64,000 bases of DNA, taken from Laetmonice hystrix. Lineage: Eukaryota. The stretch's first letter is position 1. Each line of letters opens with the position of its first letter. The stretch spans positions 21,948,001 through 22,012,000 of the forward strand of contig OZ249439.1 in assembly GCA_965235115.1 (NCBI GenBank). The letters run 5' to 3'. The translations under genes and the position numbers were made by a program. A model generated the notes under the pieces. That model did not search any database and was not told where the DNA came from. It saw only the letters and a list, made by a program, of their open reading frames with translations. Shown here one piece after another: positions 1 to 64,000 of this stretch.

Positions 1-193
1 TACAAATCTAGCAGTTTGTAAGGGCCTCCCCGCTCCCACCGTTTGTGTGCGGCACCGCCATAAAGAACGTTCTTTCACCACAGAGAACTAATTAAGGCTA
101 TATAAATTGGTTGTAATAACACAAGTTATGTTTTGAAACGTACCCCCAGGGAAAGGAATATAACAAAACTTGTTTTCCTTTTCAATCTAGTTT

Positions 194-199
194 TTTAAT
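194..199 (-). terminator. Candidate COMMD6 poly(A) signal ATTAAA
   Basis: ATTAAA on the minus strand ~180 nt past the stop; a variant hexamer only. Confidence 0.3.
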
Positions 200-381
200 T
201 TCTTGCTCTCTACAGGCTACAGATTATTTGCAATGACTCCACTATTTACATTTTCACATTCCATTCTGAGGTGGATCCAGGTGTCGAGGGCTTCTACCAC
301 GCCCTACACAACTCTCTGATCCACCCATGACATAATTAATGTCAACGTCTAGGCCTACTGACTGTCAATCATAGGTCCAAG

Positions 382-3287
382 TTAAACTGTTTCTAGAACT
401 GTTGCCATGTCTTTAAACTGTTGAGAGAAATTCTGAAAAGAAAGGAAAGGAAAAATGTACTGAGTATTGCAATATATTTCATTTGAATCCCAAGACACAA
501 CACATAAACTAGATTGTTAATTGCATTCAATGAACCAAGAAAGACATCAGGTGAAAAAGCAAATCAATAAGCAACAAAACAGTCTAATAGAAGTTAAAAA
601 ATATGTGAAGAAAAGAACGTTTTGAAAGTATAATTTTATTGCAAATAAGAGGACTGAATATCTGGACCAACCTCTGCCTCAGAGAAATTTACCACATAGA
701 TATAGAAAACTTATGAGAGGCTAATTGTCTTTCTTCTTCCTGTCACTCTAACATTTAGTAAAATGAAATTTTCACAAATGCTCCTCTGACTAGTAAAAAT
801 ACAGGAAAAAGAATAATATTTGGTCACAAACCTGGAATTCTGGTACAGACATCTCAAAGGACTTTGTGGTCACTTTACCAGAAGCATCACTGACTTTAAG
901 CACCATGGTAACAAATATAGAATTTAGGTTACGACACTGGTTTGAACTGGTGGCCATGCCAAGCTTCCACTGAATATCCACCAGGTGTCCTACACTAAGC
1001 AGCTCTTCTGTAGCGAAGGAATTAGTTAACTGTGAACCCTTGAAAGTAAAAGAAATGTTAAGCCACTTCAGTTCAAGTCATTCCATACATAGAACTACAA
1101 CAGTACGTTTTCTGAACCATTTGTCATCCAAAGTTAAGATTTCTTTCTCTCTTTTCTGAACATTGACAATACACGCATGTATTAGTTTATAAGGCTATAA
1201 GTCATAAATCGACTCCCCCTCCCCAAAGGCAAGATGGAAATGACCTTTAGACGATGATTTCAGTTCAGACTCTACGGAAAAGTGACTAAAATGCTATACC
1301 TGCTGCTTGAAGCTGCTGACTAGAATGCTGACAACACCCTCTGTCCACAGTGATGTTCCCTTCAGCTGTCTCTGTAAACTGTCTGCGGTAAGACACCTTT
1401 TGGCAGCGGTACTGTGTATCAGACACATTAAAAGTTAGTTAGATGATTCAGGGGAATGTCTTGGAAAAAGGTAACCGATGTGCCAGATATTTTGTGGAGA
1501 GGTTTCCTGAAATATATTAGAACCAGAAATTGTGAAAATCAGACAATTTCATGAAGTTATACTTCTAGATGGTAAGCTTCTTTAAATCTCCATGCAAATG
1601 ACCGAACTTTCTGGAGACACCTATTCCTATGAACAGAAAATTAGGAAACCAGTTAAATTAGAAAGCAAACATTTATTTTCTAAATATTGATGCACATATC
1701 TATGGGGAACACTGATCAGCTAAAACCAAACGATTATTTTAGATTCAATCAAAGACCAAACCTGAAGATATAGCTCAGACAATTGACAGCAGTTTGTAGG
1801 TCAGCCTCTGTGCCACCAAGTTCTGTCAAGTTGTAGTTCTGGAATGAAGAGAAAAGCAATGATGATTGTTTATAAAGGATTATTCAGTTTTAAAATAAGC
1901 CTGTATGAATCCTCAAAAAGTTCTGCATCGAAATAAGAATACACTTTATATTCAATATGATCAAAATCTTTTGAACACAGGAATTTACTTCCTATCTCTA
2001 ATAGACCTAAGAGTATCTCATCCCAAGAAAATACCACTACAGGTAATGGCCTCTCTAGCCCCATCTTTTCACATGATAATCATACAATGATATTATATGA
2101 CTCACTTCGAGTAGATTGGCAGTGTTGGCTTTACCCTTCTTGTACTGGAGGAAGAGCATCACGTCTTGACACTGCAGAAAGATACACATACAAATAGATC
2201 AATCTCTATACTGTTAACCTGACTACTGGAATTCTAACGTTGAAACACTGCAAAATTCCCCTGGGTCCTTCCCTCTGTAACTAGGCGCAAAATAATCAAC
2301 AAAAATTGACTAGCAAAATAAAAGTTTGATTCGCAGATAGTACTGATTATACTGAACATTTTTGGAAAATGATTAGCAAAATGCAACAGTTGTATAGCAA
2401 TTTCCTATGCGAAACAGGTTATTTTGCTGCTTGTGTAATATCCCAAATTTCAACATTCTTGAGAATTATAATAACAAATGTGTATTTGTACCCTTTATAA
2501 ACGTTTTTCCAGGTTAAATTGAAAGGATGCAACTCTTAAATTAAGAAATTACCATTCCTGTGAGGACATCCGATGGTAATTCATTAATGATGCATGCTGC
2601 ACTGCAGAAACCTAAAACATCAAAACTGGATATAAGATTTGAATAAAACTATTGATACAAAACAACTATCAGTACTGGCCATAAACAACAGAGATTTATA
2701 TAGTGTGGCTCAGTTTTCTTTCTAAACAAGATCATATAAGATGTCATGTCTATGGTATGGCTATGCCAATGGCTACCCGGACATCTCCGCCCCTTCCGTT
2801 CTCCGCCCAGTATTCTCCGCCCCGGCACCAACATCTCCGTTCCCCGGCATCAAGAGCCCCGCTCCCCCCCCCCCCCCCCCCCCCCCCCACCAAAAAAAAA
2901 AAATTAGCGGGCTGTGGAACACACCCAGGTTCCAGACATGAGGTGGAAAAGTTAACAGCCCTTTATCTCATCCCAACAAAATCGGGAGGGTTAAGTCAAA
3001 ATTCTCAGTCATAGGATGATAGGCGGCTACAGCAGTACAGGCGTACGGTAACGGAGCAATAATATTATATGATGACTTCCGCGGCGCTGGCCATGCTAAG
3101 CAAGCCGGTGCGGTTGCAGCGGCAGGTGCCCGTGGTGCCTGGCGAGTAGGCCGCTATAGTACGAGGGACGGAGATCATTATGTCGGTGCCGGGGACGATG
3201 GGAGGAGGAGACTGCTCTGAATGACACTACACTAACAGTAACAAAAACATACTCACCGTCCGGAGCATCTCGCAGGACGTCCGCCAT
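382..3287 (-). CDS. COMMD6: COMM domain-containing protein 6, full length (200 aa, 7 exons)
   Basis: Exons 3257-3287, 2553-2611, 2106-2171, 1762-1838, 1300-1411, 832-1038, 382-432; all GT-AG and phase-consistent, 603 nt total. C-terminal COMM domain LVDIQWKLGMATSSNQCRNLNSIFVTMVLKVSDASGKVTTKSFEMSVPEFQNFSQQFKDMATVLETV* closely matches, from recall, human COMMD6 (LVDFQWKLGMAVSS...CFEMTIPQFQNFYRQFKEIAAVIETV). Confidence 0.93.
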
Positions 3288-3386
3288 TTTGAACCAGATA
3301 CGGATCATGTGACCATACAGTACTACGCCCTCTGCTGGAATTTTGGGAAACCCTCATCCCCCTGGTGGAAACTGTGGCCACACCGT
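3288..3386. promoter_or_regulatory. Bidirectional promoter COMMD6/DHRSX
   Basis: 99 bp between divergent ATGs; YY1-type AAAATGGCGG overlapping the COMMD6 ATG (3281-3290); E-box TCATGTGAC at 3305-3313. Confidence 0.75.
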
Positions 3387-6194
3387 ATGATTATGAACAA
3401 CTCATTGTGGACAGGTGTCCTAGATATTTATTATTATATCTTGAATATCATCAAGATATATTTCAGTTCTATTCCATGTCTTCTGTCTCAAGGTTTCTGC
3501 AAGTTGAAGCAACCAAGAGGTAACAAGGCTTACTGTCAGACACGGAGTCTATCTATCTCTAACAACAGTAACACAGTACAGGCGGTGTCTTTGGACGGGC
3601 GATAATAAAAGGAAGAAACATTATAATAACTTTGAAAGTCGTTTTATGACACAGTAATCAGTATAGATCTAACATTTTTAAAGGCAGATAAGATCTAGAG
3701 ATAATATTAGTCATAGATCAGCCTTCTGTGTCCTTAGAATCTGTTTGCTGAAGATTTCAACAAAGAGGCCTGACTTGTTTAATGTTAGTTTTGATCAGTA
3801 AACTTGCATATTATGCAAGTTCCATTTTTAAAAAAAGTTCAGTGCTTTGGTTATATTTTAATCATTAATAATCTTCACTTTGCTGCAATGGATGTATTTC
3901 TACCAAGAAATAGTTAACTAGCTGTAGACTATCCTGTAGGAGGGGTTGTTTTTAATCCTACTTCAGTTTAGTATCCCCCCATTAAATTATACAAATTTAG
4001 TCTGGCCTCATGGCTATAAATAATCATCATTCAAGATATTTCAAACATTGTTTTTGTTTTTAGGGATAGATGATCAAGTTGGTGGAGAAAGAGTTGCCAT
4101 TGTGACCGGAGGAGCGAAAGGCATAGGATTTGAAATCAGCAGGCACTTGGCTAAGATTGGACTCCATGTCATCATGGGTAACCCTCTCGTGGAATGACTC
4201 AATTGTCACAGCAGGATTTAATTATCATTGTATTTCGGACAAGCAGTATGATGTTCTCTGGATAGAGATATAGTAATCTACATATACTAATTTTCCAATA
4301 ATATAGTTGTTCCGAAGAAAATATATTAAATTTGAAATACCCATTCATGTTCTCCAGGGGTGCGGGAAAATAGTCTAGGTATAGAGGCTATCCATAAAAT
4401 TAAAACTGAATTTCCTAAGGCAAAAGGTAAGTTCACGGGTTATTTTGCTTTATTGACCAAAGATTATGAGTTCTAATATTTTTGCTATCACAGGGCTGAA
4501 AAAAATATGTATTTGGCGATAGAAATTATACTGTCGGCAAATAAACTAATAATGTCTGATGAGGCTGGATGAATCTGGTGGAGAGTAGATTTAAGTGACG
4601 AGGCACAGACTGGCTCCGAGGTCAATGGTCAATGATATGGTAATTTAGATGTAGACCTTTCTTCGCTGCTTACTTCTACTTGATAAGAGGGAATGGTCTT
4701 CTGGTCATCATTTTGTTGAAAAGCACATTGTTTCAGTTGAAGCTGAGGTGATGGATTTGCGGTCCATGAAGTCGGTCAGACATTTTGTTAACAATTTCAA
4801 GTCCAGAAATCTGCCTCTACACATTCTTATCAATAATGGTAAGTGAAATATATTTCTTTAATGTAGATTAAAGAGAGTTAATAATCACCAAACAAACACT
4901 TTTTAGGAACAATCATGTACTTCACTCACTGGCTCATCTCTCAAAAGTCATGTGTCATGCAAAATGTTAGGTTTACATGTGCAATTTGGCAGATGGAAAC
5001 ATTTCTTGGTATTGAGACACAAGGTTGGGCATACTTGTTATTTTTGATTTTGCATCCCATTTTAGCTGGAGTGATGTTGGTTCCAAGGACCATCACTGAG
5101 GATGGCTATGAGGAACACTTCCAGGTCAACTACCTGGGTCACTTCCTGCTGACACGTCTCTTACTGGAAAAGTTGAAGGAAAGTGGAAGTGTAAACCGAC
5201 ACAGCCGCATCGTTAACATGTCTTCATATGTCCACTATGTGGCATCCATCGATATGAATGCTATAAATGGCAGGTAAAGAGAACTCAAAGTTTGCATATG
5301 AAGTGCTTGGTTTATAACCTTTCATAGAACCTGTTTCTGATAATGATCATTATATCCTGGGGCACCACTGTTTTATCATAGGTCAACATTGGCTTGGATG
5401 TTGCATGGGTCTGCTAAATGGTTTACTCTGGACAGCAAAAGTGAGGAAAGCGTAGAGTGAGGACTGCTATAATTTTCAAGTATGCTGGGAATATATTGTC
5501 TTGGTCTCTGTGCAGAAGAATCTTCTCTCCACATGGAGCGTATACACAGTCCAAGCTGGCACTGCACCTGTTTACCCGCTGTCTTCAGCGCCATCTGTTA
5601 TTGGACATGGCCCCAGTAATGGTGAACAGTGTCCATCCAGGAGTCGTTGACACAGATCTATTTGAACATGTAAACAAACTCGTGAAATTCCTCTCTATAC
5701 CTCTCAAACCAGTCTACAAGGTAAGCAAGTTAAGACACCCCCTCAGACGTAACATGAACCAAAATCATTTTTACAGTGCTTCATGATATATATTTAAATA
5801 GGAAGGTCATTTGAAGTTACTGCTAACCTAAGTGAATAATCATCTTCAATACCTTCATCTTTTGAAATATGTATTCCTCTTAAAAACTTCTTTTCATAGT
5901 TTTTAGTGCTTTTACTTTTAAAGAGTAATTGCTTTCTGCCCACGTAATCTGTCAGTGATAACCAGTGGAGTATTGATGTTGCAGACAGCCCGACAAGGTG
6001 CCCTCACACCTCTCTATGTGGCACTGTCTCCTGTACTGGAAGGATGTGGAGGTCGTTACTACGATAACTGTGAGGAAATCACTTCCAGTAACACATCAGA
6101 CTGTCACCTTTTACAGGACCAACTCTGGCACCTCACTGATAAAATGTGTGGACTAAACAATACACAGAACCTTTGCCGTCCAATACATAAGTAG
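3387..6194 (+). CDS. DHRSX: DHRSX-like short-chain dehydrogenase/reductase (polyprenol dehydrogenase-like), ~346 aa, 7 exons
   Basis: Exons 3387-3519 (start ATG 3387 or 3393), 4064-4177, 4358-4426, 4737-4838, 5066-5273, 5516-5720, 5985-6194; GT-AG, in phase, 1041 nt. SDR motifs TGGAKGIG, NNAG, YTQSK. GVMLVP, ESGS...SRIVNMSSYVHY and SPHGAYTQSKLAL favour DHRSX over RDH11-14 (recalled alignment, not a search). Confidence 0.85.
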
Positions 6195-6377
6195 GGGGGC
6201 ATCTTCTTTTATCTCCCCCCCCCCCCCCCCCCCAGATGTCAGGAACATCCGTGAGGTCAAAAGTGGATCAAGTAACAAGGGCTGAAAGTTGCTTCAGGCT
6301 ATGTGATGGCCACAGATATGCAATACAGACGTTTCCTATTGAAAATGTGCATGTACCAACAGATTTGTGATAATAGT

Positions 6378-6383
6378 AATAAA
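6378..6383 (+). terminator. Candidate DHRSX poly(A) signal AATAAA
   Basis: First AATAAA ~185 nt after the stop codon, followed by T/GT-rich sequence. Confidence 0.55.
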
Positions 6384-9300
6384 CATATTTTGTACTATAT
6401 CACGATTTATCTTTTTTTCTTATCTTGCTAAGACATTGTCCCATCAATTGTATACATGGAATTTCTGAAAGTCTGTAGCATTTGGGATTGGCAAAATCCG
6501 AAAGAAATCGTTGAAATTCCGTTTAAAATATGTAAAATATGGACGAGTAGTTTGAAGACCATATTGTACGCGAGAGTTGCCTCCAAGAAAGGCCCCCTTG
6601 TGAAAAGCCAACTTTGAACGCACAGCAAGAGACACAAACATAGATATAAAATTCCATTAATAAAAACACAACAAAGCAGACCAAGCCATCATATGAAAAT
6701 TCACACATTTCGTGTTATTTATTGGTGGACATTGAGAGTTGTCATATTGCATCATCTGTCCTATCTTTTCTACATGTGACGTTATACAATAAACTGCACA
6801 GAAGTAAGCGAATGGTCACAAATACAGCTCAGCCACAGTCTGCATACAAGGGGATTTGGCCAAGTCCTGCTTGAGAACATACTTGGCATAGGAGATAATT
6901 TTTTATTTATTTTTTTTTTCATAATTGGGGTTTGGGCTAGGACAGGGGTTGAAGAAAGCGTCTTTAATTCGGGTGTACTAACCTTGACATAATTTTTTAT
7001 AGCATGGCCTTGATGCGTCACTTACTCAAGTAACGCTTACACCATCTCCATGGCATCACTGGCGATGCCGGTTAATATACTACATACTCACACTCCATCA
7101 TTGCATGATCAACTTGTGTAGCAAAATATCTGCTCATGTCGTCGACATGTATCCCTTGACAATCTCTTGTCTTCCAATTCTCCCAAGAAATACACATCTG
7201 TTGGTTTTGGGGGTTTTCTTAGTTTCCCCCCCTCTCTGTTTGGCCTCAGCAGTGTGATTCGTGTTACGAACTTCACTCCTACCAAAGACCATGCCTACAC
7301 TGTAGGCATGTAGATCGCTACAGAAAATATTTTACTTTCATTTGTAGACATTTAGTCTGCCGGCATATCTACGTATGTGTGCAATATGCATGTTTGTCAT
7401 ACATATGGGCATGTGCACAATAAAATGCACTCCTTGTAACGGAACACATTTCATTCTCAAACTAAATTGCAACTCCTGGCAGTTGATAACCGAATATCAG
7501 AGCAGTACCTCATTATACAATTATTCTTACAAATAGCAGGATACAAGTATAATTCCTTTACAAGGTAATTTCTCTTGTGTTTCAAAACTTTGCAGTAATA
7601 CATATATATATAAATATTTATTTTTATGGTTGACAACTAGCTTCTGCCAGTTGTAACTGGCAAAGACTTAAACTGAACGAGGGCCAGCCGAAACCGGTCA
7701 AAACCAGTTTGATTTGGATGAGACCAGTCTGGAGCTTCAGATGTCATCTCAGAGGCAGTTTTACTTTACAATGCATCATCCCAACATTTGCATACATTTA
7801 ATACCATAAACAGTTATCCAACACAAACGCTGCACGTGACACCATAGATTAATTATTACCTAGAACTACCACAGAAACAGTTTTGGTATTTGAGAACGAC
7901 GCGATTTGTACTGTACAGCAACGTGGGCCATTATTCATAGGACGTGAAGGCATGGAATGCAAAGGGGCCTACTTCTCTCCATAAACAACAGTTGTTCAAT
8001 CCTTTATGTGGTCAATGGGAAACATTCACAAACTGCAGGTGGACAACGCATTGAAAACAAATTCACCAAAACAATGTAACATTGGTTTTGTGACGTCACC
8101 CTAATGCTGACTCGCGGAAGTTTTCTTCGATCAATAGTACACATTTAGACATTTGTCGCAGTGTTTCACCTTTGCAACTCCCCCATCCACAGGACGGATA
8201 AAGTGAATTGCGTTTAACTCTCCATCGTACACCACACTGCTACTGTTGGTCAGACAAGTTTCCAGTCAACACGGTGTTTAATGTTGTCAGATATCATTAA
8301 CCAAACGTGGATCGAAAAATGTATTCTTACTACATGTATATGAAATGCTGAATTTTAAATACTGGCAATTCTGAGCTGAGCTGACATCCCGTCTGAATCC
8401 CAGGATATCGAAACCTTTAGTTGGCAATCAACACTAGGCTAACTGTCTTTGTATCTCCCGTAATTTCTTTCCCTGGGAGCCATTGTTGACATGCAACATT
8501 GAACCTGTAGCTGCACAATTACCAATGACACCTGTTTAGGCAGCAATATTTATAAGAGACTACAATACTTATTGATATGAATATTCACGCCCGTTTCCCA
8601 TACCGACGGCCCAAACTGCTTAACCCTGCTTCCCACTCGTCCAGTTCGTCAAGTTATTATATAGATATATATATATATATATAAGATATATATACATATG
8701 CATATAAATAACCTTGGCATTTTGTAACCAACTCTTTCTTTCAGTCAACCGATACCTCCTCAAACATGTCTATCATCATTTCCTATTAAATAATATATCT
8801 TTCAATTGCCTACCCGACCCGTTTCAATCTGCTGGTCTCTGGTTGAAACCACGTATGCCCGTCCCAGCTCGACGGGACCACCATTATAAACGTGAACCCT
8901 GTACGTACGAATGACTTGAGTCCCAATATCTGAGCAGGAGAACACCTCCGTCAGCCAACCCTCAACCCTCTGACAAGGGGCCGTTCGGGTCACATGTACA
9001 CAGGTGATTAATCATATACGATGCATTTCTCTGTTAAGCAGTCAGAAATTACCTTTAACATAATTTCAGGGGGAGAGATCTGGTCCTTATGAACAACTTT
9101 GGAACATTATTACTGTATGTGCTGGTAATAGCAGAACTAAGCAGAATACATCCAGTTTACGATGCCCAGCTACCATTCTCTATTGCTGCTGAATCCACAA
9201 AAGCTTGGGTGCCTGGCTACCCTACCCTACCCTGAAATCCGTCATGCTACTGCCCATCGTAGGGCTTAACTCTAGTACATTGGGTTTTATATGCTCCTAC

Positions 9301-10822
9301 TTGCGTGTTATAATATAAAACATGCGCAAAAAGAGTATCACTTCACGGGCAGACCTGGATTTAAGTGAAACCACTGGGGTTTGTTTTCTTTGCTCCGAAT
9401 CGCCCGGACTAAACATTACAAAGGAGGGTTTGCAGCATATGGCTCCATTTGTAGCATCTAGCTGGGCAAGGATATTCTGAACGGTTGAACACGCCTTGTG
9501 GAATGGCACTGATCAAGTATGGAATGGGTAAGCAACGTGGGATGTGTGCCTGACTATCTGCAGTTGGTATACCATAGGGTTCAAAAATACAGGCAGCTTT
9601 GGTTATCACTGCAACGACATAAAGCATTGTTATATATAATACATATACACACATATATAATTTATGTACACAAAATCATAAAACGCACAAATCAAAGGGG
9701 CGTTAAACGATAACTACGTCGGTGTTTATGTGCCCGAGTGTGTGACACAATGGTTTTGAGAAAGAAGTTAAGTAAATCGACGTTGTGAACGATTTCATTG
9801 TGTGCTACATTAAAAGTACCCTTCCTACGGTCTAAGTCTCTCACAAATCTCTTTGGACGCAGTCATGGAGGGTCTCTCTTGTCTTTGAACATCTTACTAA
9901 TCCCCCCCCCCGTTTCGGGGCCACTTGCCGTAACTTGACGTGAAACAATAGCGTTAAGCAGTGAAGGTAATAATATATAGTTGCACAGTATGTATAATAT
10001 CTACATGAAGTCAGTGAGAGAGAGCACCTAGGTATTTTCCATCAATATTTGGAGCTTTGGCAAAGAACGGGACTGTTGCCTGCATGACGTCGCTGGGACA
10101 AGAACAAAATGTTGCCACCTCAAATTTCGCACGACAGACGCCAGTAAGTTTTGCATTGGCGCTCGGGTTCCCGGATGTACAAACCGTACCAGTAACTCCC
10201 CCCTCCCACCCCCTACAATAAGTTGATGCTAACTCACAACGCACCATGGAAGTCGGACAGTTTCAAAGTTGTCCACTAAACGTCAGGGACCAAAACGACT
10301 GCCTACCTTCTGGCTGAAACGATTGTACATCCGAGTTTGACCACCCTTGGTTTCCACTACTAACACACCTCACAGTACCGTCCAAGCCCCCCCCCCCCCC
10401 CCGACTTAGAAATGTTTGCACTTCAAAGAAAAAGTCAGAAACTTTGGAGATCAGGCTAGCTTATGCAGACCAAAGCATTCTCACCACCCCAAACCCATCA
10501 CCAGACAGTCCCAAATTACGATGGGCCACCTCGTGGTGGTAGTGTGCTCCAACTTTCTAATGCTCACAGATCAAACACATCTATTACCGGAGACTGTCTG
10601 TCAATGCGCATGATTCAGGCGTATTCCGACAACAGAACACAATAGTACAAATGTTCTGAGCTTCAATGAGCTGACGTGACGTCATGTGACGTTTCCTGGT
10701 GGCCACAGTCCCACATTGGCAACTTGTTGTTTGGTGGCACTCCTGGCGATGCTCTACCCCGAAACAGTTTCACTGTCGCGAGTTTGGACTGCACACACTT
10801 AATATTAAAAAGAAAGTGGCGG

Positions 10823-10968
10823 CAGAGCCGTAGCCAGCCCACAAAATCAGAGGAGGCACCCGAAGTGCCAATTCGGGAGGGGGTGGCATGCCCCCCGGAA
10901 AATTCCCGCCTCTCAGCCTTAACTGGCCCAGAATCAGCCTCCTCTGCCTCAGCCTGGCTACGGCCCTG
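10823..10968. mobile_element. Short MITE-like element (~146 bp)
   Basis: 15-bp terminal inverted repeats CAGAGCCGTAGCCAG / CTGGCTACGGCCCTG (1 mismatch); non-coding interior; no clear TSD beyond GG. Confidence 0.55.
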
Positions 10969-11491
10969 GGCAGTCTAAAAAAAACGAGTAAACAATGATA
11001 ATTTCCAAGGCAGCAATTTAGAATCCAGGCTCCTGTCTTCAAATTCTCACTAGTCTTGATATTTGGCCACTGAATCTTTGCTGTAAACAGTCTGCACTGT
11101 TGACACATGGTCTGTTTCAGATAAAAATATGAGAACCTGAACTAATTAAAATGCTTGTTCACGTTGATATGACAAGATATGCTCAGCTTTCATTTCTTAT
11201 TGCATTCATTCCTTACGGCAAGCAGTCTTGACATCGTTCAGCCTGGTACCAGAGTTTCCTGGACTCCTGGAATGTTTACAAACATGTGTATACATTTATA
11301 TATATCGTGGATACATATACCAAAGCTGCCTTCCTTTAGAATAATCTGGGGAAAACGTTGACCCTTTTCTCATGGATGGTCTACAATACTTGATGAAGTA
11401 CAACTTCGCTACAATTTCCATTTCTATCCACACAAAGTCATCAGCATGACCATCGGATATTCCTGAATCATTTCACTGCTCAATCCAACAT

Positions 11492-11682
11492 CCAATTAAA
11501 CTCCAAGTCTCAATCCTTATCCAATTGTAACTCTTACGAAACCAGCCAATCAAGTTGAGCACACAGCCCTCAAACAACCAATCATGGTGAGCATAGTCTC
11601 CTACAACCAATCATAGTGGTCTTACTTCAGCATTTCAGATCCAATCACTTCGCTTCTTCTTTGCAAAGAATGGCGGGTAAAT
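11492..11682 (+). promoter_or_regulatory. CCAAT-box cluster, promoter-like
   Basis: CCAAT at 11492, 11521, 11546, 11578, 11607 and 11641 (last four are CCAATCA, 29-34 bp apart), then AGAATGGCGG followed by GTAAAT. Confidence 0.5.
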
Positions 11683-12260
11683 GTAGATTTAAATATACAA
11701 TAGTTAAATTATTTCCTTCTCATAACTTTACAACTGCAAACCTTCTAGCTCGTGATGTGTTAGGCCAGGCTTGTGTTTTCCTTGCCATTTGTCAGCGACC
11801 ACAATCAGTGATCCTTGCAGGGATTACCAATCAGTCGCGATAATTTTGGTCAGCGACATAAAGTCTCCTGCAACACCTTGAGCTTGACCAGCGATCAGAT
11901 CGCATTTTTTGAGCAAGACCAACAGAGTCGCAAACAGATGACAAGGGTGACATAAGCTTGCGTCTTGGCAACATGTTTCAGGGAGTGAGTTTCACCATGT
12001 AAGTGACACCAGTTGAATGATGAAGCGACCCCACCAAGGTGTCTTCAATCAGTTCTCTTGTCAAGGCTCTTCACTGTTTGCACCCATCATCCTTTGACCA
12101 ATAAATACAATAAATACTGTACAAAACATATCGATCCGTCTGGGCTCTCTAAAACCCCTCAGCGACTTTCATGGATGGGTTAGTCCAGACCACCCGAGAC
12201 GGTATCTCCCCTCTTTCACATGGCACATCCTTCCTCCAATCCTGACCGCACAGCTGAAAA

Positions 12261-12266
12261 TTTATT
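12261..12266 (-). terminator. Candidate proximal AFF poly(A) signal AATAAA
   Basis: First minus-strand AATAAA I found downstream of the stop (2.7-kb 3'UTR); distal ones at 7617, 6902 and 6718. Confidence 0.35.
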
Positions 12267-14455
12267 CACTCAGTTTTAAATCTGAATGATGGTTACAAAA
12301 ATACTTTCAAAAGTTTCCCTCTAAATCGTTGCAAATCTCATCCCATTTGTCCCCCACGAAAATACTGCATGTATTCCAATGACTTTGAAATTGGATTTCC
12401 AAGGCGGGCCTTCTTGGCTGTATACATTTGATGCCAAATGGCCGCATTCAAAAAGGTACAATTGTCATCATGAGAAATATATATGTACACTATCACCTGC
12501 TGAATTTAACTCCTTCTAAACTGTGTGAAGCCCTCAGGAGGGTTGACTTTGAAAATACAGTCTCCAAAACTCAACACCTCCTTCAATCCGATCATAGAAT
12601 CGCATTAAGTCCTAATATACTAGAGTCGTCCGTGAAAATATAAGCCACGCTTCACTGAGTATACATCTGTAGTCAAGAGGCCATAAATGTTTTGTTAAGC
12701 GTAATGCTTCGGGTTCTTGAGACTGAAAATGGTGTTGGTGTTGGTGGCTGGTAAAGCACAAATTTATCGAAATAGAAAACAATGCAGAGGTTTGTGACAG
12801 AAAGACACTGCACATGACAATACAGCAGACACCGCAGCACTACACATGGCAGGCCAGATGCTCGGGGCACCGAACGAGCACTCTCTCTTTAGGCATGCAC
12901 CGATCTGGCTGAAAACAATGACAGAAAAAAAGAAATATCGACATGATGATTAAGAGCGTTGGGTAGGCACCTATACCACCCACACAACTCACTCCCCCGA
13001 CTTATATTAACTTCACCCCCAATAATTATAATAACATTAATCAGGGTAGACCAAACGGGCCTTATTCTACATCTTGCAGTCAAATACCTTTTCCAATAAT
13101 ACATCACACTTGCACTCTAGCCTCAGTATGACTGAGTAAAAGTCCATCAGAAGTCTCTGTGTTGGTTTTTTCTTGTTCTTTTTTTTTTTTTTTTTTTTTT
13201 TTTCCTTTTTTGCAGACAGCCGCCACATTGCAGCTCGCTTACATCAATCAGTTATAACTCTCAAATTGCAAATTTGGGATGAGGGGAGAAATCATTGCAT
13301 CAAGACTTCGTATAGATACCGCCACATTTGGCATCTCAAGTCTTTCTATTTGGGTCACTTTGCTCACGACCATCAACCAAAACATATTCTTCAACCTTTT
13401 TCTCTTATTATATAATATTGCTCCAAGCTCCCTCTGGAACTTGCGGTACTCCTTGATAAGGCCTGCTGAACTCTCATCACACGTTTACAATAATTGAATG
13501 CTCTCCCAGCACTGCCGGCCATGGTCCATCCATGCTTCACAGGGCATGCGGTCATGAGAAACCCTAAAAACTTAATCCTAAACCCGCTGCCAACTGAGGA
13601 ATTAATCCCGGCCACATCAACCAGCACCAGGTAATACTAAACAACTCATAAGACAACTGATTATCTTCGCTTCAACAATGTAAGCCACATACAATTCACA
13701 ACTGATCATAAAAAATGCATTCCTCCTTTCAAGTTGACTTTCTAAATTAAGCAATCATGATCAATCATCTTAACATCATAATTTTTTGTACATTTTCTTC
13801 ACCTCTCTTTCTCTCTCTGTTTTTCTCCACCTCTCACTCACTCACTGCTTGCTTTACAAATGACACAGATGCGCCAAATGGTACCACTGCCATCAGAGCC
13901 CTAATCTGGGGACTTAACTGGTACCTGCCACCACCACAGGCAGTGGCCAACTCACATAACCTCCCCCCCCCCCCCCAATCCCATCATCATCTACCCTCTT
14001 TCCTAAGTCTTGTAAACGCTCCTTTTGCTCAGACGTTGTCCATGAAAAACCAGCCACTCCCAAGTCTGACCATCGCAGAGTTTTCCAAATTGGTCGGTAG
14101 GAGAGCTCTAGCCTATCATGTAATCAATGAGCAAAAAAAAGATGCACCATTCCCACCCCACCTGACCCTACGGAAAGTTCTATCCTCCTTCGGTGGACCA
14201 GGGCGCCATCTGGTGTCGACAATGGAAGACGTTGTAAGCATGTGTTTGGGTCTCCATCTCACTGCGGTTCTGGTGAGGCAAACACCATAATCACTTGCTG
14301 CAGTTGTCCGGCTGTTGGCAGTACCTACAACCATCTGCTCAATGTCTGCATCCAATACTCTTCACCATCATAATCATCAGGAAACTTAACCTTTCGTTTT
14401 GTTTCTTCTTCCATTCTGAGGACGGAGCCTCAGGTTTGGATAGTGTCTGCATGAA

Positions 14456-14540
14456 ATAATAATAATGAAGATAATATGATAATAAAATAATGATCAGGTA
14501 ATAGTAATAATAATATAATGATAATAATAATATTAATATA
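14456..14540. repeat. Degenerate (TAA)n microsatellite
   Basis: Imperfect ATA/TAA run in the AFF 3'UTR. Confidence 0.7.
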
Positions 14541-14962
14541 AATAGTCACCACAGGTGCTGAGCTGCAAGTCAGGTTTGTAAGTAGGTTACGAGAGCAACC
14601 ATGGCAGAAACTCTGGAGACAGCACAAACAAAATGTCCATTGTGGTCTCCCAAGTCGTTGCGTCACCCTTTTTCCACCTGTTTTTTTTTTTGTTCTCAGT
14701 TTTCTCATTTTTTCCTTGTTTGAAAGCAAAAAGGTTGCTCACAATTACGCTCAACTGTCGATGACCTATTGAGTTGTCACACATAGGCAAAGTTCAGAAA
14801 AGTCGCCAGCTGCATCAGCTTTTCAATACTGTTGGACGCTGCTGACCAAACTCAAAGTTTGAGAGGCAGAACTCAGTGTCGAGGACCATGGCAGGTATGG
14901 AGGAGGGGGTGGTTGGTTCACTGTGTTGTGATCGGAGAACTGGCTCACCAGCAAGCTCAGGG

Positions 14963-17900
14963 TCATGTGTCCTTGAGTCGGTGAAGGCCTGTACGCACGT
15001 ACCGGACGAGGTCGAGAATTGAACTGTGTAACGTTAGACTTCCCGCCTCGTAGTCAAGCTCCTGGAAGAACTCTGTAAGGATGAACAAACGCACCATTAG
15101 TCGACACATTCACCCTTCCAACATCATCTCTAATCAAACTTCTTGTGATCTACACCACTTTTCATGGAATTGACAACCTGATACCGAGAGACAGAATTTG
15201 GCTGAAAATGGGCATTGTTACGGAGAGGGAGAGTGGCAGTATTACATACGGGTAAATTCGCTGGCCTGGCCGTCTGCTTGCTCCCAGAGTTCGTGACACT
15301 GGACCAGCGAGTTAACATGAGAGATGTAGTTCTGCGTGATCTGGTGGATTCTCTGGGGAAGTGACACGGTCGATGGTGACGACATGGACGTGCCCGCTGC
15401 TAAACTCCCGTTGGTCAGCCGGAGGTCGCCGTTACCCGAACCCTGTGGGGACAACTGTCATGTAGAACCATCAATCTGGGAAGTAGCGGAGAGCTAGGCC
15501 ACTGGCACAATATCTAAGGCCTTTATCTAACCCTTCCTCATTACTGCCATTATTACATCAACTGAATGCAGGATCATCACAAAGAATGACATATTAATCT
15601 CTGATTTGGAGAGCATAACGGTTTTGTCAATTTTGAGATTTCTGCAACATTTTAAGAAGTGTGGAATGCAGAACACATCCCTGTAATGCGGAAAGATTCA
15701 GAAGAATGTGGAAGGGTTGGACATTATGCTTGTATGAGTACAGAATCTTTGAACCGTGGACACAAAGACAGACAGTTAACCACTCCTTTATAATATTCCT
15801 CTCTTGCAATTATCACATACTGGGATCAACTTTTTCCTTTTATTTTTTTGCTTACGAATCTTTTCATTTACCTGATCCAATTTCTGACATATATCTAGCA
15901 ATAGACAAAAATCTATTTTGGAGAAATATATTTGAGAGACTGCGGGTATTCAAATCATCCAAGACCCATTTATGAACACCTGGCTCAGTCAGACCAATTT
16001 CTAGATGAAAAGTCAAAACATGACAAAGAATTGGGTAAACTGGGAGCCACTCTTAAACAAAACACTCATTCTATCCAGGCCTGATGACTGTCATTACCAT
16101 AAAACATGTCGTTCATATAGTACTCACCACAGATCCCACAGAGCCGACTGAGCCAGCTGGGGATGGGGTAGGGGACATTGGCGACGGGGTGCCCGTGCTG
16201 CGATTCCAGTTGGTTTGGTAAGGTGATGGGGCCTGTGCCTTTTGCTGGGTAGCAGACTGGGGTGAAAAATTCAAGTCCATCCAGTTACACTTATCAAAAG
16301 TACAAACTCTAAATTTCGAGTATAAAAAAATTAACAAGATTTCTGAGCCTTTGTTCGAACATATGAAAATTCTAAATATCTTTACAAAATAATAGCTGAC
16401 AGACTAGTTTGCCATTTAAGTCAGTGGTTCTATCTTTGGCATGTGAAGTCCTTTTTACAAAGCATTTGAATGCCAACCAATAGCAAAAAGAATATGCCGT
16501 GTAATCTGAGAAAGGGACGCATTAAATATCAACGGTCTTGAAACCAACCTTGTTGTGATCATCTATAACACGCTTAAACTTTGCTGTCTCGGTCTTTTTC
16601 AGCTTAAACAGCTTTAGGCAGAGCAGAGACTGGATCCGAAGGCTGAAAAGGAAAGCATATGTCGTGACCAATTTGTTTGGACTGAGAAGTAGGAAAATGT
16701 GTGGGTTTTTTTAAATTAGCACTAGACCCAATCCCCAACAAGTCGCTTTCATATTTCAGTGCTTGGCCCCCCAAAAACAAAAAACAAAAATAAAAAAACA
16801 AGACGTTATAAAAATCAGTTGCTTAAATTCTTATCAAAATTACAAAATGGAGTATCAGCTGAACAAAATTTTGGTTACTCACAAAACTCTAAGAAACCAC
16901 ACACAAATAGTCAAACCTTACAGGATGTTCGGCAGCAGGTTGTGATGCTTGCACAAAGAAGTGTAAAATGCAGGCAGTCTAGTGGGCACTTGCGGGTCAC
17001 TAAGCCCGGGGCTTCTATTGCCCCTCAGATAACTGTCCTTTATGGCCACCTGACATCACATCTTCTAGCATTACGATGACATAGTGACGTCACGAGTTCC
17101 CCAGCATTACGATGACATAGTGACGTCACGAGTTCCCTAGCATTACGATGACATAGTGACGTCACGAGTTCCCTAGCATTACGATGACATACTGACGTCA
17201 CGAGTTCCCTAACATTACGATGACATAGTGACGTCACGAGTTCCCTAACATTACGATGACATAGTGACGTCACAAGTTCCCTAGCATTACGATGACATAG
17301 TGACGTCACGAGTTCCCTAGCATTACGATGACATAGTGACGTCACGAGTTCCTTAGCATTACGATGACATAGTGACGTCACGAGTTCCCTAGCATTACGA
17401 TGACATAGTGACGTCATGAGTTCCTTAACATTACGATGACATAGTGACGTCACGAGTTCCCTAGCATTACGATGACATAGTGACGTCACGAGTTCCTTAG
17501 CATTACGATGACATAGTGACGTCACGAGTTCCCTAGCATTACGATGACATAGTGACGTCACGAGTTCCTTAACATTACGATGACATAGTGACGTCACGAG
17601 TTCCCTAGCATTACGATGACATAGTGACGTCGCGAGTATCCTAACGCTACCGTCCTTACAAGACACACTGACCATCATCATACCGAGCTTGGCTCTGGCT
17701 TCTAAATCTCGACTTCTTTAAGAGCTACAAAAGGGACCTCAAAGATTGGAGCGTTTAGACCAGCGGTTCATAACCGGGGGACATTTCCCCCTGGAGAGAA
17801 ATTTTTGGCGGTCAGAACATCTAACAATCTTTGCTTTTTCTGAAGACAGGTATAAAAATTTATTATGGCACTGCCAAGTCTTCTTACTGTAAGCGTTGCT

Positions 17901-19334
17901 TCTGAACACTATGGCTTAAAATTAAGCCAGCTCTACTAACTACCGGTACACTACAGCTCGATTCCAGTGAGGGGGGCCCTCAACAAGAGACTGCCAGTAG
18001 TAATACGCACCTTAATACTGACAATTTCTTTTCTTTATCATGGACTTCTCCATCATGACTTCCACGGAATTTATAAATATGTCTGGAAAAGAAATGACTG
18101 AAAAGGTAAACAAAGGGAGGTTGCTATCAATACAGGTTCTACAACAAGACAACACAGAAGGCAAGGCAGGACAAGACAACATGCATTCCATCAAACTCTA
18201 TACAACACATTCATTTTCTTCTTCTCACAGTTCACACAACTTTTACATTTTTGAAAACGAGATATGTTGGCATTAAATTTAGAAGATGTAATTAAATGAG
18301 CAGTGATTGTCAAAATAAATAATTCATTTTTATTTATTGTCTTAGACGACTTTTATTCAATATTACACAGTTATCTGAACTTGGAAATAAGAAACTTGAA
18401 AAATTACTGTCTGCTCATCCAAATTATTCCTTTTATTGATTTTTTTAAAAACAAAACCACAGACCTTCTGATTTTCCATCATAATAAAATGGGTTATAGC
18501 AATGAAGCTCACATAAAACACTACCAGTTGATATCAACAGACCTTCTAAAATTGATTTCCATGCTAATGCCACTATGAATATAGCCTTCTTTTTACACAC
18601 CCCTGCTACACAATACTTAATAAATGTACGACACCTCTACAATTCAGACACCAAGGCTTGCTACATGACTATTTTATGATGGTACAACCTCTTTGTGACA
18701 ATAACTGTAAGAGCAGAAAACTAAGAAACCAAATCTCAGGGTAAACTAAAACTAAATCAAGGGAATTTAAAAGGAATGCTGAACTTTGTATCTTCTAAGA
18801 AACCTTAAAATACAGCTACGTCCAAATCGCAAACATACATAAACACACTGTTGTCGTAAAGAGGTTGACCCAAAACGATATGCATATATTGGACTGACCT
18901 AATGAGTGTGTAGGTATCCTTGTACATGGTGAAGATTTTGTTGGGTTCTGAGATACGTTCGTGCTCCATAGCATTACCACACTGAATGAAGGACAGCACA
19001 GCTTCTACATACATGAGCGACTTGGCCAGTCTGTCCATCTGAAATACAAGTTTTATTCCACAATACAGTCTCAATGCAGCGAATTCATCTGGTCATTGAC
19101 CTCCATGGCGACGTCGGATGATGGCGCCACCTGGTAGCAAGCCACATCATTATTTTACGATTACTCAAACCGCCAGGTGCCAGCACCGTCAAAACACGAA
19201 TGCCATTCAACAATTCCAAACCTTGCAATTTACAAAATTTCAAGCTGACCCAGGTGTTGTGAACCCTTACCAGAGTGTCTGCCTGGTGCTTGAGTCTGCA
19301 GGCCTCGTTCAGATAGTGATCGGCACTTTCTATC
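14963..19334 (-). CDS. AFF4: AFF C-terminal homology domain (CHD) exons
   Basis: Seven exons give [42 protein letters not shown]...KLSVLSLRIQSLLCLKLFKLKK...STGTPSPMSPTPSPAGSVGS...VSLPQRIHQI...LTLHSSILDLVRYVRTGLHRL*, matching the AFF CHD consensus. Confidence 0.95.
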
Positions 19335-22300
19335 CTGTAACACGTACACATTGACATCAGTCACAATAAAGCCAACACTTACCAACGTCACAACTTGACA
19401 CATTTCATACAGGGATCTAATCATGCCATCATGAAGCTTGCAAGCTGCCTGGTACATCAATGATTACCGTGTATTTCAGACAGTGATCCTGGTTCAACCT
19501 GATCTACAAACCATCACTCGGTCCCAGAGTTAGGGGCTCTATTTGACAATATTACTGAACATTACATTCCTGCCATCACAAATATGACAGACATAGGCTT
19601 ACCAGTGACACTTCAAGGAACTTAACAACAACTTTCTAATCGTCATCGGCTAAACTGCTTCCTCATGGCGTATCCCCCGCCCCCTTTCCAAAAACACTTT
19701 TCTCATTTTCAAGGCTGCTCGATATCTAGACAGTTATTGCACTCTTTTTTAATACTAAGCACAGAATTACAGCAGTACACTCTCATAGTCATTAATACTG
19801 CCCCCCCCCCCCCCTCCCCCTCACGGACAAACCTCCAAATTTGGGACATACTTTTCGGTGTGTTCCTGCCGCCGCCACTCGTGCCTGCGGTCCGGTGGGT
19901 TGTCGCTAGACGGGCGGTCCAGGTTTGTGTCCAGACCGGCGGCCAGACTACTCCAGTGGTTGGCTGCCGGGTGACTTCCGTTAAATGTCGGACCGTCCAG
20001 GGTGTGGCTTTCTTCAACACTGTTAGGAGCATCCCAATCCATACGCATATCCTGCAGAGCAAAACGCTCCTGTCAAAATCCAGGCTCTTCTTACTTTTTA
20101 TTTCCCCTTATATCAACCACCTCACTGTCATGCTAAATGTATTTATATTTGGCAATTTTTTTTTCTGATCCCTTTAGACGGGTGTAGAATTACTGGCATG
20201 CCATCAAGGTATTCCCTTTGGGGTTCTGGCATTCGTCCATGCTGACGTCATCTAATGCTTCTTTACCAATGTAATCTAGTGCCTCATACCGAGTGATTCT
20301 AGTCTCCGCCAGCCTGAATGATAACTACACATTACTACATACAGTGTGTGATTTCTCAGACTGTTACCTCAATTATTACACTGTTACAACAGTTACACTG
20401 TTATCTCATCAATTAAACATGATGTAAGGTTTAGCCGAACATCCTACTAAATATGTACACACACAATTCTTCAATCTGAGCCTGTATGGCAATTTTCTGA
20501 TCTTTTCGTGCAAGGCTTTCCAGACATGACTACAATACAAGCAAACTCAAGTCGCCATGTATTTGAAGATCTTACCCTGAGTACAACCTTATCCCTTGAT
20601 CTCTCCCTGTCCCTGTCCCGTTTTCGCTCCTTTTCCCTGTCCCTATGTTCACGATCGCGATCATACTTGGCACGTTTACTATCACGGTTGCGGTCATGGT
20701 TTCTGTCACGGTCCCGGTCGTGGTCCCGATCGCGATCACTGTGGTGACTGGAAGAACTACTACAGCTGCCCCCACGCCGCTCTCGGTCCTCAGACATGTC
20801 GGACCTCTGGGGGTACTTCCGGTCCCATTCATGGTCGTCCTCGTGACTCGTACGCCTGCAACAACGCACCCACACAGACATTTATTATGGAGGGCAATGA
20901 GTACACAAAGTTTAAAATACACTGTCCCGTTGAAAATTATAGGGCTGACAATAGATGCAGGAGGCATTATACACACTGTCAGGGTGGAATTATTTCGTTG
21001 ACAATCAACCAGAAAACAAGCGGTCCATTTTACTTCACAGTTGTGTAACCTTGGCTTGGTTTCGCTGTGAAGATTTTAGTTGGCGACACGGTGTAAAACC
21101 ACACTCTTTCAAAAATTACATGGTTGATAATCAGTCCTAGACAGGTGGCTTAAAACACATTGTTACGGTATACGGTTAATAATCAGTCCTATACAGGTTG
21201 CTTAAAACACATTGTCACGGTATACGGCTGGGAATCAGTCCTAAACATGAGCTATTAAAAAAATCTCAATATGAACTTGTCCTCTACAGACGAAGACCAG
21301 CGTAAAATGGTCCCGAATCACTCTCATTAGTATCCTCACGAGAACAGTGAATTGTTTGAGACAGAGGGCCTCAGTAACCAACAGGGCATAGAAACCACCA
21401 CTCCTCACTCCCTTACAACAGAATGTATACATCTCCCGACCTATCTTCTTTTTATGAAGAAAGATATCACACTCCATGTTAAAAGATGTTGAGAATCAGC
21501 AGGTGAATGTTCCTGTGAGCAGTGTGTGACAATTGCTACCACATAAACTGTGGTGGACTCATCTGCTCCCAGAGCAGATGGAAACAGAAGTTTGGACGTC
21601 TGATGATTCGCCCGTGCGCAGGTAATAGACCCCATACATAAAATATTAATTTTTCTAAAGGTGACTTCTTCATTTCTTTTTTAGCGTTTTTGAGTTTTCT
21701 GAATAGTCGAGTTTGGGCTTTCCCCTCACCCCCCCCCCCCCCCCCAGCTTTGCTCTGTATTACTTCCCCATTGCAGATGACTATTTTTAAATCTATTCGA
21801 GCTGATACTATGTAAAATTCTGAAAAATGCTTCACTCCTTGGCAAGGGAAAGCCCAGTATAGCCATGGCAGGTAGGTTGTTGCCGCCCCCCCCCCCCCCC
21901 CCCCCGACAACTGGCCCATTTGTCACCAGGGTCCCCCCACTTGCCGACAGTCACAGGCTCCGCCATGCTACCAGAATCCCTATATATCTTTTTCCACCTC
22001 AAGTTTAGACCTTGACAAGTCTGAGATAGCCACAACTCGTAATTTCACTGCCAAACCTTTATACATGTTTTGTAATCTCAAACACGGATTGGGAGGTTAC
22101 TGTGGCATACAGACCCAAGTTGAAGGAAAAAGGTAGTACCTGTCTAATATTGCTTCAGGTCACAACTGGAGGGTGACTGTGTTGTACAGGCACAGGTCAC
22201 GAAGATACACAAAAACAGGTCACAACTGAAGGTTAGCTGAGAGGTATATAGGCACAGGTCAGAGGCCGCCTGTGGTATAAAAACCAAGTCAGGTAGGCCT

Positions 22301-25300
22301 TGACATCCGATACCTCTAATGGCCACGTGAACATATATCTAAAATACCACAAACTATACAAACTTTCAACCAAGAACCACTTCATGTATATAACCAGAAA
22401 CCCCGGCAAGGCATCTGTATGATGAAACAGAAAAGAAACGTGAAAAAAACTATTCTTCAGTGGTTATCATGCCACGGCCTCAAATTTAAGCTGGTGTTTT
22501 CCCCCTTTCTTCTTCATTTCCATCACAATCACAACGTTACAGTTGCGAACAGGAACATTAATAAAAATGCATTTTTTCATCAGCGACCTTGTCAGCTGGC
22601 GCCTTGAAACTCCGGGAGGTAAACTGGCATTTCACTCTGATTTACGGATGGCACAGTTCGGCCCCAGCCAGACCACCTGTGGTATTCTGCCAGGTTCTTG
22701 CTCAACTTTCAACTGCTGCAGTTTCAGTGAAAAGTTACTTGGGCCAACAGTGCCCATAACCTACACCGTCCAACAGTACTAGCTGCCTGGGTGTGTTAAC
22801 CAGCCCAACAGTACTAGTTGCCTGGGTGGGTTAACCAGCCAGCAGTACCATTTACCTGTTCAGGTTAACCAGCCCAAAATACCTGTTCATGTTAAACACT
22901 ACCAGCCAACAGTACCAGTTAACTTTGTAGGTTCTTGCCCTTGAAGATCATGCAAATGGCCACAAGACTTCCATCCTAATGCCTGCCACAAACTACACGA
23001 TTCTGACTGGTTTCAAGTCGTGATCTCCCACAGACTATACGCTCAGGTTCCTAGCAATCACATAGCCATAGGGCACACACACCACGCAATGAGAATCGCT
23101 GTTGTAACCTGGCCCCAATATCACAAGATTCTCTACGAAACAACAAGAAATTTTGTCCCATCATACAGTGTGAGGCTGTTTATGATAGCACAATTTTCAG
23201 GCAAGCGGATTGCGACGTGCAGAATCGTATCATTTTGAACATGTTCAAAATTTTACGGTTGCATGACATCCTATCATAAAGAATCGTGGACAATCGCATC
23301 TTAGATCTTATCGTACCATGTGAGGCAGCCTTAAGGCTGGCATACACAGAACGACAAGCACGGACTAAAGACTCCAATGAACTAGTTGTCTTGAGTCCGG
23401 AGGAGTCTTTAGTCCTAAAGACTCGTCCGGACTGGGGCGCATACACACAACGACAGGACCGGACAAGTCTGTTCTGTCGTGGCCGTCTAGCCATGCGATC
23501 CTGGTGGCAGCTGGTGGAACCTCTGCACCACCGTACCGGAAGTAAGTGGCGAGGCCTTCTGATTGGTTGTCTCCGTTGCGGACTCTCACGGACTTAAAAC
23601 AGGGACACATACACACAGAGACTGCCACGGACACGACAGGTTGTCCGCGACAGTCCGCTCAAGTTTTCTGACACCGTCAGGAAACTCATGACAACTGCGG
23701 ACAGCTCCGGACAACAAGAGACTGGTGTCTCAAGGGTGCATACACAGAACCACAGTGACGGACAAGACTCGCACAGACTTGTCTTTAGGAGCTAAAGACT
23801 AGTCCATTGCTGTCTTTACCATCCCCTAACGATCACAGACAGATCACAACAGCATGCACACCAACCAAGTCGCGTCGTAAGACCTGATTTTCGGTCTTCA
23901 GTTTGACTGATGTAGGACCAGTCCCAAAAAGTGTCGCACTAAACCAGTCCTACGGCAGTCCTACATTTCACTCCTTTGGCACACTTTGGCGCAAACTTTG
24001 CACCATGACCATGGAAACTGGGACCTGATGTTAATTCAAAATCGCATGGGCGACTGGAGAAGATTTACTCCTGCTTAGTTTGGGGTGAACTCCCCCATCA
24101 TTTGAAAAAGGCTTCCTTGATAAAACAATTTTACAGTAATTTTTGTTTAGTCTTTATACAACTTAACTAATTCTCCATCGTAGATAACAAGAAAGTACTT
24201 ACTCTCTTTCTGATACATCATCTGAGCTGCGTTTTGGAGTACCCCTATTTGGCGTATTCCTACTTGGCGTGCTGCGTGATGGCGTATTCCTATTCAAGGA
24301 GCTTCTCTGTTCTGTCCGTGGCCTCTTGTGGCTATCTTTATTATAGTCCGACTCCGGTTTGCGTTTCGGAATCTTGGTTTGTGGAGGCTTTCGGTCTTCA
24401 GTTTTAATTATATTTGCAAGAATATTGTCGGCTGATATGGCGTTCATTGCCAGCGAGCTGATCGCTCCTACATCTTTGGGCAACAAGAGGGCCGCCTGGT
24501 GACCATGTTGTAAGTGACTACCTGAAACACTGGGTTCCATTTTAATGTCTGTGACCACTTTGTCTATGTGGCACTGTTGGGGTTCAACAACAGCCACTGG
24601 TTTTTTGGGTGCGCCGTCAACGTCACGAGGCGGCGGAGGGGGTAGCAAACTGCACAATGGTAGCGGCACGGTTGTGGCAGCAGCAGTGGATGAGGCCGTC
24701 AATGCCGGGGGCAGCTGACTGAGTAATGAGAGATCTAAATGCACCATGACACTGGCTTTACCGTCGACGTAAGTTAGTCCTGGTACTCTCGTTGTTGAAG
24801 TTTCAGCAGCAGCGGGCGCAGACAGTTCCACAAGTGGCAAAGACTTGGACGCCACTATGGATGTTGCTGTACTAGTTGTGCACGGACCCATGGAAACTGA
24901 TGAAACTGATGGCTGAGTTCTGGCAGGGGATGCAGCAGGGGATGAAGCTCGTGATGAGGCACGGGACGAGCCAGACGAGTCGGACGATTCTGACTCTGAT
25001 CCAGCGGACTCGGAATCCGACTCTGATGAGGAGGATGCCGGGGAGGAGGGCTCCACGGCTGTGACTGGCTGTGATGATGATGACGATAGCAATGATGATG
25101 ACTGAAGAGGCACATTCGTTGCCTCAGAGGCGACTTCTGATGACGGCAGACGTGACAATGGCGGTGAAGCTGTCCTCATCATCATCATCCCTTTCCTTAC
25201 CTCGACGACGTCAGGTGTCGGAATGGGAGAAAGGAGAGGACCAGGAGCCGTGAGTTCGGTGGACGGCCCAATCACTGCATTGAACACATCCTCCAGGTCA

Positions 25301-28300
25301 ATGGTACTGCTTGCCGAGAGGTTTCCATCATGCCGTGGGCTCCGCTGCTGTGGCGGAGGCCGCTGCTGCCGTGCTGGGGGAGCCGGCAGAGACACGGTGG
25401 GCTCTCGGGCAGGCTGCAACTGCTGACCCTTCTGTTTAGTCGAAGTACTGCCAGTAGAACTTGTTCGAACTTTGCTCCGACTGCTCTTGCTGGATTTGGG
25501 CGTAGTAGGCCCTTGCTTGGTCAAGTCACTACTTACTTTCACCTGGGGTGAGACGTTCACGACATCAACATCCTCATCAGAACTATCTGAGGAGGAGGTG
25601 AGGAATTCCCGAGACTTTGCCTGTGGTTTACGGCTGTTTGACTTTGGTGTGGAGCTGCCAGATTTTCGTTCAGATGAACGTGGTGGAGTTTTGACTGAAC
25701 GGGGGGAACTTTTGGCCCCAGACTTTGAACCATTTTGTCTGGAAGTAGATCGCTGTTTGTGCTCTTTGGTTGGCGATACCTTCACAGTAGTTGTAGCAGT
25801 ACTGGTGTTGGCTTTCTGAGGTGAGGGTTTGGGAGACTTTCCAGCCTCGCGTTCAGAGGATGCTGCTGTTGTTTTTGAATTCTTGCGAGAGCGCCGACCA
25901 GGCGACCGCCCAACACTACTCCTACTACTTCCAGCACTTTTAACACTGCTTGGCGACTTCATTTCCCTCCCGCTAGGGGGTGCCTTGTCACTCTGATTCC
26001 TACTGCTGCTCCTAGGGGGAGTCCCAGCATCAGACCTAGTCTTAGATATGGTGAGGAAGATTCCCTTATCTCCCATCTTAACACTGCTCACTGTATCAGA
26101 CTTCATGGCCGCTTCCTTACTGACTGCTTTGTTCTCCATCATCTCATCTTTGATTGGATCAGGAATGTTCTCTTGAAATAATATATCGATGAGGCCATCG
26201 TTCTTGTCGATTGTTCGGGCATCCCCGCCTCCACCGTGCGGGCCTGCGGCCATGGCTTCTGAACCTGGTAGGCCTCCTCCTGGCATGTCATCCTTCCAGT
26301 TACACAGTGCCCAACTCCGGGATGACTGCTGAAAGTAGACAGAGATACCGTTAGAAAACTCCTATTTTATCTCCTCTGGGTTGAACATGGATTCATCACG
26401 TTTTCACTAAAAGGAACACCATTCATGAAAGTTATTCTTTATTAGTTCCTACTCTGTATACATGTATGTCTCGACAGAAATAAACAGACCTAACGAGACT
26501 CTTATGTCTTTCTATAGGAAGTAGGTAGACTTACAGAACTCATAGGCTTCAAAAGATCGGTAAACCAGGGGTTTTCAGTGGACCAGGCCTTACAATTTCA
26601 GATGGTGGCTAAATATGGGTTTTTGACAGGCTGGCCGTCTGATGTCTGATATAGAGCTTCCCAAGGTGCGCACAGCTCCACAACGTCTTAAAACTGCAAA
26701 TGATCACACCAATGCACCAGCCATCTTATGGCGTAAAGAACCCTTCAATGGTACGCCAGAGAAACCCATTACTGGTCGTCTCAACTGTGCTTGGAAACAC
26801 AGCTTCCAATCTAGGAGTGGGGAACAACTCACTGCACAGGCAATCTGATCTCCAATATTTGACAAGAACAAACTAATAGGAAAAGACAACATTTGGGCTT
26901 CGGAGACATCTCAGGTTTCTTACTCGGCAATATTTGTCATCAAAGACGACAGGAAGAAGATTCAATCAATTTTTACTGTGGGCCCTAAAGGACGCTTGGA
27001 AGGTTTCCCTAACCATGAAGACCACCAATGAAAATGAGATGCTGGATCAAAGAACTGTCATGTTGTACTTCTGGGCGACGGGGGGGGGGAGTGCTGAGTG
27101 TTGGAATAGAGCAACAACCAGGTCGGAACCTCAACCAGGAGTGTTGGAAAAAAGTGTCATACTGTAAAGGTGGAACCAGTCAGTAACACTGCATCAACCA
27201 GTACATAGTTGTAACAGGCGAGGTGTTATATTGTGAGGAGGGGGGCAACTAGAAACTGTCAGGCTGGGGGACACCGACCAGTATGATGTCACTACGCTGT
27301 GTGTGTGTGTGTGTGGGGGGGGGCCCTCCCCCCAGCCAGCCCAAAGTACTTCTAGCCTAACACCACTTGCCCATTATCCTCCAGTAGTCACCCACCCGCC
27401 CCATCAGCCCCACTCCAACCCCACCCCATCCCTGCCTGAGAGCGGATGTGCCTGCTAGAGTGCGCCAGCCCTGTCAACCTTGTAGGGCCTCGTATGCTGA
27501 AGACAAGCATTTGCCATTTGCGTCAGCCTCGGGGGCCCGGTGCTCAAGGCTATGATGGATTGCCGAGGTAGTCTTCAGGGATAGGCCAGGGGTCAAGAGA
27601 ACGCAGGCACCGTGCGGCCCTAACCCGGCCAGGCCATGACGTCAAAGCGGCCAGTGTTGTACCGCTTGGCGGCAGCACAGCCTAATTGCAGGGCAGCGGG
27701 CCTACCAGATTGGCGGGCAAAGGGATAGCCACCTCTTTTTATGACCTTTCCATGGAGAACAATGTCAGTTGGTTTTTCCTTTTTTAACGACTTTTTGATC
27801 AGCCACTAAATCATTGTCACAACACTGGTGAAATAAATCATTTATTTTTCAAAAACTCCTGGGGTGAGATGTGTGTGTGTGTGTGGGGGGGGGGGGGGTG
27901 TCAGTAAAGGACCCATGACAGGAATAGCCCTGGGTGATACCATAAGGCACATGTACAGAGTAAACACTATACCTGAGGGTATATCGCCCAGCATTCCTAT
28001 ACAGTCAGTTGACTCACCAGTACTGAATATAACGAAACATCCCTGCCCCACCTTTACACCCTACCCACTCCCCCTGTAAAGAGTAAACTTACATGGATGC
28101 CACACAATGATACTGAAATAGCAGCCAGCAATTCCATGGAAAGCATCTAGACCCTCAATAGATGTCCTCAGAAACACTCATTGCCTACTCAGTCACACTC
28201 AGAAATGAAGACTGGCAACACAATGATTGATTCATTTCCCTCCTTTCCAACGACTACCATCCATCCACATCCTTCCCAAAACTGTTTTCTTAAATACCCA

Positions 28301-31300
28301 ATACATGTACACCCTTTCCTTGGAATCTCCAAAATAAACTCCCGTTTCCTCACGCCCCCTTTAGTACGTAACTGCATTAAAATGATTCAAAATAATTAGG
28401 TTTACATGTATTGTCAAACGACCTGGTCCAACCAACGTTTATCAACACTGGTAACATTAAATTAAAGACACTATATTTAACTGCAATCAATATAACACAA
28501 TGATGATCCAATTTGATGGGGGATGAATACCGAGCGGGAATAGGGGTGGGGTTGTGGGTGGGGGTTATGGGGGGGTGAGTTAAGGGGGTGGGGGTGGCGA
28601 CTCACCTCAGGCTCCGGGGGCGGTGGTGGTGACGGCGACTTAGGTTTTTTCACCACCACCTCCTTAGCTTCCTTCTCATCCTCGTTGTCCGAGGAGCTTG
28701 ACTCGCTCTCGGAGCCGCTGTCTGAGCTCTCCGACCCGCTGGACGAACTCTCTGAGCTCTCCAACATCTTACTGCCGCTGTTCATCGACGGCTTCGGCGA
28801 CCTGCAACCAGAAACTGGTCCGTCAAAGAGGCTGCCACACTTCACAGTACCCCAGTTGTATCATGGATGATTATCATAGCCGCAACATATACATTTGTAG
28901 CTAAAGGGACCGCCTTTGTTTGTTGGCTTACCTAGGTATATTGATTTTTCATGTCTATCTATGCGAAAAATGCTTCATGTGGAAACCAACGCAGAGAGGA
29001 AAACGGAAAAGAACAACATGAAATACCAAGAAGGTGGGACCTAGCATAACACGAGCAGTCAGACAGACAACAGATGTCCCAGGCCATGGGGGCCGTCCCT
29101 AGAACCTCCGGGGAAACATGCCTCCCCACTCAACTTCACATCCCACCGCTGACTTATACAGCGGTACCGTCATCTAATGTCCGCTGGGACAGCCTGCCAA
29201 CAAACCACACAGTCACTTGGAATTCGAAATATAAACTACAGTTCGCCAGTCCCTTTAAAAACATATTGTATAGTCTGGAGAATCGTAAAGCCGAGAATAA
29301 ATTACATACCGTAATTCGTATAACATGCAACAATAGTTAGGAAGCTCATTCTGTGAACCCCTATGAGAAAAAAGTAGGCCGAGAAAAAAGTAGGCCGTAT
29401 ATCACTCAGTTTTTAAAACTCATGTTGAATGCATACACCTGGGGCTTGATTTTCTCTGTGTGCGTGGACAAAAAGTCAGCCAATCACCTCCTCAATGGAT
29501 GAGATCGGGTCTGATGTTATCTGTAGATATCAATAACCTGAGTGTGGTGGAACGAACCCACCACCCAGCGGCCCAGTGGGAGGAAGGGCACAGTTGGCTC
29601 GCAGTGGTTCTCAATCAGTCAGTTCAAGACGACGCTCATTAGCATCAATTTGATTAGACCACGCGGTGCTGGTGCTGATGAGGGTCTTTAGGGTAGGGCG
29701 GACGTTCCACGACCATAACAGGACTACGCCCTCAGCCCTGCGGGAAATCCGTGTAAAGTCGGTGTCAAGTCAATGCCAGTCAGTGTGAAGGGAAATCAGG
29801 GGGACTAATTTGAAGCCACTGCAGGCGGCCCGAAGCCAGAGAAATTCTGGGCGAAGCCACTTTGAACCAGATCAATTCTACATAGATCTTTAAAAGACAG
29901 GCGGCGGAAGTGAGCGAAAACTCAGTGTGAACTCGGTCTGGTCAAATGTGGTTCTGAACTATGAAGACCGAGAAGCGTAGAGAAGGGAAGTTAACACTCT
30001 GGATACCCCACTCAATTTAGGGATTCAGATCCTTATTACGCCAGAGCCCAGAATGGGGGGGGGGGTGGTTATGAGGTGTGTGTGAGGGCAGGGTGCAGCC
30101 ACCGTGAAAGGTAAACGATCAGTTTACACCACCTATCCCATGCAGTGCCGATCCTATACCCACATCCGTTCGCTACATCAGAATTTATTTCCCCTTCTCA
30201 CTCTTCATTACCCTAGCACAGAGGTTGCGATGAGAACATGCTGCAGCCTCCAGCGGCGGCGGGCCGTGGGGTTCCTCCCGAAAATCTGGAACGGCGCCGA
30301 CCCTTGGGTTCCGGCTAAGACAGACTAAAAAAAATCCTCTAAAAAACTTCGCCCTGCCAGTGACTCTCCCAAGTTACCAATCTTCTCTTCCGAGCCAGTG
30401 ATTCTGCCTTGTGGTGCAATGTTTGTAATCCTTGCCAGGACAGCGTACGCCTTGACCTGAGAGGCTGACCCAGTTACCGGCAGAGTTGAGCCGGGGCCCA
30501 GGTCCAGCTCTCCTACACAACTCTTGCCAACCCGGGCGGGAGCCGCTTGCCACCCGCCGATAGGCCGTCTGTAGCTGAGTCATCAGATACCATAGACAAC
30601 AATTCACCTATCTACCTTAGCCCCAGGTCCCCCTCCCTCTCACCCCACCCCACAGACCGCGCCCCACAGTATAACCGAATCCTACCTCTCAATGTCTCTC
30701 TGCTTTCCTTTGAACCAGAACGACACCCAGCTCATGTGAAATACAATTATGTTACAGATGCCCAGCCAATTCTTACGATGAAATTGAGATCCATACCTGG
30801 TTCCGCTGTCTGCTCACCTGTCCCCACCCAGCGACAAACACCAGTTACACACTGGGGGCAGGAGATAGGCGCTGCCGTGTGTGTGTGTTCCTGACGACCG
30901 CCGGGCCGGCCCTCCAGTAATGTGTGTTTAATCGAACCGATGTCAAGGCATACACTGACACCTCCACAGGACACTTTGCCATACATCGATCAATTCAAAA
31001 CTCATGATGGATTTCGCGCGGGGGACACGCGCTTGAATTTCTTCTTCAATTTTTAAGCGTATCTTTGAGGTCATGTAAATAATGTGGTTATAACGGTTAT
31101 TGTAGGAATGTCTGTTGATGGGTTAGGGCCCGAGTGCCGAGCAGAACGCTGGGGTCGGGACCAGGCGCCACCTGGTGGTACAACTCGGACCAAGTGCCGA
31201 CATCGCCTTTTCCCTGAGGTTGATGTAATCACACAAGTCGGAGATAATGCAACCTCAGCCTACCTCCTGCTCACGATGGTTGTTTGCGATGAGCTGATCA

Positions 31301-34300
31301 CCATCGTTTATGATCTGACTCAAGCCATGATCGACCGGTTAGAGTGCCATGCATCAAACTGCAAATCCCGGGGCTGAAGGGGCTTGTCCGAGCGGCGAGT
31401 CCCACAGACATGTTGAATTGGTGTCGGCCCCCTTTGTATCGCCCTCTCGGCGCACCGTGTGCAGAACAAAAACCACTAAACCGGCACATTTGGGTTTGGA
31501 CTGCTTCCAAATCAGCGAATTTGTGGAGTGTGCGGCTGATTAAGAAATGGACTGATCAAACTGACATGATTTATTCATGACTTCCTGGCACTGTGGGTGG
31601 TGGGACATTAATGACTGGTGGACACACAATTGTGGTGGTAGTGGTGGCCATGGTGGTGGTGGACAGCCATGGCAGTCCAAAACCATCTTCATCCAGCTCA
31701 TGCATCTCCCATCAAACTCCCATTGGCATGGAAACCAATTACATTAAAGGACATCGGGGGACTGGGGAACCTCATAATCGTGGCCCGACATTGGCGAGGT
31801 CTGCTTTCAAAGCGAGTGTCTCTGTTATAAAGGGCAGAGAGAAATACCAGCATTTTCACCACCTTTCATATCCTGAAATCAACCAATGATTCCAACATGA
31901 ACTCGCTCTGATCATAATCACGTCCCGATGTAATTACAAGTCAACAGCTGTTAGTAGAGAACAGTTCCCACGGAGCCCCACCCCAAACTACGCATGACCT
32001 GTCACATTGTTCGCGGTCAGTCTCTCCCAAAGAGACATCCCTGGAGACTGTCAATAGTATCGGCCCAACCGCCTCTCACTTAGTGGACATGAGCCCTTCT
32101 CCAGATCTCCTGTCTCTGTGACCTGGTGGAGCTCAGGCCTTCTCCACGCATCAGATCCTCAGGCTTGGTAGGCGTGCAGTCACCGTGACCTGGTGGAGCT
32201 CAGGCCTTCTCCACGCATCAGGTCCTCAGGCTTGGTGGGCCTCAGACCTTCCAGTCACTGTGACTTGGTGGAGCTCAGGCCTTCTCCACGCATCAGATCC
32301 TCAGGCTTGGTAGGCTTGTCACTGTGACTTGGTGGAGCTCAGACGACCTTCTCCAAGCATCAGACCATCAGGCTTGGTAGGCTTGCAGTCACTCTGACTT
32401 GCTGGAGCGCAGGCCTGAGACCCTCTGACTCAGTGGACATAAGCCCTTCTCCAGGAAGGGTCGGCCTCAGACTTTCCCCAGGCCTCAAGTCCCTCAGACA
32501 GACTCGACCTCAGACCTTCTCCAAACCTCCAGTCCCTCAGACCTGGTCGGCCTCAGACCTTCTCCAGGCCTCCAATCCCTCAGACAGGATCGGCCACAGA
32601 CCTTCTCCAGGCCTCCAGTCCCTCAGACAGGGTCGGCCTCAGACCTTCTCCAGGCCTCCAATCCCTCAGACAGGGTGACCTTCTCCAGGCCTCCAGGCCC
32701 TCAGACAGGGTCGGCCTCAGACCGTGTCCAGGCCTCCAGTCCCTCAGACAGGGTCGACCTCAGACCTCCTTCAGGCCTCCAATGCCTCAGACAGGGTCGG
32801 CCTCAGACCTTCTCCAGGCCTCCAGTCCCTCAGACAGGGTCGGCCTCAGACCTTCTCCAGGCCTCCAATCCCTCAGACAGGGTCAGCCTCCGACCTTCTC
32901 CAGGCCTCCAGTCCCTCAGACAAGGTCGGCCTCCGACCCAGGTCCTTCTACAAGTCTCCAGTTGCAGCATGTCAGTCTCCCACCATTCTATCTCCACAGC
33001 TCCGGGATGGACCCCTGATCAATTCCTAATTACCTTGCTGTCAGGGAAACGTGACTTGATTCTGTTCCCGGGCGCCCCTCCCTCTCTCTCTCGGAACCTT
33101 TGTGACGTGGCGGCGGTGGCCGCACTGGTGGCCGCCGCCGAGTACAGCAGGAACTCGCCCAGTCACCACCCGGCGGTGCGCTTGGCGGCGGCGGCCCACA
33201 ATCTGCACCTCATTTCCTGTGTTGCCGACGTGTGCTCGTCTTGGCGGGGCATCCATCCACGGCTACTACAACACACGTGTCCTTCATCTGCCCACCTCCT
33301 CCTCCTCCTCTCATACACTACCCATCCTTCTCCCGTAATCATCTCCCTATCATAATCTCGCTTGGCCTTACTGCAAACATTTCCTCCTTTTTCATGTTGA
33401 TACTAGAAATATTTGATAAAAACCAGGCGACTTGCTGCCTTTTTGACTGAAGCAGACGCAATGCATATCCAAGATAACCATGGGCATGGCACCCTTAAAT
33501 AATGCTTAATATGGCTGAAAGAAACCCCGACGACAGTCTCACATTCGTAGAAACGTCATGCAGATTGACTGCTGTCTTGGTGGCTGGGCCCTGGCAACCA
33601 CAACCGCTGAGCTTGACCTAAACTTGACCCCTGCGTTCATAAGGTCATGACCCTTCCCTCAGGGCACGTTGTCCGCCTGTAGTTGCACAAGTTCGGCCAG
33701 TTACGTCACCCTGACAACTAATCCTTTTGTACAAATTCATTCCACCGACCCGGAAGGAAACTCTTCAGAGCCGTCCGCTAAATGAAACCACTCTGCCTCA
33801 CTACATACGTCCCAGTCACACTATAGGACTGCTGACGTCCTAACAATTTCCAACCCTAACCTGATGAAGTGGACTCACACCATCTGACCACGGTCATCAG
33901 CTGGAGCTGCCATGGGAGGTCCTTCCCTACGACTGACCCACCCCTACCACCACAAGGGCCCTACCCCGACCGTCGGCCATGGGTTGAGAAACCAGACCGA
34001 CCATTGATGGGTTTGGATCCCGGCGATTAAAACAATAGACTCGGCGGGAGCGGGTCGCTGCTGGCCATCCATTATTCCCGTCATGATGCGGGTTAATGAA
34101 TGGGTTGTTGGGTGGGGTGGGGGTGGGGTGGGGGTGGGTGAGGTGAGGGGGGTGGGGGGGGGAGCCATAGCCTTCAGCTCCCCGAGGTCAACCCCTGTGT
34201 GGACAGACCTCTGACAGGGACACTAGTGCTGGTTGACAATGGAATAAAACCTCTCCATGGCTATAGCCACTCCAATGCCTGGTCACTACGGATCTGATCC

Positions 34301-37300
34301 CGCATCAATACAGCCCGACTGACAAATTTACTGTCTGATCAGACAACACTCTCACTATCAGACATCACTACTGTCCGATTAGACAACACTATCAGACAAC
34401 ACTACTGCCTGGTCAGACAACACTACTGCCTGGTCCGACAACACTACTGCCTGGTCAGACAACACTACTGCCTGATCAGACAACACTACTGCCTGGTCAG
34501 ACAATCCTGATCCCCGAACAGTCAGATCGGGCACCACTAGTACCTCATTAGACAGTATCCCACAATTGCCTGTTCGTCCCCTAGTTCATACTTTAAAGCT
34601 GGTCACACCCCGCCTTTTCTAGCTTTGATATAAACATCTCCATCTGAGGTCAATGCATGGATCCCATCATATCACGCATTGTCACTCAGTTGCTCTGTCC
34701 GTATATTATATAATACCAACGAGACAGACTATATTATACTAGACTGTCCTGTCACACCAAACTGGCTTTCAGTGTCCCAGGTTTAACTGGTGCCCACTTG
34801 AGCAGCCGTAACCGGAGCCGGGTTTCCGTCACAGGTCGTCAGACAGTCGGCCAGGTAGTATACTCTTCACAAAGACCCCGACCACCACCACCACCCGCTC
34901 CAGCAGCATGCCGTGGGTTGGTAGGTGGCCGTGCGTGACACCGCCCCATTACCCGCCCCCAACCCCCCTAACCCTGCAGGAACCGACGCCAGACTGCTTG
35001 CCATGAGCTCCGCCTGCACACAGACTTTCCTTTTATCAGCCAAAGTACCATCTTTGTCGGAAACAATGGCCCATTGTGTCCTACACCGTGCCCAGCTGGC
35101 CCATGTGGGCACTCCTTCGATCCCTATACCAAAGACGCCAGTTTCATTTAGAATATGCTGGTCCCATGAAAAACATCCGAATGATAAAAAAAACAATAAG
35201 AAAAGCAAACACTTCACCACGCGGTTAAACGGCACTGGAAGTATACCATTGTGATCTGCCATAATGGTATGATTATATCTGGAAACTGATAAACCTTTAC
35301 ATGCATACAAACAACTAGACAGGCTCTCGATTACCTCTACCCACCGACTTATACCGCTTCATCCTACAGCACTGTGTCAGTCAACCTTCTCTCACAATAA
35401 CCGCTCCATTAAGTGAAAGAAACGCCCTGTCACCGACCGTTAGACGCCATGCCCTAACTGCGGCACCCTGGAGAAACCTGGGGCCCACTCCAATACTCGA
35501 GATGTCTCTCACAATCCAAGGATACAAACCTGGGGCCCACTCCAATACTCGAGACGTCTCTCACAATCCAAGGATACAAACCTGGGGCCCACTCCAATAC
35601 TCGAGACGTCTCTCACAATCCAAGGATACAAACCGTGGGGCCCACTCTAATACTAGAGACGTCTCTCACAATCCAAGGATACAAACCGTGGGGCCCACTC
35701 CAATACTAGAGACGTCTCTCACAATCCAAGGATACAAACCGTGGGGCCCACTCCAATACTAGAGACGTCTCTCACAATCCAAGGATACAAACCGTGGGGC
35801 CCACTCCAATACTCGAGATGTCTCTCACAATCCAAGGATACAAACCTGGAGCCCACTCTAATACTCGAGATGTCTCTCACAATCCAAGGATACAAACCTG
35901 GGGCCCACTCCAATACTAGAGACGTCTCTCACAATCCAAGGATACAAACCGTGGGGCCCACTCCAATACTAGAGACGTCTCTCACAATCCAAGGATACAA
36001 ACCGTGGGGCCCACTCCAATACTCGAGATGTCTCTCACAATCCAAGGATACAAACCGTGGGGCCCACTCTAATACTAGAGACGTCTCTCACAATCCAAGG
36101 ATACAAACCGTGGGGCCCACTCCAATACTAGAGACGTCTCTCACAATCCAAGGATACAAACCGTGGGGCCCACTCTAATACTAGAGACGTCTCTCACAAT
36201 CCAAGGATACAAACCGTGGGGCCCACTCCAATACTAGAGACGTCTCTCACAATCCAAGGATACAAACCGTGGGGCCCACTCCAATACTCGAGATGTCTCT
36301 CACAATCCAAGGATACAAACCGTGGGGCCCACTCCAATACTCGAGATGTCTCTCACAATCCAAGGATACAAACCGTGGGGCCCACTCCAATACTCGAGAT
36401 GTCTCTCACAATCCAAGGATACAAACCTGGGGCCCACTCCAATACTCGAGATGTCTCTCACAATCCAAGGATACAAACCGTGGGGCCCACTCCAATACTA
36501 GAGACGTCTCTCACAATCCAAGGATACAAACCGTGGGACCCACTCCAATACTAGAGACGTCTCTCACAATCCAAGGATACAAACCTGGAGCCCACTCTAA
36601 TACTCGAGACGTCTCTCACAATCCAAGGATACAAACCGTGGGGCCCACTCCAATACTAGAGACGTCTCTCACAGTCCAAGGATACAAACCGCGGGGCCCA
36701 TTCCAATACTCGAGATGTCTCTCACAATCCAAGGATACAAACCGTGGGGCCCACTCCAATACTAGAGACGTCTCTCACAATCCAAGGATACAAACCGTGG
36801 GGCCCACTCCAATACTAGAGACGTCTCTCACAATCCAAGGATACAAACCGTGGGGCCCACTCCAATACTCGAGATGTCTCTCACAATCCAAGGATACAAA
36901 CCTGGAGCCCACTCTAATACTCGAGATGTCTCTCACAATCCAAGGATACAAACCTGGGGCCCACTCCAATACTAGAGACGTCTCTCACAATCCAAGGATA
37001 CAAACCGTGGGGCCCACTCCAATACTAGAGACGTCTCTCACAATCCAAGGATACAAACCGTGGGGCCCACTCCAATACTCGAGATGTCTCTCACAATCCA
37101 AGGATACAAACCGTGGGGCCCACTCTAATACTAGAGACGTCTCTCACAATCCAAGGATACAAACCGTGGGGCCCACTCCAATACTAGAGACGTCTCTCAC
37201 AATCCAAGGATACAAACCGTGGGGCCCACTCTAATACTAGAGACGTCTCTCACAATCCAAGGATACAAACCGTGGGGCCCACTCCAATACTAGAGACGTC

Positions 37301-40300
37301 TCTCACAATCCAAGGATACAAACCGTGGGGCCCACTCCAATACTCGAGATGTCTCTCACAATCCAAGGATACAAACCGTGGGGCCCACTCCAATACTCGA
37401 GATGTCTCTCACAATCCAAGGATACAAACCGTGGGGCCCACTCCAATACTCGAGATGTCTCTCACAATCCAAGGATACAAACCTGGGGCCCACTCCAATA
37501 CTCGAGATGTCTCTCACAATCCAAGGATACAAACCGTGGGGCCCACTCCAATACTAGAGACGTCTCTCACAATCCAAGGATACAAACCGTGGGACCCACT
37601 CCAATACTAGAGACGTCTCTCACAATCCAAGGATACAAACCTGGAGCCCACTCTAATACTCGAGACGTCTCTCACAATCCAAGGATACAAACCGTGGGGC
37701 CCACTCCAATACTAGAGACGTCTCTCACAGTCCAAGGATACAAACCGCGGGGCCCATTCCAATACTCGAGATGTCTCTCACAATCCAAGGATACAAACCG
37801 TGGGGCCCACTCCAATACTAGAGACGTCTCTCACAATCCAAGGATACAAACCGTGGGGCCCACTCCAATACTCGAAATGTCTCTCACAATCCAAGGATAC
37901 AAACCGTGGGGCCCACTCCAATACTAGAGACGTCTCTCACAATCCAAGGATACAAACCGTGGGGCCCACTCCAATACTCGAGATGTCTCTCACAATCCAA
38001 GGATACAAACCTGGGGCCCACTCCAATACTCGAGATGTCTCTCACAATCCAAGGATACAAACCCTGGGGCCCACTCCAATACTCGAGATGTCTCTCACAA
38101 TCCAAGGATACAAACCGTGGGGCCCACTCCAATACTCGAGACGTCTCTCACAATCCAAGGATACAAACCGTGGGGCCCACTCCAATACTAGAGACGTCTC
38201 TCACAATCCAAGGATACAAACCGTGGGGCCCACTCCAATACTCGAAATGTCTCTCACAATCCAAGGATACAAACCGTGGGGCCCACTCCAATACTCGAGA
38301 CGTCTCTCACAATCCAAGGATACAAACCGTGGGGCCCACTCCAATACTCGAGATGTCTCTCACAATCCAAGGATACAAACCGTGGGGCCCACTTCAATAC
38401 TAGAGACGTCTCTCACAATCCAAGGATACAAACCGTGGGGCCCACTCCAATACTCGAAATGTCTCTCACAATCCAAGGATACAAACCGTGGGGCCCACTC
38501 CAATACTAGAGACGTCTCTCACAATCCAAGGATACAAACCGTGGGGCCCACTCCAATACTAGAGACGTCTCTCACAATCCAAGGATACAAACCTGGGGCC
38601 CACTCCAATACTCGAGACGTCTCTCACAATCCAAGGATACAAACCTGGGGCCCACTCCAATACTAGAGACGTCTCTCACAATCCAAGGATACAAACCGTG
38701 GGGCCCACTCCAATACTCGAAATGTCTCTCACAATCCAAGGATACAAACCGTGGGGCCCACTCCAATACTAGAGACGTCTCTCACAATCCAAGGATACAA
38801 ACCGTGGGGCCCACTCCAATACTCGAGATGTCTCTCACAATCCAAGGATACAAACCGTGGGGCCCACTCCAATACTCGAGATGTCTCTCACAATCCAAGG
38901 ATACAAACCGTGGGGCCCACTTCAATACTAGAGACGTCTCTCACAATCCAAGGATACAAACCGTGGGGCCCACTCCAATACTAGAGACGTCTCTCACAAT
39001 CCAAGGATACAAACCTGGGGCCCACTTCAATACTCGAGACGTCTCTCACAATCCAAGGATACAAACCGTGGGGCTCACTCCAATACTCGAGATGTCTCTC
39101 ACAATCCAAGGATACAAACCGTGGGGCCCACTCCAATACTCTAGATGTCTCTCACAATCCAAGGATACAAACCTGGGGCCCACTCCAATACTCGAGATGT
39201 CTCTCACAATCCAAGGATACAAACCTGGGGCCCACTCCAATACTCGAGATGTCTCTCACAATCCAAGGATACAAACCGTGGGGCCCACTCCAATACTCGA
39301 GACGTCTCTCACAATCCAAGGATACAAACCTGGGGCCCACTCCAATACTCGAGATGTCTCTCACAATCCAAGGATACAAACCGTGGGGCCCACTTCAATA
39401 CTAGAGACGTCTCTCACAATCCAAGGATACAAACCTGGGGCCCACTCCAATACTAGAGACGTCTCTCACAATCCAAGGATACAAACCGTGGGGCCCACTC
39501 CAATACTCGAGACGTCTCTCACAATCCAAGGATACAAACCGTGGGGCCCACTCCAATACTAGAGACGTCTCTCACAATCCAAGGATACAAACCTGGGGCC
39601 CACTCCAATACTAGAGACGTCTCTCACAATCCAAGGATACAAACCTGGGGCCCACTCCAATACTAGAGACGTCTCTCACAATCCAAGGATACAAACCGTG
39701 GGGCCCACTCCAATACTCTAGATGTCTCTCACAATCCAAGGATACAACCCTGACAAAAAGACAACCTCCCACCGTTCCACGATTCTAATATTCAGGGTAA
39801 TAACTCACTCACATCTAGGCTCCACCTGCTGCTCTCGGCAGTCGATGTTGAACAAACCCAGACTAAGAATATACACCAACTTATGACCTATGCAATCCCA
39901 GTAAGATTTTTTTTCAGGTGCAGGTTTGTCACAGGCCTAACACTGTCCGCCTGCCTTGGGTGTATTTTCCACACCACTCACCTATTGTTTGCAGTGGTTT
40001 ACCGCCGTACATTTGAGATACGGCTCAACCCTCAGAACTGGATCTTAATGGGTCCATTATATCGAGTGGTTGACTGACCAGGAATGAATCCCAGCAGGAG
40101 ACTATTTGATATATCTCCCCCCCCCCCCCCCACCTCCTTCTTACCTGTGTACCAGACATCCGCAATGACTCGACTGTATACAATGTAATTACAGCTCTTC
40201 ACTAGCGTTTCTCCTTAATTCTCTCCTTTACATTACTCGCCAAACTCACATATGGAGCTAGGTTTTAAATGCGGTTAAAACTCTACTGAGAGATAACACA

Positions 40301-43300
40301 TTTCCATCGCCTTTTCAAAAGGCCTCAGGCCTTATTACGTGACACATGATACTTCAAAGAGAGAAACAGACACACATACCGTCTGGTCTTCTCCGACGCG
40401 CTTGACCGCCGGTTTTGTTCGGGACCCTGAAAATAAACGAACATTTCCATTGCTGTATGAATCGCAAAAGTTTTTAAGGCTGCATTACAATTTACTGATT
40501 ATTAATCACCTCTGCAGTAAAAAAGTTGAAAGAGGTAGCCATGCTAATTACCAGCTTAATGAAAGATCGAATAGACAATGTCTACAGACTCCTAAATCAC
40601 ACACCAGATGGCGTGACGTTCGATCAATATACCGGCACACGTAGGTATATAATGACTGTGAGGCAAAGATCGGCAACGAAAGATGCTAGAGTATCCGTAA
40701 ACTATAGATACCAGAGAACGTTGAAAGTATTATAATAATATGCCCTTGTTTCTTAATTATCTTGGAGATATCTTGCACACGGCAAGGTTTATACACATGT
40801 AGCAGAAATAACCTCCTTTGAAGGGAAGGTAAAATACACAAAATATTGTAAAATATTTATGATTCTTATATGCCCACTTGGCTGTTGTCAACATATCACA
40901 GATGAGATATTCATGATCTTATACCTTAAATTACCGGTAGGTACAAATATCGTTTTCCTGTGACTTAAGATAAAAAAACAACCGTTATGGTAACAACCAA
41001 AATGAAGTAATTAGAGGGAGCATTCTAAAGTTAAGGATTTCCGAATTGTTTACCAGTTTACCTGCCCTTTAAGATACGATTACGTACACAATATAGCTAA
41101 CAAATTCACTATGCAAGTGCCAGGGTACACAGACACGCTTCAGGCCAGTCAATACATTTTGTACTGCAAACTGAATTTTCATTAACAGAATGGCAGCTGT
41201 GCCTTTACAAACTATAGAATTACGAGCAAAGGAAATAGAATATGGTTATTATTGCGATGTGTTCATCTCATATAACGTCTAAGTTACATTCTGTTCTTAC
41301 TCTAACACTCTTTGCAAATAACTTATTCCTGATTCGAGTGTTATTAAAATGGTACATTTTGCGGGGATGTGAAATACGACTGATAGCACAACAAATACGC
41401 CAGGATCTTGTGATCACATTATAAAGGAGACAAGCTCTCCAAATGATCACACTCTATTATATTATGCCATAGCTTCGTGTCATGAAATTGTCCTAACGCT
41501 TCTCACCTCTTCAGGATTAAAACGAATTAAAGGGAAATGAAGAATTGAAACGTCACTGAAGTCGCAGGACGTTTTTGCCAAGTCTTATCTGCAGGCACAT
41601 CGTCTAAAGGTTGGAGTTGGTGCCAACATTATCAACTATACTCCATTTTGTTCGAATTCCAACTACCGACCTGCAACCTTCGGTTTTTTCTTTCCCTGGG
41701 ATCACCTCAGAAATGAAAAGAGGTCCACAGTGTGGCAATCAGGTTCGGCTTCACGACCTCGAACCGTTCACGATAGATGCGCTCTAATATAGATTGAAAC
41801 ACGTGCCAAAAAGTGGCGGCACAGTATTCCGTGTCCCGTGGTGGGGGGTCGGTTTGTAAAGAGGGTGGGGGCATCAACACATCCCCCCCTCCCCCGCTAT
41901 CTTACTTAGGTCACAATGGTAAGAAAACCTTGCCGATGTGAACTCAGACCTGTGTCTTGAAGCTATGCTCCCCTCGCTGTACTTTCTTATAAAGACCTTC
42001 ATCCTTTGCGGAGGTTTTTCCTCGCAATTTCCTTGCGATTTTGAGTTGAAAGGGATGGAATCCATTTTCAGAATGAGAGTCGGATAGTAAGAAAATATTG
42101 CTGCTAGTGAGTTACAACCTTTGAACTGAACATGGCACAGACAATCGCCCCAGTGATGAGGACGGCCTGAACTGTGTCTATGATTCCGAGTGGCTCAAGA
42201 TCTCGATCTCTCTCTCCCTCTTTCTATCTCATTTTATTCTTTACTTGCCCTCAATAAAGGACACTCCCAACAGTTCTACTCTGTGATCCCGTGGTTCACG
42301 TCTGAAACCATCTCTCCCACACCTAGCCTTCAACGACTTTTTTCCCCCTCACTTAGAGGGCCCCCGTTCCCCTGATTATGGACCTCCCCCAGCAGTGCAG
42401 CCCCAGTTATCACCACTGCAGCGAGTGTGTTTCTAAAATCAAGCACACTTTGGCTCGTCTGCCAACTCTACCCTATCGTCAGCGTGTTGCCAGGTTGTGG
42501 CTGCCATCACCCCTTACACCAGCCACCAAAAAACCACCCCGACCTTCCCTCCTACGGCTGGCTCAGCCAGGCTCCCTCTGCTCCCTGGCAACAACGTTGT
42601 AGGGGCCTAATGGCAATGGACCGCCATAAGGGCAGCACCAGCGACCAGTAACACCTATAACCCCACATTGGTTAAAATGTACCCTGGTAGGCCTAACTTT
42701 GTACCAGTATACCTTACATAAACGTTGGATCGGTCACGGATGGCTAACGGCCAATCATGCACCAATTATCCGCACCATGCTACCATGGTACCAATAACAA
42801 CAACAAAATATTGTACCGATCAAATAAACATTCACAATGATTTTAAAAATTTACTGTACTTATGGTTTGAATAATTCCCATATATTCCCTTCACAAAGAT
42901 CCTCGAAGGTTTAATACGCTTCGTTTTCTCAATTACACCTCGAGTGCCATGATTTCCAAAGATCATCACGGAGATGATTTGTAAACGGTGACGCCGACCA
43001 GTGTGTGTGACGTCAGTGAGGGCTGTGGTTTCAAACCGGTCCTTATCACTGGTCCTGACGTACGCAGTACGTAACAATCGATAAAACGGTCACTCACCTG
43101 ATCCTCCGTGTCGCTGTCGCTGCTAATCGCCAGGTCGTTGGCCAGTTCCTTTGAAAGAGACACCCTGCAGAGACAAAAAGAGAACAAAAAAACGTAATTA
43201 GCTTGACGTTAGTCTGTTATTAGCCTGTCAAAGTGTCCGACTGATTAACCGTTTCAATGTGTACTTTCCTTCAGTCGCCGGGACGGCAGCCTTTATAACG

Positions 43301-46300
43301 TAACATATAATTCACCGTCACCTGATGCTTTTATTACAAAATACCGAGTTTTACTTCTTGAGGCTTCTCTCCTCTCAGCTTTGGCGCCAACATACAGTGA
43401 TGAGTGACATTCTGTCACTCATCAAATCAATCTACCGTCTAATCGGACATAGATTACCCTTTGGGAACGACAAAACATCTACCAAAATCAACATTTTGTA
43501 AGGCTCGGTTTCAACCTTTCGTTCTTTCCGCGCGTAATGACAAGGTTGCAAGGTTGTCTTTTCCAACTTTTCGTAGTGGGCTCTCATCAAAACACAGCTC
43601 ACCTACACCACCACTGGGCCTCACGCCCGGGGCCTTCCCCCCAGCTAACCATACACCCTTTTTTAAAGACGGGGAGGGGTCAGTTTCGACAATATCTCTT
43701 TTATTCTGTATCCTCTGCCACACAATGATTTTGATTAATATATCTGGCTCTCCTCTCCTCGAACCTGCTCCCTGTCTCAGACAGGATCTCCTCCGTCATA
43801 CTGATGTAGACAGGGACCTCCACACGTATCTTACCATGACAGACTTCCTCCGCTCCCCGCCACACCTGAGCTCACAGGGAGACACTATACAACATGCCGT
43901 ATCGCCGTCCATTACCTCCGCCTTTGATCGACACCTTTGATTAGTCCACCAACCTATCAACCATCGCTCAGACAAACCCTCCGGCTTTTCAGTCGCAGTC
44001 AAAACGGCCAAACTGTCTCCACAGCTCTTTTTCCCATCGGTTCAGAGTGAAACTGCGGGAAACCCCCTACCCCAAAAATAGCAATCAATAAATTCAATTT
44101 GTTAATTTCTTGTTAACTCACATGACCACGAAATATACTCATCTCAAAGTTTATCATTCACTTACTCCAATTTCACCGACTTCGGACAAAATCGGGCAAT
44201 TTCAACATGTCGTTGCTACCAGCCAGACACTGCACACGTCTGACACCGCTTGGTACTCAGCCAAGGCCTTGGCCTAGTGTCAAGCGACAAGTACCAATAT
44301 AATATTCTGCCGGTTGGAGCGGATCCGTTGCCGAGGTGAAGCCGGCGGGAGGGGGGGGCGTACGCGGTGCCAGGTCTGGCCAACGTTGCGAGGATATTTA
44401 TCATACTACCTCAATTCTCCCTACAAATATGTTGACAATATCTATGTACTACTTACTGCCTTCAACCAACACCAGCTCCCGACAGTGAAGATCTTTATCT
44501 CACTATTTCATACAATCTTAAGTGTTCTGCATCAGGATGCACGGTACTGACCTAGATTTATTTGTCGATAGTCTATCTGTCCATTCTATATAATTATTTC
44601 AACTCACCTATCTATGATTATGAATTATACACGAGGGATGGAAGCTAACATCTCATGACCACCACGATTAAGTGAAAGCCCTTGGGAAACATCAACAATC
44701 ATCAACAACTTTCGATTTAAGAATTCACAGGTTCACATCATAGGTCGTATCATATGGTGTCGATACTCACTGTCTGAATCATCACACCGTATGGTCCCTA
44801 TACACTGCAATCCTAACAACTTAACGACCCCATGAACAAAACTACTCGCCTCCACTGAGGCTGTAAAAACCCTATCTGATGGACTTAACGGCAGGCCATC
44901 TCCTTGGGGAGACCGGCGGACAATGATTTCAGAAAATGGACTGTCCGGAGATACTCGGCCATTCGTTCCTTATCGCACCCCTTCCAGCCCTGGCAGATCC
45001 ACCTTACAGTCATTACTCGCCAACTATGTCACCCCCCTCCAACCCCACCCCCAACCGCCCAGACTGTACCTGAGGACTGGGACAAAACAAGTGGGATAGC
45101 GTCAAGGTGGTCTGTGGGAGTCGGCGGGGGCGGGGCGGGGGCGGGAGCGGGAGCGGGGGTTGGACAGCAGTGGGGACAAGCCAAACTCGACTTGACTTAT
45201 CGATTCCCTCAATTACTGCCATCGTAATTCCACCTGATAATCCGTACGGCTGCTTCTGTTCCTGGTGCTGTTTGGGCAAGTCTCGAATCACATCCTTCAG
45301 ACTGTGGTACACGTGGGACTGATCATCTTAAAGTGGTGGAGACGGTCGATGATTACAGACCCCCTGTACCCCCTCTCTCTCCCACCCCCACCCCCACCCC
45401 CCGCCGACATCTAACTCCCGGGTACAGACGCCCCCTACAGGGGGAGCAGGTGTCTGGCCTGAGAATCAACCCTGACGACTTCTTCCCGAGGCCAGTCAAC
45501 TGTTGCCTTACCTTTTCACCCTAACTGTGGCGTCAATCATATCTAAAGGCCATCAACCAGGGCTACAGGGGGGAGTACAGCAAAGAGAAACAAGAACAAA
45601 GTCACACCCGTCCATCCGATTGGATTTAATGGAGACTCATCAAATTCATGGCTGGCTAAAAGAGGATTTTTATGGACACGAAGTGACTCCTCACATAAAG
45701 GAAGACGACTTCCTACCAGTATTACAGCTCGGATACCACCATTGACTTCAAGTTTACCGCCGGGACCGATATGTTCGGCCTCAGACCAATTTCACTCCCT
45801 GTCCGGTAAAAGTGCACTGCTTGTTCACATGCATGATCAGAGCCAATGGCAACCTTAATCAGGTTCTAGCATGTGGGACCGGTAAACAGTGGACATTGGT
45901 TGATTTGGCCGCGCCAGGCAGTAGGCGAGCCCCTACCCCCACCACCCAACCTCCCCACCACTTGATTGATGGATTCCTCTTGCCTGGCACCGTCTAGGTC
46001 ACCGCCATAGCAGCGGTTGCCATGCCAACCCGGCTCGCTTCCCTGCCAGCAGTGGGGCCGTCTTTGAGGTGCCGCTGTCAGAAATCGTTCATTGTTGAGC
46101 CGACAGGCAGCCGTGAACCTGAAACAGTTGTAATATGTCCAGTCGGCGCCCTCCACCCCCACCCCCTTCCAAACCGATCCCTTCAACTGGCGCTGGCACG
46201 TCCCTGGCCGAGGTCAGCAGTAACTGGGACGCCACCGATCCCTAACCTTTCCCATCCACACCCTCATCCCAGCTGTCTTAGTTTAATTAATTTTCACAGG

Positions 46301-49300
46301 GGGTTGGAATATCTGATGGGGCGTGACCCGGTGACGAGAGAGGCGTGACCCGTTCCCCGCCCTTCACCCTCGACCGTGGTCGGCGGCATGCTGTGGTTGG
46401 TTTCACCATACTCCACCCGCCACCCCGACCTTTATATTCATGGAGCGCTTTAACTGAGCTCGAATGATGATAGCCGTGTAAACCATTCCCGTTATTTTTA
46501 CGATCTATCAGCATGAAACTGTAACATTGCTCCAAATGTCCGATAGCCTGGACACGGAATGGCGAGCGCTCCATTACAAACCACTTTAATAGCGCCAGCA
46601 GTGGTTAACGTCTACCTTGACGACTCCTATCTAGATGATAGCTCACAGTTCCACCCCCCATCCTCACCCCGGCCTACACAGGTGGCGGGTGAACAAGGGT
46701 GACCAGACACAATGGGACACATAGAAATGAAGTCAATTTATCACCAGCTAAACGATCCGATTTACAGTTATCTTTGTAAACTAGGACCTGGCAGCATGCA
46801 TTCGGCACCATTTTCTATGCCACCTGTGCATGCACAGTTTCCGCCCTCCCGCCTCCATTTATTAGTTGTACACAGAGAGTGCTAACACAGGCAGTTCATC
46901 CCGTGTAGTTACAGCCACTGTAACACTACACTGGCTCTCAGTCTGCCAGGCCTGCCAGTTCATGTTCATCTAAGTGAGGATCAAAGCCAAAACAGGCTCT
47001 GGGCGGCCGTTCGACTCGCAGTGTGAATTCTCTCCCATCCAATATGGCACCCTCCGTTCTCTAGTTGCCTGCCCAGACAAAACAGATGATCGTCTCGTTG
47101 TCTTCATTACAACTCGGATTGCCGAGAGAGAACAAAATCTAGCATCGAAATTAAAACCATTCAATATCACTGCAGATTCTAAACGTCAGGGCGAAACCTA
47201 GTACTTGACTGTCGCTTATAATAATCGCTGTGGCGGCACCTGGAGACATTTATTCTAGACAGCCAATCTTATCCTGAACGTATTAAAGTGAAACTGAGCA
47301 TGGTCGAATTAGGGACAAATTAATCTAATTAACTAAATCTAAGGCCACATCAAATATATTTAATGCGAATTCACACCAGATCGCCACCACAATGCAGTTA
47401 TTCCAAACCATCAAAATAAGACTTTATTTGACCCATCAAAGGAGTATAAAAAAACTAACGAAGAACCATCGATTAAGTCTCCATATGGATACTGGCCTTG
47501 TCTCAAACCTGCATCTGTCATAGCTCGGACAATTCAGAGAGAATGTCTCAGACCAGCAGCTGTAATAGCTCGGACAATTCAGAGAGAATGTCTCAGACCA
47601 GCAGCTGTAATAGCTCGGACAATTCAGAGAGAATGTCTCAGACCAGCAGCTGTAATAGCTCGGACAATTCAGAGAGAATGTCTCAGACCAGCAGCTGTCG
47701 TAGCTCAGTGGTATAAGTGAGACATTCGGAGGAGTTCAGCTGTACTAGTTCCGGGGAGTGTATTTAAAGATGCCACCCGGATACTGGTTTCTTGTAACAC
47801 TGACTAAGCCTGTTCACTGTGCTTCAGGCACCCAGTAGCCACGATCTGACGTTTATAGTTATCAGAACAATGATAATTGTAACGATGAGAGTTACACCAT
47901 TTCACAATCCACCGCCTTCTATGCCAACACCGTTTGAACCCTGAATACTCAAGGGATCCACACTCACGTATATTATTGTACTCAGTCATAGTCACAGTTT
48001 TTTCGTCTCCCTCTGTCTGTGAAATTAGGTGCCGAGCTGTAACTCTTCCTTTAGAATGCAGCAGGTCGAGCCGCAGTTCCAGCCGACCTACTATATCCCG
48101 CTGGAAACGGCTAGGTCCGCTTTCATTTCTTCACTTCACCTCACACAGAGTATTTGAATGTAGTCACTCTTTGAGGTATTTATTCCCTGTCTGTGTCTCT
48201 GGCGGCAGTGGTGTTCACTCAATGCCTTTGACAGTTTGTGGTGGTGTTTCTCTCACTATAGAATCGTTTACGGCATCAAACGCACCAGGTGAAACAGCTG
48301 AGATGACAAAGGGCCGACGAATACAGCAATGGGAAAAGCAATCACTCGCATACCACACGAAGTAAATTCACCACAGCTGACGGGTGGTTTACGTCGACCT
48401 TGGACTAATTTATATACACATGTGTATGTATATATATATTAGTTCAAGCCTCAACAAACTGCATCAGAGACCTATGCCACTCAGATAATTCACGCTGGCT
48501 ATAGTCATCTATCCTCCTATCGTGGCCTTATTGGCTGTTTCTGAATAAATAGTTGACACTCTGATCGCTGTATTTAACAATATATCATATTCCACCATAA
48601 CTTCAGTGCCAGCCTAGACAGTGTCACATTCTACTGCGGAGCTAATTGTCTATATCATAGAGAACGGCCACTCCCCGACCCTCCACCCTGAACGACGACC
48701 GGTGAGACAGCCCACCACGTGATCACCCCTCATATCGTCGTCAAAACGGTCCTGAACGTCTATGTTGTATTGCCTCCAGCAGTTGGGCCTTTACGTACAC
48801 CGTACTTCCAGGCCGACATCCTGGCGCCATTTTTTTCGCGAAACCCCAAACCATGCAATTTTTCTAACACACCGCACTGATATGCGAAATTTATCGGCAA
48901 CGACATTAATGGAGGTCGGATGTCTCATCTCACAGGCTTGTTTGCCTGGGCGACAATTGCGGCAGATCACTAGAGATTTATTTAGCATCTGGCCTTCTCT
49001 TGATTCTCATTCTCTGAAATCTGTACGTTTGCCGATACAGCAGTCATCATTATCACCCAGCCGGCGATGCCGGATGCACTTTGTACGGCGGCCCTCGACA
49101 GAAAATACCATCAGAACGCCGCTGTTTGCCACAACTTAAAAAGAAATCGCCTCCCAGAAAGGGGCCCCACTGTCTTTTATCATTGTACTGCCTTTGAAGC
49201 TCACTTAGAGTGGCATGTAATTTCATCAGTTGGCACACATGCAATCTTCTGTTTCGCGTCATGCCACTTTAACCCCATTTCTTTTTTCAAATCAATAATG

Positions 49301-52300
49301 GAGTGGTGAGCACCCAGCCCTAGAGAAGGGAGGCCGTTGGGAGTTAGAACTGTTCACTGGAGAGTATATTACTAGTCTCATTCTGTCTCACGGCCATTCT
49401 GTGTCTGGTAATCTTTCCTATCAGCACCAATTAATATCCCTGCGTCCTTAGCTGCTTGAAGCAGTGATTTAAAACAAACACTAATATTTCACCAGGCTAT
49501 TACCATTTACTTCTAATTGAGCGATTACCCCTGCAGTGTTATGAATTATTTTGTAAATATCGCCAATTTATTTGCACGTCGCCTGTACTTGTGTGCGTAA
49601 TCTACACCTTGTAACAAGCAAAGAGTGTGTTTACACCTCTGCCGTAGTGACCGGCTGTTCGGCCCTAAAAACCTTTAAGTGCGATGGTTCCAAGCACACC
49701 GAAGTGAGGCGCAACCTTTGGTCTCTAATGTTTCCATTCAGGAATAAGCCGTCATGTTTTAAGGCCAGCTACCACCCAGGTTAAGAGGAGCGTTAGCAAA
49801 AGGTCACTCTAACCATTATGTTATGTCAACACTCAGTCTGACATGGCTGTTTCCGTACCTGACCACCAGGTAACACGCCAATCGGATTTCTTCCTCACGC
49901 CTCGATTCGAGCATGCTCCGGCGAAGTCAAGTAAAGCAGGGCAGCAAAACATTCAGCCATCCTGGTTCAAATGGCAAGGGTCAACTGTAGTGTGTGTAAA
50001 CCATAGTCTCTGCCTCAAGGATGACTGTCAGCTAGGGAAGGTGGGGGGCACTGGGGAGAGGGAGGAAAGGGGTGCCCGTTGCTAAGCGCCGCATCTGGAC
50101 TCACCTGATAACACAGCAGAAGCAACAGCAGAAGCAGGCTACCACTTCTCCCTGCATGTGTCACTGTGCCCCCCTACACCCCCCCCCCTCAACCACCACT
50201 CTCCAGTCAACCCCTCACGTCACAAATTGCTCAAATCCCCCCCCCCCTCTATAAATTCGCCCCGTTCAGTGTGCCCCGTGCAACCTGATTTGCTACCGTT
50301 TCCTACTACATCCTGCGCCTGCTATAGTTGGCAAACATCAAAGACTTCACTGCTGTTAATCTTAAAATGTCATGTAAGACTTTAACCGTCGACCGCGCCG
50401 ACATGCTAATTCATCAGGTTAACTTCTACTTGCCGGCTGCTTCACATGAAAGTAATGGCGGGCATCGACATCAAAATCACCCACTCCAAAAGGTTTCTAA
50501 CACCATCACACTTCCGCCAATGCCTCCTTTTTTAAAATCGCGAATGTATCTAAAGTCCGTTGATTTGATATCTGACAAACGACGTGAATAAGGCAATTTG
50601 ATCCACCTTTCCGCCCTTCAGAATGGCACTTGTAAAACTAGGCAAGTTCGATGGCCGGGCCACTACAAAACTGATGTACACTGAGACCCCAGAAAGGTGG
50701 GCAGGTTTGAAACAGGTCTACAAAACGTCTTTGGACTGTTGACAACTTGGCGCTGAAGATATCAGCTGACAGAAATACTTTTAAATTGACTTCGTTGACT
50801 CTGAAATCTCTACACACACAGGGAACTTAGACAGCGACGCGCGTCTCGCCAGTACTATAAAACTCAGGTCTTCAAATGTCCCGTACAATTCAGACTTTTT
50901 TTTAAAAAAAAAAAACCTCAACTTCTATTTATAACATGGCCATTGCCACCGACCTAAAACATCTTCCTGACAATTATTTTAAGCGTTATCAAACAGCAGC
51001 GTTATTTCCAGTGTATTTTTCCCGCCGGTCTGAACATGCCCAGTGTTTTTCCGGGAGAACCGTTTCTGAACATTATTTCTATCCTTACATGCTCAACTGT
51101 CGTGCCAATCTCTCCATTATGATGTTATAATTCATGTCGTGGGCCACGTGAGTTCTACACCAGCCACTCCCACGTCAATCCTCCTTAAACAGATCATTTT
51201 ATCCAATCAAACTGATCGTCTCGCCGGGAGTTTAATTCGGCAATGTGAAGTAAGTGCCACAAACTGGTTGGTTCTATATCCGGGGATCTGACCTGTAGGA
51301 GCCGTACGTTCACCTCATGGCGACTATCGCTGCCGTTCTCTGCCGGTGTTCTGCCTGCCAAACTGAACGTACACCACGTCAACGGAACGCAGGGACAATT
51401 TCCATCACCAAAACCTTATACTTACAAAACCAATGTGAGGTAACGCACCAATACCCTTACAGAAATAAATACAACCGAGAAATCATACATCATCATGCAC
51501 CCACTGTGTACCTTAACTATTTATATAGAAGCATCCCTTTATCCTTGCCCTCTTGGAATATTTCTTTTTCTCCCCCCCCCCCCCCGGCCTGGTAGGCAGC
51601 CAATAACGGCGGTGCCATCAGTCTGAGTGCATCACGTCCCATTGCTGTCGCTGAGAATGTTTCATCAGTCTCACACTTTTCTCCGGGAGACTGGCTTGGA
51701 TTCTCTACCAGACTGGACCCCACCCCGGCCCCTCTGTCCACCCGGCCCCGGCCACTCATTGTCTAGTCTTAAGTGGCGCTCAATTGGATCGCGTCAGATG
51801 GACGGAAGCTGTTTTGGCTGCGTGCCGGGCTCAGTGCAGTGGGGTGGCCGCAAGGGCTGAAGGCTAGGAGATCCGTCCCCCCCCCCCCCCCCCCCTCCTT
51901 CCACTTCTCTTCCGTCTGTGTATCTGTGAGCCCGCCGGCTAGCCTCTCATCCGACCAGGCCCAGTGGAGCGTCACATCAGAAAACACAGCCGAATCAATG
52001 AACACAATTCACAAATTGATCGCAGGCCAAAGGTTACCGCAAGACAGTAATATCTGGGAGAGGCATCCTTGGCATGTTTTGGGATTATTCTAGTGGAAAG
52101 AATCTCCCATCTTCTCCCAGCCTCACCGCTCCATTTCCATCTCATTTCCATTTCTGGCCTGATGTATGGCACGGAAAGACTGAGGGGAAAAAGTCATGCT
52201 TCTGGGCCGAATTCCTGGTCTAACACAGCATCTTCTCTCGCACTCCACGAGTATATTACTAGCTAGCTCGTCTGTGACGCTGGGGCCTCGCTGTGTGGTC

Positions 52301-55300
52301 CGCAATAAAGATTCCTTGGCTAATTATTCAATGTATACATTCCGTAGAGGATAAAAAAAAACACGGCAACATTTCTCTTTTTAGAAAAACGCAATTTAAT
52401 AGCGGAATAAATCGTTAATAATTTCAGAATGAGTTTCTGGTTTTCCCAGGTAGTGTTCATGGCAGCACGCCAGGCCACTAGAATTACATGCATGTATTTG
52501 AATCTTAAGGATCGGGTTCCTATTAAATCTTATGGTCTTTTTGAATGCGTGCACCGATCAAACCTGACCTTTGACACTCAATGAATACATTACGTGTCTC
52601 ACAGCACTTACTTTTTAACAATTTAGTATTCCAGTTTACAAACAAAAATCAGGTCTTAGTATATTGATCCTTTTCCTTTTTAACAATAATAAAACCATAA
52701 ACAATAATAAAACCTATCTGTTCTATGACTAAACATGATTCATAAAAATAGTAATGCGAATTTTGTTATCTTACGAAATCACCAACGTCTGTTACTGCTC
52801 AAACCAAATGTTTGTACTACATCTTGCTTTGATTTCGTAACGTCTACTGCCTTGAATTTCTATACAGTACCATACCATAAAGAATTAGATTAGATACCAT
52901 AAAGATTTATTTCTTTATTTAAAAAAAAACTGTTTCTAAGATTTGGACCGAGTTATTGTGAAGCTTGATTGTCATGAATTAGCCAAATATCGTGAGAATA
53001 AATTGAAACGATCCTTTATAGGAGAGTTCTCCATGAATTGTGGGTATCATTTGTTAATTACACTTCCTGTAGGCTGCAACAAACGAATGAAGTAGGAAGT
53101 GATCATCTTCAGAATTTTTTATGACAGATCTAATATGCACGTGTCTCTGCAGAAGTTCTCTGCCCGACGTTGTTATCCCTTGAAATGATTCCCATATTGC
53201 GCATGTATAAAGGCGGATTCCATTTTATCTCATCTGAAGTTCCTTCCCCGAAAAAAAAGGAATTTCCTTCAAGAGTCTCTCCGACGGAGCGGCTGTGAGA
53301 TTGGAGATGTGATATTAACAAATTGGCTCAATTTCGTAATGATTCCTACATCGAAATCTATGGGCGGAGATTGTGGCGCCCGTGATCCAAGCCGACCGGG
53401 TATTAGAAGGTTTCGACTGCTAGGTGCCAGTGTCAGTCAAACGCTTGCCGTGCCAGTCAAATGGCTGGCTTACCCCGGCAGTGGGAGTCAAATGACCACC
53501 GACGGCACAACTCCTGTTGTTAATTGCTTCCTCCTAATGACTACCAGTGTCTATTTTATCTGTATGATAATGAGGAGAGTATGTAGGGAAGTATAGCCGG
53601 GCGCATCAGGGGATGTGTGAAGTATTGATTTACACACATCAGTACAATATCCGACCAGCAGCCCGCTCAGCCCCAATACCACCACAGCTGCCTAGGCATC
53701 TCTAATTACTGGCCATCACCACGGAACCGGCCGGAGCCGTCAAAATGAGAGCAGCTCTCCAACGGTAATCATCCTTTCTTGGTGATATATATACTTCGCT
53801 CACACCCATGGCTATGGAGGGCTGGAAAACGGTGGGCGTCAATGAAAACCATTTTGCATGTTGCGTTTAGGGGCAGCACTCATTCAATATATTTTTTTTA
53901 ACCAACACTGTCTTCCTTGATCGGAAACAACAGTGTGGGAATTGTTTGTAAATTATTGACAAATATTAGCGGTACATGTGGGGGGGGGGGGGCATCCCTT
54001 TTAGTGGGCAGCCCCTATTCTCCCAAATCAACGCTCTCCGTGTCGACCCCCGAATATTAAACATTGGCCGGGTCATCGATCACCGTCGGGTCTAACAGGA
54101 GCTCAGCGAGAACACAATGGGCCAGCGACCGGCCGGGCGCCCAGATAGGTCGGCTCTCAGCCACATGGGGGTTGACTTGTAGGGGTGGTAGGATGGGGGG
54201 GGGCACACAGCCAGCAATATTACCACTCACTCTCTACCCTCACTACCGCTTAATCAGGCAATCGTCTAATCAGGAGATTATTGCTGCCCGCTCACATTAA
54301 GGCCGATACTTCACAAGACAATTAGCAAGTAATAAATAGATGATACATGCGCCGCCTTATAAAAATTATTATTATAGAGACATCGAGAGAGCGAAAAAAA
54401 TATTTCGTAAATTTATGCCACGCGTAATCTTTGAAAATCATTAAAATTGGAGTGTACTCGTCTCATGTTTTTCAACTCAGTGTTCTACCAAAGGCTCCTG
54501 AATAAAAGAAATCCTGGTTCAACTTTCATTTCTGGCAATGTTAGTATCCTCACCGATTGTTACTGCTAATTGGTTAGCTGTCAATGAACTTTGACCCCTA
54601 CCAGAAGTAACAAGTGAGACCAACATCAGAGAAGGTCGACATCCCAACCCAACAGAATTCGGTGTGAGGTCCTGGGTGGAGGAAGAAACTGGTATACAAT
54701 TCGTTCAGGTCATTCCACAGCAGCGCCAACATTCGTTCACCTACAATAGCCAACTGACATGATTACCTAGGATGACATCATCACCCGAAGTTCAGTCTGG
54801 TCAATAGATGAACCATGAACAGCTCCTACCCTGAGAACAGGCGCTCAGCCAGGTCAATGGATGAACCATGAACAGCTCCTACCCTGAGAACAGGCGCTCA
54901 GCCAGGCCAATGGATGAACCACGAACAGCTCAGGACCCTGAGAACAGGCGCTCAGCCCGGTCAATGGATGAACTATGAACAGCCCCTACCCTGAGAACAG
55001 GCGCTCAGCCAGGTCAATGGATGAACCAGAACAGCTCCTACCCTGAGAACTGACGCTCAGCCCGGTCAATGGATGAACCAGAACAGCTCCTACCCGGAGA
55101 ACTGGCGCTCAGCCAGGTCAATGGATGAACCAGAACAGCTCCTACCCTGACAACGGACGCTCAGCCCGGTCAATGGATGAACCAGAACAGCTCCTACCCG
55201 GAGAACTGGCGCTCAGCCCGGTCAATGGATGAACCAGAACAGCTCCTACCCGGAGAACTGGCGCTCAGCCCGGTCAATGGATGAACCATCAACAGCTCCT

Positions 55301-56500
55301 ACCCTGAGAACGGACGCTTACCCGCCAGTTTACGGCTACACTGAGCCAGCCACCTTATCGCACGCTAACAACACACCCCTGTCATCCCACCGACTCACGT
55401 CTGGAGGCGGGGGGGGGGGGGGGAGCGCGAGAAATGGACCCATCAGGAGCTGCACATTTCTACACGCTCCATTATGATCCACGCATCCAAGCGGCAATTA
55501 CCGTTGATGTGGTATTCAACCAATACAAAGAGGTCGTCCGCAAGAGGCGGACAGAAATTGACCAGGGAAAGAACCCATTTGGGGTTTCCTTTCCACGACC
55601 TACACATACTGCCTGTAATGGTAAATACTAGAGTATAAGCCACCGCTGGCAATGCGTGACCTCGCTTCGACCTGAAACACTACGGCAATGTGCCAAATGA
55701 AACCTCATCTACAACTTCCTGTGAATAATGCTCAGAGTTAATCAGCTTGAACAGTTGTCGACATCCCGAGACGTGTATCGGTACGATCACAAGTTGAAAT
55801 AGGTCCGGTGAGAAAAACTCAAACGTTTAAACAATTTCAAGTTTTTGAATCCGACCGTAATATTTTGTACCAATGTAGGACAGCAACAAAGTAGTTCATT
55901 GGTCCATAATAGACCCAGTACTGTAAACGGGTCAGTTTCCATTTGATTGCTTCACTTTGCATTTCATTACATAAGACAAATCATGCTAAATGCTAATCAT
56001 ACAAATAATGATACAAAGTAATGACGATAACATTACCATGGAATAACGTCCAATTTCCCGTTACGTTTTTGTTGCATCATTACTTCTATCTCTATTGTCA
56101 TTGCTATTATCATTAATACATGTGTATATTATTATCGTCATTACCGTTATGGCTAGCCGGGTCTCTTGATTAAAGACAGCCAGGTCACATGTACGCTGCG
56201 TGTCAGCGACGTGTCCTGGCATTTCACCTCAGCCAAGACCATGTGAGCCGACCACGGGGGTCTTCCTTCACTACCGACGGGGCCATGTGAGCCTGTCTGC
56301 CGGCCCGACGGCCCTCTGCTGCCCCGATTACTGCGATCAATAGAAAACCAAGCCGGGGCGCCCTACTGCAGCGCCCCCCACTCACCCTTCTTTCGCTCCC
56401 ATTGACGCTGCCCGGTGCCTCGTCACGCTGGCCCCGGCTTCCGACGCCGCCGCCGCTGCTGCTGCTGAGGCCGTTGTTGCTGCATCACCACTATTAGTCG
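14963..56500 (-). CDS. AFF4: AF4/FMR2 family member (AFF1-4/lilli co-ortholog), 5'-partial, ~1270 aa in window
   Basis: Exons 56386-56500 (tentative), 43098-43164, 40380-40426, 28606-28801, 24203-26328, 20588-20855, 19852-20051, 19271-19334, 18899-19038, 18011-18082, 16549-16642, 16128-16256, 15250-15442, 14963-15072 (TGA); all GT-AG and phase-compatible. Family motifs: ELANDLAISSDSD, Ser-rich transactivation region, SWALCNW, AF9/ENL-binding-like VMVHLDLSLLSQLP, and the C-terminal homology domain. The symbol denotes the family; vertebrate paralog assignment is not meaningful. Confidence 0.92.
17069..17645. repeat. 36-bp minisatellite x16 with CRE core
   Basis: Unit CATTACGATGACATAGTGACGTCACGAGTTCCCTAG; 16 units, counted via the 12-aa periodicity of ORF 17040..17681; lies in AFF intron 16643-18010. 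Confidence 0.97.
21129..21242. repeat. 52-bp tandem duplication (~2.2 copies)
   Basis: AATCAGTCCTA(G/T)ACAGGT(G/T)GCTTAAAACACATTGT(T/C)ACGGTATACGG repeated. Confidence 0.85.
22771..22920. repeat. Degenerate 35-bp tandem repeat
   Basis: CAACAGTACTAG(C/T)TGCCTGGGTG(T/G)GTTAACCAGCC x2 followed by decayed copies. Confidence 0.7.
22977..23950. mobile_element. Decayed/nested PIF-Harbinger-like MITE cluster
   Basis: Junction TGTGAGGCAGCC-TTA-AGGCTGGCATACACA (23319-23348) resembles two Harbinger-type ends sharing a TTA target; related end copies at ~23434 and 23732; internal hairpins; no transposase. Family call is inference. Confidence 0.4.
24203..26328 (-). CDS. AFF4: AFF large central exon (2126 bp), Ser/Pro/Lys-rich disordered region
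   Basis: Open frame (ORF track 24199..26286 plus 14 upstream codons QSSRSWALCNWKDD); acceptor TTTCAG at 26329, donor GTAAGT at 24202; AF9/ENL-binding-like motif at 24709-24750. Confidence 0.92.
28606..28801 (-). CDS. AFF4: AFF Ser-rich exon
   Basis: SSESSSSGSESSDSGSESESSSSDNE...SPSPPPPPEPE; TTGCAG acceptor and GTGAGT donor; matches the AFF SESSSGSDSESESSSSD block. Confidence 0.9.
32083..32950. repeat. Compound minisatellite: ~65-75-bp units then 43-bp units
   Basis: ~5 copies of GTGAC(C/T)TGGTGGAGCTCAGGCCTTCTCC... (32118-32430), then ~11 copies of GGTCGGCCTCAGACCTTCTCCAGGCCTCCAGTCCCTCAGACAG. Confidence 0.9.
34338..34505. repeat. 21-bp minisatellite
   Basis: CAGACAACACTACTGCCTGGT x~5, preceded by degenerate copies. 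Confidence 0.9.
35474..39746. repeat. 52/53-bp satellite, ~81 copies, 4.3 kb
   Basis: Unit GGGGCCCACTCCAATACT(A/C)GAGA(C/T)GTCTCTCACAATCCAAGGATACAAACC(G)T; near-identical copies, no spacers. Confidence 0.99.
40380..40426 (-). CDS. AFF4: AFF 47-bp linker exon
   Basis: TTATTTTCAG acceptor, GTATGT donor, encodes GPEQNRRSSASEKTR-R; the only candidate I found supplying the required phase 0 to 2 bridge between exons 43098 and 28801. Confidence 0.7.
43098..43164 (-). CDS. AFF4: AFF exon VSLSKELANDLAISSDSDTEDQ
   Basis: Strong TCTCTGCAG acceptor and GTGAGT donor; resembles the AFF SMLEDDLKLSSDE motif. Confidence 0.85.
47515..47700. repeat. 45-bp minisatellite x4
   Basis: GTAATAGCTCGGACAATTCAGAGAGAATGTCTCAGACCAGCAGCT (15-aa periodicity in ORF 47498..47716). 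Confidence 0.95.
54799..55323. repeat. 52-54-bp minisatellite x10
   Basis: GGTCAATGGATGAACCA(T)GAACAGCTCCTACCC(T/G)GAGAAC(A/T)GGCGCTCAGCC(A/C). Confidence 0.95.
56386..56500 (-). CDS. AFF4: Probable AFF exon with poly-Ala
   Basis: GCTTTTCCAG acceptor, GTGAGT donor; only one open frame (TNSGDAATTASAAAAAAASEAGASVTRHRAASMGAKE-G), ending in phase 2 as the next exon requires. No conserved family motif. Confidence 0.65.
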
Positions 56501-58689
56501 CTGGAAAAGCCCAAGGTAGCATAAATCAATGGTTGTGTCGGTACAAGGGCCACTGCTAGGGTGATCATCCACAGAGCTGGGAAGTTGATATTGGGTAATC
56601 CATGAGGGTGATCAGGGTAAAATCCAATGAGGTTTTAGCATTGTTGTTGTGGTGGGTTGCCTCCGATGGGGGGCTAGCAGTGGTGGCGGTGGTGGTGGGG
56701 GTGGGGCCCCCGGAGGGACGGAGACAGGGACGGCCCGGTGCTGCCAGGCGGTGCGTGTACGCGGCACGCGCCCATCAGTGGTTAATGGTTAGTGTTTGGG
56801 GGGAAAGCCTATCCTACTGCTTCCTCCTTCACCGCCTCGGCCACCGCGCGCCCTGCTGCCACCTGGCTGTGAACGGCTGAACCTCACCCCCGCCAGCGCA
56901 CCTACCGCATCCAATCTGTGTACCCACTTACCTCATCCTACATCACGGACACCATCTGACACCTGCTTCCCAACCCCCCCCCCCCCCACCTGGGCCAATA
57001 CCGTTAGATACTCCGCGCTTCATGTCCACACGGGCTCATCTTCTTAAACCCTACACCTAACACTATCAAACAAATTCCTTGAAATCGATAAAAGTATACA
57101 CCCTGCCCACGTTTGCTACGCCCTTTTATCATGGACACAAAAAGGCCAATTTACAACAGCCCACTCCATAACGGTCTCAATGCATCAGATATTAAAGCAA
57201 GGCTTGGAGCTGGCGTAGAGCTGCCGGGGTCAAAGTTCGCCGTTCATCTTATTGATTATTCTGCTCATGCCCGGCCTTCTATTTCCAAGGCCCACGACTG
57301 CCCGCCGCCCACAAATTACTTGTCACAAGACATTTATCTTGCCTCCACTGCTTCAGCCTCAGTCAATTCCCAAGCCGCAACTCAGCCATCTTGAACAGTG
57401 TGCGATATCGAACGTTTCCTCACGTGAACCCCATACAAGAGACGCCTGATCAGAAAACGTCGGTGTGGAGAGTGACGACTGAACCAAAGGATTACTCCCC
57501 CTCACAACACGTGAATACAGTGGCGCTATCAATTACAAGTCGATGTCATAATTTGGAGAAATCCGGCCTCAAATCTTAGCCCATCCATCTATTATCCAAC
57601 AATAGAGATTCCTGTTCATACGACCTCTATCGTATCACTACCCCACATGGATTCTCACTATGCCGTCATGACTGCCGTCTGTTGGTGCAATCAATGACAG
57701 AAGCTCCCGAATAGTCTATGGGCAACAAAAAATAAGGTGTTTGTCTAACGAAATCTAACGACGGTTGAATATATTTAATGCAGCACTCAAGGGTATTGTT
57801 TTAACAGTTAATGTGCTGTGACCCTACAGGAAAGAAAGATCCTTCACATCACAACCAATTTAACTGACACAGATGAACTTAAACAGTCCGATGGTAATAT
57901 CACAATCAAACGACCGATTCATATAGTGGGTGATCACAGAAATAATCTTCTTGATCAATTTGGATTTATAAAAATTGAAATCAATAAAAACTCTTTAACA
58001 CCACATTTTCTTTGCAAACAGGCTACGCAATAACCTAGAAAGACACTTTGTTTTAAACATTTTCAGTATATAGGCCTTAAAAAAAACAAAGTAAAAAAAG
58101 GAAATTGCGAACGGTGAGTGTCGGCCATTGGCTATTACCACACTGCAGAAAAAAGGTCTGACCTATCTTCCCATCAAGTTATAACCATTAAACCAACAAA
58201 CCTTACAGGCAACAAGTAACTAAAATGTGTAATTAAGCATGTAGAAAAACTTATAGAATTCAACATTAAACACACACTTTAATTAGTTTTATGATACGCA
58301 ATTATAAAAAATCACATTAATACGAATACAGTAGAACGACCAGGGCATACATCATAAAAAAGTCATGCCAATGGGTTTTTCCTCAACTGACTGTTTTCCA
58401 TTGATAATCTACAACAATATGTACCATCTAAAATGTCATGTTCGGAACAAGACAACTAAACAGGCACATTATGATCACACACCGATAGAAACAACTGCAA
58501 TTGACAAAAACACACACACTTCTGTCAGACTGGATGACAGCAGTTAATCTTGTACGCCCGGTACAGACATGCTGTCGTCCACGACATAAAACAACAAGAA
58601 AGATATTTTAATATACAACACCGATCTACCTTTCTCCTCTGAACTCAATCTCAGGTGGGGAACTTTACAATTTAGCATGACTGAATGGA

Positions 58690-58802
58690 TGGATGGCGGG
58701 TGGGTGGGTGTGGTTGATGGGTGGGGGTGAGGGATGGGGTGGGGTTGGGGGTGGATGTGGGTGGATGAATGAATGAGTGAATGAATGAATGAATGAATGA
58801 GT
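58690..58802. repeat. G-rich low-complexity tract plus (TGAA)n
   Basis: Multiple GGG/GGGG runs followed by about 9 TGAA-like units. Confidence 0.8.
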
Positions 58803-59445
58803 TTAAGACCAGGCGGACTTGGTTGAATATTCCCGCAAAATTAAATAGACCACCGGCAACTCCCCATGTAAAGCTGAATCCATGATGATGTCAACCGACA
58901 ATCTTACTCCCGCCCCCGCCCCTCGGCAATGAAGCAAACACCAGCACCCCCACACGTTGACAAATACAACTAATGAAGGTAGACCCAGCCGAGTTGTCGG
59001 TCGGTCGGGGCTGCCCCACTTCAACCGTCATTTTCTACGGCACCCCTCGGCCACACAACACAAACAGTCGACAACCACTGCGAATTCACCATCGGTCTCC
59101 ACTGATGACTGAGGCAGAGTGGCGAATTTAACGTCCGATAAATACCACCAGGTTACGGCAGTGTGTTAGCCGGGGGACAGCCGATAATCTGGGTGAGAAG
59201 GCTGTCACTGCACGCGGTCATGTCGGGTCTTCTCACGTCACACGAATTAACGGAGGGGGAGGGCGGGGGGGGGGGGGGCTTGTCACCAATCTGAACGAGA
59301 TGACGTACGTGATCTAACAAGAACCCCACCCCCACCCCCCGCCACCTGATTCAGGTGACAACGCCCATTCACGGAACCCAATCCAACCACCAACGTCACA
59401 GAGAGCGACACACCCTTGGCTGGTTCCCTCTCCGAGAGGAGAGAG

Positions 59446-60215
59446 ACAGGGAACCAGCCAGGGCAACCCCTACTCCTGCCGTCACGGCCGGGGGGCAGGG
59501 AACCAGCCAGGGCAACCCCTACTCCTGCCGTCACGGCCGGGATGGGGGGCAGGGTACCAGCCAGGGCAACCCCTACTCCTGCCGTCAAGGCCGGGGGGCA
59601 GGGTACCAGCCAGGGCAACCCCTACTCCTGCCGTCACGGCCGGGATGGGGGGCAGGGTACCAGCCAGGGCAACCCCTACTCCTGCCGTCAAGGCCGGGGG
59701 GGCAGGGTACCAGCCAGGGCAACCCCTACTCCTGCCATCACGGCCCGGGGGGGGGGGGGGGGCGGGCAGGGAACCAGCCAGGGCAACCCCTACTCCTGCC
59801 GTCACGGCCGGGGGGCAGGGTACCAGCAAGGGCAACCCCTACTCCTGCCATCACGGCCCGGGGGGGGGGGGGGCGGGCAGGGAACCAGCCAGGTCAACCC
59901 CTACTCCTGCCGTCACGGCCGGGGGCAGGGTACCAGCCAGGGCAACCCCTACTCCTGCCGTCACGGCCGGGGGGCAGGGAACCAGCCAGGGCAACCGCTA
60001 CTCCTGCCGTCACGGCCGGGGGGGGGGGGGGCAGGGAACCAGCCAGGGCAACCCCTACTCCTGCCGTCACGGCCGGGGGCAGGGTACCAGCCAGGGCAAC
60101 CCCTACTCCTGCCGTCACGGCCGGGGGGGGGGCAGGGTACCAGCCAGGGCAACCCCTACTCCTGCCGTCACGGCCGGCGGGGGAAGACCAGCCAGGGCAA
60201 CCCCTACTCCTGCCG
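59446..60215. repeat. GC-rich minisatellite x15 with variable G-tract
   Basis: Core CAGCCAGGGCAACCCCTACTCCTGCCGTCACGGCC-G(n)-CAGGG(A/T)AC; unit length varies with the G-run. Confidence 0.95.
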
Positions 60216-62150
60216 CCGGGGGTGGGGGCACGGGGTGCAGGTTTTAACCGACAACTGGTTTAAGCTGACAACAATATTGTCGGTTTGGATCCAGGTCTAA
60301 ACTGACAAATAATGACTTATTAGTGCTCACTAATTTGAACTGATTCAGGAGATGACAGCACCGAACGATAATTGCTCTAGCACTGTATAGAAATATAGGT
60401 TCCACTTTATGATTTTCTCATCACTTTATTAGTAATATTGATCTTACAGGTATTCCAAGTATTTTGTAGATGCAACACACAAAGCAACAAAATATGCACT
60501 GCCAATATTTTTGGTTGTTGTAAGAAGCAATCCAGGCTACAATCCTGTCATGGAGAATCAGTTCAAATTAGTAATTTATCATTCCAGCACTAGTGATCAT
60601 TATTTGTCAGTTGAGACCTGCATCTAAACCGACAACTGTTGTTAGCAGAATTTTCCTATCGAAATTAACACCGGTAGCTCTAGAAACTATACGGTCGCCA
60701 AGGGTGGCCCACCATCCATTGCTCTCCATCAATCATTTGATGGAAGCAACCCACTGCCACCCTCTGTCTAATTTTCCTCGACAATTTTTTTTTACAAGTT
60801 AATTTCCTCCCTGACACATTTGGTGTGGGTGTGGGTGTGGGTGTGGGTGCCCCCCGCATCCTATCCAGACGACATGTCACTCTGTATTCGGCTGTCGCCG
60901 GGTCCTTCCAACCACCGACTGTCAGTGCCAACTTTGTCCCGCCCCTTCTCATGTATATTTGATTGGTCAACATGCATCACACGGACGACAGGTGGATCTT
61001 ATATTACAAGACATTCAACTCTGGGCGGGCCATTAAACATCACTCTATCCCAGCTTCAAGGTTAATGGAAACCATTCCAGGATGAATATAGAGTGATCTA
61101 TTACGGTCTTACGTTACCCAATAGCTGAATGAGAGGGTCACTTGAATGTGCCAGGAAAACTGAACTGAAATCACTCAGATTCACTCCACTTAGTACCAAG
61201 CATAGGATCGCCTCACTCTATTAATTACTTTTTCCCAGAGGTCTTTGAATACTACTCTTGCTGTTGGCCCCTAGGGTATTATACTTATATTCTATTCCTA
61301 TCATGAAGAAAATGTGGAGAAGGCGAGGAGTTGTTAATAGGCATTATATAAGTATGTCACTGAACCAAAAATATTCCGCGGCCTCGGTGCAGAAAGGTCG
61401 TAACTAAAGCGGCAATTTTAGAGAACCACTTGTTATTGTTGAACCTTCCTCACCTTGGCTGCGCACTCAGGTAGCAATTAGTGATATCAGGACCATAAAC
61501 TGTTACCCATATTATCTGATGACCATAAAATTTTAAGTTTAAAAATTGTACTTCGTTCCCCTTTTTTTTCTTAATTTAAAACTTAATGATGGGGCCGGGG
61601 GGGGGGGCAAAACTAAATACACGAAAATCCAGACATTGAGAAAATGGAAGCCAATGGCATACAGGAGAAAAGTCAACACTTACATTTTGACGAGTGGCCA
61701 TCCTGAAACAAGAACAAAAATTGTTAGAACATAACGCTTGCCTCACGATATTCACTAGAATTGATGGATCTCAAATCAAACATAAAATCATACTGATCAC
61801 AATACACAGTACAATGCAATGCGATCTCCTTGTGTCATGCAGTCATTCCATCAATCTTAAAATACAACCCCACAGTCCTTGAATCCCATCTTGATACAAT
61901 CTTCCTCCATCATCTCAAGGGCACAGGACCAACCCCACTATATTCTTTAAATCTTTTTCTTCTCTGTGCGTCGGTTAACTGAGCAATACGAAAGATACGA
62001 TTCCTGCAGCACCAACAATCCTTGTGAACAATAACGTTACACTGTTCTCAAGTGTCATCTGTGGCTGCATTCATTTTCTACGTCTCAACATAGTGCACCG
62101 TCTCCGCCTTCACAAGAGTGGGCCACGACTCAGTGCAAGGACGTCGGCAA

Positions 62151-63025
62151 GATATACCGACCCCGTTACACATACAGAAACGGTACGACCCCTCAGGTAT
62201 ACACACCAACACAAGTGGACAATATCTCACCATCCTGACCACATCACATCGCTCCAGTAGACCCACACCCCATCAGATATACCGACCCCGTTACACATAC
62301 AGAAACGGTACAACCCCTCAGGTATACACACCAACACAAGTGGACAATATCTCACCATCCTGACCACATCACATCGCTCCAGTAGACCCCCACCCCATCA
62401 GATATACCGACCCCGTTACACATACAGAAACGGTACAACCCCTCAGGTATACACACCAACACAAGTGGACAATATCTCACCATCCTGACCACATCACATC
62501 GCTCCAGTAGACCCATACCCCATCAGATATACCGACCCCGTTACACATACAGAAACGGTACAACCCCTCAGGTATACACACCAACACAAGTGGACAATAT
62601 CTCACCATCCTGACCACATCACATCGCTCCAGTAGACCCACACCCCATCAGATATACCGACCCCGTTACACATACAGAAACGGTACTACCCCTCAGGTAT
62701 ACACACCAACACAAGTGGACAATATCTCACCATCCTGACCACATCACATCGCTCCAGTAGACCCATACCCCATCAGATATACCGACCCCGTTACACATAC
62801 AGAAACGGTACAACCCCTCAGGTATACACACCAACACAAGTGGACAATATCTCACCATCCTGACCACATCACATCGCTCCAGTAGACCCATACCCCATCA
62901 GATATACCGACCCCGTTACACATACAGAAACGGTACGACCCCTCAGGTATACACACCAACACATAAGTGGACAATATCTCACCATCCTGACCACATCACA
63001 TCGCTCCAGTAGACCCACACCCCAT
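62151..63025. repeat. 125-bp tandem repeat x7
   Basis: GATATACCGA anchor recurs at 62151, 62276, 62401, 62526, 62651, 62776 and 62901; copies nearly identical. Confidence 0.98.
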
Positions 63026-63789
63026 CACAAAAATCCAAATACCCCATTAACTCCTCCATCCACCCCATTTTCTTTTCTGGTTCCCCCCATTTGTTGTGAC
63101 GATGGGTATCAGAGAGGACAACATGTCGGCAGCCCTGGCCCTGACGCTCCATACACACAGTGCTGTGATTTGACATTGGAAAGCCCCCCGCCCCACCCCC
63201 ACCCCCACCCCCAGCCCATATTTGATCGTGTCTAGCGGTCGGTCATACTACATACACCATGCACGGCCTCAGAAACCTTCAATATGGGGTCACATCAATT
63301 CTCTGGGCGGTCTGTGAGGGTAAGGGCTATCGGAACCCCCCCGAGGGTCTCCTTACTTACACGGATCATCTCTCATCCTGGCCGTCTTGGTCCTAATGTA
63401 GATTTACTGCCAGCCGTGGCAGCCATTACAGCACCTAGAGTGTCCCTCTGTGTGAAGGTGGCCAGGTGTGGGAGCAGAGTGCTGCAACCACTGGCTGGGG
63501 GGAGGGGGGGGGGATAACGGGCTTACAAATCCATCATAGTACTATACATTTGTACTACTATTATCTATACCGCCACTTCATCTGTCCGCCAAATAATTTT
63601 GAGACCCACCCTCAAAATAAAAAACTCCGATTGCCAAATTGGAGCCCGATCGAATGACAGAAATATCAAGTCCATCCAAAAATACTTGATTGGAAAACGT
63701 TTCTTACAAGTCTCCTCTTTCAACCTTTTTAAAATACCTAGTAACCTTTCTTCCATCCAGGCTCCTGAGAGGTTAAATCGGGATCGCTT

Positions 63790-63922
63790 TCATAGCATAT
63801 ATACAGTAGTGTAGGAAGGAAAAAAATATTGGGGGGGGGGGCAGAAGTGACGTCATAAAAGCATATATACAGTAGTGTAGGAAGGAAAAAAATATTGGGG
63901 GGGGGGCAGAAGTGACGTCATA
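63790..63922. repeat. ~65-bp tandem duplication containing a CRE
   Basis: GCATATATACAGTAGTGTAGGAAGGAAAAAAATATTG(n)CAGAAGTGACGTCATA x2. Confidence 0.9.
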
Positions 63923-64000
63923 ATGACTTACTCCTATGCTTTTGCATTGAGCCATGCGGTCATTTTATAAATATTGGGGGGAGGGGGGGCAGCAGCCCCC

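What the first reader, a model, noticed from the sequence alone, without database searches (positions are those of the whole stretch)
17069..17645. Intronic array of 15 perfect CREs on a 36-bp period
Fifteen of 16 units contain TGACGTCA, usually as the 10-bp palindrome GTGACGTCAC. Substitutions fall in the flanks (two are CpG-type: CATGAG, CACAAG), and only the terminal unit breaks the core. A homotypic CREB/ATF cluster of this size in the gene for a transcription-elongation scaffold could be a copy-number-tunable, methylation-sensitive enhancer or a bZIP sponge. Core conservation may also simply reflect recent expansion.
Basis: partly seen in the sequence, partly recalled or inferred. Interest (0 to 1): 0.7.

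Follow-up and report, generated by a model that had tools for sequence, protein, structure and literature searches.

The report
Young intronic minisatellite carrying CRE motifs
This is a real, recently expanded 36-bp tandem repeat inside a spliced intron of an AFF-family gene, but its 15 perfect CRE motifs look like an ordinary by-product of a genome that is rich in both minisatellites and this motif, with no sign of a selected regulatory element.

Summary
There are 16 units of 36 bp (17065-17644), 15 with exact TGACGTCA and 13 as GTGACGTCAC. Short-read k-mer depth supports the copy number. RNA-derived contigs show the array lies in a spliced intron (16643-18010, minus strand) between AFF C-terminal-homology-domain exons.

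The enhancer or sponge reading gains no support:
- The 15 bases 5' of the core are as invariant as the core (P 0.22-0.37 for core sparing).
- Two 144-bp blocks differ at one base, so expansion is very recent.
- The orthologous intron of a related species has no array, no unit and no CRE.
- TGACGTCA occurs 92,376 times in this genome, six times a matched CpG palindrome. The array holds 0.016% of sites, so it cannot act as a sponge.
- Arrays are very dense (about 120/Mb at periods 28-58). Random seeding predicts about 0.8 CRE-bearing arrays per Mb; I observe about 1.1 (CI 0.65-1.85).

It is not part of a dispersed transposon. First readers of this scan flagged similar CRE arrays on other pieces of this genome.

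Best reading: a neutral, lineage-specific VNTR. Binding, methylation and polymorphism remain untested. The genome-wide excess of TGACGTCA is unexplained.

The parts
17065..17644 (.). 36-bp minisatellite, 16 units (15.9 by TRF), no indels
   Evidence: TRF; unit table; copy number supported by k-mer depth
17085..17596 (.). Run of 15 exact TGACGTCA cores at 36-bp spacing (first 17085-17092, last 17589-17596); 13 read GTGACGTCAC
17609..17644 (.). Terminal, most diverged unit (4 differences); core reads TGACGTCG at 17625-17632
17321..17608 (.). Two adjacent 144-bp (4-unit) blocks, 17321-17464 and 17465-17608, differing at a single base: the most recent duplication
   Evidence: the variant pattern at columns 32 and 35
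16643..18010 (-). Spliced intron (1,368 bp, GT..AG on the minus strand) holding the array. The array starts 365 nt after the 5' splice site and ends 426 nt before the 3' splice site
   Evidence: Joint 16642->18011 in a contig of run X4; boundaries read; distances
18011..18100 (-). Upstream coding exon of the AFF C-terminal homology region. The 3' end is fixed by the RNA joint; the 5' end is approximate
   Evidence: 88% identical block in the related species
16541..16642 (-). Downstream coding exon. The 5' end is fixed by the RNA joint; the 3' end is approximate, from conservation
18808..19092 (-). Open frame containing a CHD exon (Pfam AFF4_CHD positions 36-84, 44.8 bits); the RNA joint places the exon's 5' end at 19038
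14966..16403 (-). Three further CHD exon fragments (16116-16403, 15245-15457, 14966-15109; profile positions 139-258) forming the 3' end of the coding region
24199..26286 (-). Large serine-rich exon of the same gene (695-aa open frame), used to find the orthologue

Best explanation
The array is a young, lineage-specific, locus-specific minisatellite (a probable VNTR). It arose when one 36-bp seed that happened to contain a full CRE palindrome was amplified by replication slippage or unequal exchange inside an intron of an expressed AFF-family gene. It is removed with the intron and does not touch splice signals or coding sequence. The perfect conservation of the CRE core reflects the youth and block-wise homogenisation of the array. 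It does not indicate selection for bZIP binding. Shown here: the structure, single-locus status, intron position, absence from the orthologue, recent block duplication, and the genome-wide base rates that make such arrays expected. Inferred: the slippage or unequal-exchange mechanism, neutrality, and probable gene-body methylation, which would keep CREB off.
For: Structure: 16 units, 95% identity, no indels. Two 144-bp blocks differ at 1 of 144 bases, and mismatch is lower at lags 72, 144 and 216 than at 36, 108 and 180. The terminal unit is the most diverged. No core-specific constraint: 9 variable columns, all at column 15 or columns 23-35, and columns 0-14 are invariant like the core. P(0 of 6 variable columns in the core) = 0.22 and P(at most 1 of 9) = 0.37. 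Lineage-specific: the interval between the conserved exon blocks is 1,329 bp here and 651 bp in the related species (L025), which has no array, no recognisable unit and no TGACGTCA there. None of the minisatellites in the two AFF loci are shared. Base rates: TGACGTCA has 92,376 sites (147/Mb) against 15,314 for the matched palindrome TGTCGACA. There are 24 arrays of period 28-58 in a random 200 kb. The expected density of CRE-bearing arrays is 0.76-0.79/Mb, against about 1.14/Mb observed (16 loci in 14.05 Mb, CI 0.65-1.85). The share of sites lying in triple arrays is lower for the CRE (2.2%) than for controls (4.2-6.8%). Not a TE: unit and both flanks are single-copy, with no TIRs. Context: the intron flanks and gene body are CpG-depleted (o/e 0.36-0.59) and a DNMT-type domain is encoded. 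No contig of the RNA-like run X4 lies in the array or its intron flanks.
Against: Fifteen consensus CREs in 540 bp would be a strong bZIP target if unmethylated and accessible. Multimerised CREs drive transcription in reporters (established knowledge), and CREB1, ATF4 and JUN bind this octamer in vitro (PMC3668366). The array still has 47 CpGs (o/e 1.59) with only two CpG-type decays, which fits either youth or lack of methylation. Observed CRE-array density is nominally 1.5 times the null. Lack of conservation does not exclude a lineage-specific function. Only one individual and one low-coverage RNA-like run were available.
Confidence: 0.75

Rival explanations
1. The array is a functional, lineage-specific intronic enhancer. 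Unmethylated CRE cores recruit CREB/ATF/Jun-type bZIP dimers, and copy number sets the strength of cAMP- or stress-responsive transcription of the AFF gene or a neighbour.
For: There are 15 perfect consensus sites, 13 of them as the 10-bp palindrome. CREB1, ATF4, JUN and JUND bind TGAC|GTCA (PMC3668366). Human minisatellite VNTRs are associated with expression differences (PMC8096271). The array retains its CpGs (o/e 1.59).
Against: The core is no better conserved than 15 neighbouring bases. The array is absent from the orthologous intron. Its frequency in the genome matches random seeding. It sits in a CpG-depleted gene body of an expressed gene, in a genome that encodes a DNMT domain, and methylated CREs are not bound by CREB1 (PMC3668366). 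No RNA signal comes from the array (low coverage).
Confidence: 0.14
2. CRE/ATF sites act as recombination or instability hot spots, as Atf1-Pcr1 does at the CRE-like M26 site in fission yeast, so units that contain a CRE expand preferentially. On this reading the CRE is the minisatellite's 'core' in the mechanistic sense.
For: ATF/CREB sites activate meiotic recombination in S. pombe (PMC2396409, PMC9775316). Many unrelated minisatellite units in this genome carry TGACGTCA. CRE-array loci are 4-11 times denser than arrays with matched palindromes.
Against: After normalising for motif abundance the effect vanishes. The share of sites lying in triple arrays is 2.2% for the CRE against 4.2-6.8% for controls, and observed density falls within the CI of the random-seeding expectation. 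None of 36 arrays in a random 200 kb carries a CRE.
Confidence: 0.06
3. The array is the internal or subterminal repeat of a transposable element, like the EnSpm end built from CpG palindromes that was reported elsewhere in this genome.
For: Other dispersed repeats in this genome carry paired CREs (L021/L022, L024/L032).
Against: A 144-bp query, a 26-nt unit pattern with up to 2 mismatches, and both 460-bp flanks match only this locus in 627 Mb. No terminal inverted repeats bracket it; the only pair found spans a coding exon.
Confidence: 0.03
4. The array is a bZIP 'sponge' that titrates CREB/ATF factors away from other targets.
For: Only the local density of perfect sites.
Against: The array holds 15 of 92,376 perfect TGACGTCA sites in the genome, or 0.016%, so it cannot measurably change the free factor concentration.
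Confidence: 0.01

Closest known systems
Intronic and promoter minisatellite VNTRs of animal genomes (e.g. the human genome-wide VNTR sets, PMC8096271)
   Same: Head-to-tail units of tens of bp, locus-specific, intronic, with higher-order block duplications and a diverged edge unit. Units can contain transcription-factor motifs.
   Different: No polymorphism or expression data exist here. The host genome is far denser in such arrays (36 in a random 200 kb), so any single array carries less prior weight.
Multimerised CRE reporters and natural CREB-target CREs
   Same: The same 8-bp consensus TGACGTCA bound by CREB1, ATF4 and JUN (PMC3668366), in tandem with short spacers as in synthetic CRE reporters (my own knowledge).
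   Different: Natural functional CREs are typically promoter-proximal, unmethylated and conserved (my own knowledge, plus PMC3668366 for methylation). This array is deep in the 3' part of a gene body, in CpG-depleted surroundings, and is not conserved.
HTLV-1 LTR 21-bp Tax-responsive repeats
   Same: Short tandem-like repeats, each centred on a CRE-like core that recruits CREB/ATF (my own knowledge).
   Different: Those are three imperfect repeats in a viral promoter with a dedicated viral co-activator. Nothing viral or promoter-like is present here.
S. pombe ade6-M26 / CRE-like recombination hot spots (PMC2396409, PMC9775316)
   Same: An ATF/CREB-type site with a chromosomal function other than transcription. 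It offers a conceivable link between the CRE and repeat instability.
   Different: M26 is a single site in a yeast. Here the propensity normalised for motif abundance gives no sign that CREs promote arrays.
Transposon subterminal arrays of CpG palindromes in the same genome
   Same: Arrays of a short CpG-centred palindrome.
   Different: This array has unique flanks, no TIRs and no other copies.

Membership tests
Minisatellite / VNTR | Head-to-tail tandem repeat with a unit of about 10-100 bp | tested here: met
   Period 36, 15.9 copies, 95% matches, no indels
Minisatellite / VNTR | Locus-specific (not a dispersed element or a large satellite) | tested here: met
   Unit and flanks match only this locus in 627 Mb
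Minisatellite / VNTR | Copy number varies among individuals | not testable with these tools
   Only one sample holds the locus. K-mer contigs break inside the array. No match in metagenome contigs.
Functional CREB/ATF response element | Consensus TGACGTCA | tested here: met
   15 exact sites
Functional CREB/ATF response element | Central CpG unmethylated and site occupied by a bZIP factor | not testable with these tools
   No methylation or binding data. Context is a CpG-depleted gene body (o/e 0.36-0.59), a DNMT domain is encoded, and methylation blocks CREB1 (PMC3668366).
Functional CREB/ATF response element | Sequence constraint on the core relative to neighbouring bases | tested here: not met
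   Core sparing P = 0.22-0.37; the 15 bases 5' of the core are equally invariant
Functional CREB/ATF response element | Conservation at the orthologous position | tested here: not met
   The related species' intron is 678 bp shorter and has no array and no TGACGTCA
Functional CREB/ATF response element | Promoter-proximal position or local transcription start | tested here: not met
   The array lies 365 nt inside an intron between 3' coding exons. No X4 contig lies in or next to it, though coverage is low.
Transposable-element internal or subterminal repeat | Multiple dispersed copies with shared flanks; TIRs or TSDs | tested here: not met
   Single-copy; no bracketing inverted repeats
AF4/FMR2 (AFF) gene as host | C-terminal homology domain (Pfam AFF4_CHD) | tested here: met
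   Five collinear exon fragments cover profile positions 15-258, four of them above the 24-bit cut-off. Human AFF4 CHD structures 6kn5, 6k7p and 6r80 match at E = 1e-6.
AF4/FMR2 (AFF) gene as host | N-terminal AF-4 domain (PF05110) | tested here: inconclusive
   No hit in the genome-wide six-frame scan or on the large exons. Exon-by-exon scoring of a low-complexity family is weak, and I built no joined model.
M26-type ATF/CREB recombination hot spot | Raised recombination or instability dependent on the CRE-like site | not testable with these tools
   Indirect test only: the share of CRE sites lying in arrays is not above that of control motifs

The most novel reading that the evidence does not exclude
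The AFF array may be one visible instance of a genome-wide peculiarity. The full CRE palindrome is about 9 times over its Markov expectation and 6 times a matched CpG palindrome. Its sites are mostly dispersed in unrelated contexts and outnumber their own CpG-decay products, and about 700 minisatellites carry the motif. If an active process creates or protects TGACGTCA in this lineage, these arrays would together form a copy-number-variable CRE network. Such a process could be bZIP occupancy shielding sites from methylation-driven decay, or ATF/CREB-directed recombination.
Probability: 0.1. Interest if true: 0.6.

Novelty: new member of a known kind. Interest (0 to 1): 0.2.

Why it matters
As a single locus it matters little. 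It is one more minisatellite in a genome where such arrays fill roughly a tenth of the sequence, and nothing ties it to AFF regulation. The useful results are the base rates. In this genome a phased run of perfect CREs is expected about once per megabase by chance. The several CRE arrays that first readers flagged elsewhere in this genome should therefore be judged against that null and not one by one. What might matter is the unexplained genome-wide excess of TGACGTCA. If it is real biology and not repeat history, it would be a rare case of a CpG-containing transcription-factor palindrome being maintained at high density outside promoters.

Tried and rejected
1. Dispersed TE piece. A 144-bp BLAST query, a 26-nt unit pattern with up to 2 mismatches, and both flanks hit only this locus. 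There are no TIRs.

2. Minisatellites of this genome are generally built around long palindromes, so that the CRE would be a structural core. Rejected: across 44 arrays the longest palindrome averages 4.9 nt against 5.1 in shuffles, and palindromes of 10 nt or more number 3 against 1.9 expected, P = 0.27.

3. The CRE is intrinsically prone to sit in arrays. Rejected after normalising for abundance: 2.2% against 4.2-6.8% for controls.

4. Intronic RNA structure from 16 self-complementary decamers. MFE is -175 kcal/mol against -178 for shuffles, z = +0.41.

5. Decayed older units in the flanks that would show core decay. Alignment scores are not above shuffles, P = 0.27 and 0.19.

6. The 213-225-aa open frame across the array on the gene's strand. 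This is a by-product of a 12-codon unit without stops. All three frames between the exon and the array contain stops, and the Pfam hits are all below cut-off.

7. Dispersed CREs sit in CpG-island-like neighbourhoods. Not so: median CpG o/e is 0.78 against 0.71, p = 0.67.

8. A second allele from metagenome contigs: no match.

10. My first guess that 17742-17915 was an exon was wrong. The alignment and the RNA joint place the exons at about 18011-18100 and 16541-16642.

11. One search failed on a mistyped reference and was repeated.

I searched exons one at a time by reference and built no joined spliced protein. I did not determine the species.

Full report
**Observation.** The sequence at 17065-17644 is a clean 36-bp tandem array. 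TRF gives 15.9 copies, 95% matches, no indels and a score of 1055. Exact TGACGTCA occurs 15 times from 17085 to 17589 at strict 36-bp spacing, and 13 of these sites read GTGACGTCAC. Laying the 16 units in register shows 9 variable columns of 36:
- Column 15 lies immediately 5' of the core.
- Column 23 is the last core base and changes only in the terminal unit, giving TGACGTCG.
- The other variable columns are 24, 25, 29, 30, 32, 33 and 35.

Short-read contigs from the only sample that holds the locus break at the array, as k-mer assemblies do. In-array unitig depth over flank depth is 6.2 and 7.5 in X1 and 5.8 and 7.4 in X3. These ratios match the reference 31-mer multiplicities of 5.3 and 7.4, so the assembled copy number is sound.

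**Context.** The host gene runs on the minus strand. Five open-frame fragments hit Pfam AFF4_CHD in collinear order: profile positions 15-37 at 19088-19360, 36-84 at 18808-19092, 139-176 at 16116-16403, 173-221 at 15245-15457 and 224-258 at 14966-15109. Four of them are above the curated cut-off. The strongest fragment aligns to human AFF4 CHD structures (6kn5, 6k7p, 6r80) at E = 1e-6 and about 50% identity. The N-terminal AF-4 family gave no hit, which I treat as inconclusive. Run X4 behaves as RNA-derived. One contig joins 16642 to 18011 (1,368 bp skipped, CT..AC ends, GT..AG on the minus strand) and another joins 19038 to 19271. The array therefore lies in a spliced intron (16643-18010) of an expressed AFF-family gene, 365 nt from the 5' splice site and 426 nt from the 3' splice site. 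No X4 contig lies in the array or in its intron flanks, although exon coverage is only 1-5 fold. I searched exons one by one by reference and built no joined protein model.

**Is the core protected?** No. All substitutions fall at column 15 or columns 23-35, and the 15 bases 5' of the core (columns 0-14) are exactly as invariant as the 8-base core. With 6 variable columns in units 1-15, the chance that none hits the core is 0.22. With all 9 columns and one core hit, it is 0.37. The variants at columns 32 and 35 form a repeating four-unit pattern. The blocks 17321-17464 and 17465-17608 differ at one base in 144, and mismatch is lower at lags 72, 144 and 216 than at 36, 108 and 180. The array has therefore grown by very recent block duplication, which alone explains the uniform cores. 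CpG-type changes (2 events on 96 CpG bases) are no more frequent than other changes (at least 7 on 480 bases), so the array itself says nothing about methylation.

**Is it part of a dispersed element?** No. Four searches matched only this locus in the 627-Mb assembly: a 144-bp query, a 26-nt unit pattern allowing two mismatches, and the 465-bp and 463-bp flanks. No inverted repeats bracket the array; the only pair found spans a coding exon.

**Is it conserved?** No. The large serine-rich exon (24199-26286, minus) found a single relative, P0001, on a 443-kb ENA contig. Exon blocks align at 70-90% identity. The blocks flanking the array (window 18168-17981 and 16652-16541) are 1,329 bp apart here and 651 bp apart in the relative. 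That interval in the relative has no array, no recognisable unit and no TGACGTCA. Both species have several minisatellites in their AFF introns, and none is shared in sequence or position, so turnover is fast.

**Genome-wide base rates.** This part changes the reading most.

| Motif | Single sites | Triples at 20-50 bp gaps | Share of sites in triples | Array loci on contig 1 |
|---|---|---|---|---|
| TGACGTCA (CRE) | 92,376 (147/Mb) | 2,051 | 2.2% | 16 in 14.05 Mb |
| TGTCGACA (matched CpG palindrome) | 15,314 | 638 | 4.2% | 5 in 48.6 Mb |
| ACTGCAGT (CRE reversed) | 17,515 | 864 | 4.9% | not counted |
| ACAGCTGT (control reversed) | 14,178 | 970 | 6.8% | not counted |
| TCACGTGA (E-box palindrome) | not counted | 627 | not available | 7 in 23.1 Mb |

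GTGACGTCAC occurs 9,918 times against 3,308 for its reverse. The 16 CRE loci have unrelated units of 28-53 bp. CRE arrays are thus 4-11 times denser than the palindrome controls. Normalised for motif abundance, however, the CRE is less often found in arrays than any control. A random 200-kb sample holds 36 arrays of period 15-100, of which 24 have periods 28-58, giving about 120/Mb. Multiplying by a mean unit of 45 bp and the motif density predicts 0.76-0.79 CRE-bearing arrays per Mb. I observe 1.14 per Mb, with a 95% CI of 0.65-1.85. A phased run of perfect CREs is therefore an expected by-product of random seeding in this genome. First readers of this scan independently flagged such arrays on other pieces of this genome (s1-344679, s1-349262, s1-342822), in line with this count. 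The sponge idea fails on arithmetic, because the array holds 0.016% of the perfect sites.

**Other ideas tested:**
- **Palindrome cores.** I asked whether minisatellites here are generally built around long palindromes, since a 53-bp, 81-copy array in the window carries GAGACGTCTC and an array in the relative carries a 14-nt palindrome. They are not.
- **RNA structure.** The intronic RNA folds no better than shuffles.
- **Decayed edge units.** The flanks do not contain significantly unit-like, decayed copies.

**Would CREB bind?** CREB1, ATF4, JUN and JUND bind TGAC|GTCA. CpG methylation inhibits that binding, and in mouse cells no methylated canonical CRE was occupied by CREB1 (PMC3668366). 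Here the intron flanks and the gene body are CpG-depleted (o/e 0.36, 0.59 and 0.59) while the array is at 1.59. The genome also encodes a DNMT-type catalytic domain. I infer that the gene body is germline-methylated and that the array is CpG-rich only because a three-CpG unit was amplified recently. If so, the sites are probably methylated and unbound. This is inference, not measurement.

**Verdict.** The most likely explanation (0.75) is a neutral, young, lineage-specific intronic minisatellite whose CRE content is incidental. A lineage-specific enhancer remains possible (0.14), and CRE-driven instability, TE origin and sponge readings are unlikely. Novelty: a new member of a known kind.

**Residual puzzle.** The puzzle lies in the genome and not in the locus:
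- TGACGTCA is 9 times over its Markov-1 expectation in an unbiased sample (24 against 2.7).
- The other same-composition CpG-centred palindromes have 1-6 sites each, with one at 15.
- The CRE sites lie mostly in unrelated contexts and are not in CpG-richer neighbourhoods.
- They outnumber their CpG-decay products, TGACATCA at 7 and TGATGTCA at 9.

**Limits.** The species was not identified.

Noticed in passing
G000 genome-wide; sample loci L026-L045: The full CRE palindrome TGACGTCA is strongly over-represented: 92,376 sites against 15,314 for a matched CpG palindrome, and 24 against a Markov-1 expectation of 2.7 in a random 200 kb. Sites are mostly dispersed in unrelated contexts, are not in CpG-richer surroundings, and outnumber their CpG-decay products. 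Unexplained.
   Followed up: partly
window 35474-39747: A 4.3-kb minisatellite of 81 copies of a 53-bp unit with a 475-bp (9-unit) higher-order period. Each unit carries the 10-nt palindrome GAGACGTCTC. It lies upstream of, or in a 5' intron of, the AFF gene.
   Followed up: no
window 63794-63923: A 66-bp unit repeated twice (98% identical), each copy carrying AGTGACGTCATAA after a G-run. This is a second CRE-bearing repeat in the same window.
   Followed up: no
window 1-64000 and L026-L045: Minisatellite load is extreme. There are 12 merged arrays covering 8,377 of 64,000 bases in the window, and 36 arrays (period 15-100, at least 3 copies) in a random 200 kb.
   Followed up: partly
L021:343-380 and L022:378-415; L024:406-434, 799-806, 2223-2251; L032:284: Two dispersed repeat families carry CREs. 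One has two GTGACGTCAC sites 30 bp apart (L021 and L022 are inverted copies). Another has CCTGTGACGTCAC, sometimes followed by a second CRE 13 bp on.
   Followed up: no
L025:9593-9845: In the related species, a 22-23-bp unit repeated 11 times sits just upstream of the large AFF exon. Each unit holds the 14-nt palindrome GTGGCGGCCGCCAC. It is absent from the window's orthologous position.
   Followed up: no
window 16499 and 15552-19451: Contigs of runs X2 and X3 carry a 6-bp insertion (AAAGTA) after 16499 and several SNPs that X1 lacks, although all are listed as one sample. These are probably heterozygous alleles, at about 0.3% differences over 4 kb.
   Followed up: no
window 20571-20864 (minus): An Arg/Asp/Glu-rich open frame (RDRDRD-type low complexity) conserved at 77% with L025:17115-17390. 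It is probably another AFF coding exon without a Pfam match.
   Followed up: no
window 4915-5277 (plus): An open frame with a weak short-chain dehydrogenase match (adh_short, E = 8e-4, below cut-off). It is probably an exon of a neighbouring SDR gene.
   Followed up: no
G000:C8:20811893-20812099 (minus): An exon-sized match to the C5 cytosine DNA methyltransferase domain (PF00145, 49 bits), showing that the genome encodes a DNMT-type enzyme.
   Followed up: no
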